This document shows, piece after piece, positions 1 to 61,616 of a stretch of 61,616 bases of DNA; within the stretch, counting starts at the first letter, position 1, and each line of letters starts with the position of its first letter. The DNA is from Bacilli bacterium (GTDB lineage Bacteria; Bacillota_I; Bacilli_A; RF39; UBA660). The position numbers and the translations under genes are program-made. The notes under the pieces were generated by a model. It was given only the letters and a program-made list of their open reading frames with translations. It ran no database searches and was not told where the DNA came from. The stretch is taken from assembly GCA_016283075.1 (NCBI GenBank), contig JAEEMF010000069.1, forward strand, positions 1 through 61,616. The letters are read 5' to 3'.

Positions 1-200
1 ACTGCGAACCTAGTTCTACTAGAAGAATAGAAAAAAGTGAATCATTTAATAAATGGTTTACCTTTTGGGAAAACCATAGAAAAACTCTTGATACATGTAA
101 ATATGCCGAATTTCTTCATAAATTAGTAAATAATGAAGATGTAAGTGAATATATGCCTGATACTAAATGGAATGATAATCCTAAATCGTTAATAAAATAA
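1..200 (+). CDS. 3' end of an unidentified ORF (partial, 5' end outside window)
   Basis: Frame beginning at nt 3 is open until TAA at 198-200. No motif I recognise. Confidence 0.4.
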   Translation, partial: CEPSSTRRIEKSESFNKWFTFWENHRKTLDTCKYAEFLHKLVNNEDVSEYMPDTKWNDNPKSLIK

Positions 201-209
201 ATATATTTA

Positions 210-218
210 TGTTATAAT
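210..218 (+). promoter_or_regulatory. extended -10 promoter element (TGTTATAAT)
   Basis: TG at 210-211, TATAAT at 213-218, followed by AGGAGG (225-230) and ATG 237. Confidence 0.45.
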
Positions 219-236
219 TAACTTAGGAGGATTAAT

Positions 237-812
237 ATGAAAGATCACTCAAAAAGTATAGAAGAAAGAAGTAAATATGTTCTTTCTTATAAAGTTAAAG
301 ATAACAAATTAATATGTAATATGGCTACTGGAGAATCACTTGTTTATGATTATTCAGTGGAAAACGAAAATAAAATTAAAAAAGTTATGGAAAAGCAAGC
401 AACTGATCATAAAGATGATAATTATGAAACTAATTCATATATAACATATATTATTGTTTTATTGATGATACTTGCACTATTTAATTTAAATCTTCCTGTT
501 ATAGGAGTATGCTCTTTTTTATTACTTGTTAAAGGAGCATCTAGATTATATGCTACATCACTTAAAAATGATATAGAAAAGTTAAATTTATTCTTAGAAT
601 CTGGGAATATAATTAATGATAATTTAGATAAACCTAATATTAAAGCAGGTATATCTAAAAAAACTAAAAAGATTATTAATAATGGTCCAATTGATATAAA
701 TACACTTGATAAAGTTAAATTAAGAGATTATAAGAAATTACTTCTAAATATAAAAAGAGAAGAACTATTTAATATAGAAGAAATAAATAGTCCAAAAGTA
801 TATTCAAGATAG
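237..812 (+). CDS. two-TM membrane protein, distant member of the tandem paralog family (unknown function)
   Basis: AGGAGG RBS. N-terminal soluble region, adjacent hydrophobic helices (YITYIIVLLMILALF / VIGVCSFLLLV), Lys/Glu-rich C-terminus. Confidence 0.7.
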   Translation: MKDHSKSIEERSKYVLSYKVKDNKLICNMATGESLVYDYSVENENKIKKVMEKQATDHKDDNYETNSYITYIIVLLMILALFNLNLPVIGVCSFLLLVKGASRLYATSLKNDIEKLNLFLESGNIINDNLDKPNIKAGISKKTKKIINNGPIDINTLDKVKLRDYKKLLLNIKREELFNIEEINSPKVYSR

Positions 813-833
813 AGTTAAAACTCTATCTTTTTT
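807..833 (+). terminator. rho-independent terminator
   Basis: AGATAGAG / CTCTATCT stem followed by a T-run; overlaps the stop codon. Confidence 0.7.
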
Positions 834-847
834 ATTTCTATATCAAT

Positions 848-875
848 TTGTACTTTTTCATAAATATGTTATAAT
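848..875 (+). promoter_or_regulatory. sigma-A type promoter (TTGTAC-16-TGtTATAAT)
   Basis: -35-like TTGTAC at 848-853, TG at 867-868, TATAAT at 870-875. Confidence 0.45.
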
Positions 876-927
876 AGGGAACAATTGTGGCAGGATTTGC
901 CCATTAAAAGTAATTGGGGGTTATTAT

Positions 928-1530
928 ATGAAAAAGGAATTAGTACCATCAATATTTAAACTTAATTATATAAATAATTATGAGGTAGTAACAAATGAAA
1001 ATAAAACAAAAGATATTGTTATCAACTACATAATGGGTAATAAGGATATATTACCTTATACTAATACCAATATTTATATAGTAGAAAAACAAGTAAAAAC
1101 ACAGTTAGAAACTTTAAAGAATATGTTTTTATTTGATATTACTCACTTTGGTATTAGTTCTATTTGTAGTATAGCACTAGCTTTAGTATGTTTTATTTTT
1201 ACTGTTGCTAGTTCTGGAATACTTGCTGGATTATCGTTAGCAGCACTTTTATCTGTAACTGGATTTAGTGTTAAACAGTTTAAAAAAATGAAAGATGAAT
1301 ATGACTTTATTAAAAAAGTAGATTACTTTGAAAAGAATAAAGATGTATTTAATGGAGAAACTACTATAGAAAAAACAGTAGAAAAAGAAGAACCTACTTA
1401 TAAATTAAGTTATATTGATATAGATAATATGAGTTATAAAGAGTTAAAAGAAGCAAAAAAGGGTTTAGAAAATTTAGGATATGTTCCAAAAGAAGAATCT
1501 TCTTTAGGTAAACAACATATTAGGTTATAG
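928..1530 (+). CDS. two-TM membrane protein, distant member of the tandem paralog family
   Basis: Same architecture: N-terminal domain, hydrophobic hairpin (ISSICSIALALVCFIF / ILAGLSLAALLSV), charged C-terminus. Confidence 0.7.
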   Translation: MKKELVPSIFKLNYINNYEVVTNENKTKDIVINYIMGNKDILPYTNTNIYIVEKQVKTQLETLKNMFLFDITHFGISSICSIALALVCFIFTVASSGILAGLSLAALLSVTGFSVKQFKKMKDEYDFIKKVDYFEKNKDVFNGETTIEKTVEKEEPTYKLSYIDIDNMSYKELKEAKKGLENLGYVPKEESSLGKQHIRL

Positions 1531-1538
1531 GTGACAAC

Positions 1539-2315
1539 ATGGAAGAAGAAAAGAAAATTTATTATAACCAAATAGTAGGTTACGATAAAATTAACAATGG
1601 AAAAAATATTAAAATAACATATCTAAATAAGGATAAAGAGTATTTTACTGATATAGTACCAGCTGAATCATTTGATTTTGACTTAGCTGAGAAATGGACA
1701 GAAGGTAATTTTAAATCTTTTTTTGATACGATACGTATGTATTCTTTATTAGGCTTTGGATCAGTTGCTTTTGCTTGGTTTGTAAATACAACTACCTCAG
1801 CATTATTTGAAAAAATTATATATTATACTATAGAAACTTTATTTGCTGCTTTCTTTGCATTAGCAATAAAAAGTATTCCTAGTAATGTTGTACAAATAAA
1901 AAATGCTTGGGGATTTATGTTTAAAAAAATTAAATCCGAAAGGATGCTTAAGAAATTTAGAAAGATACAAAAGTTAAATGAAAAGGTTAAATTAATAGAT
2001 GATGAATCAATGATATGTCCTGTTGATATTCCTGTATCTTGTGAAGAAATGTTTATGAATTATAGTTTAAAAGATCTTAAAGATATATATAAAAATTTAA
2101 AGAGATCATATAAGGATAATAAAGAAGAAATAGAATTTAAAGAAATATTTGTTAAACCTGAAGTAGAGGTTCTAGAACTTCCTGAAGAAAAAGAAGAAGA
2201 AAAAGAATCTGAAGAAAATAATCATATATTAGATGATATTTATAGTATTATGGATAAATATAATTATACTCCAGATGAAAAACAAAAAATAATTACTTAT
2301 TTAATGGATAAATAA
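1539..2315 (+). CDS. TM-hairpin paralog family protein (unknown function)
   Basis: Motifs NKEEIEF and EVLELPEEKEE; two hydrophobic helices; AGGTGA RBS. Confidence 0.75.
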   Translation: MEEEKKIYYNQIVGYDKINNGKNIKITYLNKDKEYFTDIVPAESFDFDLAEKWTEGNFKSFFDTIRMYSLLGFGSVAFAWFVNTTTSALFEKIIYYTIETLFAAFFALAIKSIPSNVVQIKNAWGFMFKKIKSERMLKKFRKIQKLNEKVKLIDDESMICPVDIPVSCEEMFMNYSLKDLKDIYKNLKRSYKDNKEEIEFKEIFVKPEVEVLELPEEKEEEKESEENNHILDDIYSIMDKYNYTPDEKQKIITYLMDK

Positions 2316-2335
2316 TAACAAAAGGGGGTTTTGTT

Positions 2336-3121
2336 ATGCCAAGAAATGATGATATGAATATTTATGAAAATGCAATTAGATATGAAGTAGTAGGTAACGG
2401 AAAAACAGTTAAAGTATTTTTTAGGAATTGTGATACAGTTAAATTTTCTGTTATTCCTAGTGAAGAAGTTAATTTTGAAAAACTAGATGAAACAGTAAAA
2501 AAGAATGCTGGCGATTTAAAAAAAGAATTGAAAACTATCTCAATGATAGTTGGAATTCCTATTGCAATTGTTATGATACCTATCATGATAGTTAATGGAT
2601 TAATATTACCTACTTTATTGTCAGGTTTATCTGTTGTTGCCTATGCAGTATCAATTGATTATTTAATTTATACTAAAAATTTAAGAAGCTTAAAATATGT
2701 AGAAAAATATAAAGATAAAATTAATAATATGTATGCAGATATAGAAGGGGTAATATCTGGATATAACAAAATGTGTGAATTAGATGGTAAAGCTATTAAA
2801 GGTGTTACTTTTCCACTATTAAGTGAAGATATCTTATATAGTATTAAACCAAAACGTGTTAAGAAAATATACAAAGAACTTAAGAAATTACATAAAGCTA
2901 ATAAAGAAGATATTGAATATAGAAATTTCTTAATAGAATCAAGAAAGACAGTTATTCCTGAAGAAATTGAAGTACTTAAACTTCCTGAAGAAGAACAAGT
3001 TGTTGATTCTAATGAATGGCTTATTGCAGTTCAAAAGATTAAAGAACAATATGGCTTTAATCCTGATTCAGAAGGATTAATAGAAAATAAATTTAAAAAT
3101 TATACTCTTAGAAATAATTAG
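2336..3121 (+). CDS. TM-hairpin paralog family protein
   Basis: Motifs INNMYADIE, FPLLSED, NKEDIEY, EVLKLPEEE; two TM helices. Confidence 0.75.
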   Translation: MPRNDDMNIYENAIRYEVVGNGKTVKVFFRNCDTVKFSVIPSEEVNFEKLDETVKKNAGDLKKELKTISMIVGIPIAIVMIPIMIVNGLILPTLLSGLSVVAYAVSIDYLIYTKNLRSLKYVEKYKDKINNMYADIEGVISGYNKMCELDGKAIKGVTFPLLSEDILYSIKPKRVKKIYKELKKLHKANKEDIEYRNFLIESRKTVIPEEIEVLKLPEEEQVVDSNEWLIAVQKIKEQYGFNPDSEGLIENKFKNYTLRNN

Positions 3122-3134
3122 GAGGATTTAAATA

Positions 3135-3875
3135 ATGAAAGAAATAGAATACGATTGTTTAGTAGATTACACCATTGATGAAGATAATAAAAAGGCTACA
3201 TTAATATATGTAGATATTGATAAACGTACTGGTAAATGTTTATGCTCGGATACTGTACCAGTAAATATTCTTGATAAAGAAAAAGCAGATGAATCTATTG
3301 TTAATTGTAAGAAAACATTAAAGGATTATGCTGCACTTCTTTTACTATGTCCAGCAGTAGGTGTAATACTATATTTTTCGTACTTCTATTTAGAAATGTG
3401 TTTAGGTGGATTATCCCATACTGCATCAACACTTGTAGGTGTAGTTGCAGCACTTGCTTCTATTTATCCTCTTCCTGATAGTCTTCAAAGATATAGAGCA
3501 ATATTTATTAGTAAGAAACTTAAATATGAAGAAAAACATAGAGAAGAAATTAATAAGATGTATGAAGATGTTAAACTTCTTGATTGTATAACACTTGGAA
3601 GTGAAACAATTTCCTTACCTCTTTCTAAAAAAGAGTTTCTATGTGATATAAAACCTAAAAGTTTAAGAAAATTAAGAAAAGACTTAAAAAGTATAATTAA
3701 AGAGAATAAAGAGGAAATTGAATATCGAAAAGATTTATTAAAACAAAAGGAACGTATAGAAAGTACAAAAACATTAGAAGTAGAAACTGATAGAGGAGAA
3801 GTTGATATAAATAACTACTATGAAACACCTACCATATCTAATGAAACAAAATGCCCTGTATTATATAAAAAATAG
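3135..3875 (+). CDS. TM-hairpin paralog family protein
   Basis: Motifs INKMYEDV, LPLSKKE, NKEEIEY; AGGAGG RBS. Confidence 0.75.
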   Translation: MKEIEYDCLVDYTIDEDNKKATLIYVDIDKRTGKCLCSDTVPVNILDKEKADESIVNCKKTLKDYAALLLLCPAVGVILYFSYFYLEMCLGGLSHTASTLVGVVAALASIYPLPDSLQRYRAIFISKKLKYEEKHREEINKMYEDVKLLDCITLGSETISLPLSKKEFLCDIKPKSLRKLRKDLKSIIKENKEEIEYRKDLLKQKERIESTKTLEVETDRGEVDINNYYETPTISNETKCPVLYKK

Positions 3876-3892
3876 AAGAGGATGTGACATCT

Positions 3893-4723
3893 ATGCCTTA
3901 CTACCAAGAATTAATTCCTATAATTAGATATGAAGAAGTAATTGGTTATGAACCAGTAAAGAATCCTGATTCTGTTAAACTAATATATTTTGATCCTAAA
4001 ATATATAAAGATAATAATGGATATAATTTTCATGTTGTTTGGAAAAGAGATGTTGATTTTCAAAAACTGGATGAATCTATAAAAGAAAACCGTAAGAAAA
4101 TTAATAAGGACAGCTTTATATACTTATTACCTTTATCTTTAATAATCATTACTTTCTTTTATATGATTATTGGAAAGGTTTTGAATTTATTAGATACATC
4201 TAATCTATATGATATAATTTTGTATCTATTCGCTATAGCAGATGGTATAACTAGTGCCGCATTAAGGGATGAAATTGTTGGTAAAAGAAAATCACTACTT
4301 ACAAAGCGTAAGCTTAAGTTTATGGATAAGCATCGTGATGAAATAAATAAGATGTATGAAGATGTGTCACTTCTAGGATATAGTACTGATATGTTTAATA
4401 CATATAATAATAGAACTTATCCTTTAAGTAAAGAACATTTCTTAAATGGAGAGAGACTTTTAAATTTATTTGTATTAAATAAAAGATTAAAAAAAATAAC
4501 CAAAAAGAATAAAGATGAAATAGAACATCAAAAAGAACTTCTTTCTAAATTTAAAAAGGTTGAAAAAACTAAAGAAGAAGTAGAAGTACTAGAACTTCCT
4601 AAAGAGAAAGAAGAAATAAAAGAAGAAAATATACTAGATGAAGTAAATGCTATTTTAGATCAGTATAATGTTAGTCCTAGTGATAATACTAATAATTCAA
4701 TAAAAAATTTAATAAAGAAATAA
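3893..4723 (+). CDS. TM-hairpin paralog family protein
   Basis: Motifs INKMYEDV, YPLSKEH, NKDEIEH, EVLELPKEKEE. The ORF track starts at GTG 3884, but that lies only 2 nt after the GAGG, so ATG 3893 is preferred. Start is uncertain. Confidence 0.7.
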   Translation: MPYYQELIPIIRYEEVIGYEPVKNPDSVKLIYFDPKIYKDNNGYNFHVVWKRDVDFQKLDESIKENRKKINKDSFIYLLPLSLIIITFFYMIIGKVLNLLDTSNLYDIILYLFAIADGITSAALRDEIVGKRKSLLTKRKLKFMDKHRDEINKMYEDVSLLGYSTDMFNTYNNRTYPLSKEHFLNGERLLNLFVLNKRLKKITKKNKDEIEHQKELLSKFKKVEKTKEEVEVLELPKEKEEIKEENILDEVNAILDQYNVSPSDNTNNSIKNLIKK

Positions 4724-4734
4724 ATGGTGATTTT

Positions 4735-5556
4735 ATGGCGAAAGAAGAATACTATAATTTTTATAATCTTATATATCCTATTGATTATGAAATAGTAAAA
4801 GAAGATGAAAATGATACTATATATAGAGCTTTTGGAATATCTTCTGATAGAAAGAATCCAATAGAATCAGCTATTTTTAGAAAGAATACTTTTCAAGATG
4901 AAAAATATAATAAAGATCAACTAGCAAATAAATTCAATATAATTGAAAGAAACCATAAGAAAGTGATACCATTATGTTTTCATGATATTACTAATGTTTT
5001 ATCATTTTTTATTGGTGGTATATCTTTTGCTTCAATATTTGTATTAATTATTTGGTAAGAAACAATTGGTTTTACAAATCCTCTTTTATTATTTATACCG
5101 TTTATTACTTTTGTAGCTTCTATGCTGAAATGGGATAATTATTTCGATGGAAGACTTGAAATGTCAGGAAAAGGTATTCCAGTTTTTAAACGACTATCAT
5201 TCTATAAGAAATATGCAAAAGAGCTAAATAAACAGTATGAAGAAATAAAGAAACTTGGATTTAATAATTCAATTGACTTTGGAATTAATTTTCCTATAAC
5301 TAAGACAGATATATATTTAGCAGATGATTTAAAAAAATATAAAAAAATAAGAAAAGAATTTAAAAAGATAATAAAAGAACATAAAGAAGAAATAGAATAT
5401 ATTAGATATCAAGATAGTATAAAGAAACCTGAAGTACTAGAACTACCTAATGAAAAAGAAGATATTCTAGGTATAATTAATGAAGTAGAAAATAGATTTA
5501 GTCTTGGAATAGATAATACAAGTACAAATCAAAGAAAAAAATTAATAAAGAAATAA
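4735..5556 (+). pseudogene. TM-hairpin paralog interrupted by one in-frame TAA (5056-5058) between TM1 and TM2
   Basis: ORFs 4735-5058 and 5122-5556 are in the same frame. There is no other stop between them, and the read-through sequence (ETIGFTNPLLLFIPFITFVAS) supplies the missing second TM helix. Confidence 0.7.
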
Positions 5557-5579
5557 AAGGGTGATATTATGGAAGAAAA
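5188..5579 (+). repeat. direct repeat copy 1 (C-terminal half of paralog, intergenic region and next start)
   Basis: Near-identical by eye to 5998-6390 (a handful of substitutions and a 1-nt indel). Confidence 0.85.
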
Positions 5580-6366
5580 AATGGTTGAAAAACATACTAT
5601 TAAAATTCCGATCGATTATGAACTTGTTGATAGTGATAGTTATAAACCTAAAATTAGATTATATGGTATAGATAATGATACTATTAAAAGTGAGTTATTA
5701 TTTAAGAGTGATTTTCGTTGGGATTATAGTTGTTGTGGAGACTTCGGTATGTTAGACTACGACATCAAAAGAAATACAAATGTATTAGAAGAAATAGTTT
5801 CATTTGAAAATACAAATAAAGTATTGTTATCAACAACTTTAATTGGATCAATGATTATTGGGTTAGGTATATTTCTAGGTATTTCTGATGTTACTCTAGT
5901 GGGCTTAATTTCAGCTGGAATTTCTTTAGGTATTTATGGTTTTAATTATGTTTTATATTCCATGGAACGTTTTTACTGTCATGGTACACCAATAATGAAA
6001 CGTTTATCATTCTATAAGAAATATGCAAAAGAGCTAAATAAACAGTATGAAGAAATAAATAAACTTGGATTTAATAATTCAATTGACTTTGGAATTAATT
6101 TTCCTATAACTAAGAAAGATATATATTTAGCAGATGATTTAAAAAAATATAAAAAAATAAGAAAAGAATTTAAAAAGATAATAAAAGAACATAAAGAAGA
6201 AATAGAGTATATTAGATATCAAGATAGTAATAAGAAACCTGAAGTATTAGAACTACCTAATGAAAAAGAAGATATTCTAGGTACTATTAATGAAGTAGAA
6301 AATAGATTTAGTCTTGGAATAGATAACACAAGTACAAATCAAAGAAAAGAATTAATAAAGAAATAA
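5569..6366 (+). CDS. TM-hairpin paralog family protein
   Basis: Motifs LNKQYEEI, FPITKKD, KEHKEEIEY, EVLELPNEKE. Confidence 0.8.
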   Translation: MEEKMVEKHTIKIPIDYELVDSDSYKPKIRLYGIDNDTIKSELLFKSDFRWDYSCCGDFGMLDYDIKRNTNVLEEIVSFENTNKVLLSTTLIGSMIIGLGIFLGISDVTLVGLISAGISLGIYGFNYVLYSMERFYCHGTPIMKRLSFYKKYAKELNKQYEEINKLGFNNSIDFGINFPITKKDIYLADDLKKYKKIRKEFKKIIKEHKEEIEYIRYQDSNKKPEVLELPNEKEDILGTINEVENRFSLGIDNTSTNQRKELIKK

Positions 6367-6390
6367 AAATGGTGATATTATGGAAGAAAA
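5998..6390 (+). repeat. direct repeat copy 2
   Basis: See 5188-5579; the offset is 810-811 bp. Confidence 0.85.
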
Positions 6391-7195
6391 TGAAAAAACA
6401 GTAGTAGATTTTACAATTGATTATCCTATTGACTATGAACTTGTTGAAGGTGAAGGATCTCAACCAAAAATAAGGGTTTTTGGCGTAACTGGCGATAATT
6501 TTAAAAGTGAGTTATTGTTTAAATATAATTTTGAAAATGAATATAATGACCGAGGAGATCTATATAATTTAAATAGTGATATTAAGAAAAATATGAAAAT
6601 TGTTAAAAAATCAGCCGTGAGGGAATTAATAACTTATATATTTTTTCCTCTAATAATCATTGGTTTTGCTACTTTTATTACTGGCTTAATTTCTAATGGT
6701 ATGGTACTAGCTGGTATTACTAGAATTGGTTATTTTTTAATGTGGTCTTCTATTTTGATTAATAATACAAGTAAGTTATTATGTAGAAATAAAGATATTC
6801 TTGGTTTTGGTCTTCCAATACTTCGAAGAAAAAAATTCTATGAGAAAAAAGCTAAAGAACTTAATAAACAGTATGAAGAAATTAATAAACTTGGTTTTAT
6901 TTGTACGATAAATACTGATGTAGACTTTCCTATTAGTAAGAAAGATATTTACTGTACTAAAAGACTTAAAAAGTTTAAAAAGGTAAGTAAAGACTTTAAA
7001 AAGATTATAAAAGAACATAAAGAAGAAATAGAATATATTAGATATCAAGATAGTATTAAAAAACCTGAAGTACTAGAACTTCCTAATGAAAAAGAAGATA
7101 TTCTAGGTACTATTAATGAAGTAGAAAATAGATTTACTCCTTCTTTTACTAGTGAAACTAGTAAAAAACATTTACTTGAAAAGACAATTAGATAA
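6380..7195 (+). CDS. TM-hairpin paralog family protein
   Basis: Motifs LNKQYEEI, FPISKKD, KEHKEEIEY, EVLELPNEKE. Confidence 0.8.
   Translation: MEENEKTVVDFTIDYPIDYELVEGEGSQPKIRVFGVTGDNFKSELLFKYNFENEYNDRGDLYNLNSDIKKNMKIVKKSAVRELITYIFFPLIIIGFATFITGLISNGMVLAGITRIGYFLMWSSILINNTSKLLCRNKDILGFGLPILRRKKFYEKKAKELNKQYEEINKLGFICTINTDVDFPISKKDIYCTKRLKKFKKVSKDFKKIIKEHKEEIEYIRYQDSIKKPEVLELPNEKEDILGTINEVENRFTPSFTSETSKKHLLEKTIR
6995..7136 (+). repeat. third, partial copy of the paralog C-terminal repeat
   Basis: 142 nt nearly identical to 5359-5500. Confidence 0.8.
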
Positions 7196-7206
7196 GTGGT
7201 GATAAT

Positions 7207-8100
7207 ATGATAAATTTTAATGATAAACATGATCTATCTTATGATGAAGTATATGATTTTATAGTTGACTATGAAAAGTTAGATGATAATACTTATAAGA
7301 TTTATTATAGAGACTTTGATTTTTATGATATGGTAAATTATACAATTGTAAAAAATGATGATAATAAGATTAATGAAGATAAAATGGATAGGATGAAAGA
7401 ACGTACTTTATCAAGATGTAGTTATGCTAAGGATAAAAAAAGAAAAGATATCCTTTTCTTTGGTACGTGGCTTTTTATTATAGCTGGTCTAGTTCTAAGT
7501 ACATTTATGCGTTTTCCTGTTTCAAGAAGTATTTTTTTAATTTTAAATAGTACTTATTTGATACGTAGTCATACTGTCCGTAGATCTAAAATAGATGATG
7601 AATATGAAGAATGTGATAGAACACTATTTAAGAAAATAAACTTTACTAATAATAATAGAGAAAATCTTAATAAGATGTATGAGTATATTAGAAGATTAGG
7701 TTTTATCTCAGAACTATTTGAAGGTATAAAGTTTCCTTTAAGTAAGGAAGATACTTTAATAAATATACCTGTAAGTAAACTTAAAAAAATAGAAAAAGAA
7801 GTTAAAAAGATTGTAAAAGAACATAAAGAAGAAATAGATCAGTTTACTATAGAAGATGAACTTGAAAGAGAAAAAGAAAAGTTAAGAAATATAAAACTTC
7901 AAGAAATGGAAGATGAAAAAATGCGTTCTGAAATAAAAGAACTATTAGAGCATCCGGATGAATGGGATACTTCTTCTATGAAAAAAGAGGTAACTAAAGG
8001 TGATATTTTAGATACTATTAAAGAAATTCATAATATGTATTTATATACTCCCGAAACTGAAAATATAGAAAATCCAAAGTCTTTTGGAGCAAAAAAATAA
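7207..8100 (+). CDS. TM-hairpin paralog family protein (longer coiled-coil-like C-terminus)
   Basis: Motifs LNKMYEYI, FPLSKED, KEHKEEID; two hydrophobic helices. Confidence 0.75.
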   Translation: MINFNDKHDLSYDEVYDFIVDYEKLDDNTYKIYYRDFDFYDMVNYTIVKNDDNKINEDKMDRMKERTLSRCSYAKDKKRKDILFFGTWLFIIAGLVLSTFMRFPVSRSIFLILNSTYLIRSHTVRRSKIDDEYEECDRTLFKKINFTNNNRENLNKMYEYIRRLGFISELFEGIKFPLSKEDTLINIPVSKLKKIEKEVKKIVKEHKEEIDQFTIEDELEREKEKLRNIKLQEMEDEKMRSEIKELLEHPDEWDTSSMKKEVTKGDILDTIKEIHNMYLYTPETENIENPKSFGAKK

Positions 8101-8122
8101 CGAACTAAATAGTTCGTTTTTT
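8101..8122 (+). terminator. rho-independent terminator ending the paralog array
   Basis: CGAACT / AGTTCG stem followed by TTTTTT. Confidence 0.7.
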
Positions 8123-8180
8123 ATTTTCTATGAAATGGTAATAATACTTATTTGTGGTATAATGTTAATAGAGGTGTTTT

Positions 8181-9506
8181 ATGAAAACATTAGAGGAAAT
8201 TAAAAAGTACAAAGAGTTTATTTTTGATAGATATACAGTAGATTATGTAGATAATAAAATGGTGATTAATTATTATTATGAAATACCTGGTTTATCTACT
8301 TTTAATCATAAAATAGAGATCCCATATACAAGTAGAGTATTTGATAAAGAGTTTGCTTCTTACCTTGCATTTAATATAGGTGTAATGGAAATAGTAAGTT
8401 ATTATAAATGCGCTATTCCTAAAACTATTACTATTAAATGTGGATATTTAGATGAAAATCAAAAAGAATTCTTTAAAAAGATTTATTACTATGGTTTAGG
8501 AGAGTTCTTTTACCGTAATAATATAGAAGTAAGTTATGATGATTTTGTTACTATTAACTCTACTGGTGATAAGAAAGAATATAAACCTACTTATAACGGA
8601 GTAGGTAATATGATAGCAATAGGTGGAGGAAAAGATTCTTGTGTTACTTTAGAACTATTAAAAGATGAAAAAAATAATTCTTGTTTTATAATTAATCCTA
8701 AAGAAGTACAACTTAAATGTGCAGAAGTAGCGGGATATACCGATACTGATATTATTTCTATAAAAAGAGTTATTGATAAAAACTTAATTAAACTTAATGA
8801 AGAAGGATACTTAAATGGACATACTCCTTTTTCTGCTATGGTAGCTTTTGTATCTTTCTTAGCTGCATATCTTAATAATAGAAAATATATTGTACTTTCT
8901 AATGAATCAAGTGCTAATGAATCTAATGTTGATGGTACTAAGATAAACCATCAATATTCTAAAACATATGAATTTGAAAATGACTTTAATAACTATGCTA
9001 AAAAGTACTTTAATGTAGATATTAAGTATTTCTCATTCTTAAGACCACTTACTGAATATCAAATAGGTATGTTATTTTCTAAATTTGAAAAATATCATAC
9101 TATATTTAAAAGTTGTAATGTAGGTAGTAAGGATTCTAAGTGGAACTGGTGTGGAAAATGTGCTAAATGTTTATTTGTTTATACACTACTTAGTCCTTAT
9201 TTATATAAAGATAAGCTAATTAATATATTTGGGAAAGATTTATTTGAAGATGAGGAGTTACTCCAAATATTTACAGAACTTATAGGTAAAGGAGAAAATA
9301 AACCTTTTGACTGTGTAGGAACTTATGAAGAAGTTAATTATGCAGTAAGTAAAACTATAAAAAATATAAAAGGAGATCTTCCTTACTTACTAAAATATTA
9401 TAAAGATAATTTTAAACTAACTGATGATTTAAATATAGAGAAAAGATATAACAATGAGAATAATCTAGATTCCCACTTTAATGAAATATTAAGGAGGTAT
9501 ATATAG
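8181..9506 (+). CDS. PP-loop (adenine-nucleotide alpha-hydrolase-like) protein, candidate MurL-type UDP-MurNAc-L-Ala-L-Glu epimerase
   Basis: GGGKDSCV PP-loop-like motif and C-terminal CGKCAKC. The stop overlaps the start of the MurD-type ligase by 1 nt. The MurL assignment is inferred from architecture and neighbourhood only. Confidence 0.5.
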   Translation: MKTLEEIKKYKEFIFDRYTVDYVDNKMVINYYYEIPGLSTFNHKIEIPYTSRVFDKEFASYLAFNIGVMEIVSYYKCAIPKTITIKCGYLDENQKEFFKKIYYYGLGEFFYRNNIEVSYDDFVTINSTGDKKEYKPTYNGVGNMIAIGGGKDSCVTLELLKDEKNNSCFIINPKEVQLKCAEVAGYTDTDIISIKRVIDKNLIKLNEEGYLNGHTPFSAMVAFVSFLAAYLNNRKYIVLSNESSANESNVDGTKINHQYSKTYEFENDFNNYAKKYFNVDIKYFSFLRPLTEYQIGMLFSKFEKYHTIFKSCNVGSKDSKWNWCGKCAKCLFVYTLLSPYLYKDKLINIFGKDLFEDEELLQIFTELIGKGENKPFDCVGTYEEVNYAVSKTIKNIKGDLPYLLKYYKDNFKLTDDLNIEKRYNNENNLDSHFNEILRRYI

Positions 9507-10843
9507 TGATAGAACGTATTGTAAATTTACTTAAAGGTAAGAAAATTGCTATATTAGGATTTGGTAGAGAAGGAGTATCTTCATACGAATTTATTACTAA
9601 ATATGTTGATAATCCTGATATTACAGTTATTGATAAAGATACATCTTTACTTTCTAAATATGATTATTTAAATGAAAGTAATAGTGTTTTAGGAGATAAC
9701 TATCTTGATAATTTAAATAAATATGATTTAATTATTAAGACTCCTGGTATTTCTTTAAAAGATATAGATATAACAGGTATTAAAGATAGAATTACTTCTC
9801 AAGTAGAATTACTTTTAAAAGCAAATAAAGAAAAAGTAATAGGAGTAACAGGTACTAAAGGTAAAAGTACTACTTCATCTTTAATATATGAAATAATTAA
9901 AGAACAGAATGAAAACACTATATTAGTAGGGAATATTGGTCTTCCAATATTATCTAATATAGAAAACTGTGATGAAGATACAATAATAGTTGCAGAAATG
10001 TCATCACATCAACTTGAATACATAGATGTATCTCCACATATAGGAGTTATTCTTAATCTATTTGAAGATCATTTAGATCATGCTGGATCAGTAGAACATT
10101 ATCATGATATAAAATTAAATATGTTTAGATATCAAAATGATAATGACTATATGATATATTGTTCTAATAATAAAACATTAGATAATTTAATAAAGAAAAA
10201 TAATTTCAAAGGAATTAAATATACAGTCAATCCTTATGGAAGTGCTAGTATTACTATTAAAGATAATTATGTAGTATTTAATGATACTAGAATATATGAT
10301 ATTAATTCTAAAAGAAATTTACTTGGTAAACATAATTTAGAAAATATAATGACAGCCTTAACTGTAGCAATAATACTTAATCTAGATATAGATAGAGCAA
10401 TAAGTATTATTAATACTTTTAAAGGATTACCTTATAGATTAGAAAATATAGGTACAGTAGATGAAGTAACATATTATACAGATACACTTGCTACTATTCC
10501 AGAAGCAACAGAAGAAGCAACTAAATCATTAAATGATATAGATACTTTAATATTTGGAGGAATGGATAGAGGTATATCTTATGAAGGATTTGCTGATTAT
10601 CTAAATAGTACAAGTATAAGAAACTTTATTTGTATGCCAGAAACAGGACATACTATAGGTAAAGATCTTATTAATAAGAATGTTTATTTTGTAGAAACAT
10701 TAGAAGAAGCAGTAAAAATGGCCAAAGAAGTAACTGCTAAAGGTAAAATATGTTTGCTTTCTCCAGCAGCATCTAGTTATAATAGTTTTAAAAACTATGC
10801 TGAAAAAGGAGATAAGTATAAAGAGTTAGTTTATGATAAATAG
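9506..10843 (+). CDS. murD: UDP-N-acetylmuramoyl-L-alanine--glutamate ligase (MurD or MurD2 type)
   Basis: GTG start 8 nt after AGGAGG. Mur ligase motifs GVTGTKGKSTT, GNIG and HQLEY; typical length of 445 aa. Confidence 0.85.
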   Translation: MIERIVNLLKGKKIAILGFGREGVSSYEFITKYVDNPDITVIDKDTSLLSKYDYLNESNSVLGDNYLDNLNKYDLIIKTPGISLKDIDITGIKDRITSQVELLLKANKEKVIGVTGTKGKSTTSSLIYEIIKEQNENTILVGNIGLPILSNIENCDEDTIIVAEMSSHQLEYIDVSPHIGVILNLFEDHLDHAGSVEHYHDIKLNMFRYQNDNDYMIYCSNNKTLDNLIKKNNFKGIKYTVNPYGSASITIKDNYVVFNDTRIYDINSKRNLLGKHNLENIMTALTVAIILNLDIDRAISIINTFKGLPYRLENIGTVDEVTYYTDTLATIPEATEEATKSLNDIDTLIFGGMDRGISYEGFADYLNSTSIRNFICMPETGHTIGKDLINKNVYFVETLEEAVKMAKEVTAKGKICLLSPAASSYNSFKNYAEKGDKYKELVYDK

Positions 10844-10854
10844 TAGGTGGCAAG

Positions 10855-12624
10855 ATGAGACTTAATAAATTACACGCTATAAGAGATTTTTTCGAAGGGC
10901 TTTTTAAAGGAAAGCATCCTGATGAACCTTGGCTTGATTATTATTCAGAAGAAGATAGATCTATTAAATTTACTAATAAAAGGATTTATGATTATTTAAA
11001 GGATAGTGTAGGAGTTGATACTGATTTTGTAGCAATTAACTACTTTAATTCACGTATAAGATATTATGAATTCTTTGATAGAATAGATAAAACTAGTAAA
11101 GCACTATTACATTATGGAGTAAAACAAGGTGACATTGTAACAATATGTATGCCTAATACTCCTGAGGCAGTAATTATGTTTTATGCAATAAATAAAATAG
11201 GTGCAGTATCAGATATGATTCATCCATTATCTGCTCCAGAACAAGTAAGAACTTATTTAGAACAATCTAAGTCTAAAGTAATGATGCTAGTAGATTTTGA
11301 TTATGATAAGTATAAAGATGTTATAAAAGAATCATCTTTAAAGAAAGTAATAATTGTTTCTGTTGCAGACTCAATGCCTATGTCTACAGCAGTTTTATAT
11401 CAAGTTTTTAAAGGACTTGGTATAAAGAAACCTAAGTATAATCAAAATGACTTATATCAAACATATAGTGACTTTGTTAATCAAGGTTCTATGTATAATA
11501 AAAATATTAATAATACAACTAAATGTAAGGATGTAGCAATTATTCTTCATAGTGGTGGATCTACAGGCACTCCTAAAGGAATAGAAATAACTAATTATAG
11601 TTTTAATGCTTTTATGCAGCAAGCATCTATAGTTGTATATAATGTAAGACCTAAAGATAGAATTGTTTCAATACTTCCAATATTCCATGGATTTGGCTTA
11701 GGAGCATGTGTACACTGCCCGCTATGTTTAAAAGTAGAAACAATTTTAGTACCAGAATTTGATGGTAAAAGATTTCCTAGAATGATGAAAATGTATAAAC
11801 CAAATGTACTAGTTGGAGTTCCAACACTTTGGGAAGCAATGCTAAGTAATAAAAACTTTGATAATGTAGATTTATCAAATCTAAAATATGTTGTTAGTGG
11901 CGGAGATTATTTATCTATTCAAATGGAAGAAAGAATGAATACATTCTTAAGAACACATGGTGCAAATATCTCCATGACTAAAGGATATGGTATGACAGAA
12001 TCGGTTGCTGCAACAGCATATACCTTTGATGGAGCAAATGTTCCTGGTTCAGTAGGTATCCCAATAGTAGGTAATACTTTTTGTATATGTAAGCCTGATA
12101 CAACAGAAGAACTACCTTTCGGAGAAGAAGGAGAAATATGTGTAACAGGACCTACACTTATGAAAGGATATCTTAATAATAAAGAAGAAACAAATAAAAT
12201 GCTTATTAAACATAAAGATGGTAAAGTATATCTTCATTCAGGAGATTTAGGATATATATCAGCAGATGGAATTCTATTCTTTACTCAAAGATTAAAAAGA
12301 ATGATAGTATCATCTGGATTTAACGTATATCCAGCTGCCATAGAAAAAACAATAAATAAGCATGAAGCAGTAGAAAAAGTATGTGTAATAGGTGTACCAC
12401 ATCCATATAAAATGCATGTACCAAAAGCATTTATAGTTTTAAAAGAAGGATATAAACAGTCACCTAAATTATTAAGTGAAATAAAAGAATTATGTAAAAA
12501 AGATTTAGCCGCATACTCTATACCTAAATTATTTGAGTTTAGAGATAACCTTCCTAAAACTCTATATGGTAAAGTAGATTTTAAATCTTTAGAAAAAGAA
12601 GAAACTAAAAAAGAAGAAAAATAG
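10855..12624 (+). CDS. AMP-dependent synthetase/ligase (acyl-CoA synthetase-like)
   Basis: AMP-binding motifs SGGSTGTPKG, GYGMTE and GDLGY. Confidence 0.85.
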   Translation: MRLNKLHAIRDFFEGLFKGKHPDEPWLDYYSEEDRSIKFTNKRIYDYLKDSVGVDTDFVAINYFNSRIRYYEFFDRIDKTSKALLHYGVKQGDIVTICMPNTPEAVIMFYAINKIGAVSDMIHPLSAPEQVRTYLEQSKSKVMMLVDFDYDKYKDVIKESSLKKVIIVSVADSMPMSTAVLYQVFKGLGIKKPKYNQNDLYQTYSDFVNQGSMYNKNINNTTKCKDVAIILHSGGSTGTPKGIEITNYSFNAFMQQASIVVYNVRPKDRIVSILPIFHGFGLGACVHCPLCLKVETILVPEFDGKRFPRMMKMYKPNVLVGVPTLWEAMLSNKNFDNVDLSNLKYVVSGGDYLSIQMEERMNTFLRTHGANISMTKGYGMTESVAATAYTFDGANVPGSVGIPIVGNTFCICKPDTTEELPFGEEGEICVTGPTLMKGYLNNKEETNKMLIKHKDGKVYLHSGDLGYISADGILFFTQRLKRMIVSSGFNVYPAAIEKTINKHEAVEKVCVIGVPHPYKMHVPKAFIVLKEGYKQSPKLLSEIKELCKKDLAAYSIPKLFEFRDNLPKTLYGKVDFKSLEKEETKKEEK

Positions 12625-12677
12625 TATTTTCTTCTTTTTTATGTTAAAATAAAAGCACAAAGAGGTAGGTGATTATT

Positions 12678-13496
12678 GTGAAAGTAACTACAATAATTGA
12701 TAGAGATAAGGATAATGTTTTAGAAGCAGCTGAAGTACGTAAAAAAATACATGATTCTATGAAACAAGAAGTAGAGTGGGATCCAGTAATTGCTACTGAA
12801 AAAAGTTTAAATTCTGATGATGCATTATATGTTAGTAGAAGTAGAAGAAATAATACTGATTTCTTTCTAGCTATTGGAGATGATAAATTAGTTCATGATA
12901 GTATGGATGGGCTTATTTATTCTAATACCAAGTTTGGTATAATTCCTTTTGGTTCAAGAAATAATATATATGACAAATTAAAAGGAAAGAAAAACTTTAG
13001 TTTAAGTGTTGGAGGTATTAATAGAACTATCTTCGTAGATAAGATGAATATGGGTATTAATCTTCAAAAAGAAAGTAAGTACTATAATGCACATAAATTT
13101 AAAAGATTATTTAGAAAAGGCTCTTATACTCCTTTTAAAACTAATTTTAAATTAGATGGACATAGTATTACCGATGAATCAGATAATATATTCTTCTTAC
13201 AAATAGAAAATAATATAGAAGAAAGATGTTTTGATATATATCTAATTAGAAATATAGATGAAAACTCTTTATATAAAATATTTGATTTAATGAATAAATG
13301 TTCTTTAAAAGAAATACCATACGTAGAACATTTTGGTGGTATGTTTGTAGATATTAATTCTAAAGATGAACTTGAATATTCCTATGACGGAATTAAAGAT
13401 AAAGATAAAGATATAAAAATAGAGATGAAAAGAGATGCAATTAACTTTATAAATACTGATAAAGTTATTGAGGAAATAAGTAAGAAAAGTAGATAA
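12678..13496 (+). CDS. hypothetical protein with degenerate diacylglycerol/lipid kinase-like motifs
   Basis: AIGDDKLVHDSMDGL and IPFGSRNN resemble the GGDGT and IPxGTGN motifs of DAGK_cat but are degenerate. Start is uncertain (GTG 12669 in the ORF track; GTG 12678 has better spacing from AGGTGA). Confidence 0.5.
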   Translation: MKVTTIIDRDKDNVLEAAEVRKKIHDSMKQEVEWDPVIATEKSLNSDDALYVSRSRRNNTDFFLAIGDDKLVHDSMDGLIYSNTKFGIIPFGSRNNIYDKLKGKKNFSLSVGGINRTIFVDKMNMGINLQKESKYYNAHKFKRLFRKGSYTPFKTNFKLDGHSITDESDNIFFLQIENNIEERCFDIYLIRNIDENSLYKIFDLMNKCSLKEIPYVEHFGGMFVDINSKDELEYSYDGIKDKDKDIKIEMKRDAINFINTDKVIEEISKKSR

Positions 13497-13543
13497 TATA
13501 TTATTTCTTATGATATAATTGTTTTAATAGATAAGGTGATGTT

Positions 13544-14125
13544 ATGAAGATAACTTCTGTTGATTTAAAAATAAGTGCAGTTAGACGTAGTCAGTATCCA
13601 ACTGATAACAAACCAGAATTTTTAATGGTAGGTAGATCTAATGTTGGTAAAAGTAGTTTTATTAATACAATTATTAATAGAAAAAATTTTGCTCGTACAT
13701 CTGCAACACCAGGTAAAACTCAAACAATTAACTTTTATTTAGTAAATGATAAGTTTTATTTAGTAGATGCTCCTGGATATGGATATGCTAGTTTAAATAA
13801 AGCTAAAACTAAAAAATTTGGTTTAATGATGGAAGATTATTTAACATCAAGAACTAATCTAAAACAAGTATTTATGTTAATAGATTTTAGACATAAACCA
13901 ACTAGTGATGATATCATGATGTACAACTATTTAAAGTATTATAAATTACCAGTTACTATTATTGCTACTAAAGTAGATAAAATAGGTGTAACAATGCAAC
14001 AAAAACAACGTAAGATGATACTTGATGAATTAGATCTTGTTGTAGGGGATGAATTTGTATTATTCTCTAATGTTACTAAACTAGGTAAAGAAGATATAAC
14101 TAAAAAAATTGAAAGAATACTATAA
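13544..14125 (+). CDS. engB: ribosome-biogenesis GTPase YsxC/EngB
   Basis: G1 GRSNVGKSS, G3 DAPGYG, G4 TKVDK; typical size. Confidence 0.9.
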   Translation: MKITSVDLKISAVRRSQYPTDNKPEFLMVGRSNVGKSSFINTIINRKNFARTSATPGKTQTINFYLVNDKFYLVDAPGYGYASLNKAKTKKFGLMMEDYLTSRTNLKQVFMLIDFRHKPTSDDIMMYNYLKYYKLPVTIIATKVDKIGVTMQQKQRKMILDELDLVVGDEFVLFSNVTKLGKEDITKKIERIL

Positions 14126-14137
14126 AGTATTCTTTTT
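14112..14137 (+). terminator. rho-independent terminator after engB
   Basis: AAAGAATAC / GTATTCTTT stem with a T-run. Confidence 0.65.
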
Positions 14138-14140
14138 CAC

Positions 14141-14169
14141 TTGATTAATTATATTATTTATAATAATAT
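14141..14169 (+). promoter_or_regulatory. promoter of candidate antitoxin sRNA copy 1 (TTGATT-17-TAATAT)
   Basis: -35 at 14141-14146, 17-nt spacer, -10 at 14164-14169. Confidence 0.5.
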
Positions 14170-14175
14170 AAATAT

Positions 14176-14244
14176 AGGAATACCTAATTTTCGCATGTTA
14201 GGTGTTACCGTGTGGTAGACCTAACTAACTAGTTAGGTTTTTTT
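14176..14244 (+). ncRNA. candidate antisense small RNA 1 (~69 nt), putative type I antitoxin
   Basis: Start predicted from its own promoter. 5' hairpin ACCUAA...UUAGGU. Terminator CCTAAC-TAACTA-GTTAGG followed by T7 (14238-14244). Convergent with the peptide gene and complementary to the region downstream of it. Confidence 0.5.
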
Positions 14245-14245
14245 G

Positions 14246-14329
14246 TTATTTCATCATCATTATTATGATTGATAATAGGATGAAGATGATAACTACTAAA
14301 GAAGAGATTAAAAAATCTTTTTTAGTCAT
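14246..14329 (-). CDS. 27-aa hydrophobic peptide MTKKDFLISSLVVIIFILLSIIIMMMK, candidate type I toxin (copy 1)
   Basis: GGAGGTGG lies 4 nt upstream of the ATG. Single TM-like helix with N-terminal KK and C-terminal K. Copy 2 encodes an identical peptide with one synonymous change. Below the ORF-track size cutoff. Confidence 0.55.
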   Translation of the reverse strand: MTKKDFLISSLVVIIFILLSIIIMMMK

Positions 14330-14444
14330 AGTACCACCTCCCTTCGAAGATAACACCTAACATTTAGATACTCCTACATTAATATGATACGAGAAAACTT
14401 TCCCATATCCTTTTTTTATACTTAATTTTTTTATTATAGTTATC

Positions 14445-14472
14445 TTGACATATATAACTAATATGATATTAT
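14445..14472 (+). promoter_or_regulatory. promoter of candidate antitoxin sRNA copy 2 (TTGACA-16-TGaTATTAT)
   Basis: -35 at 14445-14450, extended TG at 14464-14465, -10 at 14467-14472. The predicted start maps to the same repeat position as in copy 1. Confidence 0.55.
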
Positions 14473-14478
14473 GAATAT

Positions 14479-14547
14479 AGGAATACCTAATTTTCGTAGG
14501 TTAGGTGTTACCGTTTGGGAACCCTAACTAACTAGTTAGGTTTTTTT
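14479..14547 (+). ncRNA. candidate antisense small RNA 2
   Basis: Same architecture as copy 1, with terminator T-run at 14541-14547. Confidence 0.5.
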
Positions 14548-14548
14548 G

Positions 14549-14632
14549 TTATTTCATCATCATTATTATGATTGATAATAGGATGAAGATGATAACTACT
14601 AAAGAAGAAATTAAAAAATCTTTTTTAGTCAT
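14549..14632 (-). CDS. 27-aa hydrophobic peptide, candidate type I toxin (copy 2)
   Basis: Same peptide and same GGAGGTGG RBS as copy 1. Confidence 0.55.
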   Translation of the reverse strand: MTKKDFLISSLVVIIFILLSIIIMMMK

Positions 14633-14774
14633 AGTACCACCTCCCTTCGAAGATAACACCTAACATTTAGATACTCCTACATTAATATGATACGGCAAAA
14701 CCTTCTCATATCCTTTTTTATTATAAATATTTTGAAATTATGGTAAAATGAAAGTGTTATTTGTAGGAGGATTT

Positions 14775-15314
14775 ATGAAAATAGTATATTATGTACATGG
14801 TACTACTTATGATAATGCTTCTAAGAAATGTAGTGGTCATAAAGATGTAGAGTTAAATGATTTAGGTAAGGAGCAAGCTATTAATTTAGGAAAGAATACT
14901 CCATATAAATTTGATGTTCTTTTTACTTCAGATTTAAAAAGAGCAATTACTTCTAGTGAGTTAGCATTTCCTTTATATAGTTCCATACCTGATAGTAGAT
15001 TAAGAGAATGTAATTATGGGGATTTTGACGGAGAGGATAAGAGTTTAGTTGTATATGAAGAACACGTGGATACTCCTTTTCCAAACGGAGAATCTTTAAA
15101 AGATGTTGAAAAAAGAGTTAGAGATTTCTTAAAAGAAATATATGATAAATATAAGGATAAAACCATTGGAATAATAGCTCATAGAGCGCCTCAGCTTGCT
15201 ATAGAAGTTATTACTAAACATATTACCTGGGAAGAAGCTAATAAGAATGACTGGAGAAAAACAGGTTCTTGGCAACCAGGATGGGAGTATACTCTAAATA
15301 AAGAAGATTTATAA
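14775..15314 (+). CDS. histidine phosphatase (phosphoglycerate mutase-like) family protein
   Basis: N-terminal YVHGTTYDN (RHG-like motif, with V replacing R) and distal AHRAP His motif. AGGAGG lies 5 nt before ATG 14775, so the ORF-track start at 14748 is probably an extension. Confidence 0.7.
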   Translation: MKIVYYVHGTTYDNASKKCSGHKDVELNDLGKEQAINLGKNTPYKFDVLFTSDLKRAITSSELAFPLYSSIPDSRLRECNYGDFDGEDKSLVVYEEHVDTPFPNGESLKDVEKRVRDFLKEIYDKYKDKTIGIIAHRAPQLAIEVITKHITWEEANKNDWRKTGSWQPGWEYTLNKEDL

Positions 15315-15422
15315 ACATTGCAAATGCAATGTTTTTATTTGTGTAAACTAAAAGAATATGTTATAATAACCTAGCGTTTTTGAAATATATTTATGTTATA
15401 ATTTAGAAAAGAGGTGGCTTTT

Positions 15423-16742
15423 ATGAAAAAACCAGTTGTTGCTTTAGTAGGTAGACCAAATGTAGGTAAATCAACTATCTTTAATAGACTAGTCGGAAAG
15501 AAAATATCTATTATAGAAGATACTCCAGGTATTACTAGAGATCGTATATATGGAACTGTTACTTTTAATAATAGAAGTTTTCATTTAATTGATACAGGTG
15601 GTATTGATTTAGCTAATGAATCGTTTAATGATGAAATTAAAGTTCAAGCTGAACTTGCTATTGAAGAAGCAGATATCGTTTTATTTGTTGTAGATGGAAA
15701 AGAAGGATTAACAAGTAATGACTTTGCTGTTAGAGATATTCTTTTAAAGACAGATAAAAAGGTTATAGTAGTAATAAATAAGTGTGATAGTAAAGAATCT
15801 AGAGATAATATATATGATTTCTATGAACTAGGTTTTGATAATTATATGACTATTTCTGGTGAACAAAATGAAGGTATTTGGGATTTAGAAGAAGAAATTA
15901 CAAAAGACTTCAAAGAAGATGAAGCTGAAGAAGAAGATCCACGTATTAAGTTTTGTATTATTGGTAGACCAAATGTAGGTAAAAGTAGTTTAGTTAATGC
16001 AATATTAAATGAAGAAAGAGTTATTGTATCAGATGTAGCAGGTACTACTAGAGATTCTGTAGATACTCCTTTTACTTATCATGGCGAAGAATATGTAGTA
16101 ATAGATACTGCAGGTATGAGAAAACGTGGTAAGGTTTGGGAGAATGTAGAAAAATATAGTTTACTTAGAAGTATGAGAGCTATTGATAGAGCTGATGTTT
16201 GTTGTATAGTAATTAATGCTGAAGAAGGTATTATTGAACACGATAAACATATTGCTGGATATGCTCTAGAAGCTGGTAAAGCAGTAGTACTAGTTGTAAA
16301 CAAATGGGATATGATAGAAGATAAAGAAGCTAAGATGAAAGAGTTTAAGGAAGACTTAAGAAATAACTTCCAGTTCATGAGTTATGCTCCAATAGTATTC
16401 TTATCTGCTAAAACTCATAAAAGAGTACATACATTAATGCCTGAAATATTAAAGGTATATGAAAATGCTAACAGAAATATTCCTACTAACTTGTTAAATG
16501 ATGTTATAAGAGATGCATATAATTTAAATTTACCACCAACATATAAAGGTAAAAGACTTAAAATATACTTCTCTGTTCAAGCATCTAACTGTCCACCAAC
16601 ATTTAATATACAGGTAAATAGTAAGGGACTTGTTCATTTCTCTTATGAAAGATATATTGAAAATAAACTAAGAGAGTCTTTTGATTTTGAAGGTACTCCT
16701 ATAGTTATTCAGTGGAAAAATAAAGGAGAGCAAGAACTATAG
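15423..16742 (+). CDS. der: ribosome-associated GTPase Der/EngA
   Basis: Two GTPase domains (GRPNVGKST/NKCD and GRPNVGKSS/NKWD) plus a KH-like C-terminus. ATG 15423 follows AGAGGTGG. Confidence 0.92.
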   Translation: MKKPVVALVGRPNVGKSTIFNRLVGKKISIIEDTPGITRDRIYGTVTFNNRSFHLIDTGGIDLANESFNDEIKVQAELAIEEADIVLFVVDGKEGLTSNDFAVRDILLKTDKKVIVVINKCDSKESRDNIYDFYELGFDNYMTISGEQNEGIWDLEEEITKDFKEDEAEEEDPRIKFCIIGRPNVGKSSLVNAILNEERVIVSDVAGTTRDSVDTPFTYHGEEYVVIDTAGMRKRGKVWENVEKYSLLRSMRAIDRADVCCIVINAEEGIIEHDKHIAGYALEAGKAVVLVVNKWDMIEDKEAKMKEFKEDLRNNFQFMSYAPIVFLSAKTHKRVHTLMPEILKVYENANRNIPTNLLNDVIRDAYNLNLPPTYKGKRLKIYFSVQASNCPPTFNIQVNSKGLVHFSYERYIENKLRESFDFEGTPIVIQWKNKGEQEL

Positions 16743-16770
16743 TTTTTGCTTTTTTTATAGAGGTGATTAT

Positions 16771-17511
16771 ATGAAATTAGAAGGTAAAACTGCTATAGTT
16801 ACAGGTGCATCTAAAGGACTAGGAAAAGCTATAGCTATAGAACTAGCTAAAGAAGGATGTAATGTAGTAATTAATTATCTTAGTGATACTAGTGGTGCAA
16901 GTAATACTTTAGAAGAAGTACTAAAATATAATGTAAAAGCATTTATTTACCAAGGTGATGTAATAGATGAATCGTCTATGAAAGAAATGGTAAATAAAAC
17001 AGTTAATGAATTTGGTAAAGTAGATATACTAGTTAATAATGCTGGTATAGCAAATGACTCTACTATAGAAGATAAAACTATAGAAGGCTTTAGAAAAGTA
17101 CTTGATACTAATTTAATAGGACCATTTATACTATCTAGATTAGTAGCTCCTATTATGAAGAACAATAAATATGGAAGAATAATTAATATATCTAGTACCA
17201 CTGGTATAGATACATATTATCCATATAGTTTAGATTATGATGCTTCTAAAGCAGGGTTAATTAATTTAACACATAATCTTGCTGAAATATATAAACCATA
17301 TATTAATGTAAACTGTGTATGTCCAGGATGGATGGATACAGATATGAATAAAGAATTAGATAAAGATTATATTGAAGAAGAATGTAAGAATATTAAACTA
17401 GGTCGTTTTGGAAAGCCTGAAGAAGTTGCTAAAGTAGTAGCATTCCTTGCAAGTAATGATGCTAGTTATGTAAATGATGCTATTATTAGAGTAGATGGGG
17501 GAGAAAAATAA
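16771..17511 (+). CDS. short-chain dehydrogenase/reductase, FabG-like
   Basis: TGASKGLG, NNAG and YDASK motifs. Confidence 0.85.
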   Translation: MKLEGKTAIVTGASKGLGKAIAIELAKEGCNVVINYLSDTSGASNTLEEVLKYNVKAFIYQGDVIDESSMKEMVNKTVNEFGKVDILVNNAGIANDSTIEDKTIEGFRKVLDTNLIGPFILSRLVAPIMKNNKYGRIINISSTTGIDTYYPYSLDYDASKAGLINLTHNLAEIYKPYINVNCVCPGWMDTDMNKELDKDYIEEECKNIKLGRFGKPEEVAKVVAFLASNDASYVNDAIIRVDGGEK

Positions 17512-18746
17512 TGGAAATAAAAGATAAAGCAGTAGAACTAGTAAATAACGCTGAATTAGAGCTAGATTCTATATTTAAAGAAATAGATAGATTAGAAGAA
17601 ATAAATAGTTTAAAAGTATTAAATGCTTTCCATAATGCTGAAATATCAGAAGCACACTTTAACTCTACAACTGGATATGGTTTTGGAGATATAGGTAGAG
17701 ATGCTATTGAAAAAGTATTTGCTGAAGTACTAGGAGCAGAAGATGCTTTAGTACGTAATCAAATGATTTCAGGATCACACGCTTTAACAGTATGTTTATT
17801 TGGACTATTAAGACCAGGAGATACTATGCTTAGTATTTCAGGACTTCCATATGATACTCTTCATGAAGTAATAGGTATCACTGATAATCCTAGCTCATTA
17901 AAAGCATGGGGAGTAGATTATAAACAAATAGATTTAGTAGATAATGATTTTGATATTGATGCTATTAAAGCTTGTTTAGAAAATAAAAAAATTAAGCTTA
18001 TAGAAATACAAAGATCTAAAGGATACTCTACAAGAAAAAGTTTAACTATTGATAAACTTGAAAGAGTTATAAAAGCTATTAGAGAAGTAGATAAAGAAGT
18101 TATTATTATGGTGGATAACTGCTACTGTGAATTTGTAGAAACAAAAACTCCTCTTGAAGTAGGAGCAGATATAATGGTAGGTTCACTTATTAAAAACTTA
18201 GGTGGAGGTATTGCTCCTAATGGTGCTTATATAGCTGGAAGAAAAGACTTAGTAGAACTTGCTAGTGAAAGACTTACAGTTCCAGGAGAAGGTAAAGAAG
18301 TAGGACCAACACTAGGAGTAAATAAATCATTCTTACAAGGAATATATATGGCTCCTCAAGTAGTTGCAGCATCCTTAAAAACAGCAATACTTACTGCTAA
18401 AGTACTTGAAGACTTAGGCTTTGATGTAGAACCTAGATATAATGAAAAACGAGCTGATATAGTAGAAAATGTTATATTTAGAGACCCAGAAAAACTAATT
18501 AGTTATGTAGGTTCTATACAGGAAGCATCTGCAATAGATGCTCATGCTAAAGCTGTTCCTACAGAAATGCCTGGGTATGAAGATTTAGTTATTATGGCAT
18601 CTGGTTCATTTACACAAGGATCATCTATTGAAATATCATGTGATGGACCTATAAGAGAACCTTTTATAGCATATCAACAAGGCGGTCTTACATATAAATA
18701 TGGTAAGATAGCAATAATGAATGCCGTAAGTAAATTAATCGATTAA
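17511..18746 (+). CDS. PLP-dependent YnbB-type (methionine gamma-lyase family / aluminium-resistance) protein
   Basis: N-terminal HFNSTTGYGFGDIGRD signature typical of YnbB-like proteins. Start overlaps the upstream stop (ATAATG). Confidence 0.7.
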   Translation: MEIKDKAVELVNNAELELDSIFKEIDRLEEINSLKVLNAFHNAEISEAHFNSTTGYGFGDIGRDAIEKVFAEVLGAEDALVRNQMISGSHALTVCLFGLLRPGDTMLSISGLPYDTLHEVIGITDNPSSLKAWGVDYKQIDLVDNDFDIDAIKACLENKKIKLIEIQRSKGYSTRKSLTIDKLERVIKAIREVDKEVIIMVDNCYCEFVETKTPLEVGADIMVGSLIKNLGGGIAPNGAYIAGRKDLVELASERLTVPGEGKEVGPTLGVNKSFLQGIYMAPQVVAASLKTAILTAKVLEDLGFDVEPRYNEKRADIVENVIFRDPEKLISYVGSIQEASAIDAHAKAVPTEMPGYEDLVIMASGSFTQGSSIEISCDGPIREPFIAYQQGGLTYKYGKIAIMNAVSKLID

Positions 18747-18766
18747 AGCACTTATGTGCTTTTTTT
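18745..18766 (+). terminator. rho-independent terminator
   Basis: AAAGCAC / GTGCTTT stem followed by a T-run. Confidence 0.65.
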
Positions 18767-18796
18767 GTGGTATACTTTATATAGTAGGTGACTATA

Positions 18797-19885
18797 ATGA
18801 ATGTAATTGAGTTTATTAAAAAATATGGTAATACTTCTTTTGAAGAGAAACCCTTAAATGATGCAGATAAACTTTTATTTGGACTTTTATCTTATGTATA
18901 TTATAATGGTGCTGCTCCTAAGTGTGAAAATGAAAAAAAGACTATTAAAGAAGTAGCAGAAACCTTCTTTGAAAGTAATACAAGAGAAAGTCTAAAAAAG
19001 AATATTCTTGCTATAAGAGGTTCTATTAAATTATTAAAACTTATTCAAAATAAAAAAAGATATCAAGATCTTTATATGTATAATGATACTTATATAGGAG
19101 ATGATTCTCAGCAGTTTTCAGCTATATGTATAGAAATAACTCCTAGTTTAATATATGTATCTTTTGAAGGAACTGATCAAAGAATAAGTGGATGGGAAGA
19201 AGATGCTAAAATGGCATACATGTTCCCAGTAAAAGCTCAAAGACACGCTATTAGATATTTAAATAAACATTTTTCATTTAAAAAATGTAGTATTATTGTA
19301 GGAGGCCACTCTAAAGGTGGTAATCTATCACTAGTAGCAAGTATGTATTGTAACTGTTTAGTAAGAAATAAAATAGTAGAAATCTATTCATTTGATGGAC
19401 CAGGTCTTACTAAAAAAATGATTGATTCTAAAAGATATAAAAGAATTGAAAATAGATTTTATCATGTAGTACCACATAACTCAGTAGTAGGTATGCTTAT
19501 GAGAAATGGTAATAACGATATCGTTATTAAAACTAGTGCTAGTGGAATATTAGGACACTACGCTGAAAGATGGCAATTTGAAGATCATAAGTTTAAAAGA
19601 GTTAAATTAAGTAGATCTTCTAGAGTAGTATATAATGGTATTCAAACATGGGTTGATAAGTACTCTAAAAAAGAATTTAAACTATTTACACAGCAGGTAT
19701 TTAGTCTTTTTAAAAAAGAAAATGTAACTAGTTTACTTGAAATATTTGAACATCCTAAAATATTAATTAATATTTATAAGAATACCCATGATTTAGATCC
19801 TATCGTATCAAATATGGTAAAAGACTTAATTGATATATTAGTAGATTATTCTAAAGAGGCATTTACCTCAATATTTAAAAGATAA
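18797..19885 (+). CDS. alpha/beta-hydrolase, lipase-like (DUF2974 / Mbeg1-like)
   Basis: GGHSKGGNLS nucleophile-elbow motif. ATG 18797 has better RBS spacing than GTG 18788. Confidence 0.65.
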   Translation: MNVIEFIKKYGNTSFEEKPLNDADKLLFGLLSYVYYNGAAPKCENEKKTIKEVAETFFESNTRESLKKNILAIRGSIKLLKLIQNKKRYQDLYMYNDTYIGDDSQQFSAICIEITPSLIYVSFEGTDQRISGWEEDAKMAYMFPVKAQRHAIRYLNKHFSFKKCSIIVGGHSKGGNLSLVASMYCNCLVRNKIVEIYSFDGPGLTKKMIDSKRYKRIENRFYHVVPHNSVVGMLMRNGNNDIVIKTSASGILGHYAERWQFEDHKFKRVKLSRSSRVVYNGIQTWVDKYSKKEFKLFTQQVFSLFKKENVTSLLEIFEHPKILINIYKNTHDLDPIVSNMVKDLIDILVDYSKEAFTSIFKR

Positions 19886-19908
19886 TTACTTAGATAATTA
19901 TCTTTTTT
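19880..19908 (+). terminator. rho-independent terminator
   Basis: AGATAATTA / TAATTATCT stem followed by a T-run. Confidence 0.65.
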
Positions 19909-19936
19909 AATGTTATAATAATACTGGAGGATTACT

Positions 19937-22315
19937 ATGGAAATAAAAGATAACTTACTAATAATTGGACCTTCATATTTAAGAAAGAATATACTTGAAG
20001 AAAATAAATTAAAACATAATATAAAGTATATAGATGAATATGAATTAATAGATAAAAATATATATACCTATAAAGACGGGGTACTATCTTACCTTGATAA
20101 GAAAGAAAATATCTCTCCAGAACTATGTAATATCTATTTAAATAATATGTATGATATAGATATTAATAAGAATTATAAGTCTAAAAAACTTAATAAACTA
20201 AGTGTTATAAAAAAAGACTTAATAGATAAAGGATATATTATCTTTAATGACAACTTTAAAAAGTATTTAACTAATAAAGATATCTTAGTACTTAATAATC
20301 ATTTTGATAAAAGAGTATCTAATATAATAAAAGAACTTGATAAAGTAAATCATATTACTTATGAAGAAGATAAAGCACCTTTAAAGAAAGATATAATAGT
20401 TAAAGAATGTCAAACTCTAGAAGATGAAGTTATTTTTGCTGCAACTTCTATAGTAGACTTAATTAACAAGGGAGTAGATATAAATAATATCTATATTAAT
20501 AAATTAAGTGATGATTATAAAGGAGTATGTATACGTATATTTGATATGTATGGAATTCCAACATCATTTAAGAAAAACAGTTTATATTCTATAGAAAGTG
20601 TAAGAAATTTGCTAGATAATATTTCCCTTGACGACAACATATTATCTATAAATGAAAAGTTAGGCTCGCTTGATAGTAAACTATCAAATAAACTTGTAAG
20701 TATCTTTAATAAATACGTTGATTTTGAATATTTTAGGGATGTAAAGGAAGAAATTATCTATGAATGTAAAAATACATTGGTAGATTTATATCCACTTGAT
20801 AGAAGTATTAAAGAAGTAAGTTATAAAACTAAATATTTAAATAGTAATGAATATATCTTTATATTAGGATGTAATGATGCATCTATTCCTTATGTATATA
20901 AAGATGATGATTTCTTAAGTAATGAAGAAAAGAAAGAACTTAATTTAAATAGTTCACTTAAGCTATCTAGATTAGAGGAATCTTATTTTATAGATTATGT
21001 AAATAGTAATAACGTAATACTATCTTATAAATTAAAAGATACTAGTAGTGAATATGCACCATCAAGTGTATTTAATAAGTATTCTAACTTTACAAAAGTT
21101 AACTACTGGTATGGATTTGATAATAAAGAGATTAATAAATTACGTCTTGGAAGTAAACTAGATAACTATTTTAAATATAATGAAGAAGATGACACATTAT
21201 ATTTACTTAGTAATATTAATCTTAATTATAAAGATTATGACAATAACTATACAAAGATAAATTTTGATACTATAAAAAGAGAAACTAATAATAAACTAAA
21301 TATATCTACATCTTTATCAGATGTATATTATGGATGTAAATTTAGATGTCTACTTAATAATATTTATAAAGTAGAAGAGTTTACTCCTACCGTAGCGCAA
21401 AAAATAGGATTATTCTTTCATGATGCATTATGTGAATATTTTAAAGATGGTAATGATTTAGATACTATTATTGAAAGTAAACTTGATAAATATTTTACTG
21501 ATGGTACTAAGAAAGAAAACTTTTATAAAGAAAAGTATTCTAAATCTTTAAACGAATTAGTAGGTATTATAGAACAGCATCTAAATAATACTAATTTTAA
21601 AAACACTTTCTTTGAAAAAAGAATTACTGTGGAAAAACCAAATGACTTAGGTATAAAAATAACAGGTGTAATAGACAAAATACTTACATTTGAAGACAAA
21701 GATAGTACTTATGTAATAGTAATAGATTATAAAACAGGTAATCCACATGACTTTAGAAATGCTGTATACGGTATAGATATGCAGTTAGGATTCTATTTCT
21801 ATTTAATAAATCATTCTAATTTATTTAAGAATCCTAAATTTGGAGGAATGTACCTTCAAAAGATTATGAATGATGTTCTAAATTATGATAAGAAAAGATC
21901 TTATGAAGAACAACTATCTAATTTATCTAAACTAAATGGATATACTACAGATAATGCATTTATTGTAAGTAACATTGATACTACTTTATCACCAGGTGAT
22001 AGTTCTCCTTTTATAGGAAGTCTTAAACTTACTAAAGATGGGGGATTTACAAAACAATCTAAAGTAATAAGTGATGATACATTTAAAGAAGTAATGGATA
22101 TTATTTCAAGTAAAATAGAAAGTGCAATTACTGATATAAATAAATGTGATTTTGAAATAAATCCTAAAGTATTAGATGGAAAGAATATTTCTTGTCAGTA
22201 CTGTACATTTAAAGATATTTGTTATAGAACGCATGATAATGAAGTAGAACTTGATAAAACGCTTAAGGATAACTTTTTAGGAGGTGAATCTAATGAAGAT
22301 GAAGCCGGAAAATAG
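19937..22315 (+). CDS. addB: helicase-nuclease AddAB subunit B (AddB/RexB), short form
   Basis: Sits directly upstream of addA and overlaps it. C-terminal PD-(D/E)XK block (VIDKIL...VIVIDYKTG) with four Cys (CKFRC ... CQYCTFKDIC) as in the AddB Fe-S nuclease domain. No Walker A at the N-terminus. Confidence 0.8.
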   Translation: MEIKDNLLIIGPSYLRKNILEENKLKHNIKYIDEYELIDKNIYTYKDGVLSYLDKKENISPELCNIYLNNMYDIDINKNYKSKKLNKLSVIKKDLIDKGYIIFNDNFKKYLTNKDILVLNNHFDKRVSNIIKELDKVNHITYEEDKAPLKKDIIVKECQTLEDEVIFAATSIVDLINKGVDINNIYINKLSDDYKGVCIRIFDMYGIPTSFKKNSLYSIESVRNLLDNISLDDNILSINEKLGSLDSKLSNKLVSIFNKYVDFEYFRDVKEEIIYECKNTLVDLYPLDRSIKEVSYKTKYLNSNEYIFILGCNDASIPYVYKDDDFLSNEEKKELNLNSSLKLSRLEESYFIDYVNSNNVILSYKLKDTSSEYAPSSVFNKYSNFTKVNYWYGFDNKEINKLRLGSKLDNYFKYNEEDDTLYLLSNINLNYKDYDNNYTKINFDTIKRETNNKLNISTSLSDVYYGCKFRCLLNNIYKVEEFTPTVAQKIGLFFHDALCEYFKDGNDLDTIIESKLDKYFTDGTKKENFYKEKYSKSLNELVGIIEQHLNNTNFKNTFFEKRITVEKPNDLGIKITGVIDKILTFEDKDSTYVIVIDYKTGNPHDFRNAVYGIDMQLGFYFYLINHSNLFKNPKFGGMYLQKIMNDVLNYDKKRSYEEQLSNLSKLNGYTTDNAFIVSNIDTTLSPGDSSPFIGSLKLTKDGGFTKQSKVISDDTFKEVMDIISSKIESAITDINKCDFEINPKVLDGKNISCQYCTFKDICYRTHDNEVELDKTLKDNFLGGESNEDEAGK

Positions 22316-25300
22316 TACATGGACTGATGAACAGTGGGAAGCTATTACTCATGAAGGAGAAAATACTTTAGTATCAGCAGGAGCAGGTTCTGGTAAAACA
22401 GCTGTACTATCTACAAGAGTAATTGAAAAGATAAAAGATGGAATGTCTATCGATAAGTTAATACTTATTACCTTTACAAATGCTGCCGCATTTGAAATGA
22501 AGACACGTATTAAAGATAAATTAGAAAAACTTATAAAAGAAGACCCATCATATAAAGAACAACTAGATCTTTTAGATCAAGCATACATTACAACATTTGA
22601 TGGCCTAGCTTTATCTCTTGTAAAGAAGTATCACTATCTCCTAGGAGTAGATAGATCTATTAATATTATTGATAATGTTGATCTAAATATGAAGAAAAAA
22701 GCATTATTAGATCAAATTATTGAAGATTCTTATGATAATAAAGAGTTTACAGATATGCTAGATATTTACACTAATAAAGATGATGAAAGTATAAAAGAAA
22801 TAATATCTAGTTTCTATGATTCTATGGATATTATTCTAGATAAAAAAGAATACTTAAATACTTATATTGATAAATATTATAGTAAAGAAGCACTTCTTAA
22901 TTATTTAACAAGTTATATGGATATTATCTATAGAACAAAAGAAATAATTATTAATATGGTGGATAATTTATCATCATTTAAAGATAACTTTGATAGAATT
23001 ATTAAATTTAAATTAGCAGTTGAGCCTCTAAAAGAAGCTAAAAACTATCAAGATATAAAATATACTATAAATGAAATATCATTTCCTATTATGTCTAAAA
23101 AACTAGAACTAGATGAAGAAGATAAAGAAGCACTAAAAAAATATAATAAAAAGATTACTGAATATAAAGATTCTTTAAAAGATTTAACATCGTATTCTAG
23201 CTTAGAAGAAATAGAAGAAGAAATATTAGAAACAAAACCATTTGCTAAAGTAGTCGTAGATATTCTTTTAAAACTAGATTCTAAAGTTGAAGAATATAAA
23301 AGAAGTATTAATTCGTACTCATTTAGTGATATAACAAGACTTGCTATAAAACTTCTTGAAGGAAATGAAGAAGTAAGAGATTCTATTAAAAATAATACTA
23401 AAGAAATAATGATAGATGAATATCAAGATACTAATAGAATAGGTGACTACTTAGTAAGTTTAATAAGTAATAATAATGTTTATATGGTAGGAGATGTAAA
23501 ACAATCTATTTATAGATTTAGATATGCTGATCCTAGTATCTTTATGGAAAAATATCAAAACTATAAAAATGGTAATGGTGGTCATGTAATAGATTTAAAT
23601 AAGAACTTTAGATCTAGAGATGAAGTACTATCTTCTATAAATGATATCTTTGAATATATCATGGATGAAGATGTTGGCGGAGCAAACTATTCTATTGGAC
23701 ATAAAATGATTTTTGGATTCTTAAAATTCTTAAATCTTGTTAAAAGTAACTATAATCTAGAAGTATATGATTATAGTACTGAAGAAGAGTATAGTAAAGG
23801 TAAATCTAAGGATATAATAGAAGCCTTTATAATAGCAAAAGATATTAAAAATAAACTAAGTAGTGGTATGGAAGTATATGATAAAGAAGAGGGTATTAGA
23901 CCTATACAGGAAAAAGATTTCTGTATAATAGCCGCATCTAAAACACATTTTGATACCTATAAAAAAGTACTTGATTACTATGGTATAAAGTCTCTTTTAT
24001 ATAAAAATGAAGAATTCTCTTCATCAAATGAAATATATGTTTTAAGAAATATATTAAAACTAATTAATAATATTAAAAATAATGAGGATATTAAATATCC
24101 ATTCTTATCTATAGCAAGATCTTACTTATTTGATTATAAAGATAATGATATCTTTACTAGTATTACTAATAATGATATGAGAAGTAATCCTATATTTAAA
24201 GATTTATTTGATAAGATAGATAACCTTGTAATTAAAAGCGATAATGAATCTATAAGTAATTTACTTTTATCTATATATAAAGAATTTGATATGTATTCTA
24301 AATCTATTAGAATAGGTAATATTGATTCTATAACAGTTAAACTAGATTACTTAGTAAAGAATGCTAAGAATTTAGAAGAAGTAGGGTATACACTTTCTGA
24401 TTATATAGAATATTTAAATGATATTTACACAGGAAAACTAGATATAGAAATGGATAATAAACCTGATCCTAAGACAAATGCTGTTAAGATAATGACAATA
24501 CATGCATCTAAAGGATTAGAGTTTCCTATATGTTATTTTCCAGATATGTATAAAGAATATAATGATAGAGATTTAAACTCTAAGTTTATGTTTGATTATA
24601 AATATGGATTTATAATGCCAGTATTTAATGAAGGTAAAAAAGATACTATTATTAAAACACTAGCAAAAGATAACTATTATAAAGAAGATAGGTCTGAAAA
24701 AATAAGAACTCTTTATGTAGCGCTTACTAGAGCTAGAGAAAAACTTATTATAGTAGCACCTCTTTCTGAATCTAAATACTTAGAACTGCCATTTATAAAT
24801 GGTAAAGTATCAAAGTTAGAAAGAGTAAAACATAAAAGTTTCTTAGATGTACTTGGTAGTATTAAATCAGTACTTAAAAAATACATAACTCATGTTAATT
24901 ATGAAGTAGATACTAATTATTTAAAGACTTCTAAAAAAGATATTACTAAGATAAAGAAATTACCTTATAAGTTTAATGAAAAGTATTTAAATATAGATAG
25001 TAGTATTACAGAAGAAAAAAGTTATTCCCATACTAGAACTGAAATAAAGAAAATAGATTCTTCTTTTGGTACATATATCCATGAAGTATTAGAATACTTA
25101 GATTTTAATAATCCTAAAGAAGATATAAATAATTATAATGTGGATAACTTTATGAAGAGTAAAATACTTAAACTATTTGAGGCGCCTTTTATAAATAAGG
25201 ATGCTAAAGTATATAAAGAATATGAATTCTATAATAACGATACTAAAGGTATAATAGACTTACTTCTAGAATATGAAGATAAGTTTATAGTAGTAGATTA

Positions 25301-25439
25301 TAAGCTTAAAGATATAGAAGAAGATTATTACGTAGAGCAAGTTAAAGGATATATGGAATATATAAAATCTATTACAAGTAAAAAAGTAGAAGGATATCTA
25401 TATTCTGTAATAGATTCTACTTATAAAGAAATAAAATAG
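22293..25439 (+). CDS. addA: ATP-dependent helicase/nuclease AddAB subunit A
   Basis: UvrD-family motifs AGAGSGKT, IDEYQDTN, TIHASKGLEF and VALTRAREKL. C-terminal RecB-type nuclease block (GIIDLL...VVDYK). ATG 22293 lies 8 nt after AGGAGG. Confidence 0.9.
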   Translation: MKMKPENSTWTDEQWEAITHEGENTLVSAGAGSGKTAVLSTRVIEKIKDGMSIDKLILITFTNAAAFEMKTRIKDKLEKLIKEDPSYKEQLDLLDQAYITTFDGLALSLVKKYHYLLGVDRSINIIDNVDLNMKKKALLDQIIEDSYDNKEFTDMLDIYTNKDDESIKEIISSFYDSMDIILDKKEYLNTYIDKYYSKEALLNYLTSYMDIIYRTKEIIINMVDNLSSFKDNFDRIIKFKLAVEPLKEAKNYQDIKYTINEISFPIMSKKLELDEEDKEALKKYNKKITEYKDSLKDLTSYSSLEEIEEEILETKPFAKVVVDILLKLDSKVEEYKRSINSYSFSDITRLAIKLLEGNEEVRDSIKNNTKEIMIDEYQDTNRIGDYLVSLISNNNVYMVGDVKQSIYRFRYADPSIFMEKYQNYKNGNGGHVIDLNKNFRSRDEVLSSINDIFEYIMDEDVGGANYSIGHKMIFGFLKFLNLVKSNYNLEVYDYSTEEEYSKGKSKDIIEAFIIAKDIKNKLSSGMEVYDKEEGIRPIQEKDFCIIAASKTHFDTYKKVLDYYGIKSLLYKNEEFSSSNEIYVLRNILKLINNIKNNEDIKYPFLSIARSYLFDYKDNDIFTSITNNDMRSNPIFKDLFDKIDNLVIKSDNESISNLLLSIYKEFDMYSKSIRIGNIDSITVKLDYLVKNAKNLEEVGYTLSDYIEYLNDIYTGKLDIEMDNKPDPKTNAVKIMTIHASKGLEFPICYFPDMYKEYNDRDLNSKFMFDYKYGFIMPVFNEGKKDTIIKTLAKDNYYKEDRSEKIRTLYVALTRAREKLIIVAPLSESKYLELPFINGKVSKLERVKHKSFLDVLGSIKSVLKKYITHVNYEVDTNYLKTSKKDITKIKKLPYKFNEKYLNIDSSITEEKSYSHTRTEIKKIDSSFGTYIHEVLEYLDFNNPKEDINNYNVDNFMKSKILKLFEAPFINKDAKVYKEYEFYNNDTKGIIDLLLEYEDKFIVVDYKLKDIEEDYYVEQVKGYMEYIKSITSKKVEGYLYSVIDSTYKEIK

Positions 25440-25479
25440 TTATTTACTTTTTAAAAACTTGTGATAAAATATACTTATA

Positions 25480-25667
25480 AATCAATGACGAAGACTAGTA
25501 GTAAAATGATTATTAATAGAGAACTTATGGCTGGTGGAAATAAGTAATATAGTTTTATGAATCTACTTCTAAGAGGAACTAATACTTCCCGGTGATGAGC
25601 CGTTATCTAATTAAGTATATAAAAGGATGGTACCGCCTATATAGGCTCCTTATACCATTCTTTTTTT
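25480..25667 (+). promoter_or_regulatory. T-box leader, probable Ser specifier (UCU at 25562-25564)
   Basis: Stem-I AGAGA (25518-25522) and GCUGGUGGAAA. T-box sequence AAGGATGGTACCGCC (25623-25637). Overlapping terminator hairpin followed by T7. Aligns position-for-position with the proS leader, where the equivalent codon is CCU. Confidence 0.8.
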
Positions 25668-25683
25668 GTTAGAAAGGTGCAAT

Positions 25684-26136
25684 ATGATTAAATTACATGA
25701 TGATGAAATAGTCCTTGATTTATCTATAGAGTTTGAAAATTCTTTATTCTTTCATATAAATAGAAAAGAAGATAATAAACATATAGGTAATTGTGGACTT
25801 AGACTTGATAAGAATAAAAATAATTATATATTAGGAAATATTGAGTATGAAGTATTTAATGAGTACCAAGGTAATAACTATGCTTATAAGGCATGTTTAC
25901 TTCTTGGAAAAGTAGCTTCTATGAAAGGAGCAACTTCTTTAATACTAACAGCAAATCCTGATAATATAGCATCTATTAAAACAATAGAAAAATTAGATGT
26001 AAAACATTTAGAAGTAAAAAAAGTACCTAAATCACATTACTTATATAAGAAAGGTGATAGGTACGTAACTATATATGAATGGAATATAGAAGGAGAGAGA
26101 AAAAATGATAGACATAAAATTAATAAGAGAAAATAA
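25684..26136 (+). CDS. GNAT-family N-acetyltransferase
   Basis: YEVFNEYQGNNYAYKA acetyl-CoA-binding-like segment; ~150 aa. ATG 25684 follows AAAGGTG. The ORF-track TTG 25666 lies inside the T-box terminator. Confidence 0.65.
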   Translation: MIKLHDDEIVLDLSIEFENSLFFHINRKEDNKHIGNCGLRLDKNKNNYILGNIEYEVFNEYQGNNYAYKACLLLGKVASMKGATSLILTANPDNIASIKTIEKLDVKHLEVKKVPKSHYLYKKGDRYVTIYEWNIEGERKNDRHKINKRK

Positions 26137-27391
26137 AGACTTAGTAAAAGAAAACATTAAAAAGAAATTTCAAGATGAAAAATTAAAACTAGTTGATGAA
26201 GTATTTGATATGGATGAAAAGGTTAGAAAAGTACAGTTTGATGTAGACAACCTTAAAGCTGAAAAAAATAAAATATCAAAAGAAATTGGTATGTTAATGG
26301 GACAAGGTAAGAAAGATGAAGCTGAAAAAGCTAAAGCTAGAATTGCTGAAATCTCAAATGAAATTACTAGTGGTGAAGAAGAAAAAGTTAGACTAGATGA
26401 AGAAATCAAATCTAGAATGATGGTTATTCCAAATATTATTGATGAATCAGTACCAGTAGGTAAAGATGATTCTGAAAATGTAGAAGTAGAAAAATTTGGA
26501 GAACCAGTAGTACCATCATATGAAATACCATATCATGCAGATATCATTGATAGATTTAATGGTCTTGATAAAGAATCAGCAGGACGTACTTCAGGAGAAG
26601 GATTCTATTATTTACTAGGTGATGTAGCAAGACTTCATGAGGCTATGATAGCATGTGCAAGAGATTACATGATTGATCATGGATTTACTTATGCTATACC
26701 TCCATTTATGATTAGATCAGATGTTGTAACAGGAGTTATGTCATTTGCTGAAATGGAATCAATGATGTATAAAATTGAAGGTGAAGATTTATACTTAATA
26801 GGTACTTCTGAACACTCAATGATAGGTAAATTTAAAGGACAAATGCTTAAAAAAGATACTTTACCTATTAACTTAACTTCTTATTCTCCTTGCTTTAGAA
26901 AAGAAGGAGGGTCACACGGTCTAGAAGAAAGAGGTTTATACCGTGTACATCAATTTGAGAAACAAGAAATGATCGTTATCTGTGAACCAGAAGATTCTAT
27001 GGAATGGTATAACAAGATGTGGAAGCTTACTGTTGATTTATTTAGATCATGGGATGTTCCAGTAAGACAACTTGAATGTTGTTCTGGAGATTTAGCAGAT
27101 CTTAAAGTTAAATCATGTGATATTGAAGCATGGAGTCCAAGACAACAAAAATACTTTGAAGTTGGATCTTGTTCAACTTTAGGAGATGCTCAAGCTAGAA
27201 GACTTGGTATTCGTGTAAAAGGAGAAAATGGTAACTACTATCCACATACATTAAATAATACAGTAGTTGCAACTCCAAGAGGATTAATTGCTTTAATAGA
27301 AAACAATTATCAAGAAGATGGTTCTGTATTAATACCAAAAGTATTACAACCATATATGGGTGGAAAAGAAAAAATTGTTCCAGTTAAATAA
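26105..27391 (+). CDS. serS: serine--tRNA ligase
   Basis: N-terminal MIDIKLIREN coiled-coil arm and class II core; typical 428 aa. Confidence 0.93.
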   Translation: MIDIKLIRENKDLVKENIKKKFQDEKLKLVDEVFDMDEKVRKVQFDVDNLKAEKNKISKEIGMLMGQGKKDEAEKAKARIAEISNEITSGEEEKVRLDEEIKSRMMVIPNIIDESVPVGKDDSENVEVEKFGEPVVPSYEIPYHADIIDRFNGLDKESAGRTSGEGFYYLLGDVARLHEAMIACARDYMIDHGFTYAIPPFMIRSDVVTGVMSFAEMESMMYKIEGEDLYLIGTSEHSMIGKFKGQMLKKDTLPINLTSYSPCFRKEGGSHGLEERGLYRVHQFEKQEMIVICEPEDSMEWYNKMWKLTVDLFRSWDVPVRQLECCSGDLADLKVKSCDIEAWSPRQQKYFEVGSCSTLGDAQARRLGIRVKGENGNYYPHTLNNTVVATPRGLIALIENNYQEDGSVLIPKVLQPYMGGKEKIVPVK

Positions 27392-27413
27392 GAGTACGAA
27401 AGTACTCTTTTTT
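27305..27413 (+). repeat. direct repeat copy 1: serS 3' end plus terminator
   Basis: Repeated at 31550-31658 (offset 4245 bp). About 78 nt are identical, after which the copies are near-identical. Confidence 0.9.
27390..27413 (+). terminator. serS terminator
   Basis: AAGAGTAC / GTACTCTT stem followed by a T-run. Confidence 0.75.
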
Positions 27414-27472
27414 CTTTTATTGACTTGATATAGATATATATATTAAAATATAGATAGAATAGGAAAATATGT

Positions 27473-28435
27473 ATGAATAGATTTAGAATATCAAAACTAT
27501 TTATCTTTATTATGCTAGTACTTATATTTAGTATAAGTGCTGTTTTTGCATATTCCTATTTAGCAGGGGATGTAGGATTTACTCCTAAGGATAGTAACTG
27601 GGATGTAGATAATACAAAAGATGCTTTAGATGATTTAAAAGAGTCTATTGATAGGAGTTGTAATGATCTAATTAATAATGTATGGGTTTATCCTTACACT
27701 GGTGAAGAACAAATATTTTCAGCGCCTTGCAGAGGATATTATTTACTACAAGTGTGGGGCGCACAAGGTGGAAATGCGACTGCTACTTACATAGGCGGAT
27801 ATGGAGCCTATGCTGAAGGAAAGATAAAAGTTAACCAGGTTGAAAATCTATATGTAAATGTTGGCGGTGCTGGTGCTTCGCAATACACAACAGGAAAATA
27901 TCAAGAAGTTGCTGGTGGATATAACGGCGGAGGAACCGCATCTTGTAATAGTGATAAATATTGCAAGTATTATTATAATGGTTCCGGTGGTGGAGCTACT
28001 CATATATCGAAAGAAAGTGGTTTATTAAAAGATACTGTAAATACTACGAATATTATAATAGTTTCTGGTGGAGGAAATGGTGGTCATCATGACTCTGGTA
28101 CTCCTAGTTGGTCTTATGTTGGAGGAAGTGCAATTGGAATTGCTGAATCAGGCACATACTTTGGTTATGGTGGAAGTAATACTTCAATCGCTACTAATGC
28201 TGGTGGAGGTGGTGGTTACTATGGTGGAAACTATGGAACTGCAACTGCTGCAACTATTCCCGGCGGATCTTCTTATTTATCACCAGCTCTAACTGGTGGA
28301 AAAATATACTGCTATAATTGTACAGAGTCGGAGAATGTTTTTAATTCAGCAACTACTTCTCAAAATCCTGCTATTAATGTTGCAAAACAAGGTAATGGAT
28401 ATGCTAAAATAACATATCTTGGTAAATCTTTATAG
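27473..28435 (+). CDS. secreted glycine-rich repeat protein (family member 1)
   Basis: Signal peptide ending VFA|YSY. Conserved N-module YSYLAGDVGFTPKDSNWDVDNTKDALDDL. Motifs VWGAQGG, GGYGAY, YVNVGGAG, GGYNGGG, GGGATHI and GNGYAKITYLG. Confidence 0.8.
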   Translation: MNRFRISKLFIFIMLVLIFSISAVFAYSYLAGDVGFTPKDSNWDVDNTKDALDDLKESIDRSCNDLINNVWVYPYTGEEQIFSAPCRGYYLLQVWGAQGGNATATYIGGYGAYAEGKIKVNQVENLYVNVGGAGASQYTTGKYQEVAGGYNGGGTASCNSDKYCKYYYNGSGGGATHISKESGLLKDTVNTTNIIIVSGGGNGGHHDSGTPSWSYVGGSAIGIAESGTYFGYGGSNTSIATNAGGGGGYYGGNYGTATAATIPGGSSYLSPALTGGKIYCYNCTESENVFNSATTSQNPAINVAKQGNGYAKITYLGKSL

Positions 28436-28464
28436 AAAAAGCATAGATTTTATCTATGCTTTTT
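28436..28464. terminator. bidirectional terminator between convergent genes
   Basis: AAAAAGCATAGA / TCTATGCTTTTT with A-run and T-run flanks. Confidence 0.75.
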
Positions 28465-28466
28465 GT

Positions 28467-31400
28467 TTAAAATAATTCTAGTTGTTCGCTCTTTTGACCA
28501 CAACTTGTTAATATTAATTCTTTTATTGTTTCATATGATTTGGCAAATGAATTAGGAATTTCAAGAAGAATAATATCATTTTCTTTGCATATTTGTGCTT
28601 TTCTAGTATCACATTTTTCTCTATCAATATTACCAAAGTGTTCTCCACCTTGTAATTCGATAGCAATTTGTGGAATTAAATCAATTCCATGAATCTTATA
28701 TAGAACAACATCGAATTCTAATTTTGATTTGCTTAATATAGGATCCTTAGAGAAAAGGGTACTCAACTTAACATTTCTCTTTGCTTGGAATGTATTATTA
28801 ACGCTGCAAAAGTGAGAAATTGTTTTATAAAACATATCTTCATTTTTACTTCCATTCGAATTACCTATTTTAATTGTGTAAGATTCATTACGAGGTACTT
28901 CTATATTCCCATTATTTGCTACATAATTAACTAGATTATATAAATCATCTTTTTTGTCGGTTGATAGTGCCTTTAATGCTTCGACATCTGATGCAATTAT
29001 TAAGTTTTTCTTTGCTCTTGTAACAGCAACGTTTGTTATTTCGGAATTATTCTTTATCCAATCAAATGTTTTTCTACTTGTTTTTGGTGATAAAGATGAA
29101 GAAATAATAATTGTATCTTTTTCTGCTCCTTGTACTTGATGTATAGTACCACAAGTTATATCTTCCATATTGCTTTCTTTTAACATGGATGAAATCAAAC
29201 TTTGTTGATTTTTAAATGGAGTAATTATTGCTACGTCTTTTAAATTGTTTCTTTTCAAATAATCGATAATTGCTTTTGCTTCCTCATAATTCTCATTTTT
29301 GCGTTTAGAATTTTTATTTTCAACGTTTATTAAAGATAAGTTCCCTTCGTTGGAAAGATAATTTAAATTTAGTTTATCATTATAAAATCTTTTATTGGAA
29401 AAGTTTATAATCTTTTTGCCACATCGATAGTGGTATGTTAACATGATATCTTTTGAAATATTATCGTGCTTTTTCATAACATCTAATATAGAATTTGAAA
29501 TATAGTCATAATCATCTGATATACCATATTGTTCTTTTAAATCACTATTTATTTGCTTTTCTAATATAATTACAGGTTTTAATTGATTAGTATCTCCAAC
29601 TAATAATAAATTTTTCGCTCTTGCTATTGGTAGAAGTGCAACAGCACAGTTACATTGGCCTGCCTCATCCATTATTACTAAATCAAATTTATGATTTGCA
29701 GTCCCTAATCTTGCTGCAGACATGTTTGTTGTTATTATAATTGGGAATGCGTTTTCAAGTAGTTTAATATTTGAATCTATTGAGCACCATTTATTAAAAA
29801 TATTAACTCGTTCATCTTCATCTTCAATCTTACAGACATCAATTAGTTGTGAGTATGAAGGGTTTTTTAATTTCTTAATAAATTTTAATGACTCAAAGTA
29901 CATGTATTGCTTAAAGTATCTATCTTCAGATACTGATGTTACTAAGTTTAGGACATCTTGATTTGTTATTGTTGGAAGTTCGTTGTATTCAGTTATTAAT
30001 TTTTGAAGTTCAGAAGCAACATTTTGATAAATGTGACTTACTGGAGCATCTATTGATTCGAGTAATCTCTTTGCACATTCGATTCTATTTTTAATATCAC
30101 GTTTCTTTTCATATGTTTCAAGATGCAAAACTAACTCTTTGTTATTATTGTTAGTATTATCTTTTATTCTTTTAATTTTATCTTCATCTGGATTAAGTTT
30201 TGATTCATAATTATATAGCTCAAGAATGCGTAATGTTGATTTTGCAACTTCTTGTTTATTACCTAATCTTAAATATGGAAACGGAATATCGTTATCATCT
30301 CGATATGAAAACGACAATTTCTCAAGAATACCATTTATTGGTTTGTTATTTGCCGAGCAGATTAAAGTTGTTTTAAGGTAAAAAAAAGCACTTAATATAA
30401 CGTTGAGAATAGTTTGAGTTTTGCCAGTTCCTGGAGGACCTTGAACATATGTGATAGGATACTTCATTGAATTATATATAACTCTCATTTGATCAATGTT
30501 TACTTTGTCATCATATATTACAATTGATGGTTCTTTGCGTCTTGAACCAAATCTTCTTGTGTTTCCAAAGAATGCTTTTAGTGGATATTCTAATTCTCCA
30601 TTATTAATTTGTTCTTCTATTGTATTGAAAGTTGGCTCTAGATTGGCAGCTGTTATTCTTTGCATAATCATAAACTCTGGCATTTGATTTATTATTTCTG
30701 AACTTCTTAAATTACTTCTAATAAGTTCGGTGTACATTTCTAAGCAATCATCTAAATGATTTACAATATTATCGCAAAATTCTTGCGGGTCCATATTTAT
30801 ATATGCTGATAGTGAATGTCTCTTATTTCTAATTAAGAAACTTTGATTAATTCTTGGGGTCTTATCAATTGATAGCTCTTTTGATGTAGGGTTGAACCTA
30901 ACATTGTAATATAGAACAATATATTTTTTGTCATTTTCATCAATCGACAGAAATGATAGTATTAAATAATTAATTTCAGAATCAACTCTTTTTATATCAA
31001 ATGTTTTAATATATGAAATAACTTTTCTTTCTTGTTCCTCATTAAGTTTGATCTTTTTGTTATTTAGTAATACTTCTTTATCTACCCCATCAACTAGAAA
31101 ACCATCTATTTGATATGGGTCATTATCTAATTCGTTACATTTTAGATAATATTTTAAAATGTTATTATTAAATGTTTCGTATTGAAGCCATTTCGCTTCT
31201 TCACGATTTTTTTCAAGTTTGGTGATTAAACTTTGTGGAGTATCATATGTAGTAAAATCCAAAATCTTTGCACGTACTATGTTATCGAATTTAATTCGAA
31301 CACCTAATGTATCGAGTGATTTTTGGTCGTTAAAAATATCTACGGATAGGATTCTACTTTTTAAATCAATATCTTTAATCGCAATCCAATAATATGTCAT

Positions 31401-31484
31401 TTCGTTATTACTATTTTGGTATGCTATATCGATCCATTTTCCGTATTTAATTGCTTCAGATATTATTAATTCTATATTTTTCAT
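28467..31484 (-). CDS. WYL-like domain / Upf1-DNA2-like SF1 helicase / DUF2726-Vsr-like nuclease fusion protein (candidate defence gene, Hhe-like architecture)
   Basis: Helicase motifs GPPGTGKTQT, VIMDEAGQ, LVGDTNQLKP, YHYRCG, TIHQVQGAEKD and VAVTRAKKNL. N-terminus IDIAYQN...YYWIAIKD...RIKFDNIVRAKIL is WYL-like. C-terminus EFDVVLY...IAIELQGGEH...ILLEIP has a PD-(D/E)xK-like pattern. AAGGTGG RBS. Confidence 0.8.
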   Translation of the reverse strand: MKNIELIISEAIKYGKWIDIAYQNSNNEMTYYWIAIKDIDLKSRILSVDIFNDQKSLDTLGVRIKFDNIVRAKILDFTTYDTPQSLITKLEKNREEAKWLQYETFNNNILKYYLKCNELDNDPYQIDGFLVDGVDKEVLLNNKKIKLNEEQERKVISYIKTFDIKRVDSEINYLILSFLSIDENDKKYIVLYYNVRFNPTSKELSIDKTPRINQSFLIRNKRHSLSAYINMDPQEFCDNIVNHLDDCLEMYTELIRSNLRSSEIINQMPEFMIMQRITAANLEPTFNTIEEQINNGELEYPLKAFFGNTRRFGSRRKEPSIVIYDDKVNIDQMRVIYNSMKYPITYVQGPPGTGKTQTILNVILSAFFYLKTTLICSANNKPINGILEKLSFSYRDDNDIPFPYLRLGNKQEVAKSTLRILELYNYESKLNPDEDKIKRIKDNTNNNNKELVLHLETYEKKRDIKNRIECAKRLLESIDAPVSHIYQNVASELQKLITEYNELPTITNQDVLNLVTSVSEDRYFKQYMYFESLKFIKKLKNPSYSQLIDVCKIEDEDERVNIFNKWCSIDSNIKLLENAFPIIITTNMSAARLGTANHKFDLVIMDEAGQCNCAVALLPIARAKNLLLVGDTNQLKPVIILEKQINSDLKEQYGISDDYDYISNSILDVMKKHDNISKDIMLTYHYRCGKKIINFSNKRFYNDKLNLNYLSNEGNLSLINVENKNSKRKNENYEEAKAIIDYLKRNNLKDVAIITPFKNQQSLISSMLKESNMEDITCGTIHQVQGAEKDTIIISSSLSPKTSRKTFDWIKNNSEITNVAVTRAKKNLIIASDVEALKALSTDKKDDLYNLVNYVANNGNIEVPRNESYTIKIGNSNGSKNEDMFYKTISHFCSVNNTFQAKRNVKLSTLFSKDPILSKSKLEFDVVLYKIHGIDLIPQIAIELQGGEHFGNIDREKCDTRKAQICKENDIILLEIPNSFAKSYETIKELILTSCGQKSEQLELF

Positions 31485-31504
31485 ATGATTCCACCTTCAA
31501 AAAA

Positions 31505-31513
31505 ATAATATCA
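31505..31513 (-). promoter_or_regulatory. extended -10 element (TGATATTAT) upstream of the helicase-nuclease gene
   Basis: Read on the minus strand, ~20 nt upstream of the start codon. Confidence 0.35.
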
Positions 31514-31549
31514 TATTTTATTGTTTTTTTCCATTTTAATATAATTTGA

Positions 31550-31636
31550 AATTATCAAGAAGATGGTTCTGTATTAATACCAAAAGTATTACAACCATAT
31601 ATGGGTGGAAAAGAAAAAATTGTTCCAGTAAAGTAA
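31550..31636 (+). pseudogene. orphan duplicate of the last 28 codons of serS
   Basis: Encodes NYQEDGSVLIPKVLQPYMGGKEKIVPVK*, identical to the SerRS C-terminus. No upstream coding continuity. Confidence 0.9.
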
Positions 31637-31658
31637 GAGTACGTGAGTACTCTTTTTT
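31635..31658 (+). terminator. duplicate of the serS terminator
   Basis: AAGAGTAC / GTACTCTT stem followed by a T-run. Confidence 0.7.
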
Positions 31659-31659
31659 A

Positions 31660-31688
31660 TTGACTAAATATATATATATATATATAAT
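31660..31688 (+). promoter_or_regulatory. promoter TTGACT-17-TATAAT with (TA)9 filling the spacer
   Basis: -35 at 31660-31665 and -10 at 31683-31688. The spacer is exactly 17 nt. Confidence 0.6.
31669..31686. repeat. (TA)9 dinucleotide microsatellite
   Basis: Counted directly: TA x9. Confidence 0.95.
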
Positions 31689-31720
31689 TAAAGTATAAAG
31701 TAAGATAATAGGGTGTTTAT

Positions 31721-32305
31721 ATGAAAAATATTTTTAAAAGAAAAATTCCTTATTTTATACTTGGAGTACTTGTAGCAATAACAAGTACTGTTTTTGCATA
31801 TAGTTATTTAGCTCCCGATGTTGGCTTTACTCCTACTGATACAACTTGGAGTGTTAGTAATGTTAAAAGTGCTTTAGATTCACTTAGAAATGAGCACATA
31901 TTCGAACATTTATCAAACAATTTTCTAAATGGAAGTATTTATGGAATATATAATAGTAGTAGTCTTGCCTTATATAGTGGTGCTTCTAGAGATGGAGATT
32001 ATATATCCCTTAATTCAAATAATGCGCTTTATTCTATACCAAATTTAAGCATTCCAGAGGGGTGTTATTTTATTATTGTAAACGGCCAAAATCTGACAAA
32101 TGCTTTTTCTCCTGATGTAGTAAATGCTTCTACATACAAAGCATATGCTCCCAAAATAGTTGAAAAGGGTAATAATTATGCATATTACTACATAAATGTT
32201 GGAGAAACCATGAGTACTGGAGAATTTAGAATTTGGAATAAATCTTCTAATGTTATAAAAATAAAAACTACAATGATTTTCAACGTTGAGACATGTCCTT
32301 ATTAA
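31721..32305 (+). CDS. secreted protein with the family N-module but a non-glycine-rich C-terminal domain
   Basis: Signal peptide ending VFA|YSY, then YSYLAPDVGFTPTDTTWSVSNVKSALDSL. The C-terminus is unrelated to the Gly-rich body. Confidence 0.75.
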   Translation: MKNIFKRKIPYFILGVLVAITSTVFAYSYLAPDVGFTPTDTTWSVSNVKSALDSLRNEHIFEHLSNNFLNGSIYGIYNSSSLALYSGASRDGDYISLNSNNALYSIPNLSIPEGCYFIIVNGQNLTNAFSPDVVNASTYKAYAPKIVEKGNNYAYYYINVGETMSTGEFRIWNKSSNVIKIKTTMIFNVETCPY

Positions 32306-32333
32306 AAGATATCTATTTGGATATCTTTTATTA
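32304..32333 (+). terminator. rho-independent terminator
   Basis: AAAAGATATC / GATATCTTTT stem. Confidence 0.7.
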
Positions 32334-32467
32334 TATTTTAAACTAGCGGAATTTCTCTAGTTTAAAAATTAGTTGACTACAATTTGTCACCAACTGATTA
32401 CGACTTGACTTAATTGCTACTTATATATATAATTTATAGTGATTTTTAAAAGAAAGAGGTGAGAAAT

Positions 32468-33574
32468 ATGAAGAAAAAAGTTGTTATAGGTATGAGTGGT
32501 GGTGTTGATTCATCAGTTGCGGCTATTGAATTACAAAAACAAGGTTATGAAGTACTAGGATTATTTATGCGTAACTGGGATTCACTTGCTGATGGTGAAA
32601 TGAATGGACCTACTACTGATCAAGGTATTTGTCCTCAAGAAGTAGATTATAATGATGCTTTAAAAGTATGTAATAAACTTGGTATTGAGCTTCATAGAAA
32701 AGACTTTGTTAAAGAATACTGGGATTATGTATTTACTTATTTCTTAGATGAACTTAAAAAGGGTAGAACTCCTAATCCAGATATAATGTGTAATAAATAT
32801 ATTAAGTTTGATATGTTTGCCAAAGAAGCTCTAAAATTAGGCGCAGATTATATAGCAACTGGTCATTATGCTCGTATTAAAGATGGTAAATTATTAAGAG
32901 CAGTAGATGACAATAAAGATCAAACATATTTCTTATCACAAGTAAGTAAAGAGCAGCTAAAAAATGTCCTATTCCCAATAGGAGATATGGTTAAACCAGA
33001 TGTAAGAAAAATCGCGGAAGAATATGAACTTGTTACTGCTGAGAAAAAAGATTCTACAGGTATCTGTTTTATAGGAGAAAGAAACTTTACTAACTTCTTA
33101 AAAAACTATTTACCAAATCAACCTGGTAAAATAGTAAATATTGATACTAATGAAGTAATTGGTGAGCATATCGGTTTAATGAACTATACAATAGGTCAAA
33201 GAAGAGGACTTGATATTGGTGGTACAAAAGAAAGAATGTTTGTAGTAGGTAAAAACCTAAAAGATAATATTCTTTATATATGTATAGGAGAAGATAATGA
33301 TTACTTAATGTCTACATCTTGTATTGTAGATTCTATTAACTATTTAGGTGATGAAAAGATAACTAAATGTACTGCTAAATTTAGATATCGTCAGCCAGAC
33401 ATTGATGTAGAAATTAAATGGCTTAGTGATGATGAAATAGAAGTAATCTATCCGCAAGGAGTAAAAGCTGTTACTCCAGGACAAGCATGCGTTTTATATA
33501 ACGGAGAAGAATGCTTAGGTGGAGGAATTATCAAAGAAGTACGTAAAAACGGAGAAAAACTTTGGTATTTATAA
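32468..33574 (+). CDS. mnmA: tRNA-specific 2-thiouridylase MnmA
   Basis: PP-loop GMSGGVDSS and conserved Cys motifs. ATG 32468 follows AAGAGGTG. Confidence 0.92.
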
Positions 33575-33600
33575 CTAGTATTTAATATACTAGTTTTTTT
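33573..33600 (+). terminator. rho-independent terminator
   Basis: AACTAGTA / TACTAGTT stem followed by T7. Confidence 0.7.
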
Positions 33601-33643
33601 ATATTGTTTTTGATATAATACATATAGTAGGGAGGAATAAAAA

Positions 33644-34225
33644 ATGGGAAAGAGTAAAACTAATAAAAAAATGAAGAAATTTTTTAAAGAATTAGTGATT
33701 GAATGTAAGTCACTTAAATTTACTAAACATCATTTTTATTACACTTTATTATCTTTAATTATATTAATACTATCTATATTCTTATTTAATAATTATAATA
33801 ATTGTCAAATATATGAAGTAAGTATAAATACACCAGGATTTGTAGTAGATAATGGACTTGTAGTTCTATCTAAAGGTAATAATATTATTAGAATGGATTC
33901 TATTAAATATAACGGGGATATAGAAACAATTAGTTATATTAAAAGTGAATTATATGTATTAGTAGACGGAGAAGAAATGTTATTAAACGCTTTTACAACT
34001 TCATCTGAAGATGGATTCTCATTAGAAGAATATACAAAGAATATGTCTTTTGATATTAATGAAACAAAATATAATGAAGATGTAATTACTCGTAAAGTTA
34101 GAAAAGCTTTACCAAACAATTTATATTTAAGAATATCAACATTTACTACTGATGGAAATGAACAGTTATTTAAACTTAAATTAAATGCTGAAAAATTATA
34201 TTCAAATAGTAAGTTATTTTATTAA
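33644..34225 (+). CDS. membrane-anchored hypothetical protein
   Basis: Basic N-terminus, then one TM helix (YYTLLSLIILILSIFLF). GGGAGG RBS. Confidence 0.65.
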   Translation: MGKSKTNKKMKKFFKELVIECKSLKFTKHHFYYTLLSLIILILSIFLFNNYNNCQIYEVSINTPGFVVDNGLVVLSKGNNIIRMDSIKYNGDIETISYIKSELYVLVDGEEMLLNAFTTSSEDGFSLEEYTKNMSFDINETKYNEDVITRKVRKALPNNLYLRISTFTTDGNEQLFKLKLNAEKLYSNSKLFY

Positions 34226-34287
34226 AAAATAAGGGTAAACTATATAAAGTTTACTCTTTTTATGTTATACTCTTTTTAGGTGATACT

Positions 34288-35235
34288 ATGGAAGAACTAA
34301 TAAGTGTAATTGTTCCAGTATTAGATGTTGAATCTTACTTAACTTCAACTATTGATTCACTAGAGAAACAAACATATTCTAATATTGAAATTATCTTAAT
34401 ATGTAGAGAATCTAATAAGAACTGTATGAAACTATGTAATTATTATGCTGAAAAGGATAAACGTCTTAAAGTAGTACCTGTTAAAATGACTTCTACTAAG
34501 AATTTTAAGAATTTAGGATTATCTAAAGCAAAAGGTAAATATATTACTTTTCTTGATGGAGGAGATACTGTTTCTAAATCTTATGTAGAATATATGTATA
34601 ACCTTTTAAAAGATGAAAAAGCTGATATAGTTTGTACACGAAGATATATTAAAGGTTCTAAACAGAAAAAATCTATAGATTATGATACTTATACTAATAA
34701 AAATATTATGTATAAATATTTAACTGGTCATTTCCGTAGTCACTTTTATGCTAAACTTTATAAAAAAGAATTATTTGATGAAATAGAATATCCTGAAGTA
34801 TCATATTATGATGACTTTATGGTAGGGTATAAAATATTTGATAAAGCTAAAAAACTTGTTAATAGTCATAATGAATTATATTCATATAATGAAGAAAAAA
34901 GAGATAGATTCTTTGGTATACAAGATTATGATCAAATGAAAAAGATAGGGGCATGTTTTGATATGCTTACCTATGTAGAAGAAAAGTATCCTGATTATAT
35001 AGATGATTGTAAAGCTAAAATATGTTTAGAAGCTTTAGACTTATTTAAATATGTAAGAGATAAAGAATATCGTAAACAATTATTTAGTTATATTTCTTTA
35101 TATAGAAGATATGCTTTTAGAAGTGAAAACATAACTTTTAAAGAAAAATTAATATGTGTAAGATCTATTTTAGGATATAACTTTTTAAAACTAAGTTTAG
35201 GAATGGAAAAATTTATAAAGAAGCCTATTAAATAG
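34288..35235 (+). CDS. glycosyltransferase family 2
   Basis: ISVIVPVLDVESYL N-terminus and FLDGGD (DxD-like) motif. Confidence 0.8.
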   Translation: MEELISVIVPVLDVESYLTSTIDSLEKQTYSNIEIILICRESNKNCMKLCNYYAEKDKRLKVVPVKMTSTKNFKNLGLSKAKGKYITFLDGGDTVSKSYVEYMYNLLKDEKADIVCTRRYIKGSKQKKSIDYDTYTNKNIMYKYLTGHFRSHFYAKLYKKELFDEIEYPEVSYYDDFMVGYKIFDKAKKLVNSHNELYSYNEEKRDRFFGIQDYDQMKKIGACFDMLTYVEEKYPDYIDDCKAKICLEALDLFKYVRDKEYRKQLFSYISLYRRYAFRSENITFKEKLICVRSILGYNFLKLSLGMEKFIKKPIK

Positions 35236-35297
35236 GCTTCTTATATTGTTTATAGAACAAATGTATGATAAAATTATAAAAGATAGATGGTGATACA

Positions 35298-37382
35298 GTG
35301 GATTTAAGTATGCTTAATGAAAACCAATTAGAAGCAGTAAAAACAACAGAAGGACCTCTTTTAGTTTTAGCAGGAGCAGGTTCTGGTAAAACTAAAGTAC
35401 TTACTACTAGAGTAGCGTACCTTATAGAAGAACTAGGAATAGATCCTAAATCTATTCTAGCTATTACATTTACAAATAAAGCTGCTAAAGAAATGAAGGA
35501 TAGAGTTATAAAAATGCTAGGAGATGTAGGATATAAAATACAAATATCTACATTTCACTCATTTGGACTTACTATTATAAAAGAGAATTATAAGTTACTT
35601 GGATATGAAAAGAACTTTACTATACTTGATAGTGAAGACTCTTTAACACTTATTAAAAAGATACTTAAAGATATGGATAAAGATCCTAAAATCTTTAATC
35701 CTAAAATGATAAGAAATAAAATAAGTGGATATAAAAATGACTTAATGGAGCCAGATGACTTAGTTAAGTTTTCAACAAGTGAATTAGATGATTTAATAAT
35801 AAGTGTTTATCGTAAATATAAAGATAAATTAGCTATTAATAATTCAGTAGATTTCGATGATTTATTAATACTACCAATTATTTTATTTAAACAAAATCCA
35901 AATGTTTTAAAATATTATCAAGATACTTTTAAATATGTACTTATTGATGAGTATCAGGATACTAATGAAGCTCAGTATACTTTAACTAAAATGATTAGTG
36001 CTAAGTATAAAAATATATGTGTAGTAGGAGATAATGATCAGTCTATATATTCTTTTAGAGGTTCTAATTATAAAAATATATTAAACTTTGAAAAAGATTA
36101 TAAGAATGCTAAAGTAATAATGCTTGAAAGAAATTATAGATCTACTAAACAAATACTTGATGTAGCAAACTGTATTATTAAAAATAATACACTTAGAAAA
36201 GATAAAAACTTATGGACTAAAGAAGAAAGTGGTTCTAAAGTAAGATATCATAGAGCATCTAACGAAAAAGATGAAGCATCTTTTGTAACAAGTGAAATTA
36301 AAACTCTTATGAAAGATAATCCATTATCTGAAATAGCTGTACTATATAGAACTAATGCTCAGTCTAGAAATATGGAAGAAGCACTTCTTAAAGAAAACAT
36401 TCCTTATAAAGTAATAGGAAGTATGTATTTCTATAAAAGAAAAGAAATTAAAGATTTACTTTCATATTTAAATGTAATTTATAATTCAAGTGATGATATA
36501 AGTTTACTTAGAGTTATTAATGTTCCTAAAAGAGGTATAGGAGATAAAACAATAGAAAATCTTACTATTAAAGCAAATAAAAATCATACAAGTTTATATG
36601 ATGCAATTGATAGTGGAAAAGAATTAGAATTTAAAAATATTATAGAAGATATTAAATCTAAACAAGATAATATGTCTTTAACAGAACTCGTTGATTATAT
36701 ACTTACAGTTACTGGAATAAGATTTGAATTAGAATCAGATGAATCTATAGATTCGGAAATAAGACTTGAAAACTTAGAAGAATTTAAATCTATTACTAAA
36801 GCCTTTGAAGAAGAAAAAGGAGTAGTATCTCTAGAAGAATTTTTAATGGAAATATCTCTAGTATCAGATGTAGAAGAACATAAAAATAATAATGATGTAG
36901 TAACCTTAATGACTATTCATAGCGCAAAAGGACTAGAATTTGATAATGTATTTATTATAGGACTAGAAGAAGGATTATTCCCACATATGAATAGTATGGA
37001 TGATTTTGATGGTATAGAAGAAGAAAGAAGACTATGTTATGTAGCAGTAACTAGAGCAAGAAAAAGATTATATTTAGTTAATGCTAAAGAAAGAATGATA
37101 TATGGTCAAACATCTTCTAATGTAGTAAGTAGATTTATAAAAGAAATAGATAAAGACTTACTAGATATTGATGAAGTTGAAACACTTTATAAACCTAAAA
37201 AAGTTATTCACAGCAATATTGATACAAATGCTGAATATAATCCAGGTGATAAGGTAATACATGATGTATTTGGAAAAGGAATGATTATTACAGTAGATAA
37301 ATCGGTAGTAACAATAGCATTCCCTGGGCCATATGGAATTAAGACTTTAATGAAAGGTCATAGTAGTATTAAGAAAATATAA
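35298..37382 (+). CDS. pcrA: ATP-dependent DNA helicase PcrA/UvrD
   Basis: AGAGSGKT, DEYQDTN, TIHSAKGLEF and VAVTRARKRL motifs. Confidence 0.92.
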   Translation: MDLSMLNENQLEAVKTTEGPLLVLAGAGSGKTKVLTTRVAYLIEELGIDPKSILAITFTNKAAKEMKDRVIKMLGDVGYKIQISTFHSFGLTIIKENYKLLGYEKNFTILDSEDSLTLIKKILKDMDKDPKIFNPKMIRNKISGYKNDLMEPDDLVKFSTSELDDLIISVYRKYKDKLAINNSVDFDDLLILPIILFKQNPNVLKYYQDTFKYVLIDEYQDTNEAQYTLTKMISAKYKNICVVGDNDQSIYSFRGSNYKNILNFEKDYKNAKVIMLERNYRSTKQILDVANCIIKNNTLRKDKNLWTKEESGSKVRYHRASNEKDEASFVTSEIKTLMKDNPLSEIAVLYRTNAQSRNMEEALLKENIPYKVIGSMYFYKRKEIKDLLSYLNVIYNSSDDISLLRVINVPKRGIGDKTIENLTIKANKNHTSLYDAIDSGKELEFKNIIEDIKSKQDNMSLTELVDYILTVTGIRFELESDESIDSEIRLENLEEFKSITKAFEEEKGVVSLEEFLMEISLVSDVEEHKNNNDVVTLMTIHSAKGLEFDNVFIIGLEEGLFPHMNSMDDFDGIEEERRLCYVAVTRARKRLYLVNAKERMIYGQTSSNVVSRFIKEIDKDLLDIDEVETLYKPKKVIHSNIDTNAEYNPGDKVIHDVFGKGMIITVDKSVVTIAFPGPYGIKTLMKGHSSIKKI

Positions 37383-37404
37383 AAGAAGATGTAAATCTTC
37401 TTTT
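37381..37404 (+). terminator. rho-independent terminator
   Basis: AAAAGAAGAT / ATCTTCTTTT stem. Confidence 0.7.
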
Positions 37405-37446
37405 ATTTATGTTATAATCAAATTAACAAGAAAGGTCGTAAAGTAT

Positions 37447-37614
37447 ATGGTAACAGAAAAACAAACATTTATTGAGTGGCTTGATGAAACAATTGCCGAG
37501 CCATTTAAAAACTGGATAGTGGCAAATTATACTAATCCATTCTTATGGCTTGGATTATTCTTATTAGGACTTGCTATTTTTGGTATTACATATAATGCTT
37601 TACATAAGGATTAA
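37447..37614 (+). CDS. 55-aa small membrane protein (not in ORF track)
   Basis: ATG preceded by GAAAGG. Sequence MVTEKQTFIEWLDETIAEPFKNWIVANYTNPFLWLGLFLLGLAIFGITYNALHKD has one TM helix. The stop lies 1 nt before the galU ATG. Confidence 0.5.
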   Translation: MVTEKQTFIEWLDETIAEPFKNWIVANYTNPFLWLGLFLLGLAIFGITYNALHKD

Positions 37615-37615
37615 T

Positions 37616-38473
37616 ATGAAGAAAGTAAGAAAATTAGTTATACCAGTTGCTGGTATGGGAACACGTTTTTTACCAGTAACAAAAAGTGTACCTAAAGAAA
37701 TGCTCCCAATAGTAGATATTCCTACAATTCAGTTACAACTTGAAGAAGCAAAAAATGCAGGAATAGAAGAAGTATTATTTATAACAAGTGGTACTAAAAA
37801 TAGTATAGTAAGTCATTTTGATATTGATTATGAACTTGAAGATAAGTTAGAAAAATCAGGAAAAACAAAACAACTTGAAATGGTAAGAAAATTACCTAAA
37901 ATGATGAAAGTATATTCTATTAGACAAGGGCAACCTCTAGGTAGTGGTCATGCTGTAGGACTAGCAAAAGAGTGGGTAGGAGACGAACCATTTGCAGTAA
38001 TGTACGGTGATGATCTTATTAAAGGTGGATGTGCTTTAAAAGAATTAATAGAAGTATATGAAAAATATGATGCTAACGTTGTAGGTGTACAAGAAGTACC
38101 ACATGAAATGACATATAAATATGGTATTGTATCTTTAAAAGATAAAGATACTTTAGAAATGTCTGGTTTAGTAGAAAAACCAAAAGTAGAAGATGCACCT
38201 AGTGATTTAGCAGGACTAGGAAGATACATCTTAAAACCAGAAATCTTTAATGAGTTAGAAAACCTTAAAGCAGGTAAAAATGGGGAATACCAACTTACTG
38301 ATGCAATGGGAAATCTAATGAAGAAAGATAAGTTCTATGCTTGTAAATTTAAAGGCACATATTATGATATTGGAAATCAACTAGGATATATCAAAGCTAA
38401 TATTATGTATGCTTTAGATAGAGAAGAATATAAAGATGAATTAATAGAATTTATGAAAGGGATAGAGAAATAA
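37616..38473 (+). CDS. galU: UTP--glucose-1-phosphate uridylyltransferase
   Basis: PVAGMGTRFLPVTKSVPKEMLP signature. The ORF-track start (TTG 37571) lies inside the upstream small ORF. Confidence 0.9.
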   Translation: MKKVRKLVIPVAGMGTRFLPVTKSVPKEMLPIVDIPTIQLQLEEAKNAGIEEVLFITSGTKNSIVSHFDIDYELEDKLEKSGKTKQLEMVRKLPKMMKVYSIRQGQPLGSGHAVGLAKEWVGDEPFAVMYGDDLIKGGCALKELIEVYEKYDANVVGVQEVPHEMTYKYGIVSLKDKDTLEMSGLVEKPKVEDAPSDLAGLGRYILKPEIFNELENLKAGKNGEYQLTDAMGNLMKKDKFYACKFKGTYYDIGNQLGYIKANIMYALDREEYKDELIEFMKGIEK

Positions 38474-38499
38474 CTCTATCTTTTTATAAAAGGTGAAAT

Positions 38500-38763
38500 A
38501 TGAATATAGAAGATGATTTTAGTTTAGAAGAATCTGAAAAAAGATTTTTAAAAAAACAAAGTAATGGAATGCTTCTTTCTGAAAATCATATTAATATTTT
38601 AAATAAATATGATATAGATTATTTAAAATGTTCTAGTATTAATGATTTACTTTATCAAATAGATGAAGTTTTAAATGAAGGCGAATATGATGAAGTTGAT
38701 GACCTAGAATGGGTATCTATTGATTTAGCAGAAAGAAACTATTATCAAAATACAAACAAATAG
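38500..38763 (+). CDS. small acidic hypothetical protein
   Basis: AAGGTGA RBS; no recognisable motif. Confidence 0.55.
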   Translation: MNIEDDFSLEESEKRFLKKQSNGMLLSENHINILNKYDIDYLKCSSINDLLYQIDEVLNEGEYDEVDDLEWVSIDLAERNYYQNTNK

Positions 38764-38798
38764 CGGATTAATAATCCTCTTTTTTGCTTGTACTTTGA

Positions 38799-38827
38799 TT
38801 GACCAAAATTGCAGTTTAAACTATAAT
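38799..38827 (+). promoter_or_regulatory. promoter TTGACC-17-TATAAT of the glycine-rich operon
   Basis: -35 at 38799-38804 and -10 at 38822-38827. Confidence 0.6.
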
Positions 38828-38852
38828 AATGATATAAGGTAGGAGTATGTAC

Positions 38853-39908
38853 ATGAAGAAAATATTAAAGTCTAGATTAGTATGTTATTTTCTTGGAATC
38901 CTTACAATGATAGGTGTAGGAAGTGTTTTTGCATACTCTTATATAGCAGGTGAAATAGGTTTTACACCCACTTCTGGAGACTGGGATGTTGAAAATGTTC
39001 AGGAAGCTCTTGATAACTTCCGTGATATAGCAGGAACATGTATTTTTACATGCCCTTATGCACCTGGTTCTACAGTATATGAATCAGGTACATCTGGAAT
39101 AAGTGTTAAATTTGTACCACTATGTAATGGTACTTATCAGTTTGAAGTATGGGGAGCTTCTGGTGGATATGGTTATTCATCTACTTATAGAGGTGGATAC
39201 GGAGCATATGCTAGAGGTGTTGCAACACTTCAAGCAAATGATCCAATATATATTACTATAGGTGGAGTAGGAAAAAATGGTACTTCTAAAACTGCAGATT
39301 ATGCAGGAGGATATAATGGTGGTGGTAATTCTTATCACTGGGGTAATAATAATACCTATAGTGCATCAGGTGGAGGTGGAGGATATTACTTTACTACAAC
39401 TGAAAATGCAGTTGGTGGTTCTGGAGGAGGAATCTCCGGAGTAAATGGTAATGTAAACCCATCCGCTCAGTATAGACGAGGACTTGGTGGAACACAAACA
39501 GCTGCCGGTAGCTTCGATGGTACTGGTCGTAGAGAAGCTAATGCTGGTGGTTTTGGTTATGGTGGAGACTCGAGTGCAACTGTTTCTGGATCTGGTGGAG
39601 GATCTGGTGGAGGAGCAGGATTCTTTGGTGGTGGAGGTTCTTCCGTAGCCGGAGCCGGAGGAGGTTCTAGTTATATTGCAAGTTCACTTCTTATTCCTAA
39701 CAATAGTAATCAAATAAGAAATGTAATGTACTGCTATCAATGTACTGAAAGTAGTAATTTATATACCTATACTGTATCAACTTATGGTACTACAACTCAT
39801 GAAGGCGAAAGAAATTCAGAATGTTCAAGTGGATATAGTACATCACCACTTAGTGGATGTGCTAAATCAGGTAGTGGATACGCCATTATAAAATATATAG
39901 GAGAATAG
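38853..39908 (+). CDS. secreted glycine-rich repeat protein (family member 2)
   Basis: VFA|YSY signal and N-module. Motifs VWGASGG, GGYGAY, ITIGGVG, GGYNGGG, MYCYQCTES, VSTYGTTTHE and GSGYAIIKYIG. ATG 38853 lies 7 nt after AGGAG. Confidence 0.8.
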   Translation: MKKILKSRLVCYFLGILTMIGVGSVFAYSYIAGEIGFTPTSGDWDVENVQEALDNFRDIAGTCIFTCPYAPGSTVYESGTSGISVKFVPLCNGTYQFEVWGASGGYGYSSTYRGGYGAYARGVATLQANDPIYITIGGVGKNGTSKTADYAGGYNGGGNSYHWGNNNTYSASGGGGGYYFTTTENAVGGSGGGISGVNGNVNPSAQYRRGLGGTQTAAGSFDGTGRREANAGGFGYGGDSSATVSGSGGGSGGGAGFFGGGGSSVAGAGGGSSYIASSLLIPNNSNQIRNVMYCYQCTESSNLYTYTVSTYGTTTHEGERNSECSSGYSTSPLSGCAKSGSGYAIIKYIGE

Positions 39909-39919
39909 AAAGGATACGT

Positions 39920-41070
39920 ATGAAAACACACTTAAAGAATTTATTTTTTATAGTGATTGGATTAATCTTGGGGATATCTCTAAGTGTTTTGCATACTCTT
40001 ATTTAGCAGAACAAATAGGATTTACTCCTTCGGCAGAAGACTGGGATGTAGATAATGTTCAAGATGCTTTAGATAGTTTTAGAGATATAGCAAGCCATTG
40101 TCCTTTTGGTTGTGAATATGTTGTAGGAGAACCTGCAATTGAATTACAATATAGAGGTGTAGAGGATGTCGTTAATATAAAATGTCCTGGAAAATTCAAA
40201 ATAGAAGTATGGGGAGCTTCTGGGAATATTGTAGACGCTACTTATGCACATTCCGGTTATGGAGGTTATTCCGTCGGAATTATGTCTTTTAATGAAGGAG
40301 ATACTTTATATATAAATGTTGGTGGAACCGGCGCTTCTTCAACATATGGTTCTGCATCAGGTGGATATAATGGTGGAGGAAGCGGAAAGGATTATAGAGA
40401 TGGAAGAGGAACCGGAGGTGGCGGAGGTGCTACACATATTGCTAAAGTAACTGGTGAACTTAGATATCTTGAATCATTCAAGGGAGAATTAAATAATGCA
40501 TCTGGAACTTATATATCTGACAAGATAATAATTGTCGCTGGGGGTGGTGGCGGAGTTGGTAATTTTACAGGACTTCATACAGCAAATCTTGTTGCGGGTT
40601 CCGGTGGTGGAAGTGTTGGTGTTACAGGAGTTAGTCCAGGAACTGGTAAAACTTACTATGGAACAGGTGGAACACAATTAGCTGCAGGAACTGCTGAAAG
40701 AACAGATTCAGTATACCAGGGGACAGACGGGAGTTTTGGATTTGGTGGAGATTGCACTGGAGCTGCCGAAGGAAACTGTTCTGGAGGAGGCGGAGGATTT
40801 TTTGGAGGAGGCTCCAATTCAAATTACTCTGGAGCAGCCGGTGGTGGCTCTGGTTATATAGGAAACATTTCTTTAAGTGAAAAAGCGATGTACTGTTATA
40901 ATTGCACTGAAAGTGATACTGCTGATTCATATACTGTTTCAACTTATGGAACAACAACTCATGAAAATGAAAGAAATCCGTTATGTGTAAATGGCTATTC
41001 GTTTGATCCTATTAGTAAATGCGCTAAAGCAGGAAACGGATATGTTAGAATAACTTATTTAGGAAGTTAA
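39920..41070 (+). pseudogene. glycine-rich family member 3, frameshifted in a T-run at 39987-39990
   Basis: The N-terminal 23 codons are nearly identical in DNA to the 41085 gene, which has TTTTT where this copy has TTTT. The frame then stops at 40004-40006. The +1-shifted frame continues open (FAYSYLAEQIGFTP...) into ORF 40282-41070. Confidence 0.75.
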
Positions 41071-41084
41071 TAGAAAGGGTAAGT

Positions 41085-42170
41085 ATGAAAAAACACTTAA
41101 AGAATATATCTTTTATAGTGATTGGATTAATCTTGGGGATATCTCTAAGTGTTTTTGCATATTCAGTATTTGCTGAAGAGGTTGGATATACTCCTGTTGA
41201 TACTGAGTGGAATGTAGAAAATTCTAAAGAAGCAATAGATGATTTACATGGAACATGTGATTATTGCAAGAATCGTTTCTTAGGAATTACGTGGGATTTT
41301 ACTTTTGAAGGAAAAGAAAGACAATTTAATGTTCCTTTAAAAGGAATATATAAATTAGAAGCATGGGGAGCACAAGGTGGAAGCTATGATACTACTATTT
41401 ATGGTGGATATGGTGGATATTCAGTTGGTGAAATACTTCTAAATGAAAATGATACTCTTTATATAAATGTTGGTGGGAAAGGTTCGACTACATATCATAA
41501 TGAAACAATTCTAAACGGTGGTTATAATGGTGGTGGGTCTGCTAAATCAATCGGTGATGCTGATGTATATGTTGGTTCAGGTGGCGGAGCTACACACATA
41601 GCCAAGGCATCAGGTTTACTATCAACTTTAGTGACAAATCAAAGCGATATTTTGATAGTTGCAGGTGGTGGCGGAGGAGCTAACAAGTTTGTCTCGGATT
41701 ATTATGGTCATGGTGGAAATGGAGGAGGAGTCTCTGGTGAAAAGCCTACTTTAACTAATGTATCTGGCTATACTTATCCAATTGGCACAGCTAATGGAGG
41801 AACCCAAAATGCTGGTGGTAGTTACATGACTACTTGTTCTGGAAGTGCCTGTTATAATACACAAGCCGGTAGTTTTGGCCAAGGTGGCAATGCCATTAAT
41901 GTAAGAACATCAGGTGGAGGCGGAGGCTACTATGGAGGCTCTAGTGGAGCAAGATCTGGTGGAGCAGGTGGTTCTGGATATATAGCAGCCCTTAATCAAA
42001 AATCAATTGATATTGATGAAAAACATATGACTTGTTATAAATGTACAACTTCTAATAATGCAATAGATCGAACAAGAACAACTGATAATGTATCAGAAGA
42101 TGCTGAGAGCGATTATGCAAAAATGGGGAATGGTTACGCTAAGATAACTTTAGTAATGGTAAGCCAGTAA
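41085..42170 (+). CDS. secreted glycine-rich repeat protein (family member 4)
   Basis: Signal peptide ending VFA|YSV and an N-module. Motifs AWGAQGG, GGYGGY, YINVGGKG, GGYNGGG, GGGATHI and GNGYAKITL. Confidence 0.8.
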   Translation: MKKHLKNISFIVIGLILGISLSVFAYSVFAEEVGYTPVDTEWNVENSKEAIDDLHGTCDYCKNRFLGITWDFTFEGKERQFNVPLKGIYKLEAWGAQGGSYDTTIYGGYGGYSVGEILLNENDTLYINVGGKGSTTYHNETILNGGYNGGGSAKSIGDADVYVGSGGGATHIAKASGLLSTLVTNQSDILIVAGGGGGANKFVSDYYGHGGNGGGVSGEKPTLTNVSGYTYPIGTANGGTQNAGGSYMTTCSGSACYNTQAGSFGQGGNAINVRTSGGGGGYYGGSSGARSGGAGGSGYIAALNQKSIDIDEKHMTCYKCTTSNNAIDRTRTTDNVSEDAESDYAKMGNGYAKITLVMVSQ

Positions 42171-42226
42171 ACTTTTTATAAAGTAATATACTTATGAAAA
42201 GTAGTTTTAAATATTATATAAAATGA

Positions 42227-42253
42227 AGGAGAAAAAAACTTTTTCTCCTTTTT
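42227..42253 (+). terminator. rho-independent terminator
   Basis: AGGAGAAAA / TTTTCTCCT stem followed by a T-run. Confidence 0.7.
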
Positions 42254-42311
42254 AGTATGGAAAAAAAGTTACTTTTAAGATATACTAATATATAGTAGGA
42301 GGGTAGGCTAT

Positions 42312-44642
42312 ATGAGTATTAGTAAAAAAGAAATTAAAAAGATGGATGCATATTTTAGAGCACTTAATTATTTGTCAGTAGCACAACTATATTTACTAGA
42401 TAATCCACTTCTTAGAAGAAAACTAGAAATATCCGATATTAAACCTAATGTTGTAGGACACTGGGGTACTGCTCCTGGACAAAACTTTATTTATATGCAT
42501 TTAAATAGAATTATAAAAGAATATGATTTAAATATGATATATGTATCTGGACCTGGACATGGTGGACAGGCTATGGTAGCAAATAATTATTTAGAAGGAG
42601 TATATTCTAAGTTTTATCCAGAAATAACTGAGGATGAAGCTGGACTTAGAAAACTATGTAAACAATTTAGTTTTCCTGGTGGAATATCTTCTCACGTTGC
42701 ACCAGAAACTCCTGGTTCTATTCATGAAGGTGGAGAACTAGGTTATAGCTTAGCTCATGCTGCAGGAGCTGCACTTGATAATAAAGATTTAATTGTAGCT
42801 TGTGTAGTAGGTGATGGAGAAGCTGAAACTGGACCACTTGCAACATCTTGGAATATAAATAAATTCTTAAATAAGAAAAAAGATGGAACTGTACTTCCTA
42901 TTCTTCATAGAAATGGATATAAAATAGCGAATCCAACTGTATTTGGAAGAATGAGTGAAACTGAGCTTATTGCATTCTTTAATGGATATGGATGGAAACC
43001 ATATTTTGTTACTGAATCAGATACTATGAAAGCTCATGAAAAAATGGCTAGAGTACTTGATAATGTAGTAAGTGATATCTTTAAAATTAAGAAAACTGGT
43101 AAAGGTATGTATCCAGTGGTAATCTTAACTACTCCTAAAGGATGGACTGGTCCAAAATTTGTAAATGGTAAGAAAATGGAAGGTACTTTTAGAGCACATC
43201 AAGTACCAATTACTATTTCTAAAAATGATATGAGTAATTTAGAAGTAATTGAAAGATGGCTTAGAAGTTATCATCCAGAAGAACTATTTGATGAAAAGGG
43301 TAGACTTAATAAAGAATTAAAAGAATTATGTCCTACTTTATCAAAATGTATGGGATATAATAAAATTGCTAATGGAGGATTACTTCTTAAAGAGTTAAAG
43401 ACTCCTGACTGGGAAGACTACTGTATTAATATAAATAAACCTGGTGAAATTATAGACCAAGATACTATGGAACTAGGTAATTATATAAGAGATTTATTTG
43501 TATTAAATAAAGATAATAAAAACTTTAGAATATTTGGACCTGATGAAGCTTTATCTAATAGATTTAATCATATATTTGAAAAAGAAAGTAGAACTTGGAA
43601 TTATAAAACACTTAAAACAGATGAGTTCTTATCTGAAGATGGTAGAGTAATGGATTCTTATCTATCAGAACACTTATGTGAAGGTATGCTAGAAGGATAC
43701 TTACTAACTGGTAGACACGGATTTATTCATAGTTATGAAGCATTTGTAAGAATAATAGATTCTATGGCAAGTCAACATGCTAAATGGTTAAAGGTATGTA
43801 ATTCAATATCTTGGAGAGCTCCAATAGCATCACTTAACTTCATGCTAGTATCACATGTATTCCAACAAGATCATAATGGATATACACATCAAGATCCTGG
43901 ATTCTTAAATCATTTAGTTACTAAAAAAGCTGATGTAGTAAGAATGTATTTACCTCCAGATACTAACTGTTTACTTTCATGTTTTGATCACTGTATCAAA
44001 TCTAAAAACTATATTAATGTTATAGTAGCAAGTAAACATCCAAGACCACAGTGGCTTACTAAAGAGCAAGCTAGAAAACACTGTGCTAAAGGAGCAGGTG
44101 TTTGGGAATTTGCTAGTAATGATAAAGATGGTGTAGATGTAGTAATGGCGTGCTGCGGAGAAACTCCAACTTTAGAAACTTTAGCAGCCGTAGAACTTTT
44201 AAGAGCAAATATTCCTGGAATTAGAATTAGAGTTGTTAATGTAGTAGACTTAATGAAACTTGAACCAAATTATGTTCATCCACATGGAATGAGTGATGAT
44301 GAATATGATAAGTTATTTACTACTGATAAACCTATTATCTTTAACTTCCATGGATATCCTTCTTTAATACATCAATTAACATATAAACGTACTAACCGTA
44401 ACTTACATGTTCACGGTTATAAAGAAGAAGGAACTATTACTACAACATTTGATATAAGAGTACAAAATGAAATAGATAGATTTAGCTTAGTAAAAGCTGT
44501 TATTAAAGAAATACCTGAATATAAAGAAAAATATTCTAATATAATTAATTGGTGTGATGATATGTTAAGTTATCATAAAGCCTATATCCATGAATATGGA
44601 GAGGACATGCCAATAGTTAAAAACTGGAAATGGCAAGGATAA
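42312..44642 (+). CDS. xfp: xylulose-5-phosphate/fructose-6-phosphate phosphoketolase
   Basis: HWGTAPG, EGGELGYS and GDGEAETGP motifs; ~776 aa. Confidence 0.92.
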   Translation: MSISKKEIKKMDAYFRALNYLSVAQLYLLDNPLLRRKLEISDIKPNVVGHWGTAPGQNFIYMHLNRIIKEYDLNMIYVSGPGHGGQAMVANNYLEGVYSKFYPEITEDEAGLRKLCKQFSFPGGISSHVAPETPGSIHEGGELGYSLAHAAGAALDNKDLIVACVVGDGEAETGPLATSWNINKFLNKKKDGTVLPILHRNGYKIANPTVFGRMSETELIAFFNGYGWKPYFVTESDTMKAHEKMARVLDNVVSDIFKIKKTGKGMYPVVILTTPKGWTGPKFVNGKKMEGTFRAHQVPITISKNDMSNLEVIERWLRSYHPEELFDEKGRLNKELKELCPTLSKCMGYNKIANGGLLLKELKTPDWEDYCININKPGEIIDQDTMELGNYIRDLFVLNKDNKNFRIFGPDEALSNRFNHIFEKESRTWNYKTLKTDEFLSEDGRVMDSYLSEHLCEGMLEGYLLTGRHGFIHSYEAFVRIIDSMASQHAKWLKVCNSISWRAPIASLNFMLVSHVFQQDHNGYTHQDPGFLNHLVTKKADVVRMYLPPDTNCLLSCFDHCIKSKNYINVIVASKHPRPQWLTKEQARKHCAKGAGVWEFASNDKDGVDVVMACCGETPTLETLAAVELLRANIPGIRIRVVNVVDLMKLEPNYVHPHGMSDDEYDKLFTTDKPIIFNFHGYPSLIHQLTYKRTNRNLHVHGYKEEGTITTTFDIRVQNEIDRFSLVKAVIKEIPEYKEKYSNIINWCDDMLSYHKAYIHEYGEDMPIVKNWKWQG

Positions 44643-44669
44643 AACATAGGAAACTATGTTTTATTTTTG
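44641..44669 (+). terminator. rho-independent terminator
   Basis: AAAACATAG / CTATGTTTT stem. Confidence 0.7.
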
Positions 44670-44712
44670 TTTTGTGGTATAATATGGTCTCGTATATGTT
44701 TGAGGTGAAAAT

Positions 44713-46749
44713 ATGAAAATTTGTTTAGTTCATGAGGAATACCCTGATGAGACGAATTTTGGTGGTATAGCAACTTATCAAAAATATTTAGCAGAGAACT
44801 TAGTAAAAAAAGGTCATGAAGTTACAGTTATCTGTAGAGGTCTTAAAGAATATAGTGATAAAGTTATAAATAAAGTAAGAGTAATACGTATTTATAATGA
44901 AGAAACTGAAGATATTTATAATAATTATTATAAATATAGAGAACTAGTTTCCGATAAACTATTAGAGCTTCAAAATCATAATGAAATAGAAATAATTGAA
45001 GTTCCAGACTGGGGAGCAGAAACCGTTCTATTTGAAAAATATCGTAAGATACCACTAGTAGTAAGACTTCATACTCCTTTAGTTATTTGGAGTGAATATA
45101 ATAAGTCTAAACTAGATGATAGTATTCATAAAACTATGCTTAAATGGGAAAAGAAAATGATTGAAAGTGCTGATAAAGTAGTATCATGTACGGAGATTTT
45201 AAAAAATCTTGTAATAGATAAGATGAATCTAACTAGAACTGATATAGATGTAATACCTAATCCATCTAATGTAGATTACTTTATTTCTAAAAAAGATATA
45301 AAGAAGTTAAAATCAAAGACTATTTTATATTGTGGTAGTATAGAACAAAGAAAAGGAGTAATCCTTCTTGCTGAGGCTATTCCTACTATTATAGAAAAAC
45401 TAGGTAATGTTAAATTCTTATTTGTCGGAAAAGATACTACTAGAAATGATAAAAATATATCTACAGTAGAATATATAAAAGAAATAGTACCTAAGAAATA
45501 TCATAAGAATTTAGAATTTAAAGGACAACTTTTAAATAGTGATCTTGTTAAAATATATAATAGTTCTGCTATAGGAGTATATCCATCTTTATTTGATAAC
45601 TTTCCTTATGTAGTACTAGAAAGTATGGCTTGTTCTCTACCATTTGTTGGAAGTATTAATAGTGGTATGAAAGAAATGACCGCTAACTCTAAATACTTAT
45701 ATGATGCTAAAACAAGTGAAGATTTAGCAAACAAAGTAATAGAACTATATAATAATAAAGAAGATAGAGAAGCTTTATCTAAAGAGCTAAGAGAAAGAGT
45801 AATAAGTGAATATAGCTCTGATATAGTAACTGATAAGTTTATTAAGATGTATAAGAATGCTATAAATAACTATAACTCTACAATGATAAAATCTGTTTTT
45901 AGAGATGATATTAAAGAAGAAATAACTGATTTAAAACGTATAGAAGGTGGTATAGCTAATATAGTATATTTAGTAACAACACCTAAAAATAAATATGTAG
46001 CTAAAATATATCGTAAATGTATTGATAGAAAAGCAACTGAAGAATTTATAAAAGTATGTAATAAAAATAATATAAGTGTACTTAATTCTATAAATAGTAC
46101 TTTCTATGAAATAGGTAATTCATGTTTATGTATTTATGAATATATAGAAGGTAAACATATTAAAAAACTTACTAATCCTCAAATAGAAAGTATTATGGAC
46201 TTTATAAAGATAGATAAAACTACAAATATTAAATGTAATACACTTCTTGATAAAGTTAATTTCTATTACGATGAACTAAGAAATATGGAAACTAAAAAAG
46301 TAGATCGTAATATAATAGATGAACTTTTAAGAAGATATATGAAATTACAAAACTATAGTATATTCTATGATAATGAAATAATACACGGAGATTTAACACC
46401 TACAAATATTATTTGGAATGATAAAGGTTTTACAATTATAGATTTAGATGAAGCTACTATCTTTACTAAGTTATATGACTTAGTAGTATTTGCTATTAAA
46501 TTTAGTAAAACTGGTAAAGATATAGATATTAAACTTGCTAAAAAGATATTAAAACCTTTTGATAAATATACTAAGATAGATATTATTAATATATGGAATT
46601 TCTATATATTAAAAGTACTTATGGAAAAGATTTATCTATATGAAATAGGTAAAATAGATTTATTAGATGAAGTACAAAAACAAGATAACTGGGAAGACTG
46701 GTATTCTATTTTAAATAATGGAGTAATAGAAGATATCTTAAATAAATAA
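44713..46749 (+). CDS. fusion protein: GT4 glycosyltransferase (N-terminal) plus APH/choline-kinase-like phosphotransferase (C-terminal)
   Basis: N-terminus has FGGIATY and FPYVVLESMACSLPFVGS (GT4 E-x7-E region). C-terminus has VAKIYRK (Lys) and IIHGDLTPTNIIW...IIDLDEA (HGDxxxxN...D kinase motifs). Confidence 0.75.
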   Translation: MKICLVHEEYPDETNFGGIATYQKYLAENLVKKGHEVTVICRGLKEYSDKVINKVRVIRIYNEETEDIYNNYYKYRELVSDKLLELQNHNEIEIIEVPDWGAETVLFEKYRKIPLVVRLHTPLVIWSEYNKSKLDDSIHKTMLKWEKKMIESADKVVSCTEILKNLVIDKMNLTRTDIDVIPNPSNVDYFISKKDIKKLKSKTILYCGSIEQRKGVILLAEAIPTIIEKLGNVKFLFVGKDTTRNDKNISTVEYIKEIVPKKYHKNLEFKGQLLNSDLVKIYNSSAIGVYPSLFDNFPYVVLESMACSLPFVGSINSGMKEMTANSKYLYDAKTSEDLANKVIELYNNKEDREALSKELRERVISEYSSDIVTDKFIKMYKNAINNYNSTMIKSVFRDDIKEEITDLKRIEGGIANIVYLVTTPKNKYVAKIYRKCIDRKATEEFIKVCNKNNISVLNSINSTFYEIGNSCLCIYEYIEGKHIKKLTNPQIESIMDFIKIDKTTNIKCNTLLDKVNFYYDELRNMETKKVDRNIIDELLRRYMKLQNYSIFYDNEIIHGDLTPTNIIWNDKGFTIIDLDEATIFTKLYDLVVFAIKFSKTGKDIDIKLAKKILKPFDKYTKIDIINIWNFYILKVLMEKIYLYEIGKIDLLDEVQKQDNWEDWYSILNNGVIEDILNK

Positions 46750-46777
46750 TTATGATATAATTAATATAGGTGATGAT

Positions 46778-47359
46778 ATGAAAAAAAGAGATCTTGTTTG
46801 TATAGTAGTTAACTTATCGGTAACTATATTATTTACTATACTTTATGTATTTGGAGGATTTAGTAGTAATGTAGCAAACTTTTTTGAAAAAGTAATATAT
46901 TTTTCATTATTTACTATGTATATACTAAGTTCATTCATAGTATATGAAAGAATGAAAGGAAATGAAAAACATTTAAGTTTACTTAACAGAGTTCTAATAG
47001 TATATACATTATCGGCTTTTTTATATATACTTTCATTCTTAGTAAGAAATAGTGTAGCACTATTTATATTTACTGGAGTATTCCTTGCTATATTATTTAT
47101 GTCTATGGTAACTTATACAGCAGTAATATTTAAATTAATTGAGAAGAAAGAAAGAAAAGTTCTTACAAAATTAGTAACAATATTATCAGCAGTATTCTTA
47201 CTTTCATTAGGACTAAGATTTTTAATTAAAACTACTATAGAAGGAAATGTATATGCTGTTACAATATCACTTACACAAGTAATATGTGTTTCAGCACTTA
47301 TTGGTCTTTTAATAATATTCTTTACATATATTATTAGGAAATTAATCCTATTTAAATAA
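46778..47359 (+). CDS. polytopic membrane protein, unknown function
   Basis: About 5-6 hydrophobic helices; AGGTGA RBS. Confidence 0.65.
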   Translation: MKKRDLVCIVVNLSVTILFTILYVFGGFSSNVANFFEKVIYFSLFTMYILSSFIVYERMKGNEKHLSLLNRVLIVYTLSAFLYILSFLVRNSVALFIFTGVFLAILFMSMVTYTAVIFKLIEKKERKVLTKLVTILSAVFLLSLGLRFLIKTTIEGNVYAVTISLTQVICVSALIGLLIIFFTYIIRKLILFK

Positions 47360-47367
47360 AAGCGTAA

Positions 47368-49401
<2,034 letters not shown>

Positions 49402-49403
49402 TT

Positions 49404-49820
49404 ATGGAAAGATTTAAATCAGTAATATGTGTTGATACATTATTTATAAAAGATAATAAAGTACTTCTAATGGAAAGAATAAATACTGGAAATGATGATG
49501 GATACTTTGAACTTCCAGGCGGTCATTTAGAAGAAAATGAAGATTTATTTGATGCAATGATAAGAGAAGCTAAAGAAGAATTACTTATAGATTTAAGTAG
49601 AGATGATTTAGAAATAGTACATGTAATGCATCATTATACTGGTTTACTATTAAATGTTATCTTTAAATGTAATAAAGATATTAATCCTTCTATAGGTGAA
49701 CCAAATAAGTGTTCTAAACTTATTTGGAGTGATATAAATGATTTACCTATAAATACTACTGATAAAGTAAAGAAAATAATTAGTAATATTAATAATGATA
49801 AGTATTATGATTATATGTAA
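49404..49820 (+). CDS. NUDIX hydrolase
   Basis: Nudix box GGHLEENEDLFDAMIREAKEEL. Confidence 0.8.
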   Translation: MERFKSVICVDTLFIKDNKVLLMERINTGNDDGYFELPGGHLEENEDLFDAMIREAKEELLIDLSRDDLEIVHVMHHYTGLLLNVIFKCNKDINPSIGEPNKCSKLIWSDINDLPINTTDKVKKIISNINNDKYYDYM

Positions 49821-49845
49821 AGAAAGATTTTTATCTTTCTTTTTT
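49820..49845 (+). terminator. rho-independent terminator
   Basis: AGAAAGAT / ATCTTTCT stem followed by a T-run. Confidence 0.7.
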
Positions 49846-49906
49846 AGTATTCTATGATATAATAGAAAGCAAGTTAGCAAAAATATGCAAAGATAGGAGA
49901 GATAAT

Positions 49907-51079
49907 ATGGCAATGCCAGATTTACATTGTTTTGATGGAGGACTTAGTCCAAATGAATATGTTGCAAAGAAATTCGATGAATGTATTAAATTAATTGAGT
50001 ATATAAATACTATTTATGATTTAGAGTATGCTTCTAATGATAATGTTAAATTTGCAGCAGCATTAGATTTTGAATCTATAATTAATTGCTTGGATTTAGA
50101 AAATGGCGTAGGTAGTGATGAAAAAGTATTTGATAAAGATGAAAGTTTCATATCTTGTAGAGTAGATAAACTTATAACTATACTAAAGAAGAAAATTGAT
50201 GCTATTAGATATGCTTCTGATTTTGTTTTTCCTGAAATGGACTGCGGAGTTAGTGAACTTGAAAATGAATATAAGGAACTATTAGGAATTCCTGATTTTT
50301 ATTTTGATTTAGTACATCATTTAGAAGCACTTGATGCTATGGAAACATATGGAAAGAAAATATTTTATTCAGATATGCCTGTAAGTCTTGCTGCTAATTT
50401 TTTATATAATGTTATTGAAAATGGGGATTGTTGGCTTTCAGATTTAGAAAATCCTGATAAAAGATTTAATAAAGAAGGATTTAAAAATTATGCTTATAGA
50501 TTAAGATGTTATTTTGATAATAATAAAGACGTTAAAAAAGATATTTTTAATCTTGCTCAATTTTCGGATATAAGCGATCTTAAAGAATTAGGATTTGTTA
50601 TATTTGATGAACCAGAATATCTAGGAGAATTACTTGAAAAGAATAATTTTGTATTTGATTCAAAATTAAGTAAACATGTATCTACTATTATTAATGGTGA
50701 AAAGTTTAAAGAATTATCGCCTGAAGAGAAAACACAATTATATGGAAATCTTTTGGATAATTTAAGTCAAAAAAGTGGAGTAAATGAAAGCCTAACTAGT
50801 TGTGGTGATTTCCCTGATATTGATTTAAAATATGTTTTAGATATTTTAGAGGATTATATATATGAAGGGATTCCTTCTCCAGAAAAATTTGCACATATCA
50901 TTTATGTAGCAATTAATAAATGTAAAGATGTAGAAGAATTAAAAAATCTTCTTGGTTTAATAAGTGATGCTATAAATTCATTAAATTATGATAAGAAAGA
51001 TGCTGCTGAAAAGAAGCATGTTCTTACATTTGCAGCTGGAATGTTAAATGATATGATAAAAGACAAAAGTAGACAATAA
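49907..51079 (+). CDS. acidic cytoplasmic hypothetical protein
   Basis: Long ORF with a GGAGAG RBS and its own terminator; no motif recognised. Confidence 0.6.
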
Positions 51080-51094
51080 TAAGTCTACTTTTTT
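51065..51094 (+). terminator. rho-independent terminator
   Basis: AAAAGTAGAC / GTCTACTTTT stem. Confidence 0.7.
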
Positions 51095-51137
51095 ATTTGT
51101 TAGTATGGTATACTTTATAATAGAAAGTAGGGATCAT

Positions 51138-53387
51138 ATGAAAGATATATTAATGATTATGGATGAGTGGGAAGGCTTTAAAGGCTCTAAGTGGAGAAAA
51201 GGTATAAATGTAGAGGATTTTATTAAAACTAATTACACTGAATATACAGGAGATGATAGTTTTTTAAGTGGACCAACTAAAAAAACTACAAAGATATGGG
51301 AAAAGTGTGAGTCCCTTCTTAAAAAAGAACTTGAAAAAGGAGTACTTGATGTAGAAACTGAGATAGTATCAGGTATCAATAATTTTAAACCAGGATATAT
51401 TTCTAGTGATGATGATGTAATAGTAGGACTTCAAACAGATGCGCCTCTTAAAAGAATAGTAAATCCTTTTGGTGGAATGCGTATGGTTAATTCATCGCTT
51501 GAAAGTTATGGATATAAACTTGGTAAAACAATAGAAGAAAACTTTAGTAAATATCGTAAAACTCATAATGAAGGAGTATTTGATGCTTATACTACTGATA
51601 TAAAGAAAGCAAGACATGTAGGACTTTTAACAGGTCTTCCAGATGCATACGGTAGAGGAAGAATAATAGGAGATTATAGAAGAATTGCTTTATATGGTAT
51701 TGACTATTTAATAGAAGATAAAGAAGAAGATTTACTTCTTTTAGAAAAGAAAGAAATAGATGAATATAACATAAGACTTCGTGAAGAAGTAAGTATGCAA
51801 ATAAAAGCTTTAAAAGAAATAAAAGAAATGGCTAAATCTTATGGATTTGATATTTCTTTCCCAGCTAGTAATGCTAAAGAAGCAGTACAGTGGACTTATT
51901 TTGGATACTTAGCAGCAATTAAAGAGAATAATGGAGCTGCCATGAGTCTTGGTAGAACTTCTACATTTTTAGATATCTATTTTGAAAGAGATATAAATAA
52001 TGGAGTTCTTACTGAAGAAGAATCTCAGGAAATAGTAGATAACTTTATTATTAAGTTAAGACTAGCTAGACACCTTAGAACTCCAGAATATAATGAACTT
52101 TTTGCTGGAGATCCAACATGGGTTACTGAGTCTATTGGTGGTATGCTTGATGATAATAAATCACTTGTTACTAAAACAAGTTTTAGATATTTACATACAC
52201 TTACTAATTTAGGTTCTGCGCCAGAACCTAATATGACAGTACTTTGGAGTACAGGACTTCCTTTAAACTTTAAAAAGTACTGCGCTAAAATGTCTATCTT
52301 AACTGATTCAATTCAGTATGAAAATGATGATATTATGAGACCTATACATGGCTCTGATTACGCAATTGCTTGCTGCGTTTCAGCAATGACACTTGGTAAA
52401 CAAATGCAGTTCTTTGGTGCAAGATGTAATCTTGCTAAAGCACTTCTATACTCTATAAATGGAGGAGTAGATGAAGTAAAAGGAGACCTAGTTGTAGAAG
52501 GTTTCGATAAGATGTATGATGAATACTTAGATTATGATAAAGTTATGAAAGCATATGATAAGATGCTTGATAAAGTAGCAAAAACTTACGTTGATGCTAT
52601 GAATATAATACATTTTATGCATGATAAATATGCCTATGAAGCAGGACAACTTGCACTTCATGATACTGATCCAGAAAAACTTATGGCCTTTGGTATAGCA
52701 GGTTTTTCAGTAGCAGTAGACTCTTTATCAGCAATTAAATATGCTAAAGTAAAACCTATTCGTGATAAAGATGGTATTGCTATAGATTTTGAAATTGAAG
52801 GAGATTATCCTAAATATGGTAATGATGATGATAGAGTAGATGAAATAGGTGTAAAACTTGCTAAAACATTCTATAAAAAATTAGCATCTCATAAATTATA
52901 TAAGAATGCTAAACATACACTATCTATTCTTACTATTACATCAAATGTAGTATATGGTAAGAAAACAGGATCTACTCCAGATGGAAGAAAAGCAGGAGAA
53001 CCATTTGCACCAGGTGCAAACCCAATGCATGGTAGAGATGAAAATGGAGCACTAGCTTCACTTAACTCAGTAGCAAAAATACCATATAAAGATTGCTGCG
53101 AAGATGGTATATCAAATACATTCTCTATTATTCCTTCAGCATTAGGACACTCTGATGAAGAAAGAATTAATAATCTAGCAGGAATACTTGATGGATACTT
53201 CTCTCAAGGAGCACATCATTTAAATGTAAATGTACTTAATAGAGAAATGCTTATAGATGCTATGAATCATCCTGAAAAATATCCAACACTTACAATAAGA
53301 GTATCTGGATATGCTGTAAGATTTAATAGATTAACTAAAGAACAACAAAAAGAAGTTATTTCAAGAACATTCCACGGTAAGATGTAA
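51138..53387 (+). CDS. pflB: formate C-acetyltransferase (pyruvate formate-lyase)
   Basis: Glycyl-radical motif RVSGYAVRF, catalytic CC (IACCVSA) and N-terminal WEGFKGSKW. The ORF-track ATG 51105 lies inside a TGGTATACT promoter element, so 51138 is preferred. Confidence 0.9.
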
Positions 53388-54091
53388 TGATAGGATATAT
53401 AGATTCTGTTGAAACAATGGGTCTAGTCGATGGACCTGGTATAAGATTTGTTACATTCTTAAAAGGATGTAAATTAAGATGTTTATTCTGCCATAATCCA
53501 GAAACATGGACTAAAGATGGTGCACTTGAAATAACTAGTGAAGAACTACTTAAAAAAATACATAAGTATCATGCTTATTATACTGATGGAGGAGTTACCT
53601 TCTCGGGAGGAGAACCACTTCTTCAGCCAGACTTTCTTATAGATATATTAAAAAAATGTAAGATGATTAATTTACATACTGCTATTGATACAGCAGGAGT
53701 AGGTATAGGTAAATATGAAGAAATACTTAAGTATACTGATTTAGTAATACTTGATGTAAAAGCCTATACTGAAGATAAATATAAATATATAACAGGTGTA
53801 AATGCTGATATGTCTGAATTTAATAAGTTTTTAGACGTATGTCAAAAACTAGATAAGAAGTTATGGATAAGACAAGTAATAGTACCTGGTATAAATGATA
53901 CTGAAGAATATATATTAGGACTTAAAGAATATTTAAAAAATATTAAGAATATTGAAAGAGTAGAACTTCTTCCATATCATACAATGGGAGTACCTAAATA
54001 TCATAAACTTGGTATACCTTATAAATTAGAAGGTGTACCTGATATGGATATAAATAGATGTAAAGAATTAGAAAGAATTCTTAATAGATAA
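53387..54091 (+). CDS. pflA: pyruvate formate-lyase activating enzyme (radical SAM)
   Basis: CKLRCLFCHNP (CxxxCxxC). Start overlaps the pflB stop by 1 nt. Confidence 0.9.
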   Translation: MIGYIDSVETMGLVDGPGIRFVTFLKGCKLRCLFCHNPETWTKDGALEITSEELLKKIHKYHAYYTDGGVTFSGGEPLLQPDFLIDILKKCKMINLHTAIDTAGVGIGKYEEILKYTDLVILDVKAYTEDKYKYITGVNADMSEFNKFLDVCQKLDKKLWIRQVIVPGINDTEEYILGLKEYLKNIKNIERVELLPYHTMGVPKYHKLGIPYKLEGVPDMDINRCKELERILNR

Positions 54092-54094
54092 TAC

Positions 54095-54123
54095 TTGACA
54101 AATATAACCTTTAAAAGTAGAAT
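54095..54123 (+). promoter_or_regulatory. promoter TTGACA-17-TAGAAT for the proS leader
   Basis: -35 at 54095-54100 and -10 at 54118-54123. Confidence 0.6.
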
Positions 54124-54129
54124 TATAGA

Positions 54130-54322
54130 CATAAAGCAATGACTGGGACATAATTATTATGATACTTTTAAAGAGAGTAGATGGCTGGTGTAAATCTATA
54201 AAGTTAGTAATGATTCCTACCCATGAGTGGAATGTAAACATTCCCGGCGATGAGTCGTTATCAAATTAAGTTAAATAGAGGATGGCACCGCCTTATAGGC
54301 TCCTTTGCTGTTCTCTTTTTTT
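54130..54322 (+). promoter_or_regulatory. T-box leader, probable Pro specifier (CCU at 54216-54218)
   Basis: AGAGA and GCUGGUG stem-I elements. T-box AGAGGATGGCACCGCC (54277-54292). Terminator hairpin followed by a T-run. Confidence 0.8.
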
Positions 54323-54343
54323 ATTTTTATAGGAGGTAATAAT

Positions 54344-55768
54344 ATGGAAAATAATAAAAGTATAACTAAAAGAGATGTTGACTTTGCAAAATGGTATACA
54401 GATGTAGTAAGAGCTGCTCATTTAGCAGATTATTCTAGTGTAAAAGGATGTATGGTTATTGAACCAAATGGATATGCTATTTGGGAAAAGATGCAAGAAA
54501 TACTTGATAAGAAGTTTAAAGAACTTGGACATGTTAATGTAGCAATGCCAGTTTTTATACCAGAAAACTTACTAAAAAAAGAAGGAGAGTTAGTACAAGG
54601 ATTTGCTCCAGAAGTAGCATGGATTACTAAAGGAGGATCTAAAGACCTTGAAGAAAGACTAGCATTTCGTCCAACAAGTGAAACTTTATTCTGTGACTAT
54701 TACAAAGATCATATTGCTTCATATAGAGATTTACCTAAATTATATAATCAGTGGTGTAATGTAGTAAGATGGGAAAAAGAAACTAGACCATTCTTAAGAT
54801 CAAGAGAGTTCTGGTGGCAAGAAGGTCATACTATTCATGAAACTGAAGAAGAAGCTATTAAAGAAACACATCAAATGATGGATGTATATAGATGGTTCCA
54901 TCATGAAATACTTGCTATACCTACAATTAATGGTGTTAAAACTGAAAAAGAAAAATTTGCCGGAGCAGAATTTACTTTAACAAACGAAGCACTTATGTAT
55001 AATGGTGTAGCACTTCAAGCAGGAACTAGTCATTATTTTGGACAAAAGTTTGCTAAGGCATATGATGTTAAATTCTTAAATAGAGAAAATAAACTTGAAT
55101 ATGTATATCAAACTTCTTGGGGAACTACTACTCGTATGATAGGTGGACTTATAATGGTACACTCAGATGATAAAGGATTAGTTTTACCACCAAGAATTGC
55201 TCCAAAACAAGTCGTAATTATTCCAATTAAAGATACTGAAGAAGTAACTACTTTATCAAATGAAATATGTACTAGATTAAATGAAAATGGTATTGTTACA
55301 TATATTGATAATACTGAGAAGAGTGCTGGATTTAAATTTGCAGAAGCAGAAGTAAATGGTATTCCAGTAAGAATAGAAATAGGACCTAGAGATTTAGAAC
55401 AAAATAAAATTACTTTTGTAAGAAGAGATACATCTGAAAAGTATACAGTAGATAAAGATATAGACGTTGTAAACTATGTATCTAATTTACTTGAAACTAT
55501 TCAAAATGATATGTATACAAGAGCAGTAGAAAGAAGAGATAAACTTACATTTACTGCTAAGACTTATGAAGAAATGAGAGATATTCTAAATACTCAACCA
55601 GGATTTATACATGCTGATTGGTGTGGAGACCAGGATTGTGAATTAAAAGTAAAAGAATTAAAAGGATGTAAATCTAGATGTATTAGCGAAGAACCACTTA
55701 TTACTGGTAAATGCGTAGTATGTGGTAAAGAAGCTAAACATCATGTTATTTGGGGATTACAATACTAA
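54344..55768 (+). CDS. proS: proline--tRNA ligase (archaeal/eukaryote-like short type)
   Basis: N-terminal DFAKWYTDV, class II motifs and C-terminal Cys cluster (CGDQDCE...CVVCGK). ATG 54344 follows AGGAGG. The ORF-track start lies inside the T-box terminator. Confidence 0.9.
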   Translation: MENNKSITKRDVDFAKWYTDVVRAAHLADYSSVKGCMVIEPNGYAIWEKMQEILDKKFKELGHVNVAMPVFIPENLLKKEGELVQGFAPEVAWITKGGSKDLEERLAFRPTSETLFCDYYKDHIASYRDLPKLYNQWCNVVRWEKETRPFLRSREFWWQEGHTIHETEEEAIKETHQMMDVYRWFHHEILAIPTINGVKTEKEKFAGAEFTLTNEALMYNGVALQAGTSHYFGQKFAKAYDVKFLNRENKLEYVYQTSWGTTTRMIGGLIMVHSDDKGLVLPPRIAPKQVVIIPIKDTEEVTTLSNEICTRLNENGIVTYIDNTEKSAGFKFAEAEVNGIPVRIEIGPRDLEQNKITFVRRDTSEKYTVDKDIDVVNYVSNLLETIQNDMYTRAVERRDKLTFTAKTYEEMRDILNTQPGFIHADWCGDQDCELKVKELKGCKSRCISEEPLITGKCVVCGKEAKHHVIWGLQY

Positions 55769-55787
55769 GACTCGTAAGAGTCTTTTT
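55767..55787 (+). terminator. rho-independent terminator
   Basis: AAGACTC / GAGTCTT stem followed by a T-run. Confidence 0.7.
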
Positions 55788-55834
55788 CTTTGCGTGTAAA
55801 TGTGTTATAATCTTGTTAGTTAGGAGTTTTTTAC

Positions 55835-56548
55835 ATGAAGAAAAAGTTTATTGCATTAGCATTCTTATTACTTGTTTTTGTAGCTAGTATTGTTTATTTA
55901 ATAAAAATTAATACTAAGTTTGAATCAAGTGTTACAGATGCTGAATCATTTAAAAAAGAATATGAAGTATTAAATGGGGAACTAGTTGGTAATACTGATA
56001 AAATATATAGAGAAGTTACTATTGATGAAAATAATACAGTAGTACTTTCTAATTATAGTGATATAGTAAGTAGAATAAATAATAAAGAGACATTTATCGT
56101 ATACTTTGGATTTGCTAAATGTCCATGGTGTAGAAGTGTTATAGAAGTATTCTTAAATGAAGCTAAAGAAAATAATATAAACGTATATTATGTAGATGTA
56201 TATTCAAATAGAGATACTTATGAATTAGTAGAGAAAGTTCCTACTAAGAAAAATGATGCTTCTAAAGAATATTATGAATTACTTAAGAAGTTAGATTCAC
56301 TTTTAAGTGACTATAATTTAACAGATGAAGATGGTAATAAAGTACCAGTAGGTGAAAAAAGAATATATGCACCTAATATGGTAGCAGTAGTAGATGGTAA
56401 ACCAATGTATCTTACTACTGGAGTAAGTCCTCTTCAAAATGATGCTTATATGGCACTTACTGATGAAATGATTAATTATTCCAAAGAAGAATTTAATAAA
56501 TTATTTAGTTATTTAGAAGAAACTAAATGTACATCAAAAGGATGCTAA
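55835..56548 (+). CDS. membrane-anchored thioredoxin-fold protein
   Basis: N-terminal signal/anchor and a CPWC redox motif. Confidence 0.7.
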   Translation: MKKKFIALAFLLLVFVASIVYLIKINTKFESSVTDAESFKKEYEVLNGELVGNTDKIYREVTIDENNTVVLSNYSDIVSRINNKETFIVYFGFAKCPWCRSVIEVFLNEAKENNINVYYVDVYSNRDTYELVEKVPTKKNDASKEYYELLKKLDSLLSDYNLTDEDGNKVPVGEKRIYAPNMVAVVDGKPMYLTTGVSPLQNDAYMALTDEMINYSKEEFNKLFSYLEETKCTSKGC

Positions 56549-56563
56549 TAAGCATCTTTTTTA
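56541..56563 (+). terminator. rho-independent terminator
   Basis: GATGCT / AGCATC stem followed by T6. Confidence 0.65.
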
Positions 56564-56609
56564 TTGCTTTTTAAAGTAATTTGTTTTATCATTATAATAG
56601 GTGAAGGAT

Positions 56610-57416
56610 ATGAAAAGAGAGGACAGTATTAAGTTACAAGATTTAAAAATGCATACTAATTTTTCTTATAACATTGCATCTGGAAGAATAACATCTCTTC
56701 GTGTCTTTCTAGATAAAAATGGTAATAAGTATAAGAAACAAGTATTAGAAACTTTAGACTATTTAAAATACTTTTTAAATGAAAAATATTCTAAAGTATT
56801 AAATCCATATGATAGTAAGTCTAAAACTATTTTAGAAGAATATTTAAATAGATTAGATGAAGATTTATTTAAGTTACTAGGATTACATGTTACTATAGCA
56901 TCACTTCTTAAAATATATACAAATACTAAATTTGGTAAAAAAGATAAAGAGTTTTGTGAATATATAAAAGATATGAAAGGTGATACTCCATATGACTTTT
57001 CTTCTTATTTAGAAGAAATGAAAAATAGTACTAAAAATCTTAGTACTGGATCATATGAATCCTTAGAAGCAGTACTTTCTAAATATATTAGAAGAATGAA
57101 TAGAGCACTTAATATAAAAGAAAGTCCTATTACTATAGAAGACGGTATAATAAAAAGTGATGATGAATCTTTCTATTTTAAAAATAAAATATTATTTGAT
57201 TCAGAATCACTATTTGGAAGTTTCTCTAGTATGTTAGAAAGTATTAAAAATTCTATTATAAATTTAGTTAATAATTTAAAAGAATTATATAAGTTTATAA
57301 AAGTAAATGATAATACTAAAGATGAATTAGGTACATCTTTTACAGGTATCTCTATAGTAGATGCTATTGAAAGATTAAGATCTAATAAAGTTACATATCA
57401 AAAAAGCAGGTTATAA
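56610..57416 (+). CDS. hypothetical protein
   Basis: ATG lies 5 nt after AGGTGA (ORF track gives GTG 56601). No motif recognised. Confidence 0.6.
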   Translation: MKREDSIKLQDLKMHTNFSYNIASGRITSLRVFLDKNGNKYKKQVLETLDYLKYFLNEKYSKVLNPYDSKSKTILEEYLNRLDEDLFKLLGLHVTIASLLKIYTNTKFGKKDKEFCEYIKDMKGDTPYDFSSYLEEMKNSTKNLSTGSYESLEAVLSKYIRRMNRALNIKESPITIEDGIIKSDDESFYFKNKILFDSESLFGSFSSMLESIKNSIINLVNNLKELYKFIKVNDNTKDELGTSFTGISIVDAIERLRSNKVTYQKSRL

Positions 57417-57428
57417 ACCTGCTTTTCT
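57401..57428. terminator. bidirectional terminator between convergent genes
   Basis: AGCAGGTT / AACCTGCT stem flanked by A-run and T-run. Confidence 0.7.
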
Positions 57429-59260
57429 TATTCTATAACATTATTACTATAAGTATTATTAGTTCCTGCTTGATTTAATAAAGCAAATCCAACTTTATTA
57501 TCAGTTATAACATATCCTTTAGCACTACTTCTTAGCGCGATAGTACCATTTACTAATCTATTGTTAGTTATTTGTGTGTTCTGTTCACCAAAACATAGAA
57601 TTAGATGTTTCCCTAATGTTTCATCTTTTCTAGTTAGTGTGTTATTAATTATTACTACATTTTTACTATTTCCATCAAGGTGAATAAATACATAATCATT
57701 GTTTTTATATCCACAATCTTCTAATGTATTATTTCTTGCTGTAACATTTGTGGTATCTTTTAAACGAAGGCCCATGAAACCAGTATGCTTAACAGTATTA
57801 CCATCTATATCAATATTTGATGATGATTCAATATTTATACCATTTTCAGAACCTGATGTTTTCTTATTTTCAGTATCAATAGTATTATTCTTTATTACTA
57901 AATTATTTGATGATTTAATAACCATTCCATAATGAGTATTAATTGCTTTATTATTAGATATTTCACCTTTAGTAACTTTTACTAGTGAAGCAAGACCGCC
58001 GCCTTTACCATCTAGTGTATTATTAGTTACTACTAAGTTTGTTACAGTAGCTGAATTATTAAGTACAAATAATCCGTATGATGTACCATTGGCTTTATTA
58101 CTATCAATAGTAATTGTATCAGTTGCACCTGTTCCACTAAAATAGATGTCATTTGTAACATAACTAAATGTACAGTTACTAATATTAATGTTATTAGAAC
58201 TTATATCGCGTATTCCAGGTCCCATACTATATTTAAAATATACATTACTTATACCAACTTTGCTTGAATTTCTAACGTCAATAAGTTTTGGTGCATTACT
58301 AGAATTATATCCATTTTCAGTAGTAATAACACTGGTGTCACCATTAATTGTTAAACCGGATATTAATACGTTTGATACTTTATATGCTAAAAATACATAA
58401 CTATTTATTGGGAAACCAGCTTTAACTCTTATAATTGATTCTTCTCCAGCGCCATAGATAAGAGTTTTCTCTGATACTGTTAAGACATCTCCAACTAAAT
58501 AATCTCCTTCTGGAATATATAGTATTTTACCTTTTTGTGTACTAAGCGCTTTATTTATTGCTGCTGTATCATCATTAGCTCTATCGCCTTTAGCACCAAA
58601 CTGTTTTACATTCATAGTATTGTTTATAACAAGTTTAGCTTTTAATGATCCGGTTAAACTAATTACTGTCTTATTATCTGCTGTTAGGGAAGAGTCATTT
58701 ACTATATCATAAATTGCTCCACCGCCATCACCTTTAGAATAGAAACCTTCTGTTTTAACAGTTTTTCCTGCTACTAAAGAGCTTGATTCTTTCATGGCAG
58801 CTACATTTTCAAAAGTAGAAGTAGCTTCTTTTTCCTCAGTAAAATTAACTACTGATTTATCTGGTAATATGTCACATACTTTATCTGTTACTAGTGTTAC
58901 TTTGGTTTCATTTTCTTTTTTATAAACACTATTAGTTCCATCTGTCATACATATTACTATTTTTTTATCTTTAGTAATTACTATAGTAGCGTTTTCTACT
59001 TTACCATCATACTCTAGATTCTTTTTAGCATTTGTAAGCTGTTTACCATTTATAATATCGAATCTAATAAGTTCTTTTGTTCTATTTTGAGTAGCATATA
59101 ATTCTGCTTGCTTAACAAGAACCATTGCATCTGTTTTCATGGTATTTACTTTGGCATTCTTAATAATATTATTTACTTGTGGTACGGCTATTAAGGCAAT
59201 CATACCAAGAATTAATATTACTGCCATAAGTTCTAGTAGTGTAAAACCTCTTTTATTCAT
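57428..59260 (-). CDS. modular type IV pilin-like protein: prepilin N-terminus fused to a right-handed beta-helix (pectate-lyase-fold) domain
   Basis: MNKRG|FTLLELMAVILILGMIALIA is a class III (prepilin) signal with Glu at +5. FGAKGDRANDDTAAINKAL is a Pectate_lyase_3-like motif. There are more than 10 PbH1-like repeats (xNNT/xNCT). Confidence 0.8.
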   Translation of the reverse strand: MNKRGFTLLELMAVILILGMIALIAVPQVNNIIKNAKVNTMKTDAMVLVKQAELYATQNRTKELIRFDIINGKQLTNAKKNLEYDGKVENATIVITKDKKIVICMTDGTNSVYKKENETKVTLVTDKVCDILPDKSVVNFTEEKEATSTFENVAAMKESSSLVAGKTVKTEGFYSKGDGGGAIYDIVNDSSLTADNKTVISLTGSLKAKLVINNTMNVKQFGAKGDRANDDTAAINKALSTQKGKILYIPEGDYLVGDVLTVSEKTLIYGAGEESIIRVKAGFPINSYVFLAYKVSNVLISGLTINGDTSVITTENGYNSSNAPKLIDVRNSSKVGISNVYFKYSMGPGIRDISSNNINISNCTFSYVTNDIYFSGTGATDTITIDSNKANGTSYGLFVLNNSATVTNLVVTNNTLDGKGGGLASLVKVTKGEISNNKAINTHYGMVIKSSNNLVIKNNTIDTENKKTSGSENGINIESSSNIDIDGNTVKHTGFMGLRLKDTTNVTARNNTLEDCGYKNNDYVFIHLDGNSKNVVIINNTLTRKDETLGKHLILCFGEQNTQITNNRLVNGTIALRSSAKGYVITDNKVGFALLNQAGTNNTYSNNVIE

Positions 59261-59345
59261 ATTATCACCTTATAATGATTATAACATATATAATTGTATT
59301 TTACTAAACATACTTTATCATGATATAATTAAGTAGGTGATTTGT

Positions 59346-60071
59346 ATGGAAAGAGTCCAAAAAGTAATAGCAAATAATGGATACTGCTCAAGAAGAAAAG
59401 CAGAAGAATTAATTAAACAAGGAAAAGTTAAAGTAAATAATGTTGTTGTAAGAGAACTTGGTACTCAAGTAGATACAAATGATATTATTGAAGTAGAAGG
59501 ATATGTACTTGAAAAGAAACAAGATAAAGTATATATCTTACTTAATAAACCAAGAGGTGTTGTAACATCAACTAGTGATGATAAACACCGTAAAGTAGTA
59601 ACTGATTTAATACATATTCCTACTAGAGTATACCCAGTAGGAAGACTAGATTATGATACTACAGGAGTACTTTTACTTACTAATGATGGTGTACTTACTA
59701 ATGCAATGTTACATCCATCTAATAACATTGAAAAAATATATATTGCTAAAATAAAAGGAGTACTTACTCCAGGACATAAAAAAAGTTTAGAAACTGGTGT
59801 AGTAATTGATGGTAAAAAGACTGCTCCAGCTAAGGTTAAAATAGTTAGAATAGATAAAAAGACTAATACTTCCGTAGTAGAAATAATGATTCACGAAGGA
59901 AGAAATCATCAAATAAAGAATATGTTTAGTACACTTGGTTATGAAGTAACTAAACTTAGAAGAGAAAGTGTAGCTTTCTTAACATGTGATGGTGTTAAAG
60001 TAGGAGAATATAGGTTCTTATCTATTAAAGAAGTTAAGATGTTATATAGTTTAATTAATATAAAAAAATAG
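59346..60071 (+). CDS. rluB: RluB/RsuA-family pseudouridine synthase
   Basis: S4 domain at the N-terminus and catalytic GRLDYDTTGVLLLTNDG. ATG 59346 follows AGGTGA. Confidence 0.88.
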   Translation: MERVQKVIANNGYCSRRKAEELIKQGKVKVNNVVVRELGTQVDTNDIIEVEGYVLEKKQDKVYILLNKPRGVVTSTSDDKHRKVVTDLIHIPTRVYPVGRLDYDTTGVLLLTNDGVLTNAMLHPSNNIEKIYIAKIKGVLTPGHKKSLETGVVIDGKKTAPAKVKIVRIDKKTNTSVVEIMIHEGRNHQIKNMFSTLGYEVTKLRRESVAFLTCDGVKVGEYRFLSIKEVKMLYSLINIKK

Positions 60072-60081
60072 AGGTGGTTCT

Positions 60082-61395
60082 ATGGAACTAAAAAGATATC
60101 ATAGAGACTTTCTAACTGGTATTCCTAATGAAGAATATATAAAAGATATATTTCCTTCATTTATAAAAGAAAATGATAATACTAGTATAGTTATGATTGA
60201 TTTTAAAAAGTTCAAAGCAATAAATGATAATTTTGGACATAATGTAGGAGATGAATGTTTACAAACATTTGCGGCTATTTTATATGCAACTTTTAATGAA
60301 GATCCAAGAGATTATAAAAGATATGGAGAACTTTTTAATAAAGTATTTAAATCTGAAAGTCCTATATTAGAAAGTGAAGATTCTAAATCAGTAGTATCAC
60401 GTTTACATGGTGATGAATACTGTATACTTACTACTTTAGATTATGATGGTATTAAAGAAAAACTTGATATCGTAAATAGTAGAATAAAAGAATCAGTAGT
60501 AGTAAAAGAAAAACTTGGTGGAAAACCATTCCAGTTTAATGCAGGTGTAGCACCATGCTCTGAAACATTAGAAGAATCTAAAAGTAATGCTGACTTTGTT
60601 CTTTACTGGGCTAAGAGTCATAATGAAACATATAATGTACTTAATGATGAGATAATAAGTGCTAAAAATGCTAAAGATAATTTAGTAGCAGGCGTAAGAG
60701 ACGGAGTAAAAGATAAAAGTATTACTCATATACTTAGACCATATTATTCATCAGATGATAATAAAGAAGTAGGTATATCTGAAATATCTTCTAGAGGTAA
60801 AGATGGATCTTCTATTATTACTGAAGAAAATGTAAGTGTATTAAAAGCAAATAACTTATTAACTGATCTAGATATGTATAATTTAGATGCCTTATTTAAA
60901 AAAATAGGGGATATAAATGATTACTTACTAATTAACTTTGATAGTGGTACTATTTATGCTAATTCAAATCTAGATGAAATAATAAAAGAAAAACTTGTTA
61001 AATATAATATTAATCCTGGTCATATAATAATAAGTGTTAGTTTAAAAAATATAGATGATAATGTATTTAATAATATAAGTGATACTTTAAATAAAGTAAA
61101 AAAACTTGGTATAAAGATATGTGCAGATAAAGTATCTTCTTCTATAAAGGATTCATATATTATTAAATTAAATCCAGAGTATTTAAAATATGATCCTTCA
61201 TATGTAAACTCACTTGATAGTGATATAGAGAAAGAATTATTTAAATTAATTTTAAAATTCTACTCAGATCATGGTATGAAACCAATGTTTACTTTTGCTA
61301 AAGATAAAGAAACTTATAATAAGATAACTGAGTTATCTAAAGGTACAAAAGTATTTATAACAGGAGATTATTTAGAAAAAGAAAAGAGAATTTAG
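60082..61395 (+). CDS. degenerate GGDEF domain protein with a degenerate EAL-like C-terminal region
   Basis: DFKKFKAINDNFGHNVGD is typical of GGDEF domains, but the signature reads HGDEY. The C-terminal half has only weak EAL-like spacing (ISEISSRG, ICADKVSS). Confidence 0.65.
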   Translation: MELKRYHRDFLTGIPNEEYIKDIFPSFIKENDNTSIVMIDFKKFKAINDNFGHNVGDECLQTFAAILYATFNEDPRDYKRYGELFNKVFKSESPILESEDSKSVVSRLHGDEYCILTTLDYDGIKEKLDIVNSRIKESVVVKEKLGGKPFQFNAGVAPCSETLEESKSNADFVLYWAKSHNETYNVLNDEIISAKNAKDNLVAGVRDGVKDKSITHILRPYYSSDDNKEVGISEISSRGKDGSSIITEENVSVLKANNLLTDLDMYNLDALFKKIGDINDYLLINFDSGTIYANSNLDEIIKEKLVKYNINPGHIIISVSLKNIDDNVFNNISDTLNKVKKLGIKICADKVSSSIKDSYIIKLNPEYLKYDPSYVNSLDSDIEKELFKLILKFYSDHGMKPMFTFAKDKETYNKITELSKGTKVFITGDYLEKEKRI

Positions 61396-61416
61396 TAAAC
61401 TAAATTCTCTTTATTT
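61384..61416. terminator. bidirectional terminator
   Basis: AAGAGAATTTA / TAAATTCTCTT stem. Confidence 0.6.
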
Positions 61417-61608
61417 TTCTTCATCTTTTTCTACTTCGATAGCCATTACTGGACATCCTGCTGCAGCATCCTCAACTTGTTCTTCAAGTTCTTCTGGAAC
61501 TTCTTCCATAAGAAGTTCAACAGCGTCTTCTACTTTAAAAACTTTATCACATGTTGCTTCACAAGCACCACATCCAATACATATATCACTATTAACTTTT
61601 ACTTTCAT
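61411..61608 (-). CDS. fdx: small [4Fe-4S] ferredoxin
   Basis: CIGCGACEATC ... CP motif; 65 aa, acidic. Confidence 0.85.
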   Translation of the reverse strand: MKVKVNSDICIGCGACEATCDKVFKVEDAVELLMEEVPEELEEQVEDAAAGCPVMAIEVEKDEEK

Positions 61609-61616
61609 TGTTTTAT

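Follow-up and report, generated by a model that had tools for sequence, protein, structure and literature searches.

Glycine-rich ALK/LTK-type heads on a shared leader module: a probable repertoire of exported binding proteins in a small-genome gut Bacilli bacterium

Four genes in a stretch of 61,616 nucleotides (the window, meaning the whole DNA that was analysed) carry a glycine-rich domain (GRD) of the family PF12810 (ALK_LTK_GRD) behind a common leader and N-terminal module. The window comes from the 1.19 Mb, 27% GC genome of a Bacilli bacterium, an uncultured small-genome gut organism. These genes probably specify Sec-exported lectin-like adhesins that belong to a surface-binding repertoire, in which the N-module serves as shared stalk or handle. 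A human cancer receptor and a few phage fibres are the known bearers of the glycine-rich TNF-like fold; it has thousands of bacterial homologues, labelled only as glycine rich domain-containing proteins, none of which is known to have been studied. Here the fold represents one head in a modular repertoire occupying about 2.6% of a reduced genome.

Three of the genes are arranged as one unit; the fourth is solitary, flanked by serS and by a helicase-nuclease gene that converges on it. The features are as follows.

38799..38827, + strand: predicted promoter of sigma-70 type for the three-gene unit, TTGACC-17-TATAAT, matching the consensus at 11 of 12 positions
38853..39908, + strand: gene 1, 351 aa, leader, N-module and GRD (PF12810, E 3.4e-24)
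39920..41070, + strand: gene 2, GRD pseudogene with a 1-nt frameshift
41085..42170, + strand: gene 3, 361 aa, leader, N-module and GRD (PF12810, E 2e-38), variant CYKC tail
42226..42250, no strand assigned: terminator-like hairpin AAGGAGAAAAA-loop-TTTTTCTCCTT of 11 pairs followed by a T-run, recognised from the sequence and closing the unit
27473..28435, + strand: gene 4, 320 aa, leader, N-module and GRD (PF12810, E 3.8e-27), short CYNC tail
31721..32305, + strand: fifth gene in the window with leader and N-module, 194 aa, no GRD (N-module match E 1.9e-30)

The four GRD reading frames, one of them frameshifted, lie where the initial annotation had placed them, and its promoter, its short intergenic gaps (11 and 14 bp) and its terminator were all recovered. 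The promoter is predicted from its consensus match and is the best site within 38400-42400. Gene 1 is read from the ATG at 38853, 7 nt past a GGAG, the alternative ATG at 38847 lying only 1 nt past it. Leader and N-module occupy 38853-39026 in gene 1, 41085-41249 in gene 3 and 27473-27640 in gene 4, and the corresponding GRDs 39114-39899, 41340-42152 and 27731-28420. All four genes had been described as sharing a signal peptide, an N-module, a Cys-containing spacer and a set of glycine blocks; this holds except for the GGGATHI...IVAGGGGG stretch, which is missing from gene 1. One form of Cys-rich tail had been attributed to three of them, and a variant to gene 3. The full form, MYCYxCTES...VSTYGTTTHE...C...C, was found only in genes 1 and 2, gene 1 having the complete CxxC...C...C tail; gene 4 ends with the short CYNC version; the tail variant noted for gene 3 is the CYKC form.

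The resemblance to Pfam glycine-rich families and to ALK/LTK, as advanced in the initial annotation, is now confirmed by three kinds of comparison. PF12810 matches all four genes with 86.6, 80.9, 133.2 and 96.3 bits (E 2e-38 to 3e-24), above the curated gathering score of 24.5 bits, and the matches span model positions ~3-243 of 243; they were reproduced on the DNA level. No further Pfam domain was found in the window GRD proteins, which end 3-8 residues past the last GRD strand. A profile search against the PDB retrieved ALK at E 1.5e-7. The AlphaFold check proposed earlier for a polyglycine-II fold gave, for the gene 3 protein, an AF2 model (mc0ec584e10c3) with pLDDT 85.8, exceeding 90 over most of residues 70-360, in which sandwich strands are combined with long Gly-rich stretches that are neither helix nor strand. 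With this model the top 21 Foldseek matches were all ALK/LTK (probability 1.00, E 5e-8), the TM-scores to ALK being modest (0.36-0.46). The head is predicted to adopt the ALK/LTK 'TG' fold, in which a TNF-like beta-sandwich and a lattice of polyglycine-II helices are interleaved.

The likeness to the ALK/LTK TG supradomain (7NX1, 7LRZ, 7N00, 7LIR) comprises the Pfam family, the profile, the predicted fold and the nature of an extracellular ligand-binding module. ALK and LTK, however, are transmembrane receptors with a cytoplasmic kinase domain and an EGF-like domain after the GRD; the window proteins lack all of these, and MAM and LDLa domains as well. They are standalone proteins of 320-361 aa with their own leader and N-module, and ahead of the last strand they have an insert that contains a CxxC motif. 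Their identity to ALK is 15-21%, and their ligand cannot be ALKAL.

Phage fibres form the second group of relatives, as the initial annotation had also suggested. Beyond ALK/LTK, Foldseek matched the tail tip of mycobacteriophage Bxb1 and the fibre of cyanophage Pam3; the gene 3 fold matched 115 viral models at E<=1e-3, and the GRD proteins matched PHROGs 1589, 7388 and 5811. [quoted passage not shown] Both have the same general layout, in which the head is preceded by a short attachment part at the N-terminus. Phage fibre heads display variable loops in alternation with a conserved glycine stem (PMC9608196). The same pattern is seen here: in an alignment of the paralogs, ~13 Gly-rich blocks are conserved (0.62-0.96 by column), and indel-rich segments (0.19-0.35) alternate with them. 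The glycine blocks probably form a conserved scaffold, and the specificity of each paralog would reside in the intervening segments of variable length. The host, the diet or neighbouring microbes would supply the targets, either glycans or surface structures.

In both phage fibres and ALK, this fold constitutes the part that binds the ligand or receptor. GRD, Collar and discoidin heads are all typical of phage receptor-binding proteins, and the family could on that ground be read as true tail fibres, left by a prophage, a tailocin or a phage-like particle. Such an origin is extremely unlikely. All members have a Sec-type signal peptide, which is absent from virion proteins, and they are spread over more than 20 contigs as well as in pure arrays. 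The operon has no fibre chaperone gene; nothing of the gp25 type is present at the window loci, and the N-terminal part of the window proteins is unrelated to the long trimerising helix of gp24. Inspection of the gene neighbourhood found no capsid, tail, terminase or integrase genes in the flanks, in agreement with the earlier remark that phage genes are not nearby. The neighbours are housekeeping genes (galU-like, phosphoketolase, glycosyltransferases, PcrA, MnmA and SerRS), and a prophage context was rejected.

The leader and N-module follow the consensus MKK..h-region..VFA|YSYLA..VGFTP.D..W.V.N..ALD.L, with ~32 conserved residues in the N-module and a Cys-containing linker behind it. In a set of 125 N-module representatives, Ala occupies position -1 in 120 (96%), V, A, I or T occupies position -3 in 122 (98%), and Tyr occupies position +1 in 80%. 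Their n-region is basic, and a stretch of 16-23 residues without charge comes after it. With the basic n-region, the h-region and the small residues at -3 and -1, these proteins belong to the Sec/SPase I class, and export is predicted from the sequence. Type I signal peptidase most likely cleaves the leader behind the invariant Ala in VFA|YS, which would free the mature N-terminus. Alternatively, the hydrophobic N-terminus might stay uncut as the anchor of a type II membrane protein, with the N-module as its juxtamembrane stalk. The continuous AF2 helix over residues 2-29 and the ~23 uncharged residues before the first acidic one (the length of the hydrophobic segment together with YSYLA) are consistent with this. 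We regard it as rather improbable, since a near-invariant Ala at -1 and a small aliphatic residue at -3 are needed by signal peptidase I and not by a plain anchor. Moreover, a membrane-bound protein of only 350 aa could hardly extend across a Gram-positive wall. Such a peptidoglycan wall is indicated by four Mur ligases encoded in the genome, on which the idea of a wall-less organism was rejected.

No wall-anchoring element (LPXTG-type signal, SLH, LysM or choline-binding domain) was recognised in these proteins, and none of the 11 leader-GRD sequences of the genome has a wall-anchor motif; in place of an LPXTG-type sorting signal, the C-termini of the window GRD proteins read ...ITYLGx. The single sortase of the genome adjoins an N-module gene. 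It has its own classical NPQTG substrates, located upstream and on contig C16, and its link to N-module proteins was judged coincidental. Because no anchoring element is recognised and the organism has a wall, the products might simply be released. As soluble lectins they would lose the signal peptide, diffuse off and coat or cross-link glycans, contributing to matrix building, nutrient capture or ligand masking. The (-3,-1) pattern, the missing anchor motifs, the sortase occupied with other substrates and the lectin- or CBM-like heads all agree with release. Nevertheless, it is considered unlikely: it leaves unexplained a near-constant mature N-terminus of 32 residues over ~39 genes with unrelated heads, and every other GRD of this genome and of its relatives sits on a cell-attached format (pilins, LRR adhesins and giant adhesins).

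The adhesin reading is supported by the wider distribution of the leader. The genome contains ~39 leader/N-module genes, which take up 2.6% of its DNA, and their heads include GRD, phage tail-collar (Collar), F5/8-type-C (F5_F8_type_C) and CBM-like domains. The count is approximate, since the assembly has contig ends within the repeated leader. This variety of heads on the same leader suggests a repertoire of lectin-like binding proteins. Fifteen genes of the genome have a GRD: 11 on the shared leader, two on type IV pilin N-termini (C23:10012-12225 and C28:61659-63281, one of them adjoining a T2SSE ATPase) and two on BspA-type LRR proteins. The genome-wide counts of 15 GRD and ~39 leader genes, and the tail-collar, discoidin and CBM-like heads borne by the same leader, extend beyond the four genes of the initial annotation. 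In other gut Bacilli, the GRD occurs on prepilins, on TasA/SipW-like leaders, on giant adhesins and on lipobox proteins.

The N-module itself had no family match in Pfam, NCBIfam or PHROG, and its AF2 pLDDT is low (40-66). Two weak matches may be taken as leads only: phrog_12029 (E 0.003) and, in a tblastn search against phages, a borderline hit (E 0.02) to a Vibrio phage nt-1 protein that is fibre-like and has foldon-like motifs. An exhaustive HMM search of public data yielded 1,623 cluster representatives confined to a few lineages, none of them annotated. Among 132 public representatives, the heads were GRD in 11, F5/8C in six and Collar, LamG and H-lectin in one each, and in a related MAG at least 15 N-module genes, their heads of mixed type, lie together in one tandem array. 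The leader/N-module is thus a separate portable unit and not a trait of the glycine-rich family. As a family model, it would help annotators to find binding proteins of this type.

As a common stalk or attachment handle, the N-module could carry different heads. A more specific possibility, held tentatively and with low confidence, is that it represents a new export-and-attachment signal that, once the leader is cleaved, docks interchangeable lectin-like heads on one shared scaffold or receptor at the cell surface. Docking of this kind would be the cellular counterpart of head swapping on the constant baseplate-attachment domain of phages. Homogenisation of the leader by gene conversion, together with reshuffling of arrays, might then allow the bacterium to vary what it sticks to. 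If the N-module proves to be an attachment signal, it would constitute a new surface-display mechanism in Gram-positive bacteria.

Several bacterial systems offer partial parallels. Minor or tip type IV pilins whose C-terminal domain is lectin-like, e.g., PilX of Saccharibacteria, combine a conserved N-terminal assembly signal with a variable head (PMC11623550). The present genome has two prepilin-GRD genes of its own, and many such fusions exist in public data; the window genes, however, have no G|FTLxE prepilin motif and no N_methyl match (PF07963/TIGR02532), and carry a leader of Sec/SPase I type. TasA/CalY-type, SipW-dependent fibre subunits likewise have an N-terminus conserved past the cleavage site, and the present genome encodes four archaeal/ER-type signal peptidases. 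GRD proteins of other gut Bacilli have TasA-like leaders and PF12389, and the window genes gave no match to the TasA/camelysin (PF12389) or SipW-signal models in Pfam or NCBIfam. Archaeal-type signal peptidases were found in 30 of 41 relatives irrespective of the presence of the N-module; a link between SipW and the N-module was rejected, as the number of SipW-type peptidases was uncorrelated with it across the 41 genomes.

The Vsp, Vlp and Vsa proteins of Mycoplasma are variable surface families with a conserved 5' region or leader and a variable body. Like these Mollicutes families, the present one is large and paralogous, occurs in a small low-GC genome and shows a highly conserved leader with diverging bodies, as well as tandem arrays. 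At synonymous sites, the same-codon fraction is 0.68 in the leader and 0.52 in the remainder. Unlike them, it has neither a lipobox nor tandem-repeat bodies, its heads being folded lectin-like domains, and neither a site-specific invertase nor a long homopolymer switch was observed. Secreted, paralogous and variable proteins could also act as effectors of bacteriocin type, or as decoys against phage by masking or mimicking receptors, and a defence-type helicase-nuclease does adjoin gene 4. No toxin, pore-forming or enzymatic domain and no immunity gene pattern accompany the family, and nothing directly favours the decoy idea; both roles are very unlikely.

Uncultured small-genome gut Bacilli probably need hosts or neighbours, and the repertoire may be a main way for them to recognise their surroundings. 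The heads are compact, disulfide-poor binding domains that could be screened for glycan specificity.

One member of the family is broken. In gene 2, the leader frame (39920-40006) ends at a TAG stop (40004-40006), and a different frame (39979-41070) is open across the N-module and GRD. The frame is broken at a run of four T (39987-39990), where gene 3 and an intact ortholog (P0267, 383 aa, 76% identical) have five. The frameshift is real and not an assembly slip, because the same T4 recurs in L106, a separate metagenome assembly with three interior SNPs relative to the window. Another contig, L025, was rejected as independent support; it shows 100% identity to the window throughout its interior and differs at the contig ends only. 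Phase variation at the T4/T5 run is unlikely, apart perhaps from low-level slippage, since so few T are involved and two strains show the same state. At least one family member is therefore dispensable.

The fifth leader/N-module gene of the window (31721-32305) illustrates another head. It gave no Pfam match, and its head is predicted to be a beta-sandwich (AF2 pLDDT 83-90) whose best Foldseek matches are CBM35, CBM27, CBM6, CBM29 and CBM86 (E ~3e-4, TM <=0.6), a predicted resemblance to carbohydrate-binding modules.

The glycine-rich proteins of the window are best explained as members of a repertoire of exported, lectin-like receptor-binding proteins, a reading that we consider fairly probable. 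The C-terminal remainder of each protein, the head, would bind by means of its variable loops, in the manner of phage fibres and ALK, and the N-terminal module following the signal peptide would act as a shared stalk or attachment handle. Four genes of the window are concerned:

38853 (start), gene 1, first gene of the three-gene unit 38853-42170
39920 (start), gene 2, frameshifted
41085-42170, gene 3, ORF
27473-28435, gene 4, ORF, separate member

The resemblance to glycine-rich Pfam families noticed in the initial annotation has been substantiated, as the proteins of genes 1-4 all match the glycine-rich domain (GRD) PF12810 with 81-133 bits against a cut-off of 24.5. This family is already known, and automatic annotation would label the proteins 'glycine rich domain-containing'. 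With a profile built from gene 3 and 37 homologs, ALK and a nematode ALK homolog were retrieved from the PDB (E 1.5e-7). The AlphaFold2 model of gene 3 has a mean pLDDT of 85.8, exceeding 90 across most of residues 70-360, and a pTM of 0.80. In a Foldseek search of this model against the PDB, the best 21 matches were all TG/GRD structures of ALK/LTK (probability 1.00, E down to 5e-8). The mycobacteriophage Bxb1 tail tip and the cyanophage Pam3 fibre ranked next, in agreement with the phage-fibre likeness proposed earlier. A viral model library gave 115 structural matches (E<=1e-3; highest TM 0.56). There are matches to PHROGs 1589, 7388 and 5811 as well, none of which has a known function.

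The window, contig C4, belongs to an assembly of 1.19 Mb in 85 contigs, with 27% GC and an estimated completeness of 78%. Fifteen PF12810 genes were found in this genome and none in 14 control genomes. Eleven are short forms with the common leader, six of them in a single array on contig C28, and two are fused to BspA-type leucine-rich repeats. Another two have type IV pilin N-termini:

C23:10012-12225, pilin-type GRD gene with an N_methyl match
C28:61659-63281, pilin-type GRD gene adjoining a second pilin-like gene and a T2SSE ATPase

The 11 short paralogs are old, being 33-63% identical to one another. They share about 13 conserved glycine-rich blocks, including WGAQGG, GGYGGYS, LYINVGG, GGYNGGG, GGGATH, LIVAGGGGG, GGTQ, FGQG, GGGGGFYGGG and GGGSSYI, with a column conservation of 0.62-0.96 versus 0.19-0.35 in the indel-rich segments between them.

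PF12810 is present in 16 of 40 relatives, including all six genomes of the same genus (1-9 copies) and another genus with 21 copies. In public data, GRDs abound in uncultured Bacilli of the gut and rumen, under labels such as Bacilli, Tenericutes, Firmicutes CAG:582 and Mycoplasma sp. CAG:776, and occur in some Saccharibacteria as well. Their partners comprise prepilin, TasA/SipW-like and lipobox leaders, cadherin-like, Flg_new and Ig-like domains, and giant adhesins; all these attachment formats are extracellular. Many gut Bacilli MAGs (L034, L049, L051, L060, L061, L083, L099 and others) encode GRD proteins of 600-900 aa, often by 2-5 tandem genes, with a different common leader of TasA/SipW-like look, MKKTTILLI..LFMVIGYAAYNATVNIYG...ENLSDFKVYL. 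The episymbiotic Saccharibacteria/Nanosyncoccus MAGs L079 and L086 carry GRD proteins of 872-1022 aa, and those of L097, a MAG labelled Prevotellaceae (Bacteroidota), are apparent lipoproteins with an LTSC/LAGC lipobox. The occurrence in Saccharibacteria and in the Bacteroidota-labelled MAG suggests that the domain has spread horizontally and widely in gut communities.

The N-terminal part of the short proteins is a separate, portable unit. A search with a 57-column profile of leader and N-module identified about 39 ORFs in this genome, totalling 30.4 kb or 2.6% of its DNA, and only 11 carry a GRD head. About ten have a phage tail-collar head (PF07484), 4-5 an F5/8-type-C head, one of these with fn3, and the others short heads lacking a Pfam match, among them:

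31721-32305 (window), N-module gene, head predicted as a beta-sandwich with pLDDT 83-90
C28:54204-54722, N-module gene inside the C28 GRD array

The best structural matches of the 31721-32305 head are all carbohydrate-binding modules (CBM35, 27, 6, 29 and 86; E ~3e-4, TM up to 0.6). Bacteriocin or decoy roles of the proteins are considered very unlikely. In a related MAG (L109:9280-21086, ENA ERZ27256836), at least 15 consecutive leader/N-module genes form a tandem array with gaps of 16-42 bp, and the heads are four GRDs, one Flg_new and ten without Pfam match; the proteins are those of the NCBI MAG 'Bacilli bacterium' IJ572_.... Contig C57 ends within a leader (C57:5446-5571) whose 42 residues are exactly those with which the N-module gene C60:611-1459 begins, and many members of the family are on very short contigs. 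The copy number in the genome is a lower bound, because the repeated leader probably breaks assembly.

When 1.84 billion cluster representatives were searched exhaustively by HMM, 1,623 proteins had the N-module at E<=0.001, and 488 had it at E<=1e-10. With a single exception, the 150 matches listed have the module at the N-terminus, starting at residue 7 or earlier, and most are of 150-400 aa. Among 132 representatives scanned, heads comprised 11 GRD, six F5/8-type-C, one Collar, one Laminin_G_3 and one H-type lectin, and the remainder had no Pfam domain. None of the N-module proteins looked up carried an annotation, and no convincing match to the module was found in Pfam, NCBIfam or PHROG. 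The module is phylogenetically sporadic: there are 39 copies here and 24 and 13 in two other genera of the family, whereas six species belonging to the same genus have none, and of 150 further genomes taken from across the order only 2 carry it. Where paralogs agree in the amino acid, they also agree in the codon with a mean fraction of 0.68 in the leader versus 0.52 in the rest, some pairs reaching 0.8-0.9 versus 0.4-0.6, and genes 2 and 3 are ~92% identical in their first 100 nt, ribosome-binding site included. This suggests that the leaders are homogenised by recombination. In Vibrio phage nt-1, the fibre-like ORF248 (L108:5812-7272) has two foldon-like motifs followed by YAATDVTFTATNSQLLSDNVHDALEELYEK, a stretch with 52% identity to the consensus of the N-module across 31 residues (E only 0.02); its head matches phrog_16509 (unknown function) over residues 80-486, and tail-fibre PHROG matches are weak and partial. 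A phage origin of the motif is possible.

Counting back 17 positions from the invariant Trp, 96% of 125 N-module representatives have Ala; 98% have V/A/I/T two residues ahead of this site, and 80% have Tyr directly after it. Upstream come a basic n-region and 16-23 residues without charge. By von Heijne's rule, a (-3,-1) pattern marks signal peptidase I sites; the leader residues follow it, and a plain membrane anchor would not need such a pattern. The leader is presumably cleaved. Type II membrane proteins with an uncleaved N-terminus, to which the single helix predicted by AlphaFold for residues 2-29 would be suited, are accordingly improbable. The N-module itself was modelled with low confidence, its one predicted helix being short and confined to ALDDL. 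Across the family, signal peptidases of the archaeal type are widespread and do not track N-module presence. The organism has a cell wall, with four Mur ligases in the genome, and no known wall anchor was found in the leader/N-module proteins. Release as soluble lectins is somewhat less improbable than membrane retention, and the preferred reading remains that of the N-module as a common stalk or attachment handle. The sole sortase (locus C39:67106-70245) adjoins an N-module gene and has NPQTG substrates of its own. An 805-aa protein encoded upstream of it ends in NPQTGD, a hydrophobic stretch and KKAKK; a second NPQTG protein lies at C16:15651-18512, and an N-module/fn3/discoidin gene lies downstream of the C39 sortase.

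The operon and gene 4 are surrounded by genes for a UTP-glucose-1-phosphate uridylyltransferase-type protein, phosphoketolase, glycosyltransferases, PcrA/UvrD, MnmA, seryl-tRNA synthetase and a helicase-nuclease. None of the neighbours checked is a phage gene, as had been stated initially, and it is highly improbable that the fibre-like proteins are parts of a phage particle. The novelty lies in the cellular, non-phage use of the GRD head within a large family of modular proteins whose defining feature is an N-terminal module not described before; no study of a bacterial GRD member turned up in literature searches. Through the leader, the window genes, the C28 GRD array and a tail-collar array fall into one family.

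Re-examination of the window bore out the ORF calls for genes 1-4 as well as the proposed signals. The promoter TTGACC-17-TATAAT (38799-38827) matches at 11 of 12 positions and is the top predicted promoter-like site in the region, and an 11-pair hairpin at 42226-42250 is followed by a T-run. For gene 1, the start at 38853 is preferred, with GGAG 7 nt upstream; only 1 nt separates GGAG from the alternative ATG (38847). Genes 1 and 2 are spaced by 11 bp, genes 2 and 3 by 14 bp. The reported frameshift of gene 2 was confirmed: the frame from 39920 meets a TAG at 40004-40006, and the remainder is open in another frame (39979-41070). The break is a T4 run at 39987-39990, which is T5 in the otherwise nearly identical leader of gene 3 and in the intact ortholog P0267 (383 aa, 76% identical). 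L106, from a different assembly, also has T4 despite three interior differences from the window; therefore the frameshift is real and common to at least two strains, and gene 2 is thus a pseudogene. L025 was uninformative as independent support, its interior being fully identical to the window. In a related species, the GRD genes occupy a different neighbourhood: the intact ortholog (L107:1544-2962, versus window 39656-41240) has an N-module gene, queA, miaA and RNase J after it. Independent movement or loss of family members follows from this.

An element of ~303 nt occurs at 14159-14733 of the window as two tandem copies, 94% alike. The genome has four complete copies, and in a related species a copy with 90% identity immediately follows an N-module gene. 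Rfam gave no match. The minus strand bears a ribosome-binding site and a 27-aa hydrophobic ORF, MTKKDFLISSLVVIIFILLSIIIMMMK, and the plus strand a TATAAT box and a short unit with a terminator converging on the 3' end of this ORF. The element looks like a type I toxin-antitoxin locus.
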